This document shows positions 1-63,064 of a DNA stretch of 63,064 nt, one piece after another. The position numbers and the translations under genes were made by a program. The stretch covers positions 1-63,064 of the forward strand of contig JAEOSK010000014.1 of NCBI GenBank assembly GCA_016840405.1, written 5' to 3'. The notes under the pieces were generated by a model, which made no database searches, was not told the DNA's origin, and saw only the letters and a list, made by a program, of their open reading frames with translations. Positions within the stretch are counted from its first letter, which is position 1; every line of letters starts with the position of its first letter. Source of the stretch: Candidatus Hermodarchaeum yapensis (GTDB taxonomy: Archaea; Asgardarchaeota; Hermodarchaeia; Hermodarchaeales; Hermodarchaeaceae).

Positions 1-318
1 ACCCCCACCCCCCTAATGAGTTAGGTCTGTGTTCCTGGTTTTTAGGAGGGGGTTTTTTTGGTGCGTCGGATGGTGATGGATATCGGGTAAGGGAGGAGAA
101 TACACCCAAGAATTACTATACTACTTTTGAATACTTTGCTAAGCATTCCCTTAAACCCATATGAGCCAATGACATCTTCACTTTAATCTTTAACCAATTA
201 TGCAATTCACTTCAAAATTTTAACAATGAAAAATAGTGTATTAGGAAGACGTGGCCCCCTCCCTCTTGTGTGACTCCACCCCCTGAACTTTTTAAGCGTG
301 TTGTGAGGGTGTGTGGCT

Positions 319-867
319 ATGAAGATTCTAATTGCATACTACAGCGAAACGGGGAATACGGAGCAAGTGGCGCAGGCGATGTATGGGGCGGTAGCAGGGG
401 AGCATGATGTGGTGTTGATGCCGGTTGGGGAGGTGGTGGTTGATCGTTTGGATGGGTTTGAGTTGGTGTTCTTGGGGGCAGCGGTTCACGATTCGGATTT
501 GGCGAGGCCATTGAAACGTCTGTTGGAGGCACTTCCCATGAACCCGCGGTTCAAATTGGCAGGATTTTCTAACCATGCAGTGTATGTCCCAGATGGCTCA
601 GCTCGTAAAGAAGAAATATATTCGCAGTGGGCGGGTAGATGTCTACCATCCTTTGAAGATACCTGTCGGGAAAAGGGCATTCAGTTTCTGGGTTATTTTC
701 ATTGTCAAGGGGTTGCCTCCAAACCGATTGAAGAGTTCATTCATCGCGAAATCATCACCTCAGAGAAGGAATGGAATGAATACCTGCCTGAATCACGCAA
801 GTATCCCACTCCTGAAGATTTAAAAGACGCGAAGGGTTTTGCCCGAAGAATAATGGATAAACTATAA
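319..867 (+). CDS. Flavodoxin family protein
   Basis: N-terminal FMN-phosphate loop YYSETGNTEQVA; ATG at 319 (ORF opens at GTG 313); TTTTTAAG TATA-like box at about 289-296. Confidence 0.85.
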   Translation: MKILIAYYSETGNTEQVAQAMYGAVAGEHDVVLMPVGEVVVDRLDGFELVFLGAAVHDSDLARPLKRLLEALPMNPRFKLAGFSNHAVYVPDGSARKEEIYSQWAGRCLPSFEDTCREKGIQFLGYFHCQGVASKPIEEFIHREIITSEKEWNEYLPESRKYPTPEDLKDAKGFARRIMDKL

Positions 868-883
868 TCCAGGAGATTTAGTT

Positions 884-1909
884 ATGCAAAAGGTACGACT
901 CGGGAAAACCAATTTGATGGTATCACGCGTTGGAATGGGTGGCATTCCCATTTTGCTTCCTCCGTTTGACACCGCTGTCAAGGTTCTAAAACGCGGACTG
1001 GATTTGGGAGTAACATTAATCGATACATCATTTGGGTATGATGACAGTGAGGTTCGTATCGGTGAGGCGATTGCTGGTCGAAGAGAAGATGTCACCGTTG
1101 TCACCAAGACATCTTGGCGTTCAAAAGATCGAGCACTCAAAGCCCTTGAGGGGAGTCTCAAGCAACTCAAGACAGATTATATCGATGTCTGGTTATTTCA
1201 TAATGTAAGTACGACAGAAGCCTACGAAATCCTTTTGAGACCCAATGAGGCTTTTGCAGCCGGACAGGAAGCACTTGCTTCAGGAGCAGTCCGACATATT
1301 GGACTCTCAACCCATTCATTGGCCATTGCTCAGAAGACTGTCACATCAGGGCTTTTCGAAGTAATTGTGTTTCCATTCAACTTTGTCAATAACCATGCAG
1401 AAGACCATTTGGTCGAACTTGCAAGAAAGCATGATGTTGGTTTCCTAGCCATGAAATCTTTTGCTGGGGGTCAGTTGACTGATGCGAACCTGGCAATCAA
1501 GTATCTATTACAATTTGATAATGTAGTTCCGATTCCAGGTATCGAAACTGTCGAGAATATTGAAGAGATAGTCGAAGTTGTTGAAGGCGACTGGACTTTA
1601 ACACCAGAAGACTGGCAACGCATCGTAGCAATTCGTGAACGCCAGGGGTCTACGCTCTGCATGTGGTGTGAATACTGTAAACCTTGTCCTAAAGAGATTA
1701 ACATCCCCTGGGTTATGAACATAGAGAGCATGTGGATACTTTGGGGTAAACGGGGATTTCCAGGCCGGATGTTAAAGCATATTGATCAAGGTCGCACTTG
1801 CGACGAATGTGGTGAATGCGAAGACAAATGCCCCTATCAACTCAACATCCGCGAAACACTCAGAGCCCAACTCGACTACTATGATCGCGAAATCAAGCAT
1901 CAACTCTAA
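884..1909 (+). CDS. Aldo/keto reductase with C-terminal 4Fe-4S dicluster domain
   Basis: LGKTNLMVSRVGMG, IDTSFGY, LKTDYID AKR motifs; CMWCEYCKPCP and CDECGECEDKCP. Confidence 0.92.
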   Translation: MQKVRLGKTNLMVSRVGMGGIPILLPPFDTAVKVLKRGLDLGVTLIDTSFGYDDSEVRIGEAIAGRREDVTVVTKTSWRSKDRALKALEGSLKQLKTDYIDVWLFHNVSTTEAYEILLRPNEAFAAGQEALASGAVRHIGLSTHSLAIAQKTVTSGLFEVIVFPFNFVNNHAEDHLVELARKHDVGFLAMKSFAGGQLTDANLAIKYLLQFDNVVPIPGIETVENIEEIVEVVEGDWTLTPEDWQRIVAIRERQGSTLCMWCEYCKPCPKEINIPWVMNIESMWILWGKRGFPGRMLKHIDQGRTCDECGECEDKCPYQLNIRETLRAQLDYYDREIKHQL

Positions 1910-1932
1910 ATGCCTATGGTTTGGGTATTCCT

Positions 1933-3354
1933 TCATTTAATCTGACTCAATCGGCTTAACATGGAAACAAAGGATTTCTCAGCGGTGGCGAGTCCACCAG
2001 TGGGTCCGCCTTCATCAATGACAATATACTCGTCAGGGGAATGTGCTCGCGCTCCATGTCCCAATCCCGCGACCACAAAGGGGAGGTTGAAGGGTTCTTG
2101 AGCGAACATTGAAAATGGTGCGCTTCCCGAGAGTAAAGGCCAGCTTTCAATTGGATAGTTGAACTCTTTGTAAGTTTCTAAAACAGCTTGAGCAAGTGGA
2201 TGGCTGATACTGAGTTTAGCCCATCCGTATCCCGATTCGAGTTCGATAATTTTGACCTCGGGGAATCCTTGACTATCGAGATGGCGGCGGAGCATAGGGA
2301 TCACATCTTTGACTTGCATGTTGGGCACTAAGCGGACATCGACTTTTGCAGTAGCCTTCCAAGGTACCACTGTTTTGGTACCAGGTCCTGTATAGCCTGA
2401 CCAGATTCCATTGATGTTGAGGGTCGGTCCAAAGATGTATTTCTCTAAGATTTCTCGTCCATGTCCATCATCAATGAACCGTTCGATTTTCAATGGCGCT
2501 TTGAAGGTTTCTTCATCGTAGGTTTCCTCGAGCTGTGTGAGGAGCTCTTCGTCTTCTGCGGAAATCGGTTTAACATCATCGTAGAATCCATCAATTATGA
2601 CACGATTGCCATCGGGTGTGGTCATGGAAGAGAGGGCTTGAGTGAGTCGCCAAGCGGGATTATCAACGACACATTTTGTTCCACCATGGATGTCAAATTC
2701 GGTAGGTCCATATCCCCAAGTTTTCCCATCCACTTCTAACTCGACATAGACAATTCCTTTGACTCCAAGATAATTCATCACTTTTCCAGTGGGATCTTGG
2801 CTCATGAAGGGGAAAAAGACGTAATCAGCTTTCTTGACAGTATTTTCCTCTTTTTTGAGGAATTCAGGAAAGTGACGGCTTCCTAGCTCTTCTTCTCCTT
2901 CGATAGCGAAGAGTAAGTTCACTGGGAGTTTTTCTCCAGCTTTTTGAATGGCATCGCAGGCATTTAGGAATCCTTGTAGTGGGCCTTTACTGTTGGTAGC
3001 ACCTCGGGCCATGAGAACTTGACCAAAGGGATCAAGATCTACTAGTTTTGCTTCAAGGGGTGGGACAGACCAACCTGGGTCGTCAATTGGTTGTGTATCA
3101 TACATCATGTAAGCGAGAACCGTCTTTTTAGCGCCGACGTCTAATTCACCTACTACCACTGGATTGCCAGAAGTTTCAATTAATTCTGCTCGTTGACAGC
3201 CTAGCTCCTTGAGCGATTTGCGGAGCAGTTCAGCACAATCGCGAACCCCAATATCTTGTGGGGAAATCGAGGGTTGTCTAATAAGTTCTTGAACCTTAAC
3301 AATGTGATTGTCAATATTCTGATCAATGTACTTGAAAACAGATTCAATATTCAT
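1933..3354 (-). CDS. M20/M25/M40 metallopeptidase/amidohydrolase (ArgE/DapE-like) with atypical metal ligands
   Basis: RQPSIS, YDTQP, ARGA..KG, EGEEELGS, AHSPDE motifs. Confidence 0.88.
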   Translation of the reverse strand: MNIESVFKYIDQNIDNHIVKVQELIRQPSISPQDIGVRDCAELLRKSLKELGCQRAELIETSGNPVVVGELDVGAKKTVLAYMMYDTQPIDDPGWSVPPLEAKLVDLDPFGQVLMARGATNSKGPLQGFLNACDAIQKAGEKLPVNLLFAIEGEEELGSRHFPEFLKKEENTVKKADYVFFPFMSQDPTGKVMNYLGVKGIVYVELEVDGKTWGYGPTEFDIHGGTKCVVDNPAWRLTQALSSMTTPDGNRVIIDGFYDDVKPISAEDEELLTQLEETYDEETFKAPLKIERFIDDGHGREILEKYIFGPTLNINGIWSGYTGPGTKTVVPWKATAKVDVRLVPNMQVKDVIPMLRRHLDSQGFPEVKIIELESGYGWAKLSISHPLAQAVLETYKEFNYPIESWPLLSGSAPFSMFAQEPFNLPFVVAGLGHGARAHSPDEYIVIDEGGPTGGLATAEKSFVSMLSRLSQIK

Positions 3355-3420
3355 CTAAAGCTCCCTCAGTTTCCTGAAGTAATATTCTATTGCGTTCACT
3401 CGACGGATAAATCCCTCTGT

Positions 3421-4464
3421 CTAATAACGTGGACGTTTCTTCGGATAAGGCTGGAAGGGTGTTCGCGGTTCCAAACTAAACCAATCAATCTCTTGGTCAA
3501 GCCGAGATAACGACCGCAATATGTCGAAAGTAATCCACCTAGATACTTCCGGAAATCGCTGATATTCCCAGAGCCCATAAGGACCCTGCAATTCCTTGAC
3601 AAATTCGACATTATCAGCGACACGGGGATCTTCCAAGCTGGCTCCAATCCGCCAGGACAAATCTAACATCTGAGCGACATCATAACGTTTGAAATAGGTA
3701 AAACCGCCACGGACTTGTTCAGTCCCCACGATTCGTGCTACTTCGAATCCAAGGGTATGTGCTTGACGGTGTTCATGTGCTAGCAACTTGTCTAATCCAC
3801 GACGGGCAGGTTCGCTGTTTCGTCGATTCGGATGTAGAGCCAAAGAACTCACTGCTGCTGTCGTATTCGTACGACACCCAAATTTTGAATGGGCGAGTCG
3901 ACGATACCCTGCTGCAAAGATGTACCTATCCTCGTGCCTACCTGATGGCCACCCACCTTCAGCTAATTCTTCCTTTAAGAGCCACTCATAGGCCGCTTCG
4001 GCACGTGGATCCGTAGCAAATCCTGCCCACGCTAAACCCAATAATGGCAAAGCTGTTTGAACCGGTATGGCATGGTACTTGATATCAAAAAATCGACCGC
4101 CATCAAGGACCGCTCCCTGAAAGGATAATGGGAAAGAACCATCTTTTTGTTGTTGGGAAAAGATAAACTCTGCAGCCCGTTTGATATCAGGATGTTCTGG
4201 TCCCAAACCGAAATAGCCCAATCCCATCAATGCTTGAGCCGTTATTCGAATTCGACCTAACGCTGCCCCTCCAGCTTCACCAACTCTGAAGCCCCCATCC
4301 TTGTCTTGCAGGGCTAGAAACCGCTTAATTAAGGGATCGGTCTTCTGAAGGTCTTTGAGTTCTTTGACTTCCTTATCAGATTCTGGGCGATTCAGTAAAT
4401 CTCGTAATACTAGTAATCGTAAACTGGGAGATGAATCTGCAAGGAGAAGTGGTGCCCACGTCAT
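3421..4464 (-). CDS. Prenyltransferase/squalene-cyclase (QW) repeat alpha-barrel protein, function unknown
   Basis: Repeats QDKDGGF, QQKDGSF, LAEGGW, QGPYGLW; C-terminal SRWITFDILRSL; no DxDD motif; ATGA overlap with the upstream gene. Confidence 0.75.
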   Translation of the reverse strand: MTWAPLLLADSSPSLRLLVLRDLLNRPESDKEVKELKDLQKTDPLIKRFLALQDKDGGFRVGEAGGAALGRIRITAQALMGLGYFGLGPEHPDIKRAAEFIFSQQQKDGSFPLSFQGAVLDGGRFFDIKYHAIPVQTALPLLGLAWAGFATDPRAEAAYEWLLKEELAEGGWPSGRHEDRYIFAAGYRRLAHSKFGCRTNTTAAVSSLALHPNRRNSEPARRGLDKLLAHEHRQAHTLGFEVARIVGTEQVRGGFTYFKRYDVAQMLDLSWRIGASLEDPRVADNVEFVKELQGPYGLWEYQRFPEVSRWITFDILRSLSRLDQEIDWFSLEPRTPFQPYPKKRPRY

Positions 4465-7400
4465 GATTTCACTCCCAACACTTCTCGGATATAAGGTGCA
4501 GTGGGTGTATTCTTCATCGCGATGTCTTCAGGGGTTCCCGTGGCAATGATTTTCCCACCCTCAGGCCCTCCACCTGGACCGAGTTCAATAATCCAATCGC
4601 AAAAAGATAGCAGGTGCGGGTGATGTTCAACCACAATGACGGAATGACCTTCGTCAACTAGTCGATTCAAAACGGTTACCAATCGGGCGACATCGTCCAT
4701 GTGTAAACCCACTGTGGGTTCATCCATTATGTAGAGTGTTTTTTCTCGGATTTTCTTAATTAGTTCTTTAGCGATTTTTAGGCGCTGCACTTCACCGCCG
4801 GAAAGGGTATAGGCATATTGTCTCCAAACCAAATATCCTAAACCCACTTGCCGTACAACCTCAAGAGGCTCTGCAAGTCCTTTCTCATCTTTGAAGAGCT
4901 CATACACTTCATCCAGTGTCATCGAATTGATGTCAGGTAATGTGACCCCCTTCACTCGCACATCCCATGCCTCGGGACGATAGCCTGTCCCCTTACACGT
5001 TTCACACTCTACAAACTCATTAGGTAAAAATCCCATATCTAATCGAAGTTGACCTCGTCCTTTACAAGCCGTGCATCGCCTCGTAAGGTCTTTCTCACCA
5101 AGTTCTAGGGCTTGAGCATCATCGCTGTTTAGAAAGATTTTCAGTAAAGGTCGAGTCAGATTAAGATAGCCTGCTGGACTCTGAATTCCTCGCCTAGATT
5201 GGTCAACTAGCAAAGTACGTTTTGGAGGATTGCTAATTTCCTCGTATTCTCCTGCTTCAAGTGGTTCACGGGCAAAAGATGACGTATGCAATTGTTTGAC
5301 TAGAGCTCGACCGACAGTATCGATGAGGAGTGAGCTTTTACCAGATCCCGACACGCCACAAACGCCTGTTAACGTTTCTAAGGGGATTTTCACATCTTCT
5401 CCACGAAGATTATTCGCACGAGCGCCTTTAATCACCATCCAGTCTGGTGGTTGTCGGCGCTGTGTTCCGTTCATCCATTCTAATAATCCCCCTTCCTGAG
5501 TTGGTTTTTTCAATTGATCATTTTGTAACCATTTTCCCGTAATCGTGTCAGCTTTGATAATATCTGTGGGTTTTCCTTCGCTGACAACTCTGCCACCCAT
5601 CGTTCCAGCGCCAGGTCCAAGATCAATCACATGATCCGCCGCTCGAATAAGAAGTAAGTCGTGCTCGACAACAATTACGGTGTTTCCTTCGTCACGGAGT
5701 TCTTCTAGTGCTTCACGCAGGGCTTCAAGTTCAGATGGGTGCATACCTCGTGAGGGTTCGTCAACAAATATTGTCAGTGAAGTTAATCCACTTCCTAGCA
5801 AGCTTGCTAGTTGGATTCGTTGTGCTTCACCCGCTGACAAGGTGCCCGTTGGACGATTCAGATGAAGGTAACCAATTCCTACTTGTCTCAGAAACCGTAA
5901 CCGTCGTCGGATAATCTGAAGACTCGTCTCAGCCAAAGGAATGCTAGAAGATGGTTCGAGGATTTTCTTGACCAGTTTTTCAAGTTCCAGAAGGGGCATC
6001 TCACTTAATTCAAACATATTCTTGTTCTGTAGAGTTACAGCCAAGTATTCTGGTCGGAGTCCAGCACCCTTACATTCTGGACAGACAACTTGTTTTGTAT
6101 ACGTCCCATGGATATCCCAATCGAAAATCCAGCTCTCCTTCTGGTAGAAGCCCCTCCAGGTCCACTTGGAAGGACGTTCCTTCCCCTTCAATCTACCAGC
6201 TGATTTGCTGATGTATGTAAACCTGTATACTTCACCATCGCCATAGAAGAAGACATCCTGTGCTTCTTTGGACATTTTATTCCACGGCGTTTTGAAGGGA
6301 TCAAACCCATACCGTTTCCCCAATTCCGGAATGATTGGCTGATCCTTACACAGATAGGTTTTCGGCCAATAACCTGGAGACCACATCGCACCTGCACATA
6401 ACGGCTTTTCGGGATTCACTATGAGCTTCTCAGGTTGAGGTAGATGTAATACACCCAGTCCTACACATTTCGGACAAGAACTCCCCCAATGCTCTGATGA
6501 GAAGTACTGTGGTTTTGCAATAGGTACAGTGTTATGACATTTTGGGCAAACCCATTTGTTCTCGCGGTTCATCTTTGAACTACATTTCAAACATTTCCTT
6601 TCTCCCAGGGAGGCAAGTAGGTTCGTGATATGATAACTTATCTCCGTAAGGGTTCCAACACTATTCCGTCGAGTGAATTGTGGGATATGACTCCATAAAT
6701 GGGCTCGATGAGGCGCCACCGTGAGCGTGACCCCTAATCCTGTGATTGAATCAACAGGGGCTTCGGCCCCCTCTCGTAATCCCTGCCTTTCAAACATGGA
6801 AAGCGATTCTAAATATCGACGTCGTGCTTCTGCCTGCAAGACATCACGTACTAGACTAGATTTCCCAGAACCCGACACACCAGTGATGACAGTGAAGGTT
6901 CTCTTTGGGATATCCACATCGACGTTTTTCAGATTGTTTGCTCGAGCATTTCGGATTGAAATTATTGGTGGTTTGGTTATCACTGGCTTCTTAGTCTTCT
7001 TTCGAGGTCGAACAGCGCTTTCATCTTCCAAGGCTTTACCAGTCAGAGAAGATTCAACCTTAAGAAGACCTTCAGGTGGACCTTCATACAGAAGCTTGCC
7101 TCCGTTTGGTCCAGCACCAGGACCCAAATCAATTACCCAATCCGCTGCGCGAATGAAATCCATGTTATGCTCAACAACCACGATTGTTGCACCATGACGG
7201 ACAAGCCGGTCAAGAACGGTCAGTAATCCATCCAAGTCTTGAGAGTGCAAACCAGTCGAAGGTTCGTCAAGAATGACGAGTTGATTTGCCAACTTTTTAC
7301 GACCCAGGAATTTCGTGAGTTTCACACGCTGTGCTTCTCCACCAGAGAGAGTGGGTGAAGGTTGCCCAAGTTCAAGATAGCCCAGCCCGACATCAAGAAG

Positions 7401-9389
7401 CGCTTGGAGAATCCGTTGGGCTGATTGCCGTTTGGCTTGTGTAAGGTGTTTTGACTTGGTAATTCGTTCTTCAATTTCAGCAATTGGAAGGGCATAGAAA
7501 TCAGCAATGGAGAGCCTTTCTCCATCAAATTCAACCAGTTCATTTAGGACTTCAGGACTAAATCGTTGTCCTTCACAATCTGAGCAGGGAATCCAGATGG
7601 ACGGTAAATATCGCATCTTGACTTCGCTTGCACCAATTCCCTTGCATGTCGGACAAGCACCTTCAGGTCGATTAAACGAAAAATGAGACTTGGATAATCC
7701 TGTCGCACCCGAATACAAATCACGAATGATATCCGATAACTTCGTATAGGTTGCCGGATTAGAACGCGGATTACGTCCAATCGGACTTTGATCCACCATG
7801 ACCGGTTTTAGTTTCGGCCCTTCAATTCCTGCACAGCCAATTGACTCTTTTTTCTTCAATGAAGGCACGAGAACATGCTCAACTAGCGTGCTTTTCCCAG
7901 ATCCAGATACTCCAGTAATAACCGCCAATCGCCCTAGTGGAATTTTCACATCAATGTCCTGCAGATTGTGACGGTGTGCCTTCTGAACATGAAGAAACTT
8001 TTCTGGTTGGGGACGCGGCTCAGGAGTCATCACACGGTTCCGGAGACTGAAATATCGTCCCGTTGCCGTGTCAGCTTTCCATAGTTCTGCTGGTGAACCA
8101 ATGAAAATCACTTCTCCTCCATCTTTACCTGCACCAGGACCAAGATCAATAGCTGAATCAGCAGAAGCAGCCGCCACTCGGTCATGTTCAACAAAGATTA
8201 CCGATCCAGATAATTCGCGAAATGCAGGAAGTAATCGAGCGACATCTGCAGGGTGCTGACCAATCGTCGGTTCATCTAGTACGTGAAGCATGTCCTCTAA
8301 TCGACTAGCCAGTGAAATTGCGAGCCTCACTCTCTGGGATTCACCCCGAGATAAGGTTGGAGATGATCGATTCAAGGAAATATAACCGAGTCCCACACGT
8401 TCCAGGGCATCTAACCGCCGTTGAATCTCCGAGCGTAGTCGGGTTGCGGTAGAAGGAAGGCTCACATCTAAAAACAACCTCTGTGCTTCCTCCACTGAGA
8501 GTGCTAGCAGTTCAGGGAAGCGCATCCCTTCCCAGCGGACGCTTGATGCCTGAGGATGCATCCCTGTGTTATCACATCGCTCACAACCTTTTCCTTTGCA
8601 ATAGGGACACAGCTGGTTGAAATGCGTAGGTCGCACTTCGCGGAAGCCTGTTCCACAGACGCTACAGGTTTGTGTTGTAGTGAGCATCATATCGGTTGTT
8701 TTACCACAGGCTCGAACAGCTCCTGCACCTAATGCTGTCGTTCTCTGTGCAAAAACTCTCACCTGCTTGACTGTCCCGGTCTTATCGATGACTCCCGTTT
8801 CAACTTCAATTGAGTGATAATCTTTGGGATTGAGGGGTTTCCCATCCCACTCTTTCCCATTAACAATTACCTGGCGTTTCTCAAATTCTTTACTAAACAC
8901 CTTGAGGAGCGTGGTATGACTCCCCTGCACGCTTTGGACTAATGGTGCAAACAGCTGCAGGGGTTCCTGTTTGGATAACGCGACGAGCCTTTCCACCAAT
9001 TCGTCCTCGGTTAACACCATCAGAGGGGCTCCACATTGAACACAGTATCGAACACCATAATTTGCAAACAGCAATCGGAAGAAAGGGTGTAACCCCGATG
9101 CGGAAGCAAGAATGGAGAGTGGATTGCGATTCAACAGATTCTGGCCAACAGCAATTGTGGGTCCCAACCCAGCGATTGACTCAACACTCGCAGGGGCTAG
9201 CCGTTCACCACTGCGACCATACAAAAAGACATCCAAAAACCGTCTGTGTGCCTCATGGTACAATGTGTCAAAGACTAGGGACGTCTTACCAGATCCCGAA
9301 ACTCCTGTGACCACTGTAAGACCATCACTGAGTTGAACATCGATGTTTTTGAGGTTGTGTTCTCGAGCGCCTTTTATGTGGATGTCCAT
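4461..9389 (-). CDS. uvrA: Double-length UvrA-like ABC ATPase (two fused UvrA modules, four ATPase domains)
   Basis: Four Walker A GVSGSGK(T/S)(S/T), four signatures LS(R/G/A)GE(S/A/V)QR, four DEP Walker B, four VEH loops, GAREHNLK-type starts, several CxxC zinc modules. Confidence 0.93.
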   Translation of the reverse strand: MDIHIKGAREHNLKNIDVQLSDGLTVVTGVSGSGKTSLVFDTLYHEAHRRFLDVFLYGRSGERLAPASVESIAGLGPTIAVGQNLLNRNPLSILASASGLHPFFRLLFANYGVRYCVQCGAPLMVLTEDELVERLVALSKQEPLQLFAPLVQSVQGSHTTLLKVFSKEFEKRQVIVNGKEWDGKPLNPKDYHSIEVETGVIDKTGTVKQVRVFAQRTTALGAGAVRACGKTTDMMLTTTQTCSVCGTGFREVRPTHFNQLCPYCKGKGCERCDNTGMHPQASSVRWEGMRFPELLALSVEEAQRLFLDVSLPSTATRLRSEIQRRLDALERVGLGYISLNRSSPTLSRGESQRVRLAISLASRLEDMLHVLDEPTIGQHPADVARLLPAFRELSGSVIFVEHDRVAAASADSAIDLGPGAGKDGGEVIFIGSPAELWKADTATGRYFSLRNRVMTPEPRPQPEKFLHVQKAHRHNLQDIDVKIPLGRLAVITGVSGSGKSTLVEHVLVPSLKKKESIGCAGIEGPKLKPVMVDQSPIGRNPRSNPATYTKLSDIIRDLYSGATGLSKSHFSFNRPEGACPTCKGIGASEVKMRYLPSIWIPCSDCEGQRFSPEVLNELVEFDGERLSIADFYALPIAEIEERITKSKHLTQAKRQSAQRILQALLDVGLGYLELGQPSPTLSGGEAQRVKLTKFLGRKKLANQLVILDEPSTGLHSQDLDGLLTVLDRLVRHGATIVVVEHNMDFIRAADWVIDLGPGAGPNGGKLLYEGPPEGLLKVESSLTGKALEDESAVRPRKKTKKPVITKPPIISIRNARANNLKNVDVDIPKRTFTVITGVSGSGKSSLVRDVLQAEARRRYLESLSMFERQGLREGAEAPVDSITGLGVTLTVAPHRAHLWSHIPQFTRRNSVGTLTEISYHITNLLASLGERKCLKCSSKMNRENKWVCPKCHNTVPIAKPQYFSSEHWGSSCPKCVGLGVLHLPQPEKLIVNPEKPLCAGAMWSPGYWPKTYLCKDQPIIPELGKRYGFDPFKTPWNKMSKEAQDVFFYGDGEVYRFTYISKSAGRLKGKERPSKWTWRGFYQKESWIFDWDIHGTYTKQVVCPECKGAGLRPEYLAVTLQNKNMFELSEMPLLELEKLVKKILEPSSSIPLAETSLQIIRRRLRFLRQVGIGYLHLNRPTGTLSAGEAQRIQLASLLGSGLTSLTIFVDEPSRGMHPSELEALREALEELRDEGNTVIVVEHDLLLIRAADHVIDLGPGAGTMGGRVVSEGKPTDIIKADTITGKWLQNDQLKKPTQEGGLLEWMNGTQRRQPPDWMVIKGARANNLRGEDVKIPLETLTGVCGVSGSGKSSLLIDTVGRALVKQLHTSSFAREPLEAGEYEEISNPPKRTLLVDQSRRGIQSPAGYLNLTRPLLKIFLNSDDAQALELGEKDLTRRCTACKGRGQLRLDMGFLPNEFVECETCKGTGYRPEAWDVRVKGVTLPDINSMTLDEVYELFKDEKGLAEPLEVVRQVGLGYLVWRQYAYTLSGGEVQRLKIAKELIKKIREKTLYIMDEPTVGLHMDDVARLVTVLNRLVDEGHSVIVVEHHPHLLSFCDWIIELGPGGGPEGGKIIATGTPEDIAMKNTPTAPYIREVLGVKS

Positions 9390-9531
9390 CAGTATCTTCT
9401 CAGAATAAAACGTGGCTCACTATTAGTTTTTGCAGTAACAAAATTTTCCTCATAAACGCATAAAGCCAAACAGAGACCATACTAAAAGTAATTATCTTAA
9501 ACGGTGACAACTTAAACTCCTTGATTGGTAG

Positions 9532-10017
9532 ATGCACATGAGTGATGTAGTATTGGGAAAAGGAAAAAGACTCCTTCTCATGGGCAGTAAAGCCTTCGAA
9601 GACAGGGAATTACCCGAAGAAGTGAAACGACGAATAGATGCCGCTATGGAGCAAGAGATGATTATTATTGTCGGAGAAGCTAAGGGAGCCTCCCATCTTT
9701 ATCAAGACCACTTACAGAGTAAAAACTATCGTGATGTTATTGTTGGACATGCTCGTAGTTTACGCTACAACGCTGGCAATTGGTCCGATATCAAATATGG
9801 TGACAATCTTCGGGAACGCGAACGTAACATGATTGAAGATTGTGATGCTGCCATCGTCATCTGGATGAACAAGAGTAGTGTTATCGCAGGGAACTTGGAA
9901 CGCTTGAAATGGCTGGATAAACCCACATTTCTCTATGACTGCTCCATTTACACCGAAGAGTTGTATGCTGGTCCTCTGGATCAAAACCGAATTTATGAGC
10001 CCTATCTCTCTCAATAA
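9532..10017 (+). CDS. Putative SLOG-superfamily (YspA-like) nucleotide-binding protein
   Basis: LLLMGS, IIVGEAKGA and R.RNMIEDCDAAIVIW..KS pattern typical of YspA-like SLOG proteins. Confidence 0.55.
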   Translation: MHMSDVVLGKGKRLLLMGSKAFEDRELPEEVKRRIDAAMEQEMIIIVGEAKGASHLYQDHLQSKNYRDVIVGHARSLRYNAGNWSDIKYGDNLRERERNMIEDCDAAIVIWMNKSSVIAGNLERLKWLDKPTFLYDCSIYTEELYAGPLDQNRIYEPYLSQ

Positions 10018-10182
10018 CTGCTTACAAAATATGGCAAAACACCAAGTACCAGTGAAAAATAAAATGAATCGGTCAGGCAATAACCTTCTTATTTGTTAAG
10101 AGAAGCTCAAGTGCCCGGGTGTGTGAAACACCGTTGCTTACCTTTTAAATAGCATCATGGGCGCGTGGCTTTGGGGATATCG

Positions 10183-10629
10183 ATGTCTGAACATCTCTAT
10201 ATTCCAATAGATCAATTAGATTCAGGTTTCCAGCAAATTATTCCAGAAGGAGCGACCATCCTATACACTACTCGCGCTAACGTACTCAAACGGGGTATGG
10301 GTGCCCATAAAAAATCGGGCTTCGTTGTCGTAACCGACCAGGGTATCGCATTTCACGCAGCCAAGACAGGGCTCTTTGAAATGTCTATTGTCTCAATGGC
10401 TGCAGGAGCACTTGCTGGTTTTATTCCATGGTCATCTATTGACAAGTTCAACAACTACAAAGACAAAATCCAAGTCAAACACGTTTTACCCGACAATCCA
10501 AAGAAGAAACTCGAATGGTTCTTCAAAGCCGAACGATGTAAAGATCATGGTGAAGAAAAGGGTGACTTTGAAGGGCGTAAGAAAGGATTTGGTCCCTTCG
10601 TCGAAGCTCTTTACAAACAAAACAAGTGA
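10183..10629 (+). CDS. Hypothetical protein, possible PH-like fold
   Basis: GFVVVTDQGIAF and IPWSSIDK pattern; TTTTAAATA box upstream; followed by a terminator. Confidence 0.6.
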   Translation: MSEHLYIPIDQLDSGFQQIIPEGATILYTTRANVLKRGMGAHKKSGFVVVTDQGIAFHAAKTGLFEMSIVSMAAGALAGFIPWSSIDKFNNYKDKIQVKHVLPDNPKKKLEWFFKAERCKDHGEEKGDFEGRKKGFGPFVEALYKQNK

Positions 10630-10645
10630 TAACAACCACGCCGGC

Positions 10646-10690
10646 AGAGGACTAGAAGGACCACTTCTAGCCTCTAACCTTATTTTTTTT
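10646..10690 (+). terminator. Hairpin plus T-tract between convergent genes
   Basis: AGAGG-a-CTAGAAG/CTTCTAG-CCTCT stem followed by T8. Confidence 0.6.
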
Positions 10691-10700
10691 CAAACGCATT

Positions 10701-11162
10701 TTACTCAAGTTTCTTGGGCTTACGCTTAATTGCGATGAGCTTTTTCAAATCCTCAAAATACGATGAATCTGTGACCCTTATCCATAGCCACTTACCATCA
10801 TGTAACTTCTTGGTATTCTGAAATACATCAATGATAGCTGGTAAGAACTGGGATTCTTGGGTAGAAAATTTGTCAATCTCTTTCTTGCCATACACAATTA
10901 GGAAGCTGAAACTATCCTTTTCGGGGAAGAGAGACACAATCGTGCGGCGACTCTTTCGATACCGTACGAGCCAACCATACTTATCACCATAGTATATGGT
11001 TTCTTTTAAGAACTCATAATGGGTTTCCAAGTAATTCTGGATTTGCTTCCATGATGCAATGGCATCAGGATCAGATATGAATGTGATAAAGTCTGTTTCT
11101 TTGGGTTCTCGGGTTCTATCGAACATACGTTGATGGACTTCATCTTTTACCATAAAATTCAC
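10701..11162 (-). CDS. DUF3788 family protein
   Basis: YGW.VRY.KS.RTIVSLFP, HDGKWLWI and IAIKRKP pattern. Confidence 0.75.
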   Translation of the reverse strand: MNFMVKDEVHQRMFDRTREPKETDFITFISDPDAIASWKQIQNYLETHYEFLKETIYYGDKYGWLVRYRKSRRTIVSLFPEKDSFSFLIVYGKKEIDKFSTQESQFLPAIIDVFQNTKKLHDGKWLWIRVTDSSYFEDLKKLIAIKRKPKKLE

Positions 11163-11227
11163 CTCTAAGCCTTATGGATTAAAAGGTGATGTTGTTATTA
11201 ATGCACTATCTGGCTAATGTGTTCAAA

Positions 11228-12565
11228 ATGATTATTGAAGGTTACTCTAAATTTGGTGCAACGGAACGAACTGCCGGAGCAATACGGAATATTCTAGACT
11301 ATGAAGGCATTGAGGCACCACACAATAGAGAACCATTCAGCGAAGCCTTGCTAATGGGAATTGGTGGAGGATTAGGTGCTGAATATGCAACCTGGGCGTT
11401 CAAACCCTTGGACCCTTCGCGTCCACGAAAATCAAAACTCTACCTTCGTTTTCACCACGTGAAAAATTACGTCGAAAAAAACGAAGAAAGTATGCTTCCA
11501 AAAATTGCCAATCGACTCGGAATCAAACTCACAATAAAAGAAACAGCAAGCACAGAGCGTGCTAACGATTTTCTTCTTGAATCACTGCGATCAAGTAAAC
11601 CCATTATCACGAATCTCTCAGTTTGGCATAGTCAATTTTTACGAAAAGAAATCAATGAGCGATATAACCAAGATCCGAACTTCTTTCCACCACTACTTTA
11701 TGACGAATACGTTAATTTCCTACCTTACTTCACCTTACCCTACCCTTGGATACAACACAATATTGCTACAGTGTTTGGATTTGATTCCGAGTCAAACCAA
11801 GTGCACCTTACTGATTCAAGCACTCAACCCCAAACACTGACCCTCCCTCAATTCAATTTGTCACGAGGTATAATCAGAGGTCGCAAAAATGCTAGCATAC
11901 TGTTGGCTCCACCGGCAAAAGTCAAGGATTTAAGCAAGGCCATTCGGGCAGGTATCCACGACTGTGTCACCAGTCTATTACATGAAAAGACCGTTGTATC
12001 TGGTGCCCACCTACGTGTCGATACGTGGGCTGCTATTGCAAAAGCCTTGACAGAGTCAGAAAAGAAGCGTGGCTGGAGTACTTTATTTGCCGAACCATGG
12101 CAACTCTTCGATACGCTCACGCGACTTCACGCCCAAATTGCCTTTTTCAACAGCGATGGAGGTGCCCTTCGATCTTCCTATAGTGATTTCCTCGAAGAAG
12201 CTAGCACCATTCTTGGTAAACCTGCCCTACGCGAGATAGCTAGACAATTCGCCGATATTGGTATCATGTGGGATGATCTCGGTACCGACGCCCTACCTGA
12301 CGACATCTCACAACTCCAAGACGTTCGAATCGCTGCCCTCAAATGGCATACTCTCTATAAGGTCCATGGACAGTCTGATGCACAACGACTTGAAACGGAA
12401 GCTGAGAAAATCAAAGAAATTCGTGCCCAAGTTTCAGAACAATTTCCTCTTAACCCTAAGGAGCGCCTTGCCTTTTTCAATGATCTTGGTCTTCGCTTCC
12501 TTGACATCTATGATGCAGAAAAAGCCGCCCTACTTGAGCTGAGGAAACAATTCACTTGGCTCTAA
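11228..12565 (+). CDS. BtrH N-terminal / DUF4872-like protein
   Basis: PHNREPFSEALLMGIGGGLG and GGALRSSYSDFLEEA; likely ATG 11228 (ORF opens at 11186). Confidence 0.7.
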   Translation: MIIEGYSKFGATERTAGAIRNILDYEGIEAPHNREPFSEALLMGIGGGLGAEYATWAFKPLDPSRPRKSKLYLRFHHVKNYVEKNEESMLPKIANRLGIKLTIKETASTERANDFLLESLRSSKPIITNLSVWHSQFLRKEINERYNQDPNFFPPLLYDEYVNFLPYFTLPYPWIQHNIATVFGFDSESNQVHLTDSSTQPQTLTLPQFNLSRGIIRGRKNASILLAPPAKVKDLSKAIRAGIHDCVTSLLHEKTVVSGAHLRVDTWAAIAKALTESEKKRGWSTLFAEPWQLFDTLTRLHAQIAFFNSDGGALRSSYSDFLEEASTILGKPALREIARQFADIGIMWDDLGTDALPDDISQLQDVRIAALKWHTLYKVHGQSDAQRLETEAEKIKEIRAQVSEQFPLNPKERLAFFNDLGLRFLDIYDAEKAALLELRKQFTWL

Positions 12566-12993
12566 CCAAATTTTTCAAGTTGTTTTGTGTATTCCAAATT
12601 TTCTTCAGCCATCTGCTCAAAGATGTCTGCGGGTTCAATCAAGAATTCTATCTTTTTCGCTGCAACAATATAGAAGGCAGAATTCAGGTTTTCCATAGAT
12701 ACAGCTAGCTCTATCAACTTCTTATCCGGACAGCCCTCTGGACATTCGGTCTTTGGACGAAACTTTTCAGAATTCAGCCCACTAATCGGTTCAAGAATCA
12801 TTTCTGTGGTATTCTCTCTACGGAGGCGCTTTAGAAGCTCCATACGAGTCATGCGCATTTGCATGAATGTTTCAAAGGAACTCTTCAGTTGCTGATTCTT
12901 CGTGATGGCATTCGCTGTTTCATAGAAGGCAGCGGCCATTGCCTCTACTTCGAGGGCAAATTTGATTACGGCTCCAAAGTTTCTCAGTTCCAT
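12562..12993 (-). CDS. Ferritin/rubrerythrin-like four-helix protein
   Basis: FGAVIKFALEVE..AAAFY and AVSME...SAFY helix repeats, RRENTTEMILEPISGL; 21 bp after mmsA. Confidence 0.65.
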   Translation of the reverse strand: MELRNFGAVIKFALEVEAMAAAFYETANAITKNQQLKSSFETFMQMRMTRMELLKRLRRENTTEMILEPISGLNSEKFRPKTECPEGCPDKKLIELAVSMENLNSAFYIVAAKKIEFLIEPADIFEQMAEENLEYTKQLEKFG

Positions 12994-13014
12994 TGCATCA
13001 CCGTTGAAAGCGGA

Positions 13015-14469
13015 TTAGAACCACCGAGTAATAACCACTTTGTTTTCCGTGAAAAAGTCTACTGCATCCTTCCCCTGTCCGTGTAAGTCACCAAAGAAGG
13101 AATCCTTCATCCCGGAAAAAGGAAAAGTGGCAATAGGTGCTACAATACCGATGTTAATTCCGATATTTCCTGCCCTAACCCGATACTGATAGTCACGGGC
13201 AATTTTTCCGCTCGAAGTAAACACTGAAGAGGCATTCCCATACGTGTTGGCATGAATGATGTCGATGGCTTCGTCCAAGTCTTTCACATGAATGATCGAC
13301 ATAACTGGACCAAAGATTTCCTCTTTAGCAATTGTCATCTCGGGGGTGACTTTATCGAAGATGTTTGGACCAATGAAGAGTCCCTTTGGATAATCGGGAA
13401 TCTTAACATTCCGTCCGTCCAAGATGAGTTCAGCGCCTTCTTTGATTCCCGTTTCAATGTATCCCAATACACGTTTCAGTGCGGCTTTCGTCGCAATAGG
13501 ACCCATTTGCACATCTTCGTTCAATCCATTACCAATAACCAATTCTTTAGCAGCATTCACGACAGCCACTTTGAGTGGGTTGTAAACCTCTCCCACAGCA
13601 AGCAATACTGCACCACTCAGGCATCGCTGTCCCGTGTTTCCAAAGAACGAACTCATCAGATTAGGGACCGTCCGTTCGATATTTGCATCCGGCATCACGG
13701 TGATGAAGTTTTTCGCCCCTGCTTGAACTTGTGCTCGTTTGCCATGTTCACCACATTTCTTGTAGAGTAATTTACCAATCGGTGTAGAACCGACAAAGGA
13801 CATCCCGACAGTATCCGGGCTTTTAATGAGAGCATTTACCACTTCGGGTCCACCATTGACCAGATTCATCACACCTTTAGGAAATCCGACCTTATCGATT
13901 AGTTCAAACTGTCGAATCTGGCTCAATGGAACTTGCTCGGATGGCTTCACGATATACGTATTCCCACACGCAATAGCAAATGGCCAAAACCACGTCGGCA
14001 CCATCCCCGGAAAATTAAACGGTGCCACACAAAAGAACACGCCCAAGGGTTGTTTGATCACCATTTCATCGATTCCGGCAGCGATATCTTCAAAATTATA
14101 CCCCATTTGAAGTGTGGGAATGCTGGCAGCCGCTTCAACGTTTTCAACTGCACGGCGATATTCACCTCGCGACTCATCAATGATCTTTCCATGTTCCATG
14201 GTAATGGTTTTCGAGAGCTCTTCAAAATAATCTTCAAGCAAATTCCGGAAACGATATAGATAGCGAATCCGGGTCTGGGCAGGAGTTGACCGCCAACGCT
14301 CATAAGCCGTTTTTGCGGCTTCAATGGCTTCTTGAGCTTCCTCCGCAGTCGACATGGGTGTCCTAGCTAACAATTCGCCAGTTGTCGGACTAATAACATC
14401 CCGGGTTTCTTTCGACTTCGACTCAACCCATCGCCCGTTAATATAATTCTTGACAACTTCACCCTTCAT
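13015..14469 (-). CDS. mmsA: CoA-acylating (methyl)malonate-semialdehyde dehydrogenase
   Basis: PFNFP, KPSE, SFVGSTP, GAKN, GQRC catalytic Cys, EEIFGP, FFGDLHGQG, ending TRWF. Confidence 0.93.
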   Translation of the reverse strand: MKGEVVKNYINGRWVESKSKETRDVISPTTGELLARTPMSTAEEAQEAIEAAKTAYERWRSTPAQTRIRYLYRFRNLLEDYFEELSKTITMEHGKIIDESRGEYRRAVENVEAAASIPTLQMGYNFEDIAAGIDEMVIKQPLGVFFCVAPFNFPGMVPTWFWPFAIACGNTYIVKPSEQVPLSQIRQFELIDKVGFPKGVMNLVNGGPEVVNALIKSPDTVGMSFVGSTPIGKLLYKKCGEHGKRAQVQAGAKNFITVMPDANIERTVPNLMSSFFGNTGQRCLSGAVLLAVGEVYNPLKVAVVNAAKELVIGNGLNEDVQMGPIATKAALKRVLGYIETGIKEGAELILDGRNVKIPDYPKGLFIGPNIFDKVTPEMTIAKEEIFGPVMSIIHVKDLDEAIDIIHANTYGNASSVFTSSGKIARDYQYRVRAGNIGINIGIVAPIATFPFSGMKDSFFGDLHGQGKDAVDFFTENKVVITRWF

Positions 14470-14691
14470 GGACGTTCACAACTCAATAACATCAATTTGA
14501 TGTAGTAAAAAGAGGGGTGAATAACTCCTTAAAGATAGTCGGTTGAGCCATGAGTTCCATTTCTCGTAGACACGGGATGTTGAACTTAGCACGTTTTTGG
14601 AGTTGCCTAGTATCTTAACCTTGATAATTCACAGTTGTTGGGTAACTAGGGCAATTGTGCTGTTTACCCATCGGACACTCACGCAATTCCT

Positions 14692-15729
14692 TCAGGTTTC
14701 TGACAATACGCGCATATCGGCATCCTTGAAGTAACGATGAGCCCGTTTCCCATACTTAGCATCTAGTTTCATGGCAAATTCTTGAAGAGCCTTCAAGGTG
14801 GCAAGACCACCAATTTTGTTATCAAATGAGAGGTTCATCTCCCATCCATGTTTCCGTAAACTCATGGTAGGTGTTGCCCACCCTTCTGCTAATTCGACAA
14901 GTTCACCACGCACTCCGAACTTCTTGAGATTCTTCAACACAATATCTCTAACTGTAGTCCAGGTGCCAAGACCTGTCTCGTTCTTCCGATTTTCAATGTA
15001 TGTCTCGGCTTCTACGACAAGATATCCACCATTCTCCTCCTTGGGCTTCCCATATCTAGCAAAAATCCAGAGAAATCGAATAAGATGTAGAATTCGATTC
15101 TTCAGTCGATGTTGCTGGGGTAAAATATCAGTGTCTTTTAATCCCAACGAGGACTTCTTAATTCCTGCAAGAAGAGAATGAACCGCCTTGAACTCCTTAA
15201 TTTCATTTGATGAATGGGGTAAGTTTTCCGGGAAGTCCACGATTTTTAGTTTCAGAGGTTCTTCTACGATAGGATCGACAATCTGGTTGGGAGATAGTGT
15301 TGCTCGGATTTTTTCAAGGCGTTTCACTCCCTCGAAAGGCTCGACAAATGTTCGATAATCCTCATCGGACATGGGTTCACCCATTCTCTTCTCAAACGTT
15401 TCCCGGGTCCAAGTCCCCGCATGTTGTATTTCAAAATCACAAGGAAATCGGGAACAATAAGCACAGTTCATAATACCCGCCTTCGTCACGCACTGTCGAA
15501 TCCGACACCCACGGCGGAAATTCGCATGCCAATGTTTTGCATCCTTGGGAATTTTGTCCTCTGGTGTCAAACACAAAAGACACGGTTTCTTCGTCGGTGT
15601 AAATCCCAGAATCGTCTTGGCTCGCTTAGCAAACGCCGGAAAATCTTCCGGTGGCAGATCTTTTCTTGTAATCGGTGACCACGGACATCCTCCACAATTC
15701 ATCCCACATTTCGACACAACTTCAACCAT
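14692..15729 (-). CDS. DUF3795 Cys-rich domain protein with C-terminal extension
   Basis: SKCGMNCGGCP, CLLC, CRIRQC, NCAYCSRFPC; likely ATG 15729. Confidence 0.7.
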   Translation of the reverse strand: MVEVVSKCGMNCGGCPWSPITRKDLPPEDFPAFAKRAKTILGFTPTKKPCLLCLTPEDKIPKDAKHWHANFRRGCRIRQCVTKAGIMNCAYCSRFPCDFEIQHAGTWTRETFEKRMGEPMSDEDYRTFVEPFEGVKRLEKIRATLSPNQIVDPIVEEPLKLKIVDFPENLPHSSNEIKEFKAVHSLLAGIKKSSLGLKDTDILPQQHRLKNRILHLIRFLWIFARYGKPKEENGGYLVVEAETYIENRKNETGLGTWTTVRDIVLKNLKKFGVRGELVELAEGWATPTMSLRKHGWEMNLSFDNKIGGLATLKALQEFAMKLDAKYGKRAHRYFKDADMRVLSET

Positions 15730-15847
15730 ACGATCTTCACCCAACCCATCCTTCCAATACAATCTTGGGAACCCGAAGGGGTCCCAAACAAACATCCCAT
15801 ATCCACTCTTCTATATAATTAAGGACCCCTTCACCCTAGTAATTCTG

Positions 15848-16408
15848 TTACAAGGCCCAAGACAGGACAAAAAACGCCCTACCACCACCCTTCGATGTTG
15901 TTCCATCCATTTTCTTCTGGTAAATCCGTAGCGTGAAGCCTGCATGGGGTTCCTCTTGTTCCCCGATTTTCTGATAACCCAGCTTCTCGTAGAAATGGTG
16001 GTTTCGAGTATGCCACTCCGGCGTGTCCAACATCCAGCGCTTTGCAGGAAAGGTTTCATGAATGTATTCCATTACTCGTGAACCAACACCAAGATTCTGA
16101 TACTCTGGATCTAGAAAGATTGTTCCCAGCCTATTTGTTCCCTTTTCTGGATGATCCCGAAACACAATAAACGCCCCGATCAAAGCGTCATCAAGAATGA
16201 TTTTGTAGAATTTATCAAGACGCATCCACTGTCGAAAAAAGCTCCCATTATTGTACCCTTCAGGACCTCCTTCGGGCTTACCTCGGAACCGTTGTGAATC
16301 ATCATCAAAGCTCCGAGTCATCACCGCTGTCAGGGCCGGAATATCGGCCTCGGTCGCTTCCACGTAACGAAGCTGACCCAGATTTACTTTTTTCATTCTC
16401 ACTATCAA
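15848..16408 (-). CDS. GNAT family N-acetyltransferase
   Basis: FLDPEYQNLGVGS (motif A) and NHHFYEKLGY. Confidence 0.9.
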   Translation of the reverse strand: MIVRMKKVNLGQLRYVEATEADIPALTAVMTRSFDDDSQRFRGKPEGGPEGYNNGSFFRQWMRLDKFYKIILDDALIGAFIVFRDHPEKGTNRLGTIFLDPEYQNLGVGSRVMEYIHETFPAKRWMLDTPEWHTRNHHFYEKLGYQKIGEQEEPHAGFTLRIYQKKMDGTTSKGGGRAFFVLSWAL

Positions 16409-16446
16409 CTCCTTCTTTCATCTGACTCTTGCACCAATGGAATCCG

Positions 16447-16935
16447 CTACTTGGTAATCGGATAGTACAGATCCAAGACCAGATCTGAACCGGCATCGGG
16501 ATCATGGGCTTTTTCCAACCCGGGATGGCCTCGATACTTGTAGCCATTCACCTTTGCCCATTCATCTAAACGATGCCAGGATTCCAAGATCCCATGTTCT
16601 TTGAAGAAGTCGGATTCCAATTCCTCCTTCAACACACACGTCGTTACGGCGTATTCGCCGCCTTCAACCTCCTTTACCTCGACCACATCATCCGATACGA
16701 TGTCATCGCCCACCTGGATCCAGAACTCGTAGCCATATTCACGTTTTCCGGGTTCTGGTGGAGGTTCATTAAAACCATAAACTGGATGCTTGACCAAGTC
16801 ACCCAGCAGTCCTTTCGATTCTGCCCAGGCTCGCATTTTTGCCCAAGCTTCCAGCTCGGGTGTAATACTGATTACGCGCAAGCTGGCTACCCGCATCGGT
16901 TCAAGCCGAACAATACGAATCTCTTTACTACTCAC
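16447..16935 (-). CDS. Standalone GyrI-like small-molecule-binding protein
   Basis: LEPMRVAS, YGYEFW, GGEYAV, LE..H, LDLYYPI; likely GTG start 16935. Confidence 0.8.
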   Translation of the reverse strand: MSSKEIRIVRLEPMRVASLRVISITPELEAWAKMRAWAESKGLLGDLVKHPVYGFNEPPPEPGKREYGYEFWIQVGDDIVSDDVVEVKEVEGGEYAVTTCVLKEELESDFFKEHGILESWHRLDEWAKVNGYKYRGHPGLEKAHDPDAGSDLVLDLYYPITK

Positions 16936-16963
16936 ATTTATCACAACCATCTCACACATATTC

Positions 16964-17857
16964 TCAGGAGGCTTTTTTGATCTCCTTGATAGGCTGATAC
17001 AAATCGAGGACAACCTCTGCAACTGGAGACCCGGGATTCCGAGTTTTTTCCAAACACTGGCGACTTTCATCAATCTCGTACTTTTCGCTCAGGATCACCC
17101 ACTCCACCAGTTTCTTCCATGGATCGAGAAATCTGTGTTCCTTTGTATATTCGGATTCTAGCTCATCACCTAGTCTGCATGACGTTATAGCAAAAAGCCC
17201 GCCATCTGCATCCTTAGCTTCAATCTCACCTTCACCTTTGAAGAGTGTGCCCATCCGCATCCAGAACTCATACCCATACTCCTTCTGACCGGGTGATGGA
17301 TTTGGATTGTTGAAGCCAAACACCGGGTGATTGTCTAGGTCTTCTAGTAAACCTTGGGGTTCAGCCCATGCTCGCATCTTTTCCCAGGCATCAATTTCTG
17401 GTGTTGCACTGAATGATTTCACGCTAGCTACGCGCATCGGTTCCAACTCGACTACCTGCACAAACAAATCTTCAACCTCCTTCTCCTTGCGTTCAGCATA
17501 GATCCTCTCAATCCATCTCGCAGTCCGTACTGAATGCAGTTCCTGACGGTGTTGCGTCTCCAGATACGCTGAACTTATTGCTGTTAACATAATTTGTCCA
17601 TCTGGGCTGACCTCGTATCGACCTCGGCTCTTCTGAAGGATTACGCCCTCCCTCACTAACAACCCCAGATGATGAGATAACGCAGTTTTCCCGAGACCTG
17701 TAAGTTCCCGTAGTTCACTGAATAATCGAGGACGATGCAACAATGCCGTGAGGATTTGCAACCGTTTTTCATTTGCGATTGCACTCAGCACATGGGCGAC
17801 ATCTTTGCCCAGTTTTCCGATGACATTCCATGCGGTTTCCGTATCCATTTCGTTCAT
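16964..17857 (-). CDS. ArsR-type wHTH regulator fused to a GyrI-like effector domain
   Basis: ANEKRLQIL...ALSHHLGLL..EG HTH plus a C-terminal GyrI domain; likely ATG 17857. Confidence 0.85.
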   Translation of the reverse strand: MNEMDTETAWNVIGKLGKDVAHVLSAIANEKRLQILTALLHRPRLFSELRELTGLGKTALSHHLGLLVREGVILQKSRGRYEVSPDGQIMLTAISSAYLETQHRQELHSVRTARWIERIYAERKEKEVEDLFVQVVELEPMRVASVKSFSATPEIDAWEKMRAWAEPQGLLEDLDNHPVFGFNNPNPSPGQKEYGYEFWMRMGTLFKGEGEIEAKDADGGLFAITSCRLGDELESEYTKEHRFLDPWKKLVEWVILSEKYEIDESRQCLEKTRNPGSPVAEVVLDLYQPIKEIKKAS

Positions 17858-17911
17858 CAGAGGATCCCAGCAGAGGGGGAAAGTGTGGAATTCCTTTATA
17901 TTCGTTTCGGA

Positions 17912-17936
17912 AAAATTGAACATTAGTTCTAATTTT
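17912..17936. promoter_or_regulatory. Imperfect inverted repeat, candidate operator of the ArsR-GyrI regulator
   Basis: AAAATTGAAC-ATTA-GTTCTAATTTT next to an AATATAAA box (minus strand) upstream of the regulator. Confidence 0.45.
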
Positions 17937-18018
17937 ACTGAACAATAATAATACGAAATCCCAACTAAATTCAACTTCCTCAACTAGTGCTTCCAACTCA
18001 ATATCCTAATCGCAAAGA

Positions 18019-18936
18019 CTAGCGTATGTCAGCTTCGTGAAGTATCTTTGCTAATTGAGCTTCTCGATAACCGGTAAACCAACGAATGGGGTAAGGTGCA
18101 ATAGTATTTTCTATTTCCACACCAGATATCATCCGAATGCGTTTCGCGATGGGTTCTGCATCACGCACATTGTCCAACACAAAATCAATCCACATCAAGT
18201 TCTGAGATGCCGAATGCCATTCAGTCCAAAATTCAGTACTAAACTCTTCTTTGAGAGGTTTCAATATCTCTTCCGGGTTGATAATCTTTGGCTGGTAATT
18301 AATACGGAAAGTTATCAGATTATTCGCTCCGCTAGTGGGATCAATATCAATTGTAAATAACACGCTGCGACCTTCATGAAACTTTTGAAGGATACTGCGT
18401 ACGCGTTTTGCCGTTAATCTTGATTTTGCTGCAATGCGCGAAATCAGCATCCGTGCATCCTTTGCCAATTGCGTCAAAACTCTCAGTTGGGGCTTAGAAA
18501 ACGTTGTGCGTTCTCCCCGGTTCACTGGGATGGGGTGGATTTCAATCTCATTCACTCCCTCAAGAGCTCGAAGATACTCGCTTAGCTTAAAGATATCATT
18601 GCCTTCTCGGTAGCTGGCTCTCACGACAGCGGAGCCATACGAATCGAATTGCACCGATCCGACCAAGGGGTGGGCACCTAGCTGTTCCATGAACTCTTCG
18701 TCATCATATGAACGGCTTGAATACACAAAAATAACCAAAGGATGAGCATCAACCATTTTCCAGCTCAATCGAACGATATAGCGGTGAATGACGCCAGATT
18801 TTTGTAATCGTGCCACTCGGCGTTTGATTGCATTGGCTGATATTCCGTGGTCTCGGGCTAAATCTTCATATGAGGCTCTGCAATTTTTCCGCAGGGCATA
18901 GAGGATGCCTTTGTCAATGGAGTCCACGATAATCAT
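18019..18936 (-). CDS. Tandem Lrp/AsnC-family transcriptional regulator (two wHTH-RAM units)
   Basis: DSIDKGILYAL..NCRASYEDLA..KRRVARL and a second unit LAKDARMLISRIA..RVRSIL. Confidence 0.85.
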   Translation of the reverse strand: MIIVDSIDKGILYALRKNCRASYEDLARDHGISANAIKRRVARLQKSGVIHRYIVRLSWKMVDAHPLVIFVYSSRSYDDEEFMEQLGAHPLVGSVQFDSYGSAVVRASYREGNDIFKLSEYLRALEGVNEIEIHPIPVNRGERTTFSKPQLRVLTQLAKDARMLISRIAAKSRLTAKRVRSILQKFHEGRSVLFTIDIDPTSGANNLITFRINYQPKIINPEEILKPLKEEFSTEFWTEWHSASQNLMWIDFVLDNVRDAEPIAKRIRMISGVEIENTIAPYPIRWFTGYREAQLAKILHEADIR

Positions 18937-19088
18937 CCAGCCTATTAGTATGCTACTATCAGCTCCACTTTATTTTTACTAATTTAGCTTTTTCACAAAT
19001 AATCCAATTTTTCTTCCTAGTTTGTGAGTCTACAAAAGTTAATTTTTTTAATTGAATTGCCTTGTCATTGAGAAATTGGTGAGTTTGT

Positions 19089-19871
19089 GTGTCTTCTGAA
19101 AAAAACTGGAAAATTTTTCTTGGTCCAATTCTTCTACTAGTTGTTTCCTTTCTGATCTATTTGCTTCGCTATCCATTGTGGTGGGCTATCATATTTGTTG
19201 AACAAATATTTGTCATGCTGATTCTCTCTTATGGCGCTGTTTTAATTCTCGCTTTGTTCTTGTTGAAGTATGATTCGAAGTCATCATTAATCCTCTTCAA
19301 GAAAACGAGATATGTTTGGGTCCTTGTCGGCCTGATTTTTGCGCTACTATATTTAGGGCTATGGTATCTGTTCAGTTTCGTTCTTGGTAGCAGATTTGAA
19401 ATCACTGCCTTTCCAAATCTTACAGGTTATGAAGCATACGTTGTTTACTCTCTGCCCCTAGCTTTCATTCTTTATCTTGTATTCACCGTTTTTGGAGCAT
19501 TCGCAGAAGAGGTTGCCTACAGAGGATATGTTCAAACAAGGGTTTCGTCAAGATTCGGCTACATCTTAGGCATCTTTGTTGCTACGTTGTTTTTCTCTTT
19601 ACAACACATCCACATTTTTCAACCAAACTGGATTGTTGAATTCTTTCAAACCCAGTTTGTTCATGTCATGTTTTTCGGCATCTTTATCGGTTATCTTTTC
19701 TTCAAGAGCAGGGAGAACATTTGGAGCGTCTTTGCTTTTCATGCTGTGATAAACATCTTCAGTGTTACTATCCCAATAGTGGTGACTGCAGCTTTTCCAT
19801 TTGTAAATCAGCTCGTTACGGCTGCAAGTTTTATTCTGATAATTGCAATTCTAAGAGTAATTAAAATTTAA
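19089..19871 (+). CDS. CPBP (Abi/Rce1-like) intramembrane glutamic protease
   Basis: EEVAYRG, FSLQH and HAVIN motifs; multiple TM helices. Confidence 0.9.
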   Translation: MSSEKNWKIFLGPILLLVVSFLIYLLRYPLWWAIIFVEQIFVMLILSYGAVLILALFLLKYDSKSSLILFKKTRYVWVLVGLIFALLYLGLWYLFSFVLGSRFEITAFPNLTGYEAYVVYSLPLAFILYLVFTVFGAFAEEVAYRGYVQTRVSSRFGYILGIFVATLFFSLQHIHIFQPNWIVEFFQTQFVHVMFFGIFIGYLFFKSRENIWSVFAFHAVINIFSVTIPIVVTAAFPFVNQLVTAASFILIIAILRVIKI

Positions 19872-19906
19872 AACAAAGGTTACGTTAAAACTGCTCTCAG
19901 TCATAA

Positions 19907-20761
19907 TCATTTGAATGAGGGAATGACATCTTGCGCAAAACTTTGTATTGATTCAATGAACTTCTCATTTCGTGGTAATGAAGTGAGGAAATACTTTGCA
20001 TCCGATTCTGTCGCCATTTCAACTTGCTTGATAGATTCCTCGGAATTATAGGCGCCCATCATCATAGGACCTTCCATAAAGGCAACCTTGTTTTGACGAT
20101 TGGCTTTCTTAGCTGCCATCATTACAATCTTTTTCCTCTCGCCATAAGGTTCGCTTTCTCCGAATTGAGGAATATAAACAATATCACCAAATTTTCCAGC
20201 TAGTCTGAGCATCCGATGTTTCCTTCCACCGAAGAGTAATGGAGGGTATGGCTGCTGAACAGTCTTAGGTTCCAAAACGGCTTTTTCAGCTTGATAAAAG
20301 TCCCCTTTGAATGACACTTCTTCTTGCGTCCATAAATCAATCATAAGTTTAAGCCCTTCTTCGGTTTTATCCACACGCACTTTCGGCTCATCCCATTCAC
20401 TATATCCATCGAATTCAACTTGGGACCATCCTGCCCCCACACCAAATACTGCTCTTCCACCCGATAACACATCCAGGGTTGACACCATCTTAGCCAAAAT
20501 ACTAGGAGGGCGGAATGGAATTGGTGTGACTAAAGTGCCTAGCTTGATTTGCTCGGTTTTTCCTGCAAGATAGGTTAAAGCAATCCACGTTTCTAAAGTC
20601 ACATTACTATCAGGACGATGCATCCATTCCGTTTGTCCCCACATGTAATGATCAGGCATTACTGCTCCATCGAAGCCCAGTTTATCAGCTTCAATCACGG
20701 CTTTTTCAATTAGCGTAAAATCATTAAACCAATTTCCAAGTCCTGCTAGATAAAATTTCAT
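19907..20761 (-). CDS. LLM-class flavin (probably F420)-dependent oxidoreductase
   Basis: GFD...PDH, LGTLVTP..FRPP..LAK..STLDVLSGGR..GVGAGW. Confidence 0.9.
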   Translation of the reverse strand: MKFYLAGLGNWFNDFTLIEKAVIEADKLGFDGAVMPDHYMWGQTEWMHRPDSNVTLETWIALTYLAGKTEQIKLGTLVTPIPFRPPSILAKMVSTLDVLSGGRAVFGVGAGWSQVEFDGYSEWDEPKVRVDKTEEGLKLMIDLWTQEEVSFKGDFYQAEKAVLEPKTVQQPYPPLLFGGRKHRMLRLAGKFGDIVYIPQFGESEPYGERKKIVMMAAKKANRQNKVAFMEGPMMMGAYNSEESIKQVEMATESDAKYFLTSLPRNEKFIESIQSFAQDVIPSFK

Positions 20762-20832
20762 GATTAAGCACCTTTTACGAATTAAGAGGTTGAGTTTTTA
20801 GAGTTGTCTCTTTTTTTAGTGAAGATCCAATA

Positions 20833-21384
20833 TTATGAAACAGAGTCCTTTCCTGCTTTGTGGGCTTTACTCAAAATTTCTCGAGCATTTTTCACCGCAC
20901 CTCGACTTCCAAATCCAGGCGCCAAGATTGTTGCCAAATGTTCCATGTTCAAATAATCTAGCACATCCTCAAGCATGCCCAATGTGTGACGAGCATAACT
21001 TTCCGACCCACCACCCATGGGCATTGTTAGGATAACTCTTTTTCCACGGATATGCTCTCGTCCAATGCTGACCCATCGGTCTATGAACGCTTTGAACTGA
21101 GCACTCGGTCCCCACCAATAAATCGGTGTACCCAACACCCATACTTGACTAGCCTTCATTTGCGTAACTAGCTCAACCATATCGTCTTCTTGTACACAAC
21201 GATTGGTTTTCTCACACGCAAAACAACCTTTGCAAGGACGGACATCAAGCTCATCTAAGACATATTTAGAGACTGACGCCCCCGCTTCCTTTGCTCCTGC
21301 CAAGATTTCATCCACAAGAACCTCGGTATTCCCATTCCGACGAGGGCTCCCAACAATACCAATAACCTGTGTTGGCTTTGCCAT
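20833..21384 (-). CDS. Iron-sulfur flavoprotein / NADPH-dependent FMN reductase family
   Basis: GSPRRNGNT, CKGCFACEKTNRC, GTPIYW, KAFIDR; likely ATG 21384. Confidence 0.9.
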   Translation of the reverse strand: MAKPTQVIGIVGSPRRNGNTEVLVDEILAGAKEAGASVSKYVLDELDVRPCKGCFACEKTNRCVQEDDMVELVTQMKASQVWVLGTPIYWWGPSAQFKAFIDRWVSIGREHIRGKRVILTMPMGGGSESYARHTLGMLEDVLDYLNMEHLATILAPGFGSRGAVKNAREILSKAHKAGKDSVS

Positions 21385-21400
21385 TCTGTGCATTCTCCTT

Positions 21401-21844
21401 TTATTCAAAGACCATTTTACAACAGGGATCTCCATCCAATATACTGCCAACCCGTGTTGCCTGAATCTTTGGGTTGTAGGCTTTTATCAGTGCGAAATCC
21501 ACTTCGCAGTACAATCGACCAAGGTTCTCAACGCCTCGGTCCATCCAAGCCTCAGCATAACAGCAGTAGGTTGTACCTTCATCAGTATATTCCCACCCTG
21601 AAGAGGGTAAATCACTGAACTTGGCAAAATTCTCAATCGTTAATTCTAAACCTGCGTTCTCGACTTTCTCCCGTATCGTTGCTCCTCTCTCATTACCATA
21701 GCTGCGAATTGCTTCCAGAATAAGCCGTTTACCTTCTGCTTCGCCCAATTCATTGACCAAGGTTTTGGCAAAATGGTAGTAGAGTAGTCCGACTTGGTTG
21801 CCTACTTGGCGCACTTGTTTCGTGCAATCTTTTTCGGATATCAT
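21401..21844 (-). CDS. L-2-amino-thiazoline-4-carboxylate hydrolase-like (V4R-related) protein
   Basis: AIRSYGNERG, C.YAEAW, GRLYCEVD, ILDGDPCC; likely ATG 21844. Confidence 0.75.
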   Translation of the reverse strand: MISEKDCTKQVRQVGNQVGLLYYHFAKTLVNELGEAEGKRLILEAIRSYGNERGATIREKVENAGLELTIENFAKFSDLPSSGWEYTDEGTTYCCYAEAWMDRGVENLGRLYCEVDFALIKAYNPKIQATRVGSILDGDPCCKMVFE

Positions 21845-21950
21845 ATCGGTCACCTTATGTTCACCCTTTCTAACCTTGTTTGTTCTCATCTTGTATGTTT
21901 TGAGGGTATTCTTTTCTTTTGGATGTTAAAATTCTTCTTTTAAACGGAAA

Positions 21951-21993
21951 GCTTTATATCGTAGAACAAGACTATGTTCTCATTAATTGAGAA
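21951..21993. promoter_or_regulatory. TATA-like box followed by two overlapping palindromes (candidate operators)
   Basis: GCTTTATAT, then AGAACA-N6-TGTTCT (21963-21980) and TTCTCA-N5-TGAGAA (21977-21993), in a divergent intergenic region. Confidence 0.45.
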
Positions 21994-22191
21994 AATCAAG
22001 ACGATTCTTGTACCCGAATTAAACGCACGTGTCTGTCTTGTCCTCGCGGGGGAATCACAACCAACAAGACCTAGTCACATGTTGTGAACTCCTGTTGTGA
22101 GCCTCAATCGTGAGTCCGCCTTTAATACCAAACAGACCAAAGCTATCATCGGGAACACGAACGAACATACAGCAAACCATGGTAGATATGC

Positions 22192-23775
22192 ATGAGTCGC
22201 TTCAGTCGTATGCTCGGATTCAAAGATCCTTCACCTAATGTCACACGTCTTGCGTCAATTGTATTACTGCTAGGTTCAACTTGGTCCATAGCCTTTCAAA
22301 TCTCAACAACTTTTTGGATGATTTCAATTGCTACAGCTCTTGGCGGTGGCGATTACATTCTTGGTATGGGAATGGTCGGTTTCTTGGTAATCGTTCGTAT
22401 TGCTGTGCAGACATTGCTTGACTATCCGACAGGAGGAATTGGTGATTGGATTGGTCAACGATGGATCATGGCAGGCGCTTTAGTGTGTTATGCCTTAGCG
22501 TTCTGGTTAACATCAATGGCTACTGTTTCTACGCCTTTCATTATCTTCGTTATAATTTATGCATTAATGGGTCTTGGTGCATCGCAAGAGAGTGGTGCGA
22601 TGCCCGCGTGGTTTGACAACAACTATCGGGTGGCGATGCCCCAGGATAAAGACCGGAAACAGTATGGTGTGTTCTGGTCACGGGCAGGTATGATGTTTCA
22701 ACTTGTTTCAACGTTAATTCTCATTCCTGGAAGTATACTCGCCCTCATATTCAGTGAAGCTTGGGTCTTCCAAGTCCAGGCAATTATCTTCGTTGTCCTT
22801 GCTGTCTTGACTCTGGTATTTATCCGGGATTTTCCAGGAGTACGGAAAAAGGAGAGTGAACATGGAGGTTTCAGAGAATATGGGCGGTTACTTAAAGATG
22901 GTATCAAATTTGTGGGTTCTTCTCGTTTCGTCACGTTGACGATGATGGGTGAAATGCTCATGTGGGCTATAGGCATTGTTTGGTGGGAAATACTCCTCTT
23001 TCCTTTATACTTCGGGTATCTGCTGAGTAATGTCGCAGTAGCCACGTTCAGGACTTCAATGTTCGCACCGATGGTCGTCAGTCAGGAGCGGAGTGGCGTT
23101 ATTTCACAACGTTTCGAACCAAAGAAATGGATTCCTCGGTTCCGCTTCATTCAGTTTGGCAGTATGGCATTCTTCATGTTGCTAATGGCTATTACTGCGA
23201 TCTTTCCTCAACCAACAGCTGCAGCCGCGTTCATCACGGTATACATTCCATTTACTGCAGCTCCCTTCATGACCTTACCTTTAGCCTCCATAGTCCCAGT
23301 GATTCTCATCTGGGTACTATTCGTAGGGACTGATACTCTAGGACGTATTGCTGGGGTGCTAACCGGTCGGATTATGGTAGATGTTTACCCGAACCGGATT
23401 CGTAACTGTATGTATTCACTCCAGCCAACCATTGCAATGCTACTCTCGATTCCTTTCATCATCCTCTTAAGCCAGCTGTTAGCATTCCTTCCGTTTCTAA
23501 AATTCCCCATCGTCTTCACGATTGCAGCTGGGGTTGCCCTTGCAGGGGCCTTACTCATAAAGCAGGGCTTCAAACATCCGATTCCAAAAGATGAATCGAT
23601 TGAAGAAGTGATTGGAGAAGTCAGCGATGAAGTTCCCAAGATTCCTGAAGTCGAAGTACCCGAGATTCCAATTCCAGCTGAAATACCTGCTCGAAATGCT
23701 ACTGAGCTTCCAGCTGAGATTCCATCCGATGCCACATCAACACCTCACGAAGAATTTAAAGAGCCACTCAAATAA
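22192..23775 (+). CDS. MFS transporter with acidic Pro/Glu-rich C-terminal tail
   Basis: DYPTGGIGDWIGQR (motif A-like), about 12 TM segments, P(A)EIP repeats in the tail. Confidence 0.85.
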   Translation: MSRFSRMLGFKDPSPNVTRLASIVLLLGSTWSIAFQISTTFWMISIATALGGGDYILGMGMVGFLVIVRIAVQTLLDYPTGGIGDWIGQRWIMAGALVCYALAFWLTSMATVSTPFIIFVIIYALMGLGASQESGAMPAWFDNNYRVAMPQDKDRKQYGVFWSRAGMMFQLVSTLILIPGSILALIFSEAWVFQVQAIIFVVLAVLTLVFIRDFPGVRKKESEHGGFREYGRLLKDGIKFVGSSRFVTLTMMGEMLMWAIGIVWWEILLFPLYFGYLLSNVAVATFRTSMFAPMVVSQERSGVISQRFEPKKWIPRFRFIQFGSMAFFMLLMAITAIFPQPTAAAAFITVYIPFTAAPFMTLPLASIVPVILIWVLFVGTDTLGRIAGVLTGRIMVDVYPNRIRNCMYSLQPTIAMLLSIPFIILLSQLLAFLPFLKFPIVFTIAAGVALAGALLIKQGFKHPIPKDESIEEVIGEVSDEVPKIPEVEVPEIPIPAEIPARNATELPAEIPSDATSTPHEEFKEPLK

Positions 23776-23776
23776 T

Positions 23777-23820
23777 GGGATCACTTGTCCCCCGAGATTG
23801 ATCCCTCTTTAATTTTCTTC
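23777..23820 (+). terminator. Hairpin plus T-rich tract after the MFS gene
   Basis: GGGATCA...TGATCCC then CTCTTTAATTTTCTT. Confidence 0.45.
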
Positions 23821-24348
23821 TGCAATATTTGTGGAAGATTTTTTTGAGGTCCAAGGTGTTCGTCTGGGAATCCACCGTGGAACATTATTTTTGTACTGAC
23901 AGTATTCTTCTCCAAATCGACGCTCCAAATCAGGTTCCTCCTTTTTAATGAACCAGATGTGGTTCACTATTCCAAAGGAGGCTCACCATAATAAAATCAA
24001 GATTGACCCGAAGATAATTGCTTCACCTAGGAACACCAGTAGTCCGCCCAGAATCATCGGATTCCGCATATAACGATACAAACCTACAGCAACAAAGTGC
24101 TGAGTGGGTGCCTTTGGTGATAGAGTTCCTTTACCGACAGTAGTAAATGCACGAATGGTTTTGTACATCATAATAAGACCGATAATTAAGGGAGGAATTT
24201 CCAGTAGGAATGAGTTGAGTGTGAAGGGATAAAGGAACACCCAAGGTAAACCGGTCCACATTGAAAAGAATAGGAGTACAATTGGACCTACTAATAGCAC
24301 CATGAAAGGTAAGCTCATGATGGCTTGGAAGTGTTCCCGACGAGACAT
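23809..24348 (-). pseudogene. ICMT/PEMT-family methyltransferase interrupted by an in-frame TGA (pseudogene or readthrough)
   Basis: GKGTLSP and GLYRYMRNPM; TGA at 23983-23985; the same frame continues ASFGIVNHIWFIKKEEPDLERRFGEEYCQYKNNVPRWIP to TAA at 23809. Confidence 0.8.
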
Positions 24349-24425
24349 GGATGCATACCGATAACCTTCTTCAGATTTCAACACTTAAAAGACTTCGACT
24401 CCAAGAAGGCTTCGAGGTGAGATAA

Positions 24426-24932
24426 GTGTCAAAACTTGACGCTAAGGATTTCAATAGTCAATTTGCATTTGGGCTAGCCAGACAATATCAAGGGATGTGG
24501 ACCATGCTCCGCCAAGGCATCAAGAAAATCCCAAACGAACAGTGGAATTTTGGAAAGGACAAATGGTTTTACTCTCTTCGCGTCTATCATATTATCGAAA
24601 CCGTTGAATTCTATGCTCGGGATACACACATGGGAATGGAATGGGGTAAACGCTTAGGAAAAGTGAACTGGTGGGAGGAAATCAGTCACGAAGCGGCCGC
24701 TTTGTTGATCACGAAAAAGGATGCCTTGAAATATATCACTGAATTGGAAAAAAAGACCAACAAGCTGTTCAAGGCTTACTCTGATGAGGATCTTTTGAAA
24801 CAAGATGGGTTCCATTGGTTTTTCTCAATCTTTGAAAAATTTCTCTACTGTCTTCGACACAGCGTTTTCCACATTGGTGAATTAGCCTTTGCTCTGCATG
24901 GACTTGAGTGTGAGCGAATCGAATGGTCCTAA
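24426..24932 (+). CDS. DinB/YfiT-like four-helix protein
   Basis: YHIIET...Y and LRHSVFHIGEL, ending in W. Confidence 0.7.
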   Translation: MSKLDAKDFNSQFAFGLARQYQGMWTMLRQGIKKIPNEQWNFGKDKWFYSLRVYHIIETVEFYARDTHMGMEWGKRLGKVNWWEEISHEAAALLITKKDALKYITELEKKTNKLFKAYSDEDLLKQDGFHWFFSIFEKFLYCLRHSVFHIGELAFALHGLECERIEWS

Positions 24933-24964
24933 GGTGGAAAATTTTCAATACGGATTGGATGTTC

Positions 24965-25765
24965 ATGGATGAATATTATGAGTCGAATAAACGCCGGTGG
25001 AATGAGCTTGTAGCAATTCACGCTAAATCCGCGGAATACGACTTGGACGGTTTCTTGGCAGGGAAATCTAGCCTGCACCAAGTTGAGTTAGATGCACTCG
25101 GTGATGTTTCGGGGAAAAGTCTCCTTCACCTGCAATGTCACTTCGGACTCGATACCATCAGCTGGTCTCAACTGGGCGCGAAGGCAACTGGTGTGGACTT
25201 TAGTGTAACAGGAATCGAGTTCGCTCAAGAGCTCGCGAAACGAATGGGCACAGACACCCGCTTCATCTGCAGTAACATATACGACCTTCCACAAGTCCTT
25301 GATGAACAATTCGATATTGTATTCACGAGCTTTGGAGTCCTCTGTTGGCTTGGCGACATCGAAGCTTGGGGTCGAATCATCGCTAACTACCTGAAACCGG
25401 GAGGACTCTTTCTGATTGTCGAGGGACATCCAATACTTTGGGTGTTTGATGACGAGCATCCCACCGATTTGAAAATTAAGTACAGCTATTGGCATACCAA
25501 GGAACCCATGCGGTGGGATACCGATGGGACCTATGTTGAAACCAAGATTAAACTGAAACACACAGTAACTTATGAATGGCAGCACACCATCAGCGATGTG
25601 CTGAACTCGTTAATAGCATCGGGGCTCATAATACTTGAAGTCAAGGAATATCCCTTCATCCCTTGGAAACCGTATCCGATAGCGAAAAAAGATGAAACGG
25701 GTAACTGGCGACTGGACGGTGACCCAATACCTCTTTGTTGGAGCGTTAAAGCGAGCAAGCCCTAA
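24965..25765 (+). CDS. Class I SAM-dependent methyltransferase
   Basis: LLHLQCHFGLD, GVDFS, FDIVFTSFG, LKPGG. Confidence 0.9.
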   Translation: MDEYYESNKRRWNELVAIHAKSAEYDLDGFLAGKSSLHQVELDALGDVSGKSLLHLQCHFGLDTISWSQLGAKATGVDFSVTGIEFAQELAKRMGTDTRFICSNIYDLPQVLDEQFDIVFTSFGVLCWLGDIEAWGRIIANYLKPGGLFLIVEGHPILWVFDDEHPTDLKIKYSYWHTKEPMRWDTDGTYVETKIKLKHTVTYEWQHTISDVLNSLIASGLIILEVKEYPFIPWKPYPIAKKDETGNWRLDGDPIPLCWSVKASKP

Positions 25766-25771
25766 AGGATG

Positions 25772-26461
25772 TTATTCAGGCATTTCCTTCTGAGCGCTAG
25801 CAATCCATTTACGAACCTTATCCTTTGAAATCGCGTACCCTTGTGGAACTTGAACACGTCCAAATTTCTCTGCCGTGGATACCTTGTTGTAAAGATCATC
25901 GGGATCAGCAACAGCCAGTTCTTCGATGCTGGTTATGTTAGCTCCCAAGACTATGCATTCGGCATCTTCGTTAGAAACATCGTCAAGCCAGGTCAATCGG
26001 GCCATGGCAATCCATTTCTGGGCTTGAAGTTGGTTCACGCCGGTGAGTTTCATGACATTCTCAGGTGTGGTCAGTGCCAAGTCTTCGACCCATTCAATGC
26101 TGCCTTCTCGGAGTTTATCTCCATAGGCTTTACCGATGCCCTCAACAGTTTCAATAGGAAGTTGCTCTTCTCCTGGATGGGGTAACAAGACCTCCGGTAC
26201 AAACTCTTCTGGACCTTCAACAGGCGTAGTGGTTTTCGTTTCCGATTTTTCTTTGGTTGGTTCTGGTCCATAGTCTGCTTCGTCACCTCTACCGTATTTG
26301 AAATAGAACACTCCTATGATAATTAGGATCATGCCAATGACAAGAATTGCATTTCCAACTCCAATGAATCCAGGCAACCACCAGAGTGAAGTTCCAGTAG
26401 AAATTAATATGAATCCAAGGACAAGCAGAACGATTCCAAATTCGGATGTTCTTTTTGACAT
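25772..26461 (-). CDS. Membrane-anchored DUF4332 (helix-hairpin-helix) protein
   Basis: Two N-terminal TM helices, acidic linker, VEGIGKAYGDKL, ITSIEELA, VRKWI. Confidence 0.7.
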   Translation of the reverse strand: MSKRTSEFGIVLLVLGFILISTGTSLWWLPGFIGVGNAILVIGMILIIIGVFYFKYGRGDEADYGPEPTKEKSETKTTTPVEGPEEFVPEVLLPHPGEEQLPIETVEGIGKAYGDKLREGSIEWVEDLALTTPENVMKLTGVNQLQAQKWIAMARLTWLDDVSNEDAECIVLGANITSIEELAVADPDDLYNKVSTAEKFGRVQVPQGYAISKDKVRKWIASAQKEMPE

Positions 26462-26611
26462 AGTTCCTTCCTCTTAGTAGCTATTTGGTCATTTCTAGTA
26501 TCGGTCTATAAATACAATAGGATTTCCAGCCCTTGAAGCCCCTTTTCCGCACCAACCGGTTTCCATATGAATTTAAGTCATAACTTTCGATCTGAATATC
26601 GGTGAACCTTT

Positions 26612-27712
26612 TTGCCACGAATCACCCCTCAATTCCGGTATTTTTTACCACTCTTCGTTATTTGCGGGTTACTCTTTTCAGTTGCGGCTGGATTACCCTC
26701 CATGGCGTACGCAGATTCTAACATGATTGTGGACACACTCATTGCTGATTCTTGTACAATATTCACTATGTCAATGGGTGACACGGTCTTGTTTGGTAAT
26801 AGTGAAGACTATCGTCTCTGGGGGGTCTACGCTTGGTTCATGCCTTCACAGGACATCTATACGCCACAAGGCACACAAACAACTTATGGAGCGGTATTTT
26901 TCGGGTTCGATGAAAATGATAACGAAGCAGATGGATGGCCTCAGGGGGGGATGAATGACCAAGGTCTCTGTCTTGATGCAAACGGACTTTCCCATTATTC
27001 TCTCAATATACATCTTGAACGCGATGCACCTTATGCTCACTATTTTGCAGAAATTCTGTGGGAATGCAGCACAATTGACGAGGTCATTGACTGGTATCTC
27101 ACACATAGGATTGGTTATGAAATGAATTATCAAGTTCATTTTGCCGATGCGTCAGGTGATGCATTGGTTGTGAGTGCAGGTCTGGATGATGAATTAGCCT
27201 TTACTCTTATCGGAACTGAGAGTTGCTTAGTGTCAACAAATATCAATGTCGCAGACACTTCACGAGATGTTTACGATTGCTGGCGATATAGCACAACCAT
27301 GAGTATGTTGACGGCCATCTCTTCTGAAGACGAATTAACCGTTGAAGTCTGTCGCGATATACTCAATGCAGTCCACCAAGATGGGGAATATGCCACCAAA
27401 TACAGCAATGTCTTCGATTTAGTGAACTGCGAAATTTACCTTTGGTATAACCGTAATTTCAATCAAGTCGCATTCATGAACCTTGATAATGAACTAGCAA
27501 TGGTTCAACCTGGGGCACCTGACTATTATGAAGCATTTGGCCTTTTTGGAGCGAATGCTGATGAAGGGAATCTTCGGTACCGGAGAATTGCCTTGCCTGC
27601 ACTATTTGCACCTTCAGCACCTTTGCAATTGATCCTTGTGGCTGCTGGTGTCATTATACTTGTAGTAGGAACAAGTGTTACAGTCATTGTTGTTAAAAAA
27701 CGACGAGTATAA
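26612..27712 (+). CDS. Secreted, membrane-anchored Ntn-hydrolase (C45/choloylglycine hydrolase-like)
   Basis: Signal peptide, CTIF nucleophile, FGNSED, GGMNDQGL, HFADASG, STN, C-terminal TM plus KKRR. Confidence 0.85.
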   Translation: MPRITPQFRYFLPLFVICGLLFSVAAGLPSMAYADSNMIVDTLIADSCTIFTMSMGDTVLFGNSEDYRLWGVYAWFMPSQDIYTPQGTQTTYGAVFFGFDENDNEADGWPQGGMNDQGLCLDANGLSHYSLNIHLERDAPYAHYFAEILWECSTIDEVIDWYLTHRIGYEMNYQVHFADASGDALVVSAGLDDELAFTLIGTESCLVSTNINVADTSRDVYDCWRYSTTMSMLTAISSEDELTVEVCRDILNAVHQDGEYATKYSNVFDLVNCEIYLWYNRNFNQVAFMNLDNELAMVQPGAPDYYEAFGLFGANADEGNLRYRRIALPALFAPSAPLQLILVAAGVIILVVGTSVTVIVVKKRRV

Positions 27713-27721
27713 TTAATTCAA

Positions 27722-28432
27722 TTAGTACTCAATTTCTTTGGGTAGTTTCTTTGCAGTATTAATACTGCTTTCGATTTCCTTCGGAAGGGGGGCTATGCCT
27801 TCAAACCCGGTTTCCTCAACAAACTCTCTCATCGCAACCAATAGGGTATCCGGGTTCTGTTCAGCCATTTTTTCAACAGTATCAATCCCCGCGTTATAAT
27901 ACAAGCGAGCGCGAATTCCCTTCACACCGGGTAACCGAGCTAAATCAGATAATTTCACCAATTCCAAAATGATCTCTTCAGGAATATCTGTCTTTATCGA
28001 CAGTTCTCGTCGTTGATCTGGAGTACGACCTCGCGTTCGCATTTGATTGACATCATGAATTCCTAAAGCCTCCAATTTCTCCACATAGGTAGTGTTAATT
28101 CCTAGAAAATTACGGAGTTTGAAGGATTTCCGAGTCATCGCAGTTCGCTCTTCTCTCAACTCCGATACTTGCATTACCATTGGCTTGTTGTTGATGAATC
28201 GATAATAGTACCGAATTGCCCACAGCTGCCCTTTCGCAGATTTCTCTTCTTCCCGCTCAAACCAATCCACATACGTTACTAAATCGTCAGGAGTTGCTTG
28301 TTCAATAACTTTGCCTTCTGCAAACTTATCTAGATAAGCTTCGTAGAAGCGGACGATTTTCACAACATTATCTATGGTATGTGGTGTGCGTCCACCCCGT
28401 TTGAGAAACTGGCGAAATCCATCTTCATCCAT
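27722..28432 (-). CDS. DUF4332 HhH protein with N-terminal integrase core-binding(SAM)-like domain
   Basis: N-terminal FRQFLK...TIDN...AIRYYYRF; C-terminal SDLARLPGVK..RARLYYNAGIDTVE. Confidence 0.65.
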   Translation of the reverse strand: MDEDGFRQFLKRGGRTPHTIDNVVKIVRFYEAYLDKFAEGKVIEQATPDDLVTYVDWFEREEEKSAKGQLWAIRYYYRFINNKPMVMQVSELREERTAMTRKSFKLRNFLGINTTYVEKLEALGIHDVNQMRTRGRTPDQRRELSIKTDIPEEIILELVKLSDLARLPGVKGIRARLYYNAGIDTVEKMAEQNPDTLLVAMREFVEETGFEGIAPLPKEIESSINTAKKLPKEIEY

Positions 28433-28587
28433 ACCCGAAACACCATCCAGAATACATCTATTTGCAGAGGATTCTTTTATTTGTTAACGCAAAAATTGAA
28501 GCCTTTAGTTACTCCTCCCTCTCCTTTTGAGAAGATGGTTGTTGGTGTGGGAGATTTTTAAAGCGGTGTGGCTGGAGGTTATTTATT

Positions 28588-28947
28588 ATGTCGTTTTCTA
28601 CAAAGCGATTTCAACTAGTAATGGAGGTCGGAGGGTGTGACCGTGACCGATTAGTGAGTCATAGCTTTGTGGAAGCATTGATCCTGAAGGTTGCAGCGTT
28701 AAGTGGGATGGAAGTGTTGCACGGACCCGTCATTGTAGAGGGTCGACCACATAATCCCGGGTTAACAGGATTTGCTGTGATTGATTATTCCCATATTGCC
28801 GTGCACACTTTTCCCAATTCAAATGACCTATTCTTGGACCTGTGTTCTTGTAAAGTGTTTGATGTTGAAGTCATTGAAGATTACGTTCAACGAAGTTTGA
28901 ACGTCGATAAATCTATGATAACAAGTACTAAACTGAACCTTGAGTAA
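28588..28947 (+). CDS. speD: S-adenosylmethionine decarboxylase-family pyruvoyl proenzyme (short type)
   Basis: GLTG..VI..SHIAVHTFP and LDLCSCK.FD. Confidence 0.75.
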   Translation: MSFSTKRFQLVMEVGGCDRDRLVSHSFVEALILKVAALSGMEVLHGPVIVEGRPHNPGLTGFAVIDYSHIAVHTFPNSNDLFLDLCSCKVFDVEVIEDYVQRSLNVDKSMITSTKLNLE

Positions 28948-28964
28948 GTGACTTCAGCTAAAGT

Positions 28965-29615
28965 CTATCTCTTATCGTTATACTTGGCATCCGCGGCTTT
29001 ATTCGTCATAACGCTGCGTAGAAGAATATTCGAGATTTCTGCCCACGCTTTCCCTGTTTCTGCCTGGTCTATCCCAAACAATTCATAACCCTGTAACCCA
29101 TCCTGCAATGCAATTAGTCCCATAGCTAGATGGTGTGTATTGACCTCTGGACGAATCACACCCTTCTCCTTTTGATCTTCAAAATATTTGGTTAATCCCG
29201 TTAAGGCCTCATCATACATTGTATGCAGCGAGTTGGCGAGTGACGGGTTCCGTGACGCTTCGGACGTGATTTCAAACATAAGGCTGGTCGGCCAGGTTGG
29301 TTCAGAGAAGAACAGGGGCATACTCCACAGCTTATCATAGAAAGTGTTCGATGTGATGTCTAAGAGGTTCCCCGATTCTAAGAGCTCAGCGATGGGTTCT
29401 TCTCGGACCTTCTCTAGAGGAATCTGAACGACTGCTTTGAAGAGATCCTCTTTGCTTTTGAAATATTGGTAAATCGTTCCCTTACTGACACCTAGCTTTT
29501 TCGCGATATCAGTCATCTTCGATTGGTGAAATCCCTTCTCTGCAAAGACCTTAATCGCTGCATCCACGATTCGCTTCTTAGCCCGAATTTTATAATCTTG
29601 AAGTACGCGGGGCAT
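28965..29615 (-). CDS. TetR/AcrR family regulator
   Basis: FAEKGF....[24 protein letters not shown]. Confidence 0.93.
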
Positions 29616-29664
29616 TAATCTCACCGGATATCGTGCCTAACTGAACAACAAGTATAAAAAAGTA

Positions 29665-29692
29665 ACTGACCAGTCAGTCAAAAAACTGACCA
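29665..29692. promoter_or_regulatory. Candidate TetR operator(s) in the divergent promoter
   Basis: Perfect ACTGAC-CA-GTCAGT (29665-29678) plus a second ACTGACCA (29685-29692), between two TATA-like boxes. Confidence 0.7.
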
Positions 29693-29770
29693 TAAGGTAT
29701 ATATTAAGAAAATCTTCCTCACAGAAAGCTATCTAACTCCCAAGATCAGGTCATAAATGAGGTCAAAACC

Positions 29771-30415
29771 ATGAATGGCGATTTCCTCTTCTTGATGTTC
29801 TTCTTGGTTCAATTCTTAGGAATGATACTTATTCGTTCATACTATGGCTTGAAATCCCCGGACCGGAAAAAATCATTGCGTGAACTTACGAAAAGCGCGG
29901 TTGAACATGAAGGAAGATTCTCATTCATTTTACTGATACTAGTCGGAGTATTCATGGTGTCCGCGCTTATTCTCTATGTTTGGTACCCAACATTATTCCC
30001 TTGGTTAGTCTTACCCTTTCCCGATTGGCTCCGTTGGATCGGAGTCATCATCGGATTCATCTCGCTACTCTTACTTTGGTGGATACATTCGACGTTGGGT
30101 CTAGCCTTTTCAAAAACCTTAACCCTCCAAAAACGACAAAAAGTGGTGGTTGATGGCCCTTATCGTCGCGTCCGACATCCCATGTACACCGCCTTTCTCA
30201 TCTACTTCCTCTCATGGTTTCTCATCTCAACCAATCTCCTCTTCATCATTGTCTGGTTCTTGTTCTTCGTTACCCTTGTTGCCCGAATGCCCACGGAAGA
30301 AGAAATGCTCATTACTCAGTTTGGAGACGAATACCGCGAGTACATAAAACGAACAGGACGTCTATTTCCGCCGCTTCGAAAGAAAGACGATTCCAACAAC
30401 ACAGACCAAGAATAG
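29771..30415 (+). CDS. Isoprenylcysteine carboxyl methyltransferase (ICMT) family membrane protein
   Basis: GPYRRVRHPMY and EEEML...FGDEYREY..RTGR..P. Confidence 0.9.
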   Translation: MNGDFLFLMFFLVQFLGMILIRSYYGLKSPDRKKSLRELTKSAVEHEGRFSFILLILVGVFMVSALILYVWYPTLFPWLVLPFPDWLRWIGVIIGFISLLLLWWIHSTLGLAFSKTLTLQKRQKVVVDGPYRRVRHPMYTAFLIYFLSWFLISTNLLFIIVWFLFFVTLVARMPTEEEMLITQFGDEYREYIKRTGRLFPPLRKKDDSNNTDQE

Positions 30416-30428
30416 GTGATACGTTCAA

Positions 30429-31166
30429 ATGCCTGTTGCTCCTTCAGAATCGTTGAACAAATACGGGGTCAGTAGCATCATTCGTGAATTTGTCCTCGTA
30501 GGCTTCACGGCGCTCCTTCTTTGGGTGTCAGCTGGGTTCCAGCTCTGGCTTACTGCCTGGATTTACATAATTTTCCTACTCATCTTTTCAACGGTTTTCA
30601 TGGCTACCCTGGTTTGTAAGAATCCTGTGCTCCTCAACCTTCGAGGTGCCCCTCGAAAAGCCATTCGAACAACACCCTTGCGCCGATATGACAAAATTTA
30701 CTTCATCCTTTTTGTGCCACTCTTTGTCCTCATTCCAATTGTCACTGGACTTGAATTCCAAGGATTACTCATGACTTGGGTCATCATTCCCTCCCCTCTC
30801 TCACTATGGTCGATATTACTCGGGTTTGTGCTTATCCTAATCGGCAACGCTATCTTTGGATGGGCTATGGTGTCTAATCCCTTCTTCCATGGCATGATGA
30901 CAATTCAAGAAGAACGAGGGCATCAGGTCATCTCGAGAGGACCGTATCGATGGGTCCGTCATCCTGGGTACTTGGGTCAGATTCTCCTCTACTTGGGAAC
31001 ACCCCTGCTCCTTGGATCCTGGTGGGCTTTCTTATTAGGCTTCATCATGAGCTTTGCTTTCATATTCCGTACAGCTAAGGAGGATCAAGTTCTTCGAAAT
31101 GAACTTGAAGGGTATAGTGAGTATGCTGAACAGGTTCGAAAACGACTTCTTCCAGGCATCTGGTAA
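30429..31166 (+). CDS. ICMT family membrane protein
   Basis: NPFF, HQVISRGPYRWVRHPGY, RTAKED..L..ELEGY.EY, RLLPGIW. Confidence 0.9.
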   Translation: MPVAPSESLNKYGVSSIIREFVLVGFTALLLWVSAGFQLWLTAWIYIIFLLIFSTVFMATLVCKNPVLLNLRGAPRKAIRTTPLRRYDKIYFILFVPLFVLIPIVTGLEFQGLLMTWVIIPSPLSLWSILLGFVLILIGNAIFGWAMVSNPFFHGMMTIQEERGHQVISRGPYRWVRHPGYLGQILLYLGTPLLLGSWWAFLLGFIMSFAFIFRTAKEDQVLRNELEGYSEYAEQVRKRLLPGIW

Positions 31167-31202
31167 TTTCTGAAAGAAATTACGAACAAATTAGGAAACG
31201 TT

Positions 31203-32843
31203 TTATCCGATTTTTTGATCAAAGACCTTCCTAAGTAGAACCATTGGTAGATTGCCATTCGCGGTTATTATGTCGTGGAAGAACTTGTCGGAATATTTGT
31301 CTCCCATTTTTTGCATAATTTCGTCTCGGAGTTGAAGAACGAGATGTTTCCCAAGAAGATAAGACAATGGATAACCTGGACTCAAGGTATACCGGCGGAC
31401 CTCTGCTGTTGCACCTTCTTGAGAAATACCTGCTTCTTTGACTAGCATATTCACAGCTTCATCGAATGCCATTTCACCTCGCCCTAATTTTACATCCACA
31501 ATAATTCGAACCGCTCGCCAAATCGCTCCGGTTAATTGGACCATCTTTGCTTCAAGACCCGTGACGAAGCCCTTTTCCATCATCATCTGTTCACAATAAT
31601 GAGCCCACCCTTCGACCGTTTCGATTCCCAGACTGCCTGTCATTGTACCCAAGAGTGGAATCAATGACCCTCGGTTTGAAGCTGACAATTGTAAGAAATG
31701 GCCGGGGTATGATTCGTGAACGGCAACGTTTCGAATACTCGGGTTATTCAAGTGCTTGCCTATGTGTGTGATCTCTTTCGGTCGAGTGACGACATAAATC
31801 CCAATCTTGGGGTCATCAAAGCGTGAGGGAGGCATTAAGGCGGCGAAGGGAATCAGGGGCGCCATGTATGCGGGGGTTTCCTCAATTTTCAGAATATCTT
31901 CTTCGTAGATAGTAGCGAGGTTATTATCAAGAATGAATTGTTTCGCCTCTTCCATGGCCGTTCGTGTGGCAAGTAATGCCTCGTCAAAGGTTTTTGGAGT
32001 GTCTTTCTCGATGGTGGCCATTACTTCCTCAACGCTTTTATCAGGATCAATTTTGGCAGCTGTTTGGCTTCTTTCTTCTTTGAGCTCTTTTAGGGATTTA
32101 ATTCCGAATTGTAAAATCTCTTCAGAAGTCATCCCTAGCATTCGAAGTTGAATCAGGCGCTCATATCGCTCCTTCCCCAGTGCCCAATTGTCTATCGTGT
32201 TAGATTGAAGTTGTTGTAACCAGGCAAGATGTTCTTTAAATGGCTCATCTAGTTCAGCTACGGCTTCCTCTAAGTCTGCTTGGAGTTCACCAGGAATTTG
32301 TCCTTTTCCTATCATCGTAATGAACTGAAAGAGACCTGGCATTTGTTGGGCGGATTCAAGGGCAATTTCTGTCCATAGTTTTACAGGTTTTGATTTATCA
32401 AATCGTGTACGAAATTCCTGTAGATACTGTGGTATTTCTTTTAGCCGTGACACTATCGCTTTCATTCGTTCTTCTAAGGGTGCATATTCCCTAGAGATCA
32501 TCAGGAAGAAACTCCCTCCAATGAGGTCAAAGGCATCTGGGTTCAAGATGCTTTGGCGTTGCTCATGGAGTGCGAATTTCCAAATTTCAAGAAGGCTCTC
32601 CAGTATTTGCCAGTCAATTTTATTCGCTTCATTTAGGACATTGAAATCGACTGTCTCTTTCATACGACTTACTGCTTCTTCAAGCGTCTTTTCGATTTCA
32701 ATATCCGTGGTCAAATCGCCTTTCGAAAGTTGATGATCAAATGGGTCATGAAGTCCCAACATGCTCGCAATTTCAGGAAGGATGTTGTATAACCGTTCAT
32801 ACATTTCATTCTTTAATTTCTCAAACTGCTCGTTAGCACTCAT
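31203..32843 (-). CDS. DUF885 family zinc metallopeptidase (copy A)
   Basis: HESYPGHFLQ, EGWAHYCE, RIIVDVKL, EVRRY...PGYPLSYLLG. Confidence 0.9.
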   Translation of the reverse strand: MSANEQFEKLKNEMYERLYNILPEIASMLGLHDPFDHQLSKGDLTTDIEIEKTLEEAVSRMKETVDFNVLNEANKIDWQILESLLEIWKFALHEQRQSILNPDAFDLIGGSFFLMISREYAPLEERMKAIVSRLKEIPQYLQEFRTRFDKSKPVKLWTEIALESAQQMPGLFQFITMIGKGQIPGELQADLEEAVAELDEPFKEHLAWLQQLQSNTIDNWALGKERYERLIQLRMLGMTSEEILQFGIKSLKELKEERSQTAAKIDPDKSVEEVMATIEKDTPKTFDEALLATRTAMEEAKQFILDNNLATIYEEDILKIEETPAYMAPLIPFAALMPPSRFDDPKIGIYVVTRPKEITHIGKHLNNPSIRNVAVHESYPGHFLQLSASNRGSLIPLLGTMTGSLGIETVEGWAHYCEQMMMEKGFVTGLEAKMVQLTGAIWRAVRIIVDVKLGRGEMAFDEAVNMLVKEAGISQEGATAEVRRYTLSPGYPLSYLLGKHLVLQLRDEIMQKMGDKYSDKFFHDIITANGNLPMVLLRKVFDQKIG

Positions 32844-32953
32844 TGTAATTCACTCTACAGGTAGGTGATGTGGTCAGTATACTTATAACATCTGTAAAAA
32901 TCTGACCAAATTCATGGTCAATAGGAAGGCTCGATTGTAAGTGGACTCATGAA

Positions 32954-34606
32954 TTAGGATTCAAGTTTAGCGATTTTTTGGTCAAACACTTTTCTCAGTA
33001 GCGACACTGGCAAATACCCATTTGCGGCAATTGTGTCATGGAAGAACTTGTCAGAATATTGATCGCCCATCTTTTGCATGATTTCATCACGGAGCTTAAG
33101 AATCAAATGCTTACCTAAGAGGTAGGATAATGGATAGCCTGGTGTGAGAGTATATCGGCGGACTTCAGCGACTGCCCCCTCTTTGGTCATACCCGTTTCT
33201 TTAATTAACATGTCCACGGCTTCATCGAAGGTCATTTCTCCTCGAGACAATTTTACATCAACAATGATGCGCACTGCACGCCAAATTGCCCCGGTAAGTT
33301 GCACCATCTTGGCTTCAAGTCCGGTGACAAAGCCCTTTTCCATCATCATTTGTTCACAATAGTGGGCCCATCCTTCAACTGTTTCTGCCCCATAAGAAGT
33401 ACCTGTCCCGGCATATCCTTGAAGTAAGGATCCTCTGAGTGAAACCCCTGTTTGAAGGAAATGACCTGGATATGCTTCGTGAACAGCTGTGTTTCGAATA
33501 CTAGGATAGTTTAGGTGTTTACTCAGGTTAGCGATATCTTTTGGTCGGGTGACCACGTAGATTCCAATCTTTGGATCGTCAAATCGAGATGGCGGAATTA
33601 ATGCTGCGAAAGGGATCAGAGGGGCCATGTATAGCGGCGTTTCCTCTACAATGAGTTTATCTTCTTCGTATGGTGAAGCTAAATCCTGGTCGATAATGAA
33701 TTGTTTTGCTTCCTCCATTGCAGTTTTGGTTGCTTGTAATGCTTCTTCGTAAGTCTTGGGGGCATCTGCCTCGATCAAAGCCATTATTTCCTCGATAGTT
33801 TTGTCTGGATCAATTTGGGTTGCGATCTCGGTCCTTTCCTTTTTAAGGTCTTTGAGAGATTTAATTCCGAATTGTAAGATTTCTTCCGAGGTCATTCCAA
33901 GGTCACGGAGACCTATCAGTTTCTCAAATTTCTTCTTCCCAATTGCCCAATTCTCTATAGTGTTTGCTTGAAGTTGTTGAAGCCAAGCAATATGTTCCTT
34001 TATTGGCGTTTCCAGAGCTGTAACCGTCCCCTCCAAAGAAGCCTGGAGTTTCTCAGAAATCTGTCCTTTACCTAAAACAGCAATGAACTGAATTAGACCC
34101 GGCATAGTCTGGGCAGTTTCTAAGGCGATTTCTGTCCATAACTTCACGGGTTTGGATTTTTCAAATCGTGTTCGAAATTCTTCCAAGTAACGTGGTATTT
34201 CCTTTAGCCGTGAAACCATTGCCGTCATACGCTCTTCCAAGGGTGCATACTCTTTCGAAATCATGAGAAAGAAGCTCATTCCGATTAGTTCAAAACCGTC
34301 AGGATTCAGCACGTTCTGGCGTTGTTCATGAAGGATGAATTTCCAGAATTCTTGGAGTCGTTCAAGTACTTCCCAGTCGATTTTATTCGAGTCATTCAGA
34401 GCATTGAAGTCGATTGTGTCTTTCATTCGCTGAACAGCTTCATCTATTGTTTGTTCTATTTCTAGATCCGGAGTCAAATCACCGTTTGAAAAAAGCCGAT
34501 CATAGGGATTATGGAGTCCAAAGAGGCTAGCGATTTCCGGAAGAATTTGGTATAACCGATCATATATTTCATTCTTTAATTTCTCAAATTGCTTGTCAGC
34601 ACTCAT
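32954..34606 (-). CDS. DUF885 family zinc metallopeptidase (copy B)
   Basis: HEAYPGHFLQ, EGWAHYCE; colinear paralog of 31203-32843. Confidence 0.9.
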   Translation of the reverse strand: MSADKQFEKLKNEIYDRLYQILPEIASLFGLHNPYDRLFSNGDLTPDLEIEQTIDEAVQRMKDTIDFNALNDSNKIDWEVLERLQEFWKFILHEQRQNVLNPDGFELIGMSFFLMISKEYAPLEERMTAMVSRLKEIPRYLEEFRTRFEKSKPVKLWTEIALETAQTMPGLIQFIAVLGKGQISEKLQASLEGTVTALETPIKEHIAWLQQLQANTIENWAIGKKKFEKLIGLRDLGMTSEEILQFGIKSLKDLKKERTEIATQIDPDKTIEEIMALIEADAPKTYEEALQATKTAMEEAKQFIIDQDLASPYEEDKLIVEETPLYMAPLIPFAALIPPSRFDDPKIGIYVVTRPKDIANLSKHLNYPSIRNTAVHEAYPGHFLQTGVSLRGSLLQGYAGTGTSYGAETVEGWAHYCEQMMMEKGFVTGLEAKMVQLTGAIWRAVRIIVDVKLSRGEMTFDEAVDMLIKETGMTKEGAVAEVRRYTLTPGYPLSYLLGKHLILKLRDEIMQKMGDQYSDKFFHDTIAANGYLPVSLLRKVFDQKIAKLES

Positions 34607-34638
34607 TATGGAATCACCTACTATAGATTGTTAGCTTC

Positions 34639-35139
34639 TCATCTCTCGACTAGAAACCTTTCAAAGTCTTTGACAACATATCGAATATGTTTCTTTCCCT
34701 TCGAAATGATTGTGTGCCCCTCCTTTTCAAGTAACGCTTTTTGTTGCTTAGCACCACCGGGGTACTTGGAATTGAGTTCACCATTGTTTTTAATTGTGCG
34801 CCAGTACGGAACATCACTATTCATCTCTTCAGCGGCATTGGCAGCGATCGTGACAAAAATGCCAGTAGTAAGAGTACAGCAATATTGTGCTCCATGTTTG
34901 GCAGCTAAGCGTTCACAGATTTGACTCAAGGTAATGAGTCGTCCCTTGGGGATACTTTGCATGATGGCATTCACGTCAGAGGGGGGAGCCAAGACCACAC
35001 TAACACCGATTTCTGCGCCCATTTTCTCAAGCGGTCGACGACACGGAAAATTAGCTTCCAACGGTACGATCTTAGGCATATTTTTTGGGTCTTCGAGTTT
35101 TTCCTGCCACGTTTTACGTTTGTAGGGCATCGTCATCAC
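34639..35139 (-). CDS. MGMT/alkyltransferase-like (ATL) DNA-binding protein
   Basis: IPKGRLIT, PYWR in place of PCHR, YPGG..QQKALLEKEG. Confidence 0.75.
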   Translation of the reverse strand: MMTMPYKRKTWQEKLEDPKNMPKIVPLEANFPCRRPLEKMGAEIGVSVVLAPPSDVNAIMQSIPKGRLITLSQICERLAAKHGAQYCCTLTTGIFVTIAANAAEEMNSDVPYWRTIKNNGELNSKYPGGAKQQKALLEKEGHTIISKGKKHIRYVVKDFERFLVER

Positions 35140-35167
35140 GAATCAATGGATTCGTTTCTTCAGGGCT

Positions 35168-36301
35168 TTATAGTCTAGCCTTTGTGATGGGAACAATGCT
35201 AGGATACTCAGCTATTCCAACAGGACCCTTTAGACCAAAGGTGCGGTATTCGTTATGGGTTGGTGCGCTGAAACAGACATCGACCGATTGTTGGGTAACA
35301 TTGAATATCATGGACCAAAGGGTTCCGAAATAATCGTTGTAATAGTGATTGCACAGACCTTCTGGGTGTTCGGTCACAAGGAGGTTTTGCACGTCTTGCC
35401 TAGTGATCTTGCCAGCATGTTTCGCATACCATGATGTGATGAGCCCTTCACGGATCTTCGAATGGTGGATAATGCTCGCATTGCGTTTGTTGAACTGTTC
35501 CATGTCCGGTTGGCGGAAGTGATTCACCGAGAAGACATAGGGTTCAGGGTTATCCGAGGTGATCTGTTTGACGCTCATCGTCCCATCAGCGAATTCTACC
35601 AGCGCAGCGTTATCCTTTTTGTCCACCAGCATGAGGGTGAAGTAACCAGTCATGGGTTGGGTTTCAAGATGCGCTAAGGCAGTTTCCACTGAAGTACACC
35701 GATCAAGGACAGCCCGGATAGCCAGCCAAAACATCGGACCCCGATGCTTGAAAGGCACCCCAAAGATTCCGCCTCCTGTCATTGACACCACGAGCCCGTG
35801 TTCATTGATTCCATCATGTCGCCCAAATAGTAAACAGGAAAATCCAATATGATCCGCTTTCCCTTTGACTCGGGTTGTGAAGAGCTTCAAATCTTCCTCG
35901 GTGTGTATCCACTCATAGGTCCGCCCAGCATAGATCTGATGGTCCTTGGTAGTTGGCGAAAGGATTGCAAATTGTGAGCACTCACCTCCAAGGGAGGGGG
36001 TGAAGGTCCAATTCCAAAAGGGTAGATTCTGCGGAGAGACCTCCATTCCGTCAGCAAAGCCTTGGATTTCGTCTATGACACCCGGAGCACACTCTTCACA
36101 GTAGCTCCAAAGGGTCTCGAAATCTTTGAATCCCAACTTCTTGAGGTTCACTTTCGCAGAGACGTGCATTTGCTTAGCGTTTGGTTCTTGACTGAGAAGC
36201 TCAGCCAGCTGTTTTCCAATCTCATAGTGAGATCCTTCAATGACGATGTGATGGTATTTCACATCGATAAGTTTGTATTGACTTTCTTCCATTCTATACA
36301 C
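35168..36301 (-). CDS. C45 family Ntn hydrolase/acyltransferase (cytoplasmic)
   Basis: GSHYEIGKQ, EIQGFADG, CSQF, GRTYEW, DGINEHGL, VNHF, GTLWS; likely ATG 36292. Confidence 0.87.
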   Translation of the reverse strand: MYRMEESQYKLIDVKYHHIVIEGSHYEIGKQLAELLSQEPNAKQMHVSAKVNLKKLGFKDFETLWSYCEECAPGVIDEIQGFADGMEVSPQNLPFWNWTFTPSLGGECSQFAILSPTTKDHQIYAGRTYEWIHTEEDLKLFTTRVKGKADHIGFSCLLFGRHDGINEHGLVVSMTGGGIFGVPFKHRGPMFWLAIRAVLDRCTSVETALAHLETQPMTGYFTLMLVDKKDNAALVEFADGTMSVKQITSDNPEPYVFSVNHFRQPDMEQFNKRNASIIHHSKIREGLITSWYAKHAGKITRQDVQNLLVTEHPEGLCNHYYNDYFGTLWSMIFNVTQQSVDVCFSAPTHNEYRTFGLKGPVGIAEYPSIVPITKARL

Positions 36302-36367
36302 CTTCGCCTCTAGGACACAACAACCGCGTGGGGTGGCTAGGAAGGGTTAGCAATTCAGATTTTTACC

Positions 36368-36406
36368 TTAAACACTTGGTTATATGTTTTACTAACCTGT
36401 GTTTAA
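36368..36406. promoter_or_regulatory. Extended inverted repeat upstream of the C45 gene
   Basis: TTAAACAC..GGTTA / TAACC.GTGTTTAA. Confidence 0.4.
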
Positions 36407-36512
36407 ATACACGGAGACAAAATAGCCCCCTCTTTTAGACTTTTCACATCTCATAAAAGGCGCCAAATTCAGAGTGGAACTAATCATATCATGCTCCATT
36501 CACAGAACTCTT

Positions 36513-37478
36513 CTAGAGCATCTCCACGATTTTCTCTAAGACCTGAAGTCCCTTGGCTTCAGCCTCTCGAGCGCCTTCTAGTGCTTCAACAGCCGATTCA
36601 CTCTGATCGTTGATTTCGATGGGATCCATCGTGAGGTCTGTAGAAAATGGAAAGAGTTTGTTGACCGCAACGAGATTTCGAGACACCGCATCATAGTATC
36701 CAATTGCCTGCTCGAAAATCGGGTTGAGCCTAATATCTAAACGGTCTTGAGTCTCCTTCAAAAACTCTACAGCCATAATTCGACATTCAGACCAAACTGC
36801 GGCATTATAAGCCAACCCAAACGAAATAGCCGTTCCTGATTCCAATGCACTAATCCACGCATCATATCCTTCTAGACCTGATTTGTACTGCGGATACTGA
36901 ATCCACTCCCTCGGATTCTGTGCATGTTTCAACCCATTCTGCATACCCTGTTTTACCGTCGTAATCTCATCAGCGGGTTTAACTTTCTTCACACAATTTA
37001 TTTCTAACAGAGTCACACCCGTTGTCCCAACCTCATCCCACGGTTTCGGACCCCCACCCTCCTCAACACGATACCCCTTATAGTAGTATCCAACATCATC
37101 GTACCCGTAAATGATGTAGAACTCAGCGATAGCACCAATCTGCCACCCATAACACGGCTGTTCTGCATCAATGGCTTTTTGTACAAACTCCCACGCTTTT
37201 GCTTGTTTCTCTTTAAAATTAGGAGTATGTTTCCAAGCCATCAATCTATCAATTTCTACTCCAAGATTACGCGACGATTCAACAATCATTGAAGTGTTCC
37301 ATGCAGTCGGTCCACTTGGACAGAGATCCTTTGCAATGTTTAAGATGAATCCATGTCCAGTTGCCCCATACAACCAGGGTGTTGACACGTCTAATCCCAG
37401 ATATTCCATACACCCGTCCAAACAACCCAAATGCGACACCCAATGGGTCCTAAACCGTAAATTCGTCAAACTCTTCAT
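36513..37478 (-). CDS. Hypothetical protein, distantly BtrH/papain-like
   Basis: WLYGATGHGF, CPSGP, IIYGYDD and SGLEGYDAW...ECR..AVEFL architecture resembling BtrH-like proteins. Confidence 0.55.
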   Translation of the reverse strand: MKSLTNLRFRTHWVSHLGCLDGCMEYLGLDVSTPWLYGATGHGFILNIAKDLCPSGPTAWNTSMIVESSRNLGVEIDRLMAWKHTPNFKEKQAKAWEFVQKAIDAEQPCYGWQIGAIAEFYIIYGYDDVGYYYKGYRVEEGGGPKPWDEVGTTGVTLLEINCVKKVKPADEITTVKQGMQNGLKHAQNPREWIQYPQYKSGLEGYDAWISALESGTAISFGLAYNAAVWSECRIMAVEFLKETQDRLDIRLNPIFEQAIGYYDAVSRNLVAVNKLFPFSTDLTMDPIEINDQSESAVEALEGAREAEAKGLQVLEKIVEML

Positions 37479-37533
37479 TCAAACACATCCAAGAAGCCTA
37501 TCTCAATCATGGGAACTACTCAACATTCACTAA

Positions 37534-38271
37534 TTATTCTCTACTCCGATTCACCTCTCGTTCAATACGGAGTTCCCGCACAAACCGATAAAGTTCTCCT
37601 ACTCTCTTGTAATAGATGACCATATAGAAGACACCAAATAACAGTACCAAGAGGAGTGGAGTCCAAATTCCCGCAGGATTAAGAAACCATGCAATCGGTA
37701 GTAATATGAGGAAGATTCCAAAGATCCAGATGATAGGGAAGCCGAAGACCCATTTCCTCCGACTCCGTGTCGTTCTCAAATAGCTCTTGTAATCAATTTT
37801 CAAACCAAGTTCTCCCGGAGAATAACGGTAGAAACCATCGAAATTCACTCGAGCAATGACACCACCCAGATAACGCCCCCAAGGATAGGCCCCATATGCG
37901 ATAAAGATAATGAGCACTAATACGAGACCGTTCAGTGTAATTAGTGTTAAAAATGGAGGCAAGGTGATAAACACTACCAGAATCGTTTCAAAGAATAAAA
38001 GCGTCCAAATGAATCCTATGAGTGCAAAAAGAACAACGAAAAAGAAAAGGCCAAGTCCTTTGTTGACACTTAGAACTACATTGTGTTTGAATAGGCGGTT
38101 ACGGATATGTGCAGTTTTTTCTATTATCTCGTCTGTTACATCAATGGCATCTAATCGTTTAATTTTGCCTACGATTCGCCAGAAGGTTTTTCGAATTTCT
38201 TTGGTGTCACCTTCTTTATCCAGCTGCTGAGCAATAGCTCTGAGTTCAGATTCAATTGTCACTGCTTCCAA
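37534..38271 (-). CDS. Hypothetical polytopic membrane protein
   Basis: Soluble helical N-terminus, about 4-5 TM helices, LKIDYKSYLR loop. Confidence 0.65.
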   Translation of the reverse strand: MEAVTIESELRAIAQQLDKEGDTKEIRKTFWRIVGKIKRLDAIDVTDEIIEKTAHIRNRLFKHNVVLSVNKGLGLFFFVVLFALIGFIWTLLFFETILVVFITLPPFLTLITLNGLVLVLIIFIAYGAYPWGRYLGGVIARVNFDGFYRYSPGELGLKIDYKSYLRTTRSRRKWVFGFPIIWIFGIFLILLPIAWFLNPAGIWTPLLLVLLFGVFYMVIYYKRVGELYRFVRELRIEREVNRSRE

Positions 38272-38373
38272 TCTCCTGATAATTAGTCAAAGTACTTGTA
38301 TAAAACTGGGGATAAATCAAAGCATTTTTCGCTTTGAAATTTCAAGATGTTGAGCTAGGTCATAAAGGAATGG

Positions 38374-38408
38374 AGAAAAAAGAGGGCGGTGGGGGCTTGT
38401 TCGCCCCC
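38374..38408 (-). terminator. GC hairpin plus T-tract (minus strand)
   Basis: GGGGGC-ttgttc-GCCCCC just past the stop at 38425, with an A-run on the plus strand beyond it. Confidence 0.55.
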
Positions 38409-38424
38409 GAGGTATTTGGGAGGA

Positions 38425-40683
38425 TTATGTGCGACGTAACCGGCTTAGGATATTACGTCTGAATACAAGGTACCCAACTAGTACTCCAATCACGAGCATC
38501 ACGATAGCGATGCCAACGATAATTGCGATACCAGTCATGGAACCCAGTGTAATCACTTCTCTAATGGAGAATTCTGCCGTACCACTAGCTTGGATGACAA
38601 ATGTCACCCTTCCTGTAGTTTTTGCAGTAAAGGTTCCTGTGTACGTCATGCCGAATGGGAATGATAAGCCAGCAGTAATATAGAGTTGAAACATTGAACT
38701 AATGAGGAATGGGAAGTGTCCTAGAGTGTTGAAGAAGGTGCCAAAGGCAACATCTCCATCAGGTCGGAGATGCAAGTTGAGTACATAGTCATTACCAGCG
38801 ACAACGTTGAACGTGAAAGCGGTAAAGTCTTCATCTGTTTCACCAGTGGCAGATGCCACTGTTCCTGGAGTATAAGCCATGGGTGGCGTGATGGTTAAGG
38901 AGACATTCCCTTCGGTCATGTCGCCTCCAATCATGCCGGGTCCCTGAACCTCGAGGTAGTTGATAGTATCTCGAACGGAAACGTAAGTTAGAGTTGCAGT
39001 ATCATTGGTGTTCTGCGAGATTCCCATTCCGGTGTTTGGATTTGCAAATGCGAGTTGACTGAATAGACTCATCCACTGCCAATCTGCATACGGCATGGGT
39101 TGCATCGTATCTTCTATCCGAATTGTACCACTTGAGGTGTACTCGCTAGCCATAGCCGTTATTTCGTAGATTGCACCGCTCGCTTGTGGTACTGCGAAGA
39201 AGTGATAGTAAGGACCAAAAGTGGAATTGAAGTCAAAGGTGAGTCCTAACGGTGTCAATTCAGGGAATGGAAGAATGTCAAAGTGAGCGGTAACGGTGAA
39301 GTTTTGACTATATGGACCAGCACCATATGGTGTGGCTTCAACACGGAAGAAGAAGGTGTTAAACCAGCTTGATGGTCCAAGCCCAAATGGCGGTATAGCA
39401 CTGATAATTGATCCATTGTCATACGTGGTCAACGTTGCATCGGCCATCCATTGTTCAAAGAACATATTTCCCAAGACTCCAAGCATGGGATTACCTCCAC
39501 CCTGAGCAGTTGTCCAACCACGTTCCAAGGTTTCTTCGTCAATCTCTGATGTGCTTAGATCTTCGTAGGTTCTCAGCCATGGTCCGGTATAGCCTCCAGC
39601 CCAAGCGTCATAGGTTGTTACCGTCCAGTTGAAACCTTGAGGATTGGAGAAGGATGCATTGAAGTAATGACCTTCAGGGATGGTGACAGCAACGTATTGT
39701 TCGTATACATTAGGGGTCATGTTGAATTGGAGTTCAAGACCGATATTTGGTATAATAACTTGGGATTGTACTGGGGAGACGTTTATTGTAAAGTTCGCAA
39801 CAGAGTTGTTGAGGAATGTGAAATCATCGCTTTTACCGAGTAGATAGTAATCCCCACCTCTGAGTACTTCTTGGTTGATGAAGGGTCCAACAATGCTATT
39901 ATTAGTGCTGGCTCCTGCCGGAATGTTAAATCCAGGTGACCAAGAATGATAGGGGAGGTACTGACCATATTCAAGATCCATTAGATACAATAGCGCGGGT
40001 TGGAAAAAGCCATCGCCTACCCAACCTGCAGTCGTTTCCCAATTCAATCCTGCATACACAGTGAAGTTATAGAATTCGTCAACTGGGAGGTTGATGCGGA
40101 GACCTTGCCAGGTTTGATCCTCTGTCCATTCTAGCGTTGAATTTTGTCCCATCGGCAATGCATTAGGTATCATCGAGAAAGGAAGGAGTTGAGTTACTGT
40201 GAGGTTCCCAAGGACTAAGTCGCCAGGATCCGGACCGTCTATGCTGACGTCAATTCGGAAGTATCCGGGACGAACACAAATAACGTCTCTCTCGTCGAAT
40301 GCTGTATCGTTTTCAGGAACATTCTGAGACCAGCTAGCAAAACTCTGGAGGGATTCAATGTAGGACCCGATTTGGGGCCACCACCAATCCATACTCTGAT
40401 AGTATTCAGCATCAAGATCCAGGTTGGGTGCTGCTTCGTCCACATAGAGAGACAAATTGAGCAGATAGATTCCAGGATCAAGAATAGAAATCTCAAGAGC
40501 CTCTGTTGGGTCCGTGTCGTTGAGTGTAAATGGAGTAATACTATTCACGGGGGCTTGGATTGCTTGAACAACCGGTTCGATGCCTGCATCAGCCTGTAGA
40601 GGCGAAATTGGGCGTGGGATGCCAAACTGAAACACTAGTAGACTGATCACTAAAATTGAAACTTTTAAAGTAGTTCGATTCAT
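38425..40683 (-). CDS. Large secreted, C-terminally anchored cell-surface protein (beta-sandwich domains, likely glycosylated)
   Basis: Signal peptide, many N-x-S/T sequons, aromatic beta-rich body, C-terminal TM plus RR tail. Confidence 0.8.
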   Translation of the reverse strand: MNRTTLKVSILVISLLVFQFGIPRPISPLQADAGIEPVVQAIQAPVNSITPFTLNDTDPTEALEISILDPGIYLLNLSLYVDEAAPNLDLDAEYYQSMDWWWPQIGSYIESLQSFASWSQNVPENDTAFDERDVICVRPGYFRIDVSIDGPDPGDLVLGNLTVTQLLPFSMIPNALPMGQNSTLEWTEDQTWQGLRINLPVDEFYNFTVYAGLNWETTAGWVGDGFFQPALLYLMDLEYGQYLPYHSWSPGFNIPAGASTNNSIVGPFINQEVLRGGDYYLLGKSDDFTFLNNSVANFTINVSPVQSQVIIPNIGLELQFNMTPNVYEQYVAVTIPEGHYFNASFSNPQGFNWTVTTYDAWAGGYTGPWLRTYEDLSTSEIDEETLERGWTTAQGGGNPMLGVLGNMFFEQWMADATLTTYDNGSIISAIPPFGLGPSSWFNTFFFRVEATPYGAGPYSQNFTVTAHFDILPFPELTPLGLTFDFNSTFGPYYHFFAVPQASGAIYEITAMASEYTSSGTIRIEDTMQPMPYADWQWMSLFSQLAFANPNTGMGISQNTNDTATLTYVSVRDTINYLEVQGPGMIGGDMTEGNVSLTITPPMAYTPGTVASATGETDEDFTAFTFNVVAGNDYVLNLHLRPDGDVAFGTFFNTLGHFPFLISSMFQLYITAGLSFPFGMTYTGTFTAKTTGRVTFVIQASGTAEFSIREVITLGSMTGIAIIVGIAIVMLVIGVLVGYLVFRRNILSRLRRT

Positions 40684-40939
40684 TTTTTTAAACTCGTTTT
40701 GAGTTATTTTTTAAAGCAGTAATTTGAACGATTCCCGCTGGAACTATCGAAATCGTCGACTGCCTAAAGCGAATAGACCAAAAATGGTTTAAAAACTCTA
40801 TTGGTCTTCGGAATAAACCTGTACATCAATTAAGCTTCTATGAATGCGCAATTTTACTTCTCATCAGTAATTAAGCTAGAATCTCTGACGTGCTCTCCTC
40901 AAGGGAATATTAGCAAGGATTTGAGGGTTTGTGTATGTT

Positions 40940-41788
40940 TTAGGTGATTTTTGCACCACATTTTGGACAGAAATTACCTTGATACATGAATAATGGATAC
41001 TCTGCGTTGCACTTAGGACAGTTAGCGATAAGCTTCCCTCCGCAGTTTGTACAGGCTTCACTAATCGCTACAGTGGCCTTACAATGCGGACATTGAACCT
41101 GTGGCATGGAGGGCATCGCACCAGGCATCATAACTGGACCTGCTGCAGGAGCTGTCGGTGCAGAAGCACTTGATGGTCCCGTTTTCACGGGGGCTGCACA
41201 ATGAGGACAATGAGTCTGACCAGCAGGCACGTGGGCTCCACAGAAAGGGCATTTGTTCTTCGTCTTAGCTGCTTCAATCTGAGCTTCAACGACCGCGAAC
41301 ATCTGAGGTTTCTTGCTTTCAAACTCAATGTCTTCGCCACTACTCAATGTGATAACTAGTTTATTTTTGGGGCTGTCAATGTTATCAATGGTCATCAGGG
41401 GGATCGCTAGAGATTCTGCAGCTCCACCTTTTCCACGAGCAATCATTTGGTTACTTTGCATGGAATCAATGACAATGGCAGTAGCTGTGGCATGAGTGGC
41501 GTGTCGAATCCCTCGACCGACTGATCTGCCGACAATTCCACCATGGCGACGAGCTGCATCAGCCGCCACTGATCCTGCGACACCCACCGCAAAGGCTTTA
41601 GCAAAACCACCGAACAATCCTCCCCCTTTCTTCTTCTCTTGTTTATACCAAACCACCCGTACATCTGATACAACGAGTTTTCCTTTCGATCCTTCGAATT
41701 TAACCTCGTCAATCGCTGTGGCCACTTCCTCAAATCCGAGGGGAACTAGTTGACCGTTCTGGACTGTCACATTCAGAAAATCTGTCAT
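40940..41788 (-). CDS. PH-like domain plus Gly/Ala-rich insert plus multiple zinc ribbons
   Basis: GKLVVSDVRVVWY and IPLMTIDNI; six CxxC pairs split by a Pro/Ala linker. Confidence 0.7.
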   Translation of the reverse strand: MTDFLNVTVQNGQLVPLGFEEVATAIDEVKFEGSKGKLVVSDVRVVWYKQEKKKGGGLFGGFAKAFAVGVAGSVAADAARRHGGIVGRSVGRGIRHATHATATAIVIDSMQSNQMIARGKGGAAESLAIPLMTIDNIDSPKNKLVITLSSGEDIEFESKKPQMFAVVEAQIEAAKTKNKCPFCGAHVPAGQTHCPHCAAPVKTGPSSASAPTAPAAGPVMMPGAMPSMPQVQCPHCKATVAISEACTNCGGKLIANCPKCNAEYPLFMYQGNFCPKCGAKIT

Positions 41789-42046
41789 AGTTTAATCTCA
41801 GTGATTTCCTGTCAATAATCTTTCTACAGCCAGAAAACGTGCGTGATAATATCAAGGATTTGTTGATATCTCATTTTAGGCTGACAATTCAAAGGTATGT
41901 AATTTAGGAAACGTGCTAAATAGATAACACACCAATAATATGGAATTTATGAAAGGTTGCCTAATGCTCTAATTCCACATATGCTTTGGCTGATGTGTTC
42001 AAACAACTAACAAATTAGGTCATGAAGGTTATACTATGAGAATAGC

Positions 42047-42526
42047 ATGGTTTTAAGCGTTAATTCGCCTAAAGAACCAAAGGTGATTTCTTTGGTAATT
42101 TTTGGAACTACCGCAGAGCTCATTTTTGATATTAATTTAATTATTCAAATCATTCTGATTGTGTTGCTTTCAATTGGTGTATTTCAGAAACGCAATTGGA
42201 AATATCATGGCACAATAATGGCCATTGGGACTCTAACAATGCTTCTAACAGTGTTTCTGATTATGGCTCCCTCTTTAATAGCAAACTGGGCAGCAATAGT
42301 GTTAACACCAACGAGTCCAGGAGTGCTTATTACGCTCACCCATGTATTAATTGGATTACTGGCTTTGGGCATTGGGCTCTTCTTCACAACACGCTTTCTT
42401 TATTTCTCAACCACTAGTAAACCGTTAATCTGTGGAACTCGGCTTCAAATGCGAATTCAATTCACCATCTGGTTTCTTGCTCTCATATTTGGTTTAGCAT
42501 TCTATGTCTATTACTACGTGATATGA
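42047..42526 (+). CDS. DUF420-like four-TM membrane protein
   Basis: YHG.IM, IMAPS, H..IG.LA, W..A..FG..FY; true start may be GTG 42083 or TTG 42092. Confidence 0.65.
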   Translation: MVLSVNSPKEPKVISLVIFGTTAELIFDINLIIQIILIVLLSIGVFQKRNWKYHGTIMAIGTLTMLLTVFLIMAPSLIANWAAIVLTPTSPGVLITLTHVLIGLLALGIGLFFTTRFLYFSTTSKPLICGTRLQMRIQFTIWFLALIFGLAFYVYYYVI

Positions 42527-42560
42527 TTTCACCAAATATTCCAACAAAGACTAAACCCGA

Positions 42561-43397
42561 TCACTCGATGATTTGAACTTCTATTACGACAGCTTTCTTT
42601 GGGGATGAAGTGAATTCATATTTTCGTACGAAGTAGATTAGCAACGCTGACAAAGCTGTGAAGTATGTTATCACTTCGATTAGCGATGGTTTGCCATTAT
42701 AGCCTACTAATCCTTTCAAGACTAAGCCTAAAGGTCCATTCTCTGGCAACAGGAAGTTGATATCCCATACGTGTTCTATTAGAATTGGGATTACCCCCGC
42801 TTCTTGTAATTCATGAACGCCATAGGCAATCATTCCTGACGCAAAGAGAATCAACAAAATGCTGGTTATTCGAAAGAATGTGCGTAGGCTGAATCGTTTT
42901 GACTGGCTGAAATATACGAAGGCAATACCGAATGCCAGAATGAAACCTAAAATGGCTCCGACAACGATGGTGATATCACTCGAGGGAAGAGCAGTAAGGA
43001 ATATCACGGTTTCAACTCCTTCTCGTAGAACTGCCACAAACACGATGAAGAAAATCCCTAACGTCGCTGTCATTGTGGCTGCAGTTTTTTGCTCTAATTC
43101 TTCCTTGAGTGTTGGTCCCTTTCGTTCCATCCACACAATCATTGACACCAATAAACCAGCGGCAATCAGCGTTGTGACACCTTCAAAGATTTGGGCACTT
43201 GGACCTGAGAATCCGCCTGCAAGAAACTGAAAACCGATGGCAAACAATATGCTGGAAATAATTGCGGCCCCAACACCGGAAAATACTTGCCAGTACCTAT
43301 CTGAACCTCCTGTCCTTGCTAGAAATGCAAGTACAATTCCGACAATCAATGCTGCTTCAAGACCTTCACGAAGCGTAATGACAAACCCTGCTATCAT
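42561..43397 (-). CDS. FTR1-family high-affinity iron permease
   Basis: Two RExxE motifs (REGLEA, REGVET); HELQEAG. Confidence 0.93.
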   Translation of the reverse strand: MIAGFVITLREGLEAALIVGIVLAFLARTGGSDRYWQVFSGVGAAIISSILFAIGFQFLAGGFSGPSAQIFEGVTTLIAAGLLVSMIVWMERKGPTLKEELEQKTAATMTATLGIFFIVFVAVLREGVETVIFLTALPSSDITIVVGAILGFILAFGIAFVYFSQSKRFSLRTFFRITSILLILFASGMIAYGVHELQEAGVIPILIEHVWDINFLLPENGPLGLVLKGLVGYNGKPSLIEVITYFTALSALLIYFVRKYEFTSSPKKAVVIEVQIIE

Positions 43398-43499
43398 TCT
43401 GATTTCACTCTCTTTGTGTTATTCGTATTTTCCCGATCCACGCTTTTTCATGAGAAGTTGAAAGCGATGTTGGAAGTTGTGGTTGTAATGAACAAAAAG

Positions 43500-43517
43500 A
43501 TTTAGGCACGCCTAAAT
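43500..43517. promoter_or_regulatory. DtxR/IdeR/MntR-type metal box
   Basis: Perfect ATTTAGGC-AC-GCCTAAAT directly downstream of a CTTATAA box on the FTR1 strand; matches TTAGG-N4-CCTAA. Confidence 0.8.
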
Positions 43518-43617
43518 TATAAGGGTTTGGAAATCACTAAACAACAGCAAATAATAAACGCGTACGCGATTTCATTTCATTCCAAATAAATAGAATTATT
43601 CTACTCAGTGAACTGCC

Positions 43618-44193
43618 TTGCTGGTACCACTCTTTCTGACGATTTTTCTCATGGTTCTTCTGGCTGAGCTTGCGGACAAGACCCAATTAGTCACCTTTGC
43701 ACTTGGGGCTGAAACAGGAAAACCAGTCCAAGTATACCTCGGTGTGCTAGGCGGATTATTTTGCGTCACCGTTTTGGGAGTACTTGCAGGATCTCTGATT
43801 GGTCTGTTCGTCCCACTTTGGCTAATTCAAATCATAGCTGGCATCATTTTCATCATTAATGGTGTCTATGCGTTATACAGAGCTCGAAGTAGTAATGAGG
43901 ACGAAGAAGTTCAGAGTGTTGGGAGCAAACGAGTCTGGACTCGGGCGTTTGCACTCCTTTTCTTAGCTGAACTGGGTGATAAAACTCAAATTCTCGTAAT
44001 CCTATTAGTAGCAACAACTGGTCAGCTCTTACTGGTTTTTCTTGGTGCTTTTACTGCTCTGGCCGTTGTTAATGGAATAGGAGTTGTAATTGGAGATCGC
44101 GCACGACACTATCTCGGTTCATCAGTAATCAGATACGTTGCTGCCATTGCTTTTATTATCGCAGGGATTCTAATGCTCCTTGTTTTTCTCTAG
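43618..44193 (+). CDS. TMEM165/GDT1 (UPF0016) Mn2+/Ca2+ transporter
   Basis: Two E-x-(A/G)-D-K-T motifs: AELADKTQ and AELGDKTQ. Confidence 0.92.
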   Translation: MLVPLFLTIFLMVLLAELADKTQLVTFALGAETGKPVQVYLGVLGGLFCVTVLGVLAGSLIGLFVPLWLIQIIAGIIFIINGVYALYRARSSNEDEEVQSVGSKRVWTRAFALLFLAELGDKTQILVILLVATTGQLLLVFLGAFTALAVVNGIGVVIGDRARHYLGSSVIRYVAAIAFIIAGILMLLVFL

Positions 44194-44257
44194 AAATAGT
44201 TCCTTTGACGGTTTGTCTGAAGCCAAGGATTTTCGTCTCAAATGAACGGTGTATGTC

Positions 44258-47200
44258 TCATTCAAGCTCGGGATTCACAAAATCTTCTGACAGGATTGTT
44301 TCAAACCTTCGAATGAAGAAGTCGACGTTTTCTTGCGTGAAGACCATTGGAGGTTTAATCTTCAGAACATTGTTAAAGGGTCCATCAGAGCTGATTAGAA
44401 TTCCCAAGTCTTTCATACGTTCAATGATATATACAGTTTCTTTCGTCGCGGGTTCTCGGGTTGTTGGGGTCAAAACTAGTTCGACTCCAATGAATAGTCC
44501 GCGCCCTCGGATATCACCTATCAGCGGATATTGACTTTGGAGCTGTTTGAGTTGATCAATGAAGTAAGTGCCAATCTTCAGGGCGTTTTCCTGGAGTCGT
44601 TCTTCTTCAATGATGTCGAGTACAGTCAAACCCACAGCACAGGAAACGGGGTTTCCACCAGTTGAGCTGAAGAATTCCATGCCAGTATCAAATGATTCAG
44701 CAATATCAGGAGTAGTTACAACAGCTGCTAATGGATGCCCGTTCCCAATTGGTTTTCCCAGTGTGATGATATCAGGGATTATGTCTTGTGTCTCAAAGGC
44801 CCAAAAGTGTGTACCCATTCGTCCAAATCCAGTTTGCACTTCATCTATAATGCACACCCCACCCGCTTGGCGAATGTGTCGAAATGCCTCTTGGAGGTAT
44901 TTGTTGGGAAACACAATTTGTCCTGCGGCTCCCATGATTGGTTCGCATACAAAGGCGGCAACACCCTTTCCCGCCTTTTTCAAGGTCTTTGTTATTTCTA
45001 AAACTTCAGCAGCATATTTCTTTCCAGCTTTCGAGTCAAGACCTCTGAATTTGCCTCTGTAACCATCTGGGGTGCTCACCGTATGTACAAAGGGCGGAGA
45101 ACCTTTTCCACCGGGTCCATTGAATTTGTAGGGACTAATGTCAATCAACGTGCTTGTGTTCCCATGATAAGCTCCTTCGATGACAATAATGTCCGATTGG
45201 TTCGTGTGGGTTCGGGCTAGACGAAGCGCTAACTCGTTGGCTTCGCTTCCACTGTTGACAAAGAAGCAGACGCTCAGTGGATCTGGCAAGGTGGCAACTA
45301 GACGTTGTGCATATTTGATCAAGTTCTCATGCACGTAGCGTGTGTTCGTGTTCAGCACAGTAGCTTGCTCATGAAGTGCTTTGACGACTTTAGGATGAGA
45401 ATGCCCTACATGAGAAACGTTGTTTCGAGCATCAAGATAGGCACATCCTTCCTCATCGTAGAGGTACTGCATGTATCCTCGAACAATCTTCAAAGGCGTC
45501 TGATAGGAAACACTTACAGGTTTTCCAATGAGCGTATTTCGCGCCGCAAGAATCTCATCAACACTCATCGGATTCTTTGAAAGACGATTAACAGGAATTC
45601 CGAGAATAATATTAGGGTCAGGGCAGATGCTGAGCCATAGTTCGCGTTGACTCGGTAGGGCATAACTCGGGAAATCACCTTGCATATCGAAAATATCACA
45701 CATTAATTGAAAATGAAACGAAACTGGCCAGTCCCCATTCTCTGGCGGTGTTCCAACTTGACCAATTTGATTTCCTTTCTTGACTGGTTTTCCTGGAGCT
45801 AATCCTTCAAGGGACTCTTTGCTCAAGTGGGAGTACATCGTGTAGAACTTGAGATTGGTATCCCTGGCTTTGTGTTCAAGAATAAGCGTCGGACCATTTT
45901 CCCGGAAACCTTGGTTGTTTGCTAAGCTGTGGATGATGCCATCGAGTGGTGCTAGAATTGGCTCTCCGGGAGTTAGGAACAAATCCATGCCCAGATGAAT
46001 CGTGGGTGTTTCAGCAATATCATATTGGGCATGCATCTTTCTTTTCGTGATGTTCGTTAATCGTGGTTCGTTATATCGACCTATTCCGACTTTATCTCCT
46101 GCTTCTCCGATTCGGTCAGTAACGAATTTTGTAAGGAGTGTTGTGTCCTGAATTTCAGGTAGGCTACCACATTCTAGGCTACCAACACTGAGATCAAAGA
46201 CATCTACTGATTCTGTTTGCAGGTCTGTTTTTATGAGTGGTCCGATTTGCTTCTGATTTTTTATTAACCACTTGGTTATCGTTTCACTTTGTGGGCAGGG
46301 AGGAAGATTGCAGGCCTGTCTAAATGCATAGGTGACAAAACGGGGATGAACTGCTCTGAGACGATACAGCGTTTCCCAGGCGTCTTTTTCAGAAATGATG
46401 AGATATTCGTTATCCGGTTCCAACTTCTGTTGATACGCTGAAATCGATACGCTCATCGCCAGTCGTGTACGGATAAGCAGAAAGAGTAACTCAACCTCTT
46501 GCGCAGTTAATGGAAAGACCGAGTGGTAGCCACGGACAACTTGCGCTGCCGTAGCTATGGGGTCAGATTTTCCAAGAATCGCATACGTTACAGCTACTGC
46601 CAACTCAAAGATAGTGTGAGAGAACACCATATCGCCAAAATCTAGGATGCTGAAACGGTGTTCTTCGGGTGGTCCTGCAAAGCGCACGAGAATATTGTTA
46701 TCATTTCCATCATTATGAATGACACTTGTTCGAAGGTGTGGCAAAACCGGGACGACCTGTGTATTGAAGGCTTCCAAGCATTCTTCCACTATCGCGACCC
46801 GTTCGGGAGTTTTAATCTGCTCCTTGTATCGGTTGATGGTTGAACTCGCATTCTTCAAGTCCCAATAGAGCTCACGGTCTGTCGCGGGATGGGAAAAGCC
46901 TTCAAGAGCACGAGATAAAGAACCGATAAACGCGCCCAATCCATAAAGGAGATTCTCACTGTGGGGCTTTACCTTTGCCAAGACTTTCCCTGGTAGATAG
47001 TTCAGGAGACGAACAAACGACGGTGTACCATCCGCAACTTCGATAACAGATATCTGTTCACCTGCTAGTGACTCTATGATATTGGGACATATCTCCTTGT
47101 CACCTTTCTTGACTAGATGGTCCATTGCCTGATTCTGAAATTCGAGAATCTCCCGCTTCTCCGATGTCGCCGCAATCTTGAGCACAAATTCATCACCCGA

Positions 47201-47356
47201 ATCAGTCCGCAGAAAGAAATTCCGATCCCGTTCACTAGGAAGCTCCTTCACGGACCCTGCAATCCCAAACAGCTTCTCAGCGATTCGAAGAGCATCTTCT
47301 TCAGTGAACCTTGGGCGATATTGGTCCCTCGCAGACATTTGCTTACACCTTAACAT
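44258..47356 (-). CDS. Fusion of an APH-type kinase, an M23-like domain and a class III aminotransferase (hydroxylysine kinase/phospho-lyase-like)
   Basis: HNDGNDNN and DFGD kinase motifs; HLGMDLF and HFQ M23 motifs; [26 protein letters not shown] lysine. Confidence 0.88.
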
Positions 47357-47456
47357 TCCTTGATACCTTATCAGAGCCCTTACAACATCTAAAAGATTCT
47401 TCTACGTAGAATTTCGATTGAATCATTCAAGAAACAGGCTGGATCGTTACCTGATT

Positions 47457-49064
47457 CTACCAACCTATTGCGATACCATCCGCTCGGGGGCTGGTTCCGC
47501 CACACAACACACCTGTGTCAGGGTTTCGAGTAATGATTTGCCCACGACCAAACATCATGCGTGATGCGCCAGAGATAGACAGAATGTCATGTCCCATTTT
47601 TCCTAGGGTCTTCATAGTCTCTTCAGGAATGGAATCTTCTAACGCGACTTGACCACTACTCGTCCCGTCGCGTATGGTGAATCGCGGGGCGTTCAGAGCT
47701 TCTTGGGGATTCATCCCAAAGTCAATTAGGTTAATGAGCACTTGAACGTGACCTTGGGGTTGGTTGAATCCACCCATCACACCAAAACTCGCGTAGAGCT
47801 CCTTCTCTTTTAGAGCCATGCCAGGAATGATGGTGTGATAGGGACGCTTCTTTGGAGCAAGCACATTCGGATGATCCGGATTCAGTGAAAAACCCGCTCC
47901 ACGGTTTTGCAATGTGAATCCACAACCCTTGGGAATTAATCCTGTGCCAAACCCCATATAATTTGAACCGATGAAACTACAGGCATTCCCCTCCCCATCA
48001 ACTACGGTAAAGTACACCGTATCTGAAGCTGTCATTGGAGATCCTTTAGTAAAATCAAGGGTGGCCTTAGACGGGTTAATCAACGTTCGGCGCTGAGCGG
48101 CATATTTCTTCGAAATTAACTTCTTAATTGGGACATCAACTATTGCAGGATCTGCCACATACCATCGGGTATCCGCAAAGGCTAGGCGCATGGCCTCAAT
48201 CATCAAATGCATGTGCTGAACAGATGAATGGCCCATTGAAGTGAAATCATATTCTTCGAGGATGTTCAAGGCAATGAGCGCGGTAATGCCCTGCCCGTTG
48301 GGTGGAATCTCAAACACATCAACCCCCTTATATTTGGTCGAAATCGGATTATCAAAGGTGTTTGTGTGATGCTTCAAATCTTCCAAAGACATCTTCCCCC
48401 CCATTGACTGAAGTAACTCGACGATGGCTTCGGCAACACGACCTTTATAAAATCCGCTTTTCCCCTGCTCAGCTAAATCACGAAACGTCCGGGCAAGTGT
48501 AGGGAGCTTCATAATCTCCCCGGCATTCGGGGCGTCACCCTTACGAAGCATCTCCTCTGCGTGAGGTCCCTGCTTGAGTTGGTCAACACCTCGCTTCCAA
48601 GAAGCAGCTGTTAACGGAGCTACCGGGTAGCCCTTCTCAGCTAACTCGATAGCGGGAGCCAACACTTCTGAGAGCGGCATAGTACCGAAATGATTAACGG
48701 TATCTTCCCACCCGGCAGCCGCGCCTGGAACTGTCACCGTATGCACACTAAACCGTGGAAGTTCCTCTGTGATTCCAACTTTTTCTAATTCTTGTAGGTT
48801 CAGTTCTGCTGGTGACCGACCACTTGCATTGATTCCCTTCACCATTTTTGTTGTGCTATCAAAAAAGAGGCAGAAACAATCTCCACCAATGCCTGTGGAA
48901 CATGGTTCTGTCACATTCAAGGCTGCTGCTGTGGCCACAGCGGCATCAGCCGCATTGCCACCTTGTTGTAAAATCCGAAGACCGACTTCTGAGGCTAGCG
49001 GTTGACTGGACGCGACGATCCCATGTCGGGCATACACCGGTGAACGGTAAGAAATGAACTTCAT
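47457..49064 (-). CDS. ggt: Gamma-glutamyltransferase
   Basis: GGNAADAA, TGIGGD, PPNGQG, DT nucleophile (SDTVYF), LQNRG, PYHTIIP, GVMGG..QPQG. Confidence 0.93.
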   Translation of the reverse strand: MKFISYRSPVYARHGIVASSQPLASEVGLRILQQGGNAADAAVATAAALNVTEPCSTGIGGDCFCLFFDSTTKMVKGINASGRSPAELNLQELEKVGITEELPRFSVHTVTVPGAAAGWEDTVNHFGTMPLSEVLAPAIELAEKGYPVAPLTAASWKRGVDQLKQGPHAEEMLRKGDAPNAGEIMKLPTLARTFRDLAEQGKSGFYKGRVAEAIVELLQSMGGKMSLEDLKHHTNTFDNPISTKYKGVDVFEIPPNGQGITALIALNILEEYDFTSMGHSSVQHMHLMIEAMRLAFADTRWYVADPAIVDVPIKKLISKKYAAQRRTLINPSKATLDFTKGSPMTASDTVYFTVVDGEGNACSFIGSNYMGFGTGLIPKGCGFTLQNRGAGFSLNPDHPNVLAPKKRPYHTIIPGMALKEKELYASFGVMGGFNQPQGHVQVLINLIDFGMNPQEALNAPRFTIRDGTSSGQVALEDSIPEETMKTLGKMGHDILSISGASRMMFGRGQIITRNPDTGVLCGGTSPRADGIAIGW

Positions 49065-49191
49065 GCAGTGAGTCTATCGCCTTGTCCCAAAATCGTATCG
49101 GTAGTGCAGAAGAAATCCTTCCAACTGAACTTCTATGGAAGCTCATGTTCAAAGAAGCTTAGAATCTTTGCAGAAAAATGATGGAGGGGAG

Positions 49192-49410
49192 CTAGCGCCC
49201 CACTATCATCAGAAGAATTACCATAACTGCGGCAAAGATTGGGAAGAAAGTGATGAAGGCAGGAGGCGCGCCTTCTAAATTCTCTTGGTTTTCTAAGTAA
49301 CAGTATTTACAGTAGTTCACTGGAACAAACATTCTCAATTGCCATTTGTATTTCACACGGGAATAGACATTCCCGATAATTTCTTCACCACAAACAGAAC
49401 ATTTTGTCAT
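49192..49410 (-). CDS. Small tail-anchored zinc-finger protein
   Basis: CSVC...CKYC plus a C-terminal hydrophobic helix; TTTATAT box upstream at about 49479-49485. Confidence 0.6.
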   Translation of the reverse strand: MTKCSVCGEEIIGNVYSRVKYKWQLRMFVPVNYCKYCYLENQENLEGAPPAFITFFPIFAAVMVILLMIVGR

Positions 49411-49602
49411 TGTGTTTTATTCACACTCAGTGTTCCGGGATGTGATCCTGAACACGAGTATCGTTTCATAATCTGGGGATATAAACTCGCGTCAACTTGA
49501 TGGCGCGTTTTTCTGCAGGTTGGCGGAAATAATATTGAGAAAAGAGCACTGACTAGCACTGCTTTTAGTGGAGGTCTTGTTGCGGTAACTGGTATGTGAG
49601 GT

Positions 49603-50355
49603 TCAGCGGGGAAAGGCATAGGGTTGGTAGTATTCCAGATTTACAATAATGCAATTCGTTATGGAAGCTGCATAATTGACAAAGAACACTTGTCTACTCA
49701 GCTCTGTGTAATGAATTGGAACGAAGTAACGCGGTTGGATAACCTCCAAGCTTTCAACCACTTGGTCACCACTATTGCAATCGATGCATAATAACGCCAC
49801 ATCAATTGTTCCCGTTAGTTGGGAGTACTCTTCGATATTCCTGGAATCGCCAGCGTGGAAAATGTTGAACCCTCCCACATCAATGATATAGCTCGTCCAA
49901 TTGTTCTCTCGAGGATGAACTGATGGAATTGAATCTACCACAGGATAATACGCATAGAAAGCGGTGACATGGATGGATCCGAATTCTATTTCATCTCCCG
50001 GATTGACGCCCACCCCCTCATAGAAGGCAATCGCATCCGACATATTCTCTGGAAACACATTTACTGTGCCCTCTTTTTGCAGCAAGTCAATGGATGTATT
50101 CTGATAATGGTCAAAATGGGGATGGGTAATCAGTACCACATCCGCGGGTAATGCTTCAAAGCTCTCAGGAAGATTATAGGGGTCTACATAGATACGTAAC
50201 CCATAGGCTTCAATTTTCACACCCGCGTTGTAGAGTAATTGAAACTGCACTGAATTTGCGTTCATCACCATGAACGCGGAGAGGGGAACAACCACCGCGA
50301 TAACTGCAATGACTCCGACACCGATAATGATCTTTGCTCGTTTCGATAGTTTCAT
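49603..50355 (-). CDS. Membrane-anchored MBL-fold metallohydrolase (copy A)
   Basis: N-terminal TM, THPHFDH, FHAGDS, PIHY. Confidence 0.88.
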   Translation of the reverse strand: MKLSKRAKIIIGVGVIAVIAVVVPLSAFMVMNANSVQFQLLYNAGVKIEAYGLRIYVDPYNLPESFEALPADVVLITHPHFDHYQNTSIDLLQKEGTVNVFPENMSDAIAFYEGVGVNPGDEIEFGSIHVTAFYAYYPVVDSIPSVHPRENNWTSYIIDVGGFNIFHAGDSRNIEEYSQLTGTIDVALLCIDCNSGDQVVESLEVIQPRYFVPIHYTELSRQVFFVNYAASITNCIIVNLEYYQPYAFPR

Positions 50356-50381
50356 GGGCTTTTCGTAGTATTTCGGAATCC

Positions 50382-50411
50382 TATATTTGCATGGAAGCCG
50401 GTCAGTGCGGA
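50382..50411 (-). promoter_or_regulatory. Conserved promoter block of MBL copy A
   Basis: TATATTTGCATGGAA.CCGG..AGT.CGGA shared with 51447-51476, about 27 nt from the ATG. Confidence 0.65.
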
Positions 50412-50552
50412 TTATGGCATCAATTCGTTAACTCAGGTAAAAACCGACCCCAATTAGTTCGGGAAAAGAACAAGACTTCTGTAATCTAATAAACTACATT
50501 TAACAGAAGTGAGTCTTGAAGGTAAACTGTCCTAAGAATACGTGTTCAGGTA

Positions 50553-50607
50553 GGTTGAGACAACCACCTCGTCCCGCAGGGCAGAGAAACGAGGTGGTCG
50601 TCTAACC
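50553..50607 (-). other. Long intergenic RNA hairpin (3' of MBL copy B)
   Basis: 18-bp stem 50558-50575/50586-50603; all three plus-strand A.C mismatches are G.U pairs on the minus strand. Confidence 0.55.
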
Positions 50608-50656
50608 GATAGCACTAGGGTCTCTTGGTCTGCTGGTACTATAGTGCTTGGGAAGG

Positions 50657-51421
50657 TTAAGGGGGAAAGAGGTACGATTGGTAGTATTCCAGATTAACCA
50701 GCAGGCAGCTGGTTATCAAAGGACCATATGTGGTGGCGAAATCATGGTTTGCGCCTTCCGCATAATGGATCGGTACGAAGAAGCGGGGTTGAATGACGTC
50801 GAGGGCATCAACAATTTCTTCGTTCGCCATGGTCTGACATCCTGGACCTAAGGGGAGTAAGGCCACGTCAATCAGACCCGTCAGCTGAGTATATTCATCG
50901 ATGTTTTTAGAATCACCCGCATGGAAGAAGGTCACGCCACCAACAGTGATGAGGTAGCTCGTCCAATTCGCTTCATAGGGATGACTGGCAGGGTATTCTC
51001 CAACAGGGAACGTGTACATGTAAAACGCTGTAATCTGAACAGGTCCTACCTGCACCTCATCTTCTGGATTAACACCTACCCCATCATGCAGGGCAATGGC
51101 ATCGCTCATGTTCTCCGGGAAAATATTCACCGTCCCCTCTTTCTGCAGCATCTCAATCACTGCACTCTGATAATGGTCACCATGCGGATGAGTCACGAGA
51201 ATGATATCCGCTGGTAATGCCTCATAGTCTGCGGAGAGGTCGATGGGATCGACGTATACACGGACGCCCTGAGCCTCAATCATCACTCCTGCATTATATA
51301 ACAACGTGAATCGCACAGAATTCGCATTCGTAACGGCTAATGCTGCCAATGGCACAGAAACTGAGACAATGGCAATAATTGCTACACCAACGAGTATCTT
51401 TCCACGTGTAGATAGGCTCAT
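50657..51421 (-). CDS. Membrane-anchored MBL-fold metallohydrolase (copy B)
   Basis: N-terminal TM, THPHGDH, FHAGDS, PIHY; colinear paralog of copy A. Confidence 0.88.
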   Translation of the reverse strand: MSLSTRGKILVGVAIIAIVSVSVPLAALAVTNANSVRFTLLYNAGVMIEAQGVRVYVDPIDLSADYEALPADIILVTHPHGDHYQSAVIEMLQKEGTVNIFPENMSDAIALHDGVGVNPEDEVQVGPVQITAFYMYTFPVGEYPASHPYEANWTSYLITVGGVTFFHAGDSKNIDEYTQLTGLIDVALLPLGPGCQTMANEEIVDALDVIQPRFFVPIHYAEGANHDFATTYGPLITSCLLVNLEYYQSYLFPP

Positions 51422-51446
51422 AGTTCCCGCATTCTAAAAAGGGTAA

Positions 51447-51476
51447 TATATTTGCATGGAATCCGGCTAGTTCGGA
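51447..51476 (-). promoter_or_regulatory. Conserved promoter block of MBL copy B
   Basis: TATATTTGCATGGAATCCGGCTAGTTCGGA, containing TCCG-N7-CGGA. Confidence 0.65.
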
Positions 51477-51539
51477 ATTCGTCACCCATCACACAAAATC
51501 GGAACAGATTCGAACCACGCGGTTAAGTTTCACACCCAC

Positions 51540-52439
51540 TCACTGAGCATGACGCGTAATAGCCGCAATAATCTGCGGGGCAACTTCCGCAGGAATGTCG
51601 TGTCCCATCCCTTCAATGATCAACAGCTTCGCACCAGGAATCGATGCGGCGGTATCCTTGCCACCCTCTACAGGCACCAGCGGATCCGCATCACCATGAA
51701 TTACCAAGGTGGGCACCTTCACCACTTTTAGTGCCTCTTTGCGGCTGCCCGATGCGAGAACCGCTGCAAGTTGTCGGGTCATCCCCTCAGGGTAGTAACA
51801 TCGGTCAAACGCCCGCGCTGCATATTGCCGCACAAACTCCTCATCTAACGGATACTTCGAACCCCCTAAGATCTGCTGCTTCTTCACTGCATCCTCAATG
51901 CATTCCGCCCGATCTGATGGCGGCACATCCATAATCACAGCTAACGCCTCAGGCTTCGGAGTCGACACGGATACATCACCGGTCGTCGACATAATCGACG
52001 TCATAGTCCGAACCCGATCCGGATGCTCAATCGTCATGGTTTGCACAATCATACCACCCATCGATGCACCCACAATATGCGCCTTCTCAATTTTTAGCAC
52101 ATCGAGTAGTCCTACTGCATCACCCGCCATATCGGAGAGGGTATACGGAGCTGAAGCCCCTTCACCCTGTTGAACGGCTTGCATTAGTGCTAGAACGTTC
52201 GGTACACCCGCATCGCCAAACTTTGTCGAGTTACCCACATCCCGGTTATCAAACCGAATCACCCAAAACCCCTGCGCCGCCAAGGTCTTACAAAACTCCT
52301 CATCCCACCAAATCATCTGCGCACCCAACCCCATCACCAATAACAAAGGAGGGTCACTCGGGTTGCCAAAGGTATCATAGGCGAGTTCCACGCCATTCAC
52401 TTTCACAATTGCTTCCATACTCTGTACAACATTTCCCAT
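51540..52439 (-). CDS. Alpha/beta hydrolase
   Basis: FDNRDVG, GASMGG nucleophile elbow, HGDADPL, GMGHD. Confidence 0.92.
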   Translation of the reverse strand: MGNVVQSMEAIVKVNGVELAYDTFGNPSDPPLLLVMGLGAQMIWWDEEFCKTLAAQGFWVIRFDNRDVGNSTKFGDAGVPNVLALMQAVQQGEGASAPYTLSDMAGDAVGLLDVLKIEKAHIVGASMGGMIVQTMTIEHPDRVRTMTSIMSTTGDVSVSTPKPEALAVIMDVPPSDRAECIEDAVKKQQILGGSKYPLDEEFVRQYAARAFDRCYYPEGMTRQLAAVLASGSRKEALKVVKVPTLVIHGDADPLVPVEGGKDTAASIPGAKLLIIEGMGHDIPAEVAPQIIAAITRHAQ

Positions 52440-52497
52440 AACAATCCCACAATAATATCCTAAGAAAGTATTCAGATTTAATCATGATGGTTTCGTT

Positions 52498-53811
52498 TTA
52501 TGGTGAAACTGATGGTTCTTGGAGTGATTCAGGTTCTAGTTCTTCTTCCTTGGTCACTTCATTTTCTTCTAGGCTCTCTTCGACGCGGGGGAGTGAGGTG
52601 AAAGTCCAGCCAAGTGCCAGGACAATGACCATGGCGCTGCCGAAAACAAGGAAGACCAATGGGATTGGATAGATGGTTCCCAGGATGCCCCCGGCGAGGA
52701 AGGCGAAGGGGCCAGTGAATTGGGCGATGGTGGTGCGGACGGAGAAGACGCGGCCAATCTTTTCGGGGGGTGTGACTTTTTGCCAGATGGTTTGGCTGGA
52801 GATGTTGGCGACAGGGAGGGTGAAGCCGATGAGGAACATGCCGGCGCTCGCGATCCAGAAGAGGCCCGGAGGTGTGAGTGCCAGGACAATCAGACCGACT
52901 GCTCCGAAGAGTAATCCTAACACGACACCCAAGGTGTTGCGTTTGAAGCCTTTCCACACGGTCATGATGCCGGAGGCGATCATCATGCTGAGGCTTTGAA
53001 TGGACATAAGACCCGCAAGTAATAAAACGGCGATTGTTGCATCGCCACCCGCTAAGACGATGGTACTGTAGAGGGGTAGGAGTACAAACACGCCAGGCAA
53101 TAGAAAGTTTGCCACGGTGAACATGCTGAGCAATGTGAGAAGCCCTGGACGGTTTCGGATAAAGGTGAAGCCTTCTCCAAATTCTTTCCGTAAGGAGGGC
53201 TTCTCTACGGCTTTCTTGATTATTATTGGAATGGCAATCAGGATGGCTGGAATAATGGCGGCGATGTAGGTGCCAATATCGATGAGCATAATCCGTGCCA
53301 TATCGCCTAAAAAGAAGGTAAATACCAAGGCGCCGATGACCGGTCCTACAGTCTGAATAAGGCTGGTGGCAAAGTATTGTAAACTGTTCATCCGACTCAA
53401 ATGGTCCTTCGGCACCATGATGGGCATAATCGCTTGCACGGCCATGGCATGAAAGGCACCAATCATGCCACCGATGAGCTGGACAATGAGCACGAAGATG
53501 ATGTTCGCTAAATCTAAGAAAAAGATAACGACGAGGATCAAGCTCAGCAATGCCAGCAAAGAGTCAGCTACGATGATGACTTTCTTTCGGGACCATCGGT
53601 CAACCAGCACACCAGCAATTGGGGTGATTAAGATGAAACTGCCAAAAGCGAAAAAGGCGGATAACCCTAAGAAGAAGGCGCTGCCCGTCTGGACGGTGAT
53701 CCACCAGGTCAGGCTGAAATTTACAACGTTGGTGCCTGCTAATGAGGCTAGCTGGCCTGCCCAGAAGATGAGGTAATTCCGGAACGTGGATCGATCAGGT
53801 TCTGCCATCAT
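52498..53811 (-). CDS. MFS transporter (MefA/DHA3-like efflux)
   Basis: WAGQLASLAG, GVLVDRWSRKK, about 12 TM helices, GRVFS. Confidence 0.9.
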   Translation of the reverse strand: MMAEPDRSTFRNYLIFWAGQLASLAGTNVVNFSLTWWITVQTGSAFFLGLSAFFAFGSFILITPIAGVLVDRWSRKKVIIVADSLLALLSLILVVIFFLDLANIIFVLIVQLIGGMIGAFHAMAVQAIMPIMVPKDHLSRMNSLQYFATSLIQTVGPVIGALVFTFFLGDMARIMLIDIGTYIAAIIPAILIAIPIIIKKAVEKPSLRKEFGEGFTFIRNRPGLLTLLSMFTVANFLLPGVFVLLPLYSTIVLAGGDATIAVLLLAGLMSIQSLSMMIASGIMTVWKGFKRNTLGVVLGLLFGAVGLIVLALTPPGLFWIASAGMFLIGFTLPVANISSQTIWQKVTPPEKIGRVFSVRTTIAQFTGPFAFLAGGILGTIYPIPLVFLVFGSAMVIVLALGWTFTSLPRVEESLEENEVTKEEELEPESLQEPSVSP

Positions 53812-54048
53812 CTCTCAACTCACGATTTGCTCACATTGCCTACTTCGACCTTATGAAGCTTCTCATTATTTGAAATTGACTTCTTAGGAGCTAAGAAAGA
53901 ATAGTTTCAAATGCGTGTAGGTGTGTTCTATTATGGATGGTTGGCTTCCCACTGGTTTAATTAGATGTTGACTGATTACATTCGATAGTTGCTAAAAACC
54001 GGTTAATTTATATGCGAGGAGTTGCCAATTTCTGGTTAACAGAGGGAA

Positions 54049-54564
54049 ATGCCAAAACAAAACTGCTCAAAGAAAAAACTGGAGGACGACCCCACGTTCA
54101 CTTCACTCCGCTATCCAACCGCAACCCAAGGGAAAATCTGGTTACAACGTCGCCAAAACATTCCACCGTCCAAAATCGCTGACGAACTCGAAGTGTCACG
54201 TCCATTCGTAAGCAAAGCGCAACGGATTGCTGAAACCCGCATCGGCACACTGCTCGAACATGCCGCATCAATTAACCGAGTACAACTCCGCCATCTCAGT
54301 ACTAGCTATGGCATCGCCATCGGCTACAGTGCCCCCTATGCCAGCGACGCCTTTATTCTCTACTCGCCGTCCATCGGGGTGCAAATCTGGTTCGATCACG
54401 AAGGCGAATGTGAGACCTGCAGCCAACTCGCTGAATGCAAACAGACGCTCCTCCTGCTTGCGGAAGAATGGGAAATCTCTATCGATGAAGATCAAACCCC
54501 TAATGACCTGGCACAGAACCTGTTTGAAACCATCAAGAAGCGACTAGAATGGAACGACAAATAG
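54049..54564 (+). CDS. Putative HTH regulator with C-terminal Cys cluster
   Basis: PSKIADELEVSRPFVSK HTH and H.GEC..C....EC; divergent from the MFS gene. Confidence 0.65.
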   Translation: MPKQNCSKKKLEDDPTFTSLRYPTATQGKIWLQRRQNIPPSKIADELEVSRPFVSKAQRIAETRIGTLLEHAASINRVQLRHLSTSYGIAIGYSAPYASDAFILYSPSIGVQIWFDHEGECETCSQLAECKQTLLLLAEEWEISIDEDQTPNDLAQNLFETIKKRLEWNDK

Positions 54565-54751
54565 AAGAAAAGCATCACCAACATCAAAACGAACGCAATT
54601 ATCCACTCCAAGTTAGGGATGCGATCCTTCGGATAAAATCCATTTACCAATATCGAATCTTGCGAAATCAAACATTCTTTGGACAGTCTGTTTCAGCATA
54701 TCAAATCCTTCTGTAACAGAATAGCAAATCAATACAAAAGGAGGATCGATA

Positions 54752-55927
54752 ATGTCTCACATGAATAAGCGAACTGTAATCCGGCTATTTTTGGTAAGTA
54801 TCTCATTGCTTCTCTGTGTTTCACTGCTTGCATCCACAAGCCGGACCGCAGCAGAATTACTCCCTGGGTATGTGCCCATTTGGGTGGATATGAACCCGTC
54901 AACGGAGCCAGGTCCCAGAATTAGTTCGCCATTATCCTATGATAGCACTGCAGACCGAGTGATCCTTTTCAGCGGATGGTTCCAACCTGGCGGAGGGATA
55001 ACGGCAACCAATGATACCTGGGTCTACAATTACAACACGAATGAATGGACTAACCGGTCACCGTCAACTCAACCTCCCAGACGCGCCGGGCATGGACTCG
55101 CCTATGATAATGAATCAGATCGTACAATCCTGTTTAGTGGTTGGGAATCTGGGTCTGGTGGCACGCTTGTCCACTGGGTGGATACTTGGGCCTATGATTA
55201 TTCATCAAATACTTGGACTAACATGAGTCCTGTAGTTACTCCTCCTGGGAAATTAGCACCGAGTATGGCATACGATAGTGAATCCGATCGGGTCATTCTC
55301 TTTGGAGGATTAGATGATGGAGCAACCTATAGCGGTGACACCTGGGCTTATGACTTCAATACAAACAACTGGACGCTTATGAGTCCAAGCACTCATCCCT
55401 CTGACCGTTTTGATGCTCCCATGACTTATGATAGTGAGTCAGATCGAGTAATCATGATAGGAGGATGGAATGCGGGTGGATTCATTGATGAGGTATGGGC
55501 TTATGACTTCAATACGGATACTTGGACGCTTGTAGACCCTGGAATTGAGCCATCAGCCATTGGTGCATTGACTTATGACTCTGCATCTGATCGCGTCATT
55601 GCCTTTGGAGGAAGCGAAGATTTGCCTGAAACCATACTAAGCCAAGAAACCTGGCTGTATGATTTCGACACAAATACGTGGACACAGATGTTGCTTTCAA
55701 GCTCTCCTCCAGCCCGTGCTCGACCTTATCTTGCTTATGACAGTGAATCCGATGTGACGATTCTCTTTGGTGGGAAGGGCGCGAATGGCTTTGAAACGGC
55801 CATGGGGGACACCTGGGCTTACTACTACATCCCTGATGATGGTGGTATCATCATTATCATTATTACTGCTGTGGTCATTACCGTAGTCATCATTGTGGTT
55901 GTTATCTGGTACCGGAGGAGGGGGTAA
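54752..55927 (+). CDS. Secreted, membrane-anchored Kelch-repeat beta-propeller protein
   Basis: Six YDSESDR.ILF(S/G)G...TW.YD..TN.WT repeats, signal peptide, C-terminal TM plus RRR. Confidence 0.9.
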   Translation: MSHMNKRTVIRLFLVSISLLLCVSLLASTSRTAAELLPGYVPIWVDMNPSTEPGPRISSPLSYDSTADRVILFSGWFQPGGGITATNDTWVYNYNTNEWTNRSPSTQPPRRAGHGLAYDNESDRTILFSGWESGSGGTLVHWVDTWAYDYSSNTWTNMSPVVTPPGKLAPSMAYDSESDRVILFGGLDDGATYSGDTWAYDFNTNNWTLMSPSTHPSDRFDAPMTYDSESDRVIMIGGWNAGGFIDEVWAYDFNTDTWTLVDPGIEPSAIGALTYDSASDRVIAFGGSEDLPETILSQETWLYDFDTNTWTQMLLSSSPPARARPYLAYDSESDVTILFGGKGANGFETAMGDTWAYYYIPDDGGIIIIIITAVVITVVIIVVVIWYRRRG

Positions 55928-55950
55928 TCGCCTCCTCCGTCTCCCTTTTT
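55914..55950 (+). terminator. Hairpin plus T-tract overlapping the stop
   Basis: GGAGGAGG/CCTCCTCC followed by CTTTTT. Confidence 0.45.
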
Positions 55951-55993
55951 AAGGAATCAGTGACAAATGCGCAGATAATTGGTGGTGGTTGGA

Positions 55994-56734
55994 ATGAGTC
56001 GTCGAATCACTGGTGATGAAGACTTTTATGGGCGAATTAGTCCCTGTCCAATTCCTCCAAATCCGTCAAAAAAACGAATAGAAACTAATCCTGGAACTTC
56101 GTCATCCAGATGGTTAGTGAGTGGAAGGGCAATCTGGAGTTGGTTAGTCTCTCCACAATTTGCGGGCTGGTGTGGTATTGGTGCAACGGTTAGTGTTTTC
56201 CTTAGTATCACTCTTGCTTATTTGTACTGGGGTTATCCTGGTATTTCTCCTGCTCGACCTTTCTCCTTGGCGCATATCGCCTACGGTCTTGCTGGACCGC
56301 TCATTGTCATTCTCATGATACAAGTATTACGTATCCAACATCAGTATGGATCCTATCTGGGCCGAATCGCTGGTGTATTTGGGATTCTCATGGGTTTTGT
56401 GATAATATTCCAGGCATTGGTTCGTGCTGGGACTCCTTTAGGTGATATCATTAACCCTTTGGTATATCGGTTTAGTTGGTTATGGGTGCTTATTTTGCCA
56501 GTGTTATTGGGTTATGTGTTTTCTCCTATATTTCTTCGACTGGATAGGAAATCAGGAGCCCTTTTCTTTTTGGGACTAGGGTTTGGTGCTCTCTCAGCGT
56601 ATTCCAGTCTTTATATCATGGCAACCGGATTTATTCCCACAATAATTGTAGGGGTTTTCATGAATATTGTATTCATGGGCTACATAATTGCATTTTCACT
56701 AATTCTCGTGATTCGCGGGGACAATCTAATCTAG
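55994..56734 (+). CDS. Hypothetical polytopic membrane protein
   Basis: About six hydrophobic helices after a Pro-rich N-terminus. Confidence 0.6.
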   Translation: MSRRITGDEDFYGRISPCPIPPNPSKKRIETNPGTSSSRWLVSGRAIWSWLVSPQFAGWCGIGATVSVFLSITLAYLYWGYPGISPARPFSLAHIAYGLAGPLIVILMIQVLRIQHQYGSYLGRIAGVFGILMGFVIIFQALVRAGTPLGDIINPLVYRFSWLWVLILPVLLGYVFSPIFLRLDRKSGALFFLGLGFGALSAYSSLYIMATGFIPTIIVGVFMNIVFMGYIIAFSLILVIRGDNLI

Positions 56735-57101
56735 CCCTGTGAAAACCCATGGATGTCTAATCGTCTAGCGATCAATAAACGAAAAAAAGAAGCTACCTTC
56801 TCTAGCGTTTTATGATTTTTTGATTGGTTGTCGAATGACGGTTCGGAGATTTTCTGGAACGGTTTTTCGGAAATCGCTGAGGTAGATTTCGTGGTGTTTG
56901 CCGTCTTCGCGAAGAATTTCCATGTATTATTAGGTGAATATGGCGCGAACATTGCTTATTATAAATACATGGCTTAATGCGAAAAAACCGCTCTAGGCTG
57001 TATTAAACATTGACAAACTACTCTATTTATAAGGAGAATACGTATGCCTGATAGTAATTACTTCTCCAGAAGAAGTAATTGCAAATCTGAAAAATAATTA
57101 G

Positions 57102-57479
57102 GTGAAAAAATTGGCTGATCGTCCATTGGGCGTAACAATTATCGCCATTCTACAACTACTCGGATCGCTAGCTGGGCTTGCACTTGGTGCTCTCATGCTA
57201 ATGACAGGTTTGGCCATCCCACTCTTAGGGATTTTCTTGATCGCCATTGGAGTCTTCATGGTTATCTGGGCTATCATTGGTATACTACTGTTCTGGGGAC
57301 TCTGGGGTCTGAAAGGCTGGGCCTGGATGATTACGATGATCTGGAACATCATTCAGCTAATCCTTAGCGTCTATAACTTCTATACTTCTGGCTTTACCGA
57401 CTATATGCAGTTGATCAACATTATCCTCCCACTCATCATCGTCATCTACCTCTTCTTCGTCCGAGACGCCTTCCGATAG
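57102..57479 (+). CDS. Small archaeal-type membrane protein (DUF2127/DUF7144-like)
   Basis: RPLGVTIIAIL, GLWGLKGWAW, IVIYL...VRDAF. Confidence 0.8.
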   Translation: MKKLADRPLGVTIIAILQLLGSLAGLALGALMLMTGLAIPLLGIFLIAIGVFMVIWAIIGILLFWGLWGLKGWAWMITMIWNIIQLILSVYNFYTSGFTDYMQLINIILPLIIVIYLFFVRDAFR

Positions 57480-57508
57480 ACCAACCCGAGTTTTACACTC
57501 CTTTCATT

Positions 57509-57542
57509 GGTGCCCCGTTGGGGCACCTGTCATTATTTTTTT
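57509..57542 (+). terminator. GC hairpin plus T-tract
   Basis: GGTGCCCC-GTT-GGGGCACC followed by TTATTTTTTT. Confidence 0.65.
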
Positions 57543-57783
57543 CTGAAGCCAATGTAACATTCGTAGCTTTGTTTAAGATTAATCGGATAGACTTTCTGTC
57601 CAACGGAAATTTGGGTCGGTGAAAAATTGGCTTGCTTCATTTCAGATTCAATTTAGAATATTTGACTGCTGAAAATTGAACGTGATTACGATTCTTAAAG
57701 GAGCGGAAGAGAACCAGATTCACCTGGTGATATTTTCGATTCGATGTGAGTTAAGTAGAAGGAACTTATGTTGGGTGAACACT

Positions 57784-58344
57784 TTGCGGACGCTCATCGT
57801 TTTCGGGACACGCTATGGCGCAACATCACAGACGGCTGCTGAAATCGCTAAGGTTCTAGAAGACGCGGGGTTTGAGGTATACGTCGTCGACCTTGCAAAG
57901 GAATCGGTTGACAATCTCCACACCTTTGATTTGATCATCATCGGGAGTGGAGTCAAGAAACGATGGACGCGTGAGGCGCGTCGGTTCCTGAAAAGAAACC
58001 GGAAAGTGCTTCAAGGAAAGAAGACCGCATTGTTCATTTCTTCGGGCTGGCCTGCCATATTACGTGCTGAAGGCAACATGGCACAGATTGAAGAAATCCG
58101 GCAGACGCATCTGGTTGAAATGGCGAACGACCAGAAGCTTCAACCGTTTGCTCTGGGGCTCTTCAATGGGATTTGGGAATTTCCGGATACCGATAGTTTC
58201 GGCCGGAAGTGGTACAAGGATGTCCTGGAACGTATTGAGAAACTCGGGTTCGAAGGTGAGGATGATTACTATGACTTCCGTGACTGGGATGTGATTCGTC
58301 AATGGGCACGGGAATTAGTGAAGAAAGTCCGTGAAGAAGCGTGA
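57784..58344 (+). CDS. Flavodoxin-domain protein (HemG-like)
   Basis: GTRYGAT...A.EIA..L, IIIGS, DFRDWD.IRQWA; likely TTG 57784. Confidence 0.8.
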   Translation: MRTLIVFGTRYGATSQTAAEIAKVLEDAGFEVYVVDLAKESVDNLHTFDLIIIGSGVKKRWTREARRFLKRNRKVLQGKKTALFISSGWPAILRAEGNMAQIEEIRQTHLVEMANDQKLQPFALGLFNGIWEFPDTDSFGRKWYKDVLERIEKLGFEGEDDYYDFRDWDVIRQWARELVKKVREEA

Positions 58345-58739
58345 TGAATATGGTGAAAGTTGAGAAGAGAGAGGCGATTAGCAAATTGCTCGAGCGGTAT
58401 TTCGAAGGGAACAAAGAAATCAATGCCGAAAAGATTCTTTCCACCTGGCATAAGGATGCCAAGATTATCTCCACGGAGCGAATTATCGGCATGGAAGGGT
58501 GGGTCGAATTCGAAGACCACTACAAGAAGCGAATAGGTGGGGATCTTGGTAAATGGGACATCAACTTCACCGTCGTCTCAATCGATGTGTTCAAGACCTG
58601 TGCGATCGTTCGCGTCGATGTCGAGTATCGTGTGGACCAAGATGTGTTTGGTGAAACCCAGTTCCTGAACCTGCTGAAAGATGAGAAAGGCTGGCTCATT
58701 TACAGCAAAATCTTCACCTTTTACCCCCTCCCCAAGTAA
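58341..58739 (+). CDS. NTF2-like (lumazine-binding-2 type) protein
   Basis: YFEG, WH.DAK, F.NLLK...GWLIYSKIF; GTGA overlap with the upstream gene. Confidence 0.75.
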   Translation: MMNMVKVEKREAISKLLERYFEGNKEINAEKILSTWHKDAKIISTERIIGMEGWVEFEDHYKKRIGGDLGKWDINFTVVSIDVFKTCAIVRVDVEYRVDQDVFGETQFLNLLKDEKGWLIYSKIFTFYPLPK

Positions 58740-58761
58740 CTGAATATGATGGTGGACGCAA

Positions 58762-59571
58762 ATGGTGTCAATGGAAAGCATTGTGCCCCGAGTCAAGAAG
58801 GCACTTCTCGAAATCAGTAAAGCGGAGCACCGGTTTCCTGAGGTCATTGCCCAGGCGGAAAAAGTGGATTGGTATGAAAACTTTTCCTCAGGCTACAAGG
58901 GCCTCTACTACTTTATCCCCATCTCACTCTCAAAGAAATACAAACGACGACTTCGTGTCGCCGCCCTGGATACGCCCCAAGTTCGCAAGGTGAGCTCGCA
59001 AATATTCCAAGAACTCAGGAAGGAAGGCGTTCGCGATATTGATGACATTCTCACCCTGTGTGACGCCCTGCTCACCCGTTGGAGCTGGGAGTATCGCACC
59101 ATCGCCTTCGACTGGTCCTTCCGCGTCCGCAAACACTATGAACCCCGACATTTCCAAGCCTTCGAAACCTGGACCACCCTCTATCTCGCCACTTGGGGCG
59201 GCGTCGACGATTACTGCACCCACACCCTCGGACACTTCTTTTACACCTATCCTGAATTTACCCCTCGAATACGAGATTGGGCGAAATCTGACAATCCTTG
59301 GATTCTTCGCGCTGCTGCCGTCTCGCTCATCTATGGACTGCGACGAGGAGTCCACTTGGAATACATCTTTGATGTGGCGGATGCCATGCTCTTGGATCCC
59401 CGAAAGTATGTACAAAATGGGTATGGCTGGATGCTCAAAGAAGCCACCAAACACTTTCAGAACGAAGTCTTTGAATATGTTATGGCAGAGAAAACGGTGA
59501 TGCCCCGACGCGCACTGCGGTATGCCATTGAAAAGATGCCAAAGAATCTAAAATCACAGGCGATGTTATAA
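58762..59571 (+). CDS. alkD: AlkD-like HEAT-repeat DNA alkylation repair protein
   Basis: TWGGVDDYC, W.KSDNPWILRAAAV, YVQNGYGWMLKE, RRALRYAIEK. Confidence 0.82.
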   Translation: MVSMESIVPRVKKALLEISKAEHRFPEVIAQAEKVDWYENFSSGYKGLYYFIPISLSKKYKRRLRVAALDTPQVRKVSSQIFQELRKEGVRDIDDILTLCDALLTRWSWEYRTIAFDWSFRVRKHYEPRHFQAFETWTTLYLATWGGVDDYCTHTLGHFFYTYPEFTPRIRDWAKSDNPWILRAAAVSLIYGLRRGVHLEYIFDVADAMLLDPRKYVQNGYGWMLKEATKHFQNEVFEYVMAEKTVMPRRALRYAIEKMPKNLKSQAML

Positions 59572-59637
59572 TCAGAACTCATTTCGATGAATCAAAAAAA
59601 CTATGACACGAATTATTCCCCGATTAACGGAGTTTTT

Positions 59638-59671
59638 AAAAAAGAGGAAAAAGGGTGGATTCAACCCACCC
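59638..59671 (-). terminator. Hairpin plus T-tract (minus strand)
   Basis: GGGTGG/CCACCC with an adjacent A-rich run on the plus strand. Confidence 0.55.
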
Positions 59672-59712
59672 AATTACTGGAAAGTTTTCCATCTAATATG
59701 TATTTTGGTGTT

Positions 59713-61818
59713 TTAGTGACCATGTCCCCATTTCAGGGCGGCCATTCCGAAATAGTAGTCAACGAATCCGATGTTAAAGCCGACAGGACTGATTATTGCT
59801 ACGATGTCGTCTGGGCCTCGTTCGATGTAGTGTGTGCCCATATTGAATTCATCGAGTGAGAGAGTGATGACTTCATAGGGCTCTAGAACAGAGTATCCGC
59901 GAACCTTCCGGTAATAGACAAGTGTTACTTGAAAGTCCATTGGTGTAAGTGCTGGAATGAGTTCTAAGGGTTCACCATCAACCATGGCGTCACCAATATA
60001 CCAGCCCTCTTCAGTAGTAAACCAGTCAGTCATGTATCGGAAACCAATGAGTATTTCTCCTTCGTAATCAGGAAGATCAAAACTCATAGGAATCCAACCA
60101 TCACTGTCACCAGTAAGTCCTGGCAAGTTGTCTATGATTTCAGGAAGGCGTGGGTCCACAGTGTACTCAGGTGGCATTTGATCATCAGTCCACTCGTTTT
60201 CAAGTGAAGTCCAGGTTTCACCTCCATCGGTGGATATCTGGACAAAACCATAATCCCAGTGTTCTTCAATGTCATACCTTGTTGTAATGGTTAATTCAGA
60301 GTCGGCATTTATTGTAGCTGAACCGTACAAGAGTGCGTTACCTAAGTTGTATCGTCCAGAATACCAAATACCATCAATCTGTTGCCAAAGTTCGATACCA
60401 TCGTCTCCGTCAAACATGAAGCGTTTGCCCTTGATGTCTTTGCTTAGATGGTCAAAGCGAATATAGTCAGAACCGTACATTCCTAGCCTCGAAACTCCAG
60501 TGTCATATCCCAGAGTTGTCAAGGTTGTTCCCAATTCTGTGCCATACATGAAGTCCTTCACTTTGACATCATACTGACGCGGTGGATCTGCCATTGCAAG
60601 GTCAATAGATTTGTAGTTATATTCTCCATCAACACCAATGTCATCGGTATGAATGAGGTTGGCAATTCGCCAATCATGGTATACTGAATCAAAGGTTTCT
60701 ACGCCCTCAGAGAGGAAGTTGAACCAAATATCTAGTCCATCAATGCCTTGTAAGCCAAAAAATGTACCATAATGAACATAATCTCCTAGGAAATTAGCTC
60801 CGGGGTACCAGAGGTCACTGAAGCGGTCATTGATGTACATTGCCCACAAGAAGACTACACCGTAGTCTGCCAAGATGTTGTAAGGGCCTTGGTCACCCCA
60901 AATGACTAATGAGTTGTCAGGGGTTGCCATGTACCAGTTGATGTCACCCCATGGGACACCATACCCACAGAGGTATTCAGCATAGGTTGAACAAGCCTCG
61001 TCCATCCAAATTTCGTCACCAGGGCTGTAGTCATCGTGGATTAGGTGTTGCAATTCGTGGGCTGTTGTTCCCACAAATCCAGTTCCGGTTGCGGTTGGGT
61101 AGAGGTGTGTTTCCCAGAAATCGGCATTGATGTTGAAGATGTTTCGATCAAAGTAATTTTGATAGGTGCGCCAGTAGAAGCCAGCGATGAAGGATGGAAA
61201 GGTTGGGTCATAGTAGTATTCATCACCGATGTTGGAAATCATGATGATGAATTTACCTGTTGGGCTGTAGTAGTAATCTTCTGGAACATCAATACCGATA
61301 CTACGGAGAAGATCGTCAAGCACTGCTTCACTACCATTGTGGTGGTCAGGAACACCGTAGAAGGCTGTATCCGTAGGATAGATGTTTTCATCAAATTCTG
61401 TAACGTAGTAATCAAGTTGTTCTTCAGTAATTTCAACCGGATTTCGTGGATCAGGATCGATATCTGGTGCATAATAGTTGAAATCCTCTTGCATCCAGAT
61501 TTCTACATTATCAGTATAATTGACTAGGTAAAACCATTCAAGCCAAAGGCCTGATGTGTCATCATACCAAAGCATAATCTTTGCATCATAGATAGTGGGC
61601 CAGTACATACCACCACCATAGCCCACGGACTCTGTCTCAACTTCGTTCATCTCTAGGTGTAATTCTGGTGTATAGCTAGGGTCACGAAGCTTTGGACCAA
61701 TGTCCATGGCTTCAGGGACAAACTCGGCTGTCGGTGCGGTTTGCACTGTAAATGCTGGAATACTGAAACTAATCGCAAGCACTGTTAGTAATACAACTGC
61801 TAATTTATTCAATTTCAT
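59713..61818 (-). CDS. Secreted zinc metalloprotease (immune inhibitor A / M6-M30-like)
   Basis: Signal peptide from ATG 61818, AHELQHLIH plus W.DE, YDIE..WDYGFVQISTDGG.TWT. Confidence 0.82.
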   Translation of the reverse strand: MKLNKLAVVLLTVLAISFSIPAFTVQTAPTAEFVPEAMDIGPKLRDPSYTPELHLEMNEVETESVGYGGGMYWPTIYDAKIMLWYDDTSGLWLEWFYLVNYTDNVEIWMQEDFNYYAPDIDPDPRNPVEITEEQLDYYVTEFDENIYPTDTAFYGVPDHHNGSEAVLDDLLRSIGIDVPEDYYYSPTGKFIIMISNIGDEYYYDPTFPSFIAGFYWRTYQNYFDRNIFNINADFWETHLYPTATGTGFVGTTAHELQHLIHDDYSPGDEIWMDEACSTYAEYLCGYGVPWGDINWYMATPDNSLVIWGDQGPYNILADYGVVFLWAMYINDRFSDLWYPGANFLGDYVHYGTFFGLQGIDGLDIWFNFLSEGVETFDSVYHDWRIANLIHTDDIGVDGEYNYKSIDLAMADPPRQYDVKVKDFMYGTELGTTLTTLGYDTGVSRLGMYGSDYIRFDHLSKDIKGKRFMFDGDDGIELWQQIDGIWYSGRYNLGNALLYGSATINADSELTITTRYDIEEHWDYGFVQISTDGGETWTSLENEWTDDQMPPEYTVDPRLPEIIDNLPGLTGDSDGWIPMSFDLPDYEGEILIGFRYMTDWFTTEEGWYIGDAMVDGEPLELIPALTPMDFQVTLVYYRKVRGYSVLEPYEVITLSLDEFNMGTHYIERGPDDIVAIISPVGFNIGFVDYYFGMAALKWGHGH

Positions 61819-62003
61819 GTTGTACCCTCGAATAACCGGACTCCTGCCCGGTTGTCCGTTAGAGCCGTTGTTTCCCTTGAGGATTGATAAAAAGCTTTGC
61901 AACTTTGGAGTCCATTAAAAAATAGTTTGGGCATAAGTGTGGAAGCGAATGCCACTTTTGCGTGCTTTTCTTGAAAAAAATACCATGTCCTGTTGTCATA
62001 TGT

Positions 62004-63064
62004 CTACCCGTTGCTGGATAGTTTGGTCTTGAGTTCACGAGGTGTGGTCTTGTTAATCTGGATTTTCTCGAGCGCATGAAATCCTTGGAATCGTTCTAGT
62101 TCCTGTTGGATGTGAGGTATGACTTCTGGTTGTTGCTTTCGAGGAAGTGTAAGCTCGAGATTCTGAATAATCAGTGTGCTTGAGGTTCGGTCTGCCTTGG
62201 GGTCGAGGCGCCCGATGAGTTGGTGTTGCCATAAGATGGGTGTGACATAGTAACCGAATTGCCGTTGGGCGGGTGGGGTGTAGGCTTCGAGTTTCACTTC
62301 AAAATCAAAGAGGCTTTGTACTCGGGTTCGATTCCAGAGGATATTATCAAAGGGGTTGAGGAACCACACTCGATCGGATGTGCTTCGACGATCTTGGATC
62401 TTATGGATGAAAGGCAAATTGCGAGTAAGCACATAATATGGCGTTTTTGCTTTGGGAATTTCAACTTGGGTGACAAGGTCGTCGTGGATGAAGATTTGTA
62501 ACTTTTCTTCAAGGGTTTTTTTGCGATTGCCTTTGATGTCTAAGGCAAAATTGCCGAATGAGATATAGTTGGAGAGATCTGTAGCGGTACTCGCGACGAG
62601 GCAGTCGAGGTTGCGTTCAAGAAAGTGTCGCCAGACCTCGTCTTGGTCAACATGGCGATCTAAGTATTGGCTGGGAATGACACGGTCAGGTAAGTCATAG
62701 ACGCGTTGGAACCCAATGCGGTCCGCGACGGCGAGGCGCCCGGTTTGCCAGAGTAGGTCGAGTGCGACTTTGGCCGGTTTCCAATCCCAAAATCCACCGC
62801 GTTTTTTCTTGCTGGGATTGTCGAAGTCTTTGCTGCTGAGGGGACCTTCTTTTCGTATACGATCTTCGACGCCATCCATGAGGTCTTTGTGCTTAGTGAA
62901 GAGGTTTTTTTCCCAGGTATTGCTGTATGCGGGGAAGCGGTGCATACGGTGCCGATAGTAGGGGTATTCCTCAATGGGAACGACACAGCAGGCGTGAGCA
63001 AAGTGCTCAAACACCTTGCCTTCGCGAAGAGCCGTCCACACTTGTTCGGGACGATATTTTCGGA
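62004..63064 (-). CDS. ycaQ: YcaQ/AlkZ-family (HTH_42) DNA glycosylase, 5'-truncated by the window edge
   Basis: FEHFAHAC, WDWKPAK, R.GFQRVYDL, LNPFDN..WNR, E.Y.P..RQFGYY, GRLD.K.DR; frame stays open to the window end. Confidence 0.87.
   Translation of the reverse strand, partial: RKYRPEQVWTALREGKVFEHFAHACCVVPIEEYPYYRHRMHRFPAYSNTWEKNLFTKHKDLMDGVEDRIRKEGPLSSKDFDNPSKKKRGGFWDWKPAKVALDLLWQTGRLAVADRIGFQRVYDLPDRVIPSQYLDRHVDQDEVWRHFLERNLDCLVASTATDLSNYISFGNFALDIKGNRKKTLEEKLQIFIHDDLVTQVEIPKAKTPYYVLTRNLPFIHKIQDRRSTSDRVWFLNPFDNILWNRTRVQSLFDFEVKLEAYTPPAQRQFGYYVTPILWQHQLIGRLDPKADRTSSTLIIQNLELTLPRKQQPEVIPHIQQELERFQGFHALEKIQINKTTPRELKTKLSSNG

Follow-up and report, generated by a model that had tools for sequence, protein, structure and literature searches.

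A double-length UvrA paired with a squalene-cyclase-fold toroid protein in archaea and bacteria: probable DNA protection without UvrB or UvrC

The window analysed here, a 63,064-nt stretch of DNA from Candidatus Hermodarchaeum yapensis, holds two adjoining genes on the reverse strand, encoding a double UvrA (P0001) and a toroid protein (P0002), and a third gene (P0003) divergent from them. All three open reading frames have the coordinates and lengths reported in a first-pass annotation of this DNA.

3421-4464, reverse strand: P0002, toroid of 347 aa; a single (alpha/alpha)6 barrel with the squalene-cyclase/thioester-domain fold
4461-9389, reverse strand: P0001, double UvrA; an open reading frame of 1642 aa with two UvrA units and four ABC ATPase sites
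4461-4464, reverse strand: ATGA stop/start overlap, the P0001 stop over the P0002 start, read from the sequence
9390-9531, no strand: divergent spacer of 142 bp, AT-rich; presumed promoter region
9532-10017, forward strand: P0003, 161 aa; Asgard-restricted, SLOG/LOG-like fold; outside the module

Profile searches found TIGR00630 matches in both halves of P0001, and UvrA structures in the PDB match each half at 1e-154 to 1e-158, which bears out the earlier reading of the chain as two UvrA units. All four sets of Walker A, signature, Walker B and H-loop motifs are present and, as had been claimed, intact: their key residues are invariant among the 17 family members compared (signatures 1 and 3 read LSRGE and LSAGE, not LSGGE). 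The Zn3 hairpin module is likewise found in both halves. With 35% identity between the two halves, and 37-40% between either half and the canonical UvrA of the same genome, the fusion is old and maintained. The domain layout of the chain is as follows.

7020-9389, reverse strand: module 1 (residues 1-790); UvrB-binding-like domain kept, insertion domain replaced
8604-9071, reverse strand: UvrB-binding-like domain of module 1 (residues about 107-262); predicted docking site of the toroid
6954-7019, reverse strand: inter-module linker (residues 791-812); variable, basic and Pro-rich
4464-6953, reverse strand: module 2 (residues 813-1642); insertion domain kept, UvrB-binding domain replaced
6084-6464, reverse strand: insertion (DNA-binding) domain of module 2 (residues about 976-1102); PF17755 UvrA_DNA-bind, E 2.7e-7

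Domain losses are complementary between the halves and the Zn knuckles are kept: the chain has one copy of the insertion (DNA-clamping) domain, in half 2, and one diverged copy of the UvrB-binding-like domain, in half 1. Module 1 can be aligned with Geobacillus UvrA over chain positions 24-301 and 413-953, leaving out the insertion domain, and with TIGR00630 model positions 2-285 and 401-922; a short Zn knuckle of invariant cysteines (C261/C264/C269/C272) stands in place of the insertion domain. Its UvrB-binding-like domain, flanked by the Zn1 cysteines 116/119 and 242/245, is the least conserved domain of P0001 (mean 0.47) and matches PF17760 at 21.8 bits, under the cut-off of 23.3. The first-pass annotation had judged each module too short for a UvrB-binding domain, which does not hold for module 1, since it aligns through that domain of Geobacillus UvrA; absence of the domain is true of module 2 only, module 1 having the weak PF17760 match. 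Module 2 aligns to Thermotoga UvrA (4-129 and 243-913) and to TIGR00630 model positions 2-128 and 247-924, and an 11-residue loop between invariant cysteine pairs (C933/C936 to C948/C951) replaces the UvrB-binding domain. Its insertion domain is bracketed by the Zn2 cysteines 972/975 and 1103/1106 and is well conserved over residues 1001-1040 (0.79). Conservation is lowest in the linker (0.33), for which no noteworthy family match was found. As a whole, P0001 is a UvrA pseudo-dimer, asymmetric and covalently joined, whose four ATPase sites are all intact.

The toroid has squalene-cyclase repeats (PF13243, 1.8e-11; SHC profile, 2.7e-28) and QW-like repeats, and neither DxDD nor DDxxD occurs in its sequence, in agreement with its first description as a QW-repeat barrel lacking DxDD; the DxDDTA motif of SHC aligns with IPVQTA at residues 133-138. 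The CGEQ thioester motif is also absent from the sequence. The structure model (pLDDT 80, pTM 0.83) matches SHC with Z 15.5 (rmsd 4.1 over 236 residues) and the C5 thioester domain with Z 14.8, and among PDB entries the toroid's relatives are cyclases and thioester domains; likeness to the beta subunit of protein prenyltransferases is weak (PF00432 at 21.7 bits, under the cut-off; PDB E 0.09-2; Z 10.7). Two stretches of the toroid matter for what follows.

3859-3912, reverse strand: basic loop (residues 185-202), AGYRRLxHSKFGCRTNTT; almost invariant and family-specific
4348-4452, reverse strand: N-terminal helices (residues 5-39); with residues 294-309, the predicted contact surface

Within the basic loop, G186, Y187, R188, S193, C197, R198, N200, T201 and T202 are invariant in toroids down to 34% identity, and the sole invariant Cys of the family sits in GCRTNTT. 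Judging by this conservation, the loop is a candidate functional site of the toroid (residues 184-195 are of low confidence in the model). The toroid family is more conserved than the double UvrA.

The ATGA overlap at 4461-4464, which the earlier annotation had also pointed out, is read directly in the DNA, with GGGAG about 8 nt upstream; a 4-nt stop/start overlap is the usual arrangement and recurs in distant relatives of the pair. The double UvrA lies directly upstream of the toroid gene at 21 of 22 genome loci (in this count the double UvrA is full-length in 17, is cut by assembly gaps in loci L018 and L022 and by a contig end in L027, and has a gap where it is expected in L025; the short locus L030 is the only one showing none). 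All six of the divergent toroid clusters checked (34-45% identity) are paired with a double UvrA, and in a search from the double UvrA both of two starting genes were followed by a toroid gene. The adjacency of P0001 and P0002 is far beyond chance. Conservation of the pair in other genomes, on which the proposal of a module had been made to depend beforehand, was found throughout, the two genes being adjacent in every assessable locus. No third conserved gene lies beside the pair across the loci compared, and its neighbourhoods are otherwise unrelated across two domains of life.

Carriers of the pair include Asgard archaea, Bathyarchaeota and Chloroflexota from sediments. The pair passes horizontally from one domain of life to another, its proteins are 70-90% identical across phyla and domains, and a conjugative element carries one variant as cargo, next to a WYL regulator; searches of phages, plasmids and viral contigs did not find the pair. 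Its neighbours in the window are metabolic genes and the like (a peptidase, an aldo-keto reductase, a flavodoxin and DUF proteins), with no defence island. Our literature search found no paper on the pairing of a double UvrA with a toroid.

P0003 had been proposed as a YspA-like SLOG member of the same module. The SLOG/YspA label is weak: PF10686 matches at E 0.087 (13.1 bits, cut-off 28.2), and the model has a LOG-like fold (pLDDT 84; TM 0.59 to LOG, 0.53 to ShosA and 0.49 to DprA, with Foldseek E all >0.001). Membership of the module we reject. P0003 has 341 relatives, and the source-given organism names among the matches listed are all Asgard; the family adjoins the pair in seven Asgard loci only, in this lineage, and has unrelated neighbourhoods in other Asgard genomes. 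A homologue is absent from all bacterial and Bathyarchaeota loci of the pair and from some Asgard loci.

Neither uvrB nor uvrC lies within the window, as the first-pass annotation had noticed; the same genome has a separate canonical uvrB-uvrA-uvrC operon, with uvrB and uvrC on another contig (C41). Because this full operon is present, the double UvrA could use UvrB in this genome, and UvrB is encoded in three other tested genomes as well. Among the metagenome assemblies, which have gaps, two Bathyarchaeota genomes with an intact pair (G003 and G004) gave no canonical UvrA, UvrB or UvrC, and two further genomes (G006 and G007) gave no UvrB or UvrC. The pair probably guards DNA without UvrB or UvrC.

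We also modelled the complex of P0001 with P0002, as had been suggested for this pair. The ipSAE was 0.79, versus 0.18 for the best control; this mark is reached by 58 of 80 solved complexes and by 2 of 110 mismatched pairs, a calibration that holds only roughly because our own alignments were used. Model runs agree in at least 55% of contacts, with partner pLDDT of at least 79. The prediction has the toroid attach by its N-terminal helices to the UvrB-binding-like domain that module 1 keeps, the place of UvrB in canonical repair. On P0001 the predicted interface comprises residues 150-161, 164, 188, 194, 215-223 and 239-241 (G156, S157, H158, L161, L220 and G221 being invariant); on the toroid it includes the invariant L8 and the nearly invariant L20 and E32. 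Enrichment of conserved residues in the interface is modest (p 0.06 and 0.03, the value for the toroid side being 0.03), and no similar solved complex was found in the PDB. The basic loop of the toroid falls outside the predicted interface and forms a second conserved surface. The notion of a single-chain UvrA pseudo-dimer tied to a partner from outside nucleotide excision repair (NER), put forward from the sequence in the first place, is supported, alongside the conserved pairing, the predicted binding and the occurrence in genomes in which UvrB and UvrC were not found.

Our preferred explanation, to which we give about even chances, is that the two proteins form a single complex for DNA surveillance, which works independently of UvrB and UvrC. 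By analogy with the UvrA2 dimer, the double UvrA would scan duplex DNA through conformational tests powered by ATP; on meeting a distortion (a bulky adduct, a crosslink or a bound compound) it would present the site to the toroid, whose Arg/His/Cys loop and barrel cavity might then bind or process the lesion or ligand, and the outcome would be DNA protection or damage tolerance.

Among the alternatives, the one that we rank highest, itself unlikely, takes the toroid for a non-catalytic regulator or stabiliser that caps a vestigial UvrB-binding domain, blocking UvrB or Mfd or holding the shape of the pseudo-dimer, with the double UvrA alone displacing DNA-bound compounds in the manner of Ecm16 and DrrC. 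Echinomycin resistance through Ecm16 needs its ATPase only and none of UvrA-D (PMC9328131), the toroid lacks the cyclase acid motif, and its predicted position on the UvrB-binding-like domain would suit a cap; the greater conservation of the toroid than of the double UvrA counts against this, and the nearly invariant Arg/His/Cys loop, being outside the predicted interface, argues for a function of the toroid's own. We rate next, as improbable, an ordinary NER variant in which the double UvrA loads one UvrB and hands over to UvrC, the toroid being an accessory such as a lesion-specific adaptor. Alkyltransferase-like proteins are lesion-specific adaptors for UvrA. The homology of the module 1 domain to the UvrB-binding domain, the closeness of both halves to class I UvrA rather than to the UvrB-independent class II, and the UvrB encoded here and in the three other tested genomes are all consistent with such a variant. 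However, that domain is under the Pfam cut-off, is the fastest evolving and is predicted to be occupied by the toroid; a complete canonical UvrA is already present in the uvrBAC operon of the genome, and neither UvrB nor UvrC was found in genomes that have the pair intact.

Anti-phage or anti-plasmid defence, in which the double UvrA would sense foreign or modified DNA and the toroid would be effector or adaptor, we place after the NER variant and hold to be doubtful. Defence systems commonly combine an ABC ATPase with a separate effector, and the horizontal spread between domains and the variant on a conjugative element beside a WYL regulator would fit. P0001 matches the PADLOC models mad3 and mad8, and MAD3-MAD4 is an ATPase-nuclease pair (PMC13662399); but the mad3 match rests on the shared ABC fold, PADLOC has no model that the toroid or the SLOG-like gene matches, and the pair lacks any nuclease, TIR, Sir2 or membrane effector. 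The metabolic surroundings in the window, the pair's absence from the phages, plasmids and viral contigs searched, and an identity across phyla and domains that is unusually high for a defence gene tell against defence as well. That P0001 and P0002 share an operon with no joint function is highly improbable, given that their adjacency is kept at 34% identity and in two domains of life, mostly with the 4-nt overlap.

The surveillance complex that we prefer admits a bolder reading, which we hold tentatively and at less than even chances: the toroid may have replaced UvrB, such that a hard-wired, asymmetric pseudo-dimer brings distorted DNA to a ring protein that is no helicase, whose invariant Cys/Arg loop recognises a bulky lesion or DNA-bound compound and chemically resolves or captures it. 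This would be a new pathway of DNA repair or protection free of UvrC incision, one that archaea and bacteria of anoxic sediments pass to one another and that travels on conjugative elements. Decades of work have treated UvrA as a symmetric homodimer passing DNA on to UvrB, and to our knowledge the toroid fold has never been linked to DNA repair. Here is a natural single-chain UvrA with one docking domain and one DNA clamp, which implies that the roles of its halves are separate and fixed by evolution; the double UvrA therefore offers a tool, already made by nature, with which the asymmetry of damage recognition can be studied. If the pair does act on lesions or DNA-bound toxins without UvrB and UvrC, it represents a new protection route, one that would be common in sediment Asgard archaea, Bathyarchaeota and Chloroflexota, that moves between domains and that a conjugative element bears in at least one lineage.

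Each half of P0001 shares with class I UvrA (TIGR00630/NF001503; PDB 2r6f, 3pih, 3zqj and 9gxk) two ABC ATPase domains, signature domains, the Zn3 hairpin module and the Zn1/Zn2 knuckles. P0001 differs in being two units fused into 1642 aa (class I UvrA has about 940 aa), in having no half with both UvrB-binding and insertion domains, and in its obligate pairing with a toroid, also in genomes where UvrB and UvrC were not found; the best TIGR00630 stretch in each half reaches 509-539 bits against a cut-off of 729.8, and the whole protein passes NF001503 only by summing two units. Like class II UvrA (DrrC; Ecm16, PDB 7sh1; Deinococcus UvrA2, PDB 2vf7), it is a paralogue beside a canonical UvrA and is likely UvrB-independent, and class II lacks the UvrB-binding domain, as half 2 does (PMC9328131, PMC3167621). 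Half 2 keeps the four cysteines of the Zn1 knuckle, which class IIa lacks, and half 1 keeps a UvrB-binding-like domain. Class I structures give both halves higher scores than class II structures do, and the protein joins two units in one chain and has a partner; no gene cluster for antibiotic biosynthesis surrounds the pair here, and it has no conserved neighbour elsewhere. The chlamydial-type long UvrA (NF001885, 1809 positions) is also double-length; as a family for P0001 it was rejected, the match being partial (897.7 bits, cut-off 3054). Membership of MADS was likewise rejected, as the mad3 match (2e-121) reflects the shared ABC fold and no mad partner genes lie nearby.

The toroid has the same (alpha/alpha)6 fold and QW-like repeats as class II terpene cyclases (squalene-hopene cyclase, drimenyl diphosphate synthase and MstE), and shares the toroid fold with complement/alpha-2-macroglobulin thioester domains. 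In contrast to the cyclases, it is a single 347-aa barrel in which DxDD has become P-V-Q-T, and it differs from both groups in having a basic loop with an invariant Cys and a DNA-repair ATPase as its partner. [quoted passage not shown]

A double UvrA (P0001) and the gene that follows it, which encodes a squalene-cyclase-repeat protein (P0002, the toroid), form an obligate pair, and no other gene is obligate. Open reading frames (ORFs) match the positions that the first-pass annotation had given for the pair and its divergent SLOG-like neighbour (P0003):

3421-4464, minus strand: P0002, toroid, ORF of 347 aa
4461-9389, minus strand: P0001, double UvrA, ORF of 1642 aa
9532-10017, plus strand: P0003, SLOG-like, ORF of 161 aa

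Direct reading of the minus strand (...GTG AAA TCA TGA CGT...) bore out the reported overlap, an ATGA at 4461-4464 in which the P0001 stop codon (TGA) and the P0002 start codon (ATG) share bases, with a GGGAG some 8 nucleotides upstream. A search with P0002 gave 22 genome loci, and in 17 of them the gene directly upstream of the toroid gene is a full-length double UvrA. At L018, L022 and L027 the C-terminal part of the double UvrA is seen, up to an assembly gap or contig end; at L025 an assembly gap falls exactly where the double UvrA is expected; and the 3-kb L030 is the only locus to show none. We considered L018, L022 and L025 as counter-examples and rejected them, as 100-N gaps coincide exactly with the missing part. 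In all six divergent toroid clusters (34-45% identity) a gene overlaps the toroid gene from upstream, and on contigs of sufficient length it proves to be a double UvrA (1607 aa at L031, 1651 aa at L039). With double UvrAs from Acidobacteria and Anaerolineae as starting points, a toroid gene came next in each; the QW-repeat partner proposed at first pass is thus conserved. When all ORFs from 27 loci were clustered, no further gene proved to be conserved, and the idea of a third member was dropped; an aldo-keto reductase neighbour was likewise rejected as a co-transferred gene (the Acidobacteria copy is only 27% identical). At one Anaerolineae locus (L044:1-14340) genes for a HisKA_3/GerE two-component system and an FtsX-type ABC exporter come immediately before the pair and one for an Old-Yellow-Enzyme-like flavin reductase comes after it, a single case that resembles the drrAB-plus-drrC arrangement of drug-resistance loci.

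Upstream synteny, that of P0003 included, is limited to Asgard loci, and the earlier view of the SLOG-like gene as part of the module did not survive the survey. P0003 matches the YspA-related SLOG family only faintly (E 0.087), and the structures closest to its model (pLDDT 84) are LOG proteins (TM 0.59), then ShosA and DprA, all with Foldseek E > 0.001. Its family, with relatives at L046 and L047, comprises 341 proteins of approximately 160-176 aa, without a Pfam domain and with a predicted LOG/SLOG-like fold; the source-given organism names among those listed are all Asgard, and the window copy ends about 13 residues sooner than most. A P0003 homologue adjoins the pair in seven Asgard loci and is missing at L011 and L016, and in more distant Asgard genomes its surroundings are ribosomal, selenocysteine or tRNA genes, without a double UvrA in the vicinity. 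Given these loci and unrelated contexts, P0003 was rejected as a component; it is a neighbour by lineage synteny. A 154-aa ORF at 10165-10629 (plus strand), without a Pfam match, is conserved in 9 Asgard loci, placed between a DUF3788 gene and the SLOG-like gene.

UvrA models match P0001 over both of its halves, and Walker A, signature, Walker B and H-loop are present in every set, with key residues invariant in an alignment of 17 relatives (identity down to 41%), in agreement with the four intact sets described at first pass. Signatures 1 and 3 read LSRGE and LSAGE, versus LSGGE. These are the NBD-I signatures of the two halves (residues 346-350, window about 8340-8354, and residues 1184-1188, window about 5826-5840); the residues there are fixed across the double-UvrA family, and by UvrA geometry the signatures would complete two 'distal' ATP sites, where hydrolysis may differ. 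[quoted passage not shown] The same lopsided picture came from a search of the window's genome with TIGR00630 (2-285 plus 401-922 on half 1; 2-128 plus 247-924 on half 2). The claim that neither half carries a UvrB-binding domain therefore stands for half 2, with its 11-residue replacement, and falls for half 1, where the alignment covers the domain. In half 1 the domain is diverged (PF17760, 21.8 bits versus a cut-off of 23.3) and is the least conserved folded part of P0001; the Zn3 modules are intact in both halves. Identity is 35% between the two halves and 37-40% between either half and the genome's own UvrA; P0001 is an old fusion and not a recent duplication. The long chlamydial-type UvrA was rejected as its family (model score of 897.7 versus 3054 bits).

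The partner, P0002, matches squalene-cyclase repeats (family profile versus squalene-hopene cyclase, 2.7e-28), and its predicted structure is a single (alpha/alpha)6 toroid (pLDDT 80, pTM 0.83), nearest to squalene-hopene cyclase (Z 15.5), the complement C5 thioester domain (14.8) and drimenyl diphosphate synthase (14.8). As previously noted, its sequence has no DxDD motif (the counterpart of the cyclase DxDDTA, in one repeat register, is IPVQTA, residues 133-138), and the CGEQ thioester motif is missing as well. The family is small and closely knit: only about a dozen full-length clusters came out at E < 1e-55 among 1.84 billion representatives. Its most striking feature is a loop, AGYRRLxHSKFGCRTNTT (residues 185-202), in which G186, Y187, R188, S193, C197, R198, N200, T201 and T202 are invariant in members down to 34% identity; the model is unsure at residues 184-195, as expected for a loop that would order on a ligand or partner. 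The toroid gene of one Asgard genome (G162:C4:240644-241678) has an in-frame TGA, which may mark a pseudogene, stem from a sequencing error or be recoded.

We modeled P0001 residues 103-265 together with P0002, using a family alignment for each. The complex scored 0.79 in three runs (versus 0.18 for the best control). Solved complexes attain that mark in 58 of 80 cases and mismatched pairs in 2 of 110, counts that hold only roughly because our own alignments were used; contact agreement was at least 55% and partner pLDDT at least 79. No similar complex was found among solved structures, which makes it unlikely that the pass reflects a memorised structure. The predicted interface comprises P0001 residues 150-161, 164, 188, 194, 215-223 and 239-241 and P0002 residues 5-39 and 294-309; G156, S157, H158, L161, L220 and G221 of P0001 and L8 of P0002 are invariant in the family, L20 and E32 of P0002 are nearly so, and conservation is modestly higher within the interface than outside it (p 0.06 and 0.03). 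The toroid is thus predicted to bind the UvrB-binding-like domain of the double UvrA, and docked on half 1 it would sit near half 2. Since the invariant Cys/Arg loop lies outside the predicted interface, the toroid has two conserved surfaces.

The closest relatives of the window's proteins are in Promethearchaeota assemblies (Hermod- and Odin-labelled), so the window comes from an Asgard archaeon. Named carriers include Asgard archaea, Bathyarchaeota, Anaerolineales and other Chloroflexota, Desulfobacterales or Desulfatiglandales, and Acidobacteria. The toroid is present in 40 of the 201 genomes searched of the window's phylum: in 15 of 18 of the window's own family and patchily in four other families, with none found in 22 families. 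Copies from the window's family are 73-80% identical to Bathyarchaeota, Anaerolineales and Desulfobacterales-bin copies and match the copies of other Asgard families at only 45-55% identity. In a quick tree the branches that link the domains are very short, and one bacterial row is nested among Bathyarchaeota; taken together, these comparisons show recent transfer between archaea and bacteria. On an 8.4-kb Desulfobacterales MAG contig (L019) the double UvrA falls inside the Bathyarchaeota clade on a very short branch, which reflects either very recent transfer or mis-binning of the contig. The pair also occupies, as a divergent copy (41% and 34% identity), a cargo position in a conjugative element (L031:3181-9014; also L032 and L033), with TcpC and NlpC/P60 to one side of it and, to the other, a WYL regulator, a sigma-70 region 4 gene, HTH_16 and a large serine recombinase. 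A toroid search of plasmids, phages and IMG/VR viral contigs gave no match.

In the window's genome, assembled to 2.7 Mb and 86% complete, a compact block of bacterial type (C41:19919-26875) holds uvrB-uvrA-uvrC in full, with all three genes over family cut-offs; the double UvrA is therefore an extra there. Among Bathyarchaeota genomes that carry the intact pair, G003 and G004 (the latter a 1.3-Mb chromosome-level assembly) yielded none of canonical UvrA, UvrB and UvrC, and neither UvrB nor UvrC was found in two more, G006 and G007; because these are metagenome assemblies with gaps, the absences are probable and not proven. One Bathyarchaeota chromosome (G008:C1:1465190-1472894) carries uvrB and then two full-length canonical uvrA genes in tandem, with no uvrC above cut-off.

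Alongside the observed anatomy, obligate pairing, horizontal spread and occurrence where no UvrB or UvrC was found, we give about even weight to the proposal that the pair works as a two-protein DNA-surveillance complex, in which the toroid is held where UvrB would sit and acts on a lesion or compound. From UvrA biology, the pseudo-dimer would scan duplex DNA with ATP and stall at distortions; the toroid, in UvrB's place, might then bind or process the lesion or DNA-bound compound through its basic Cys loop and cavity. A purely regulatory toroid, for which the predicted docking on the diverged domain speaks and against which the invariant loop speaks, is an unlikely reading, and we hold a repair variant with one UvrB to be slightly less probable again: the UvrB-binding-like domain kept in half 1 speaks for it, and the pair's occurrence in genomes with no UvrB found speaks against it. 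Carriage by a conjugative element would suit a defence system, the lack of a match on plasmids, phages and viral contigs speaks against it, and it ranks just behind the repair variant. That the two proteins have no joint function is very improbable beside the pairing at the other loci.

For both halves of P0001, class I UvrA structures outscore the class II proteins DrUvrA2 and Ecm16. Goosen and Moolenaar reportedly mentioned a duplicated 'class III' UvrA in 2008. In the literature searched, which covered class III, tandem, fused or duplicated UvrA, UvrA with squalene-cyclase domains and UvrA-like defence, we found no paper on a fused UvrA paired with a toroid protein. The double UvrA is a UvrA-kind protein in a new form, with a toroid partner of putative function only. 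Precedents for the proposed action of the pair are Ecm16, whose ATPase alone, without UvrA-D, gives echinomycin resistance (PMC9328131), and the second UvrA of Porphyromonas, which is co-transcribed with a non-NER protein (PMC3747172).
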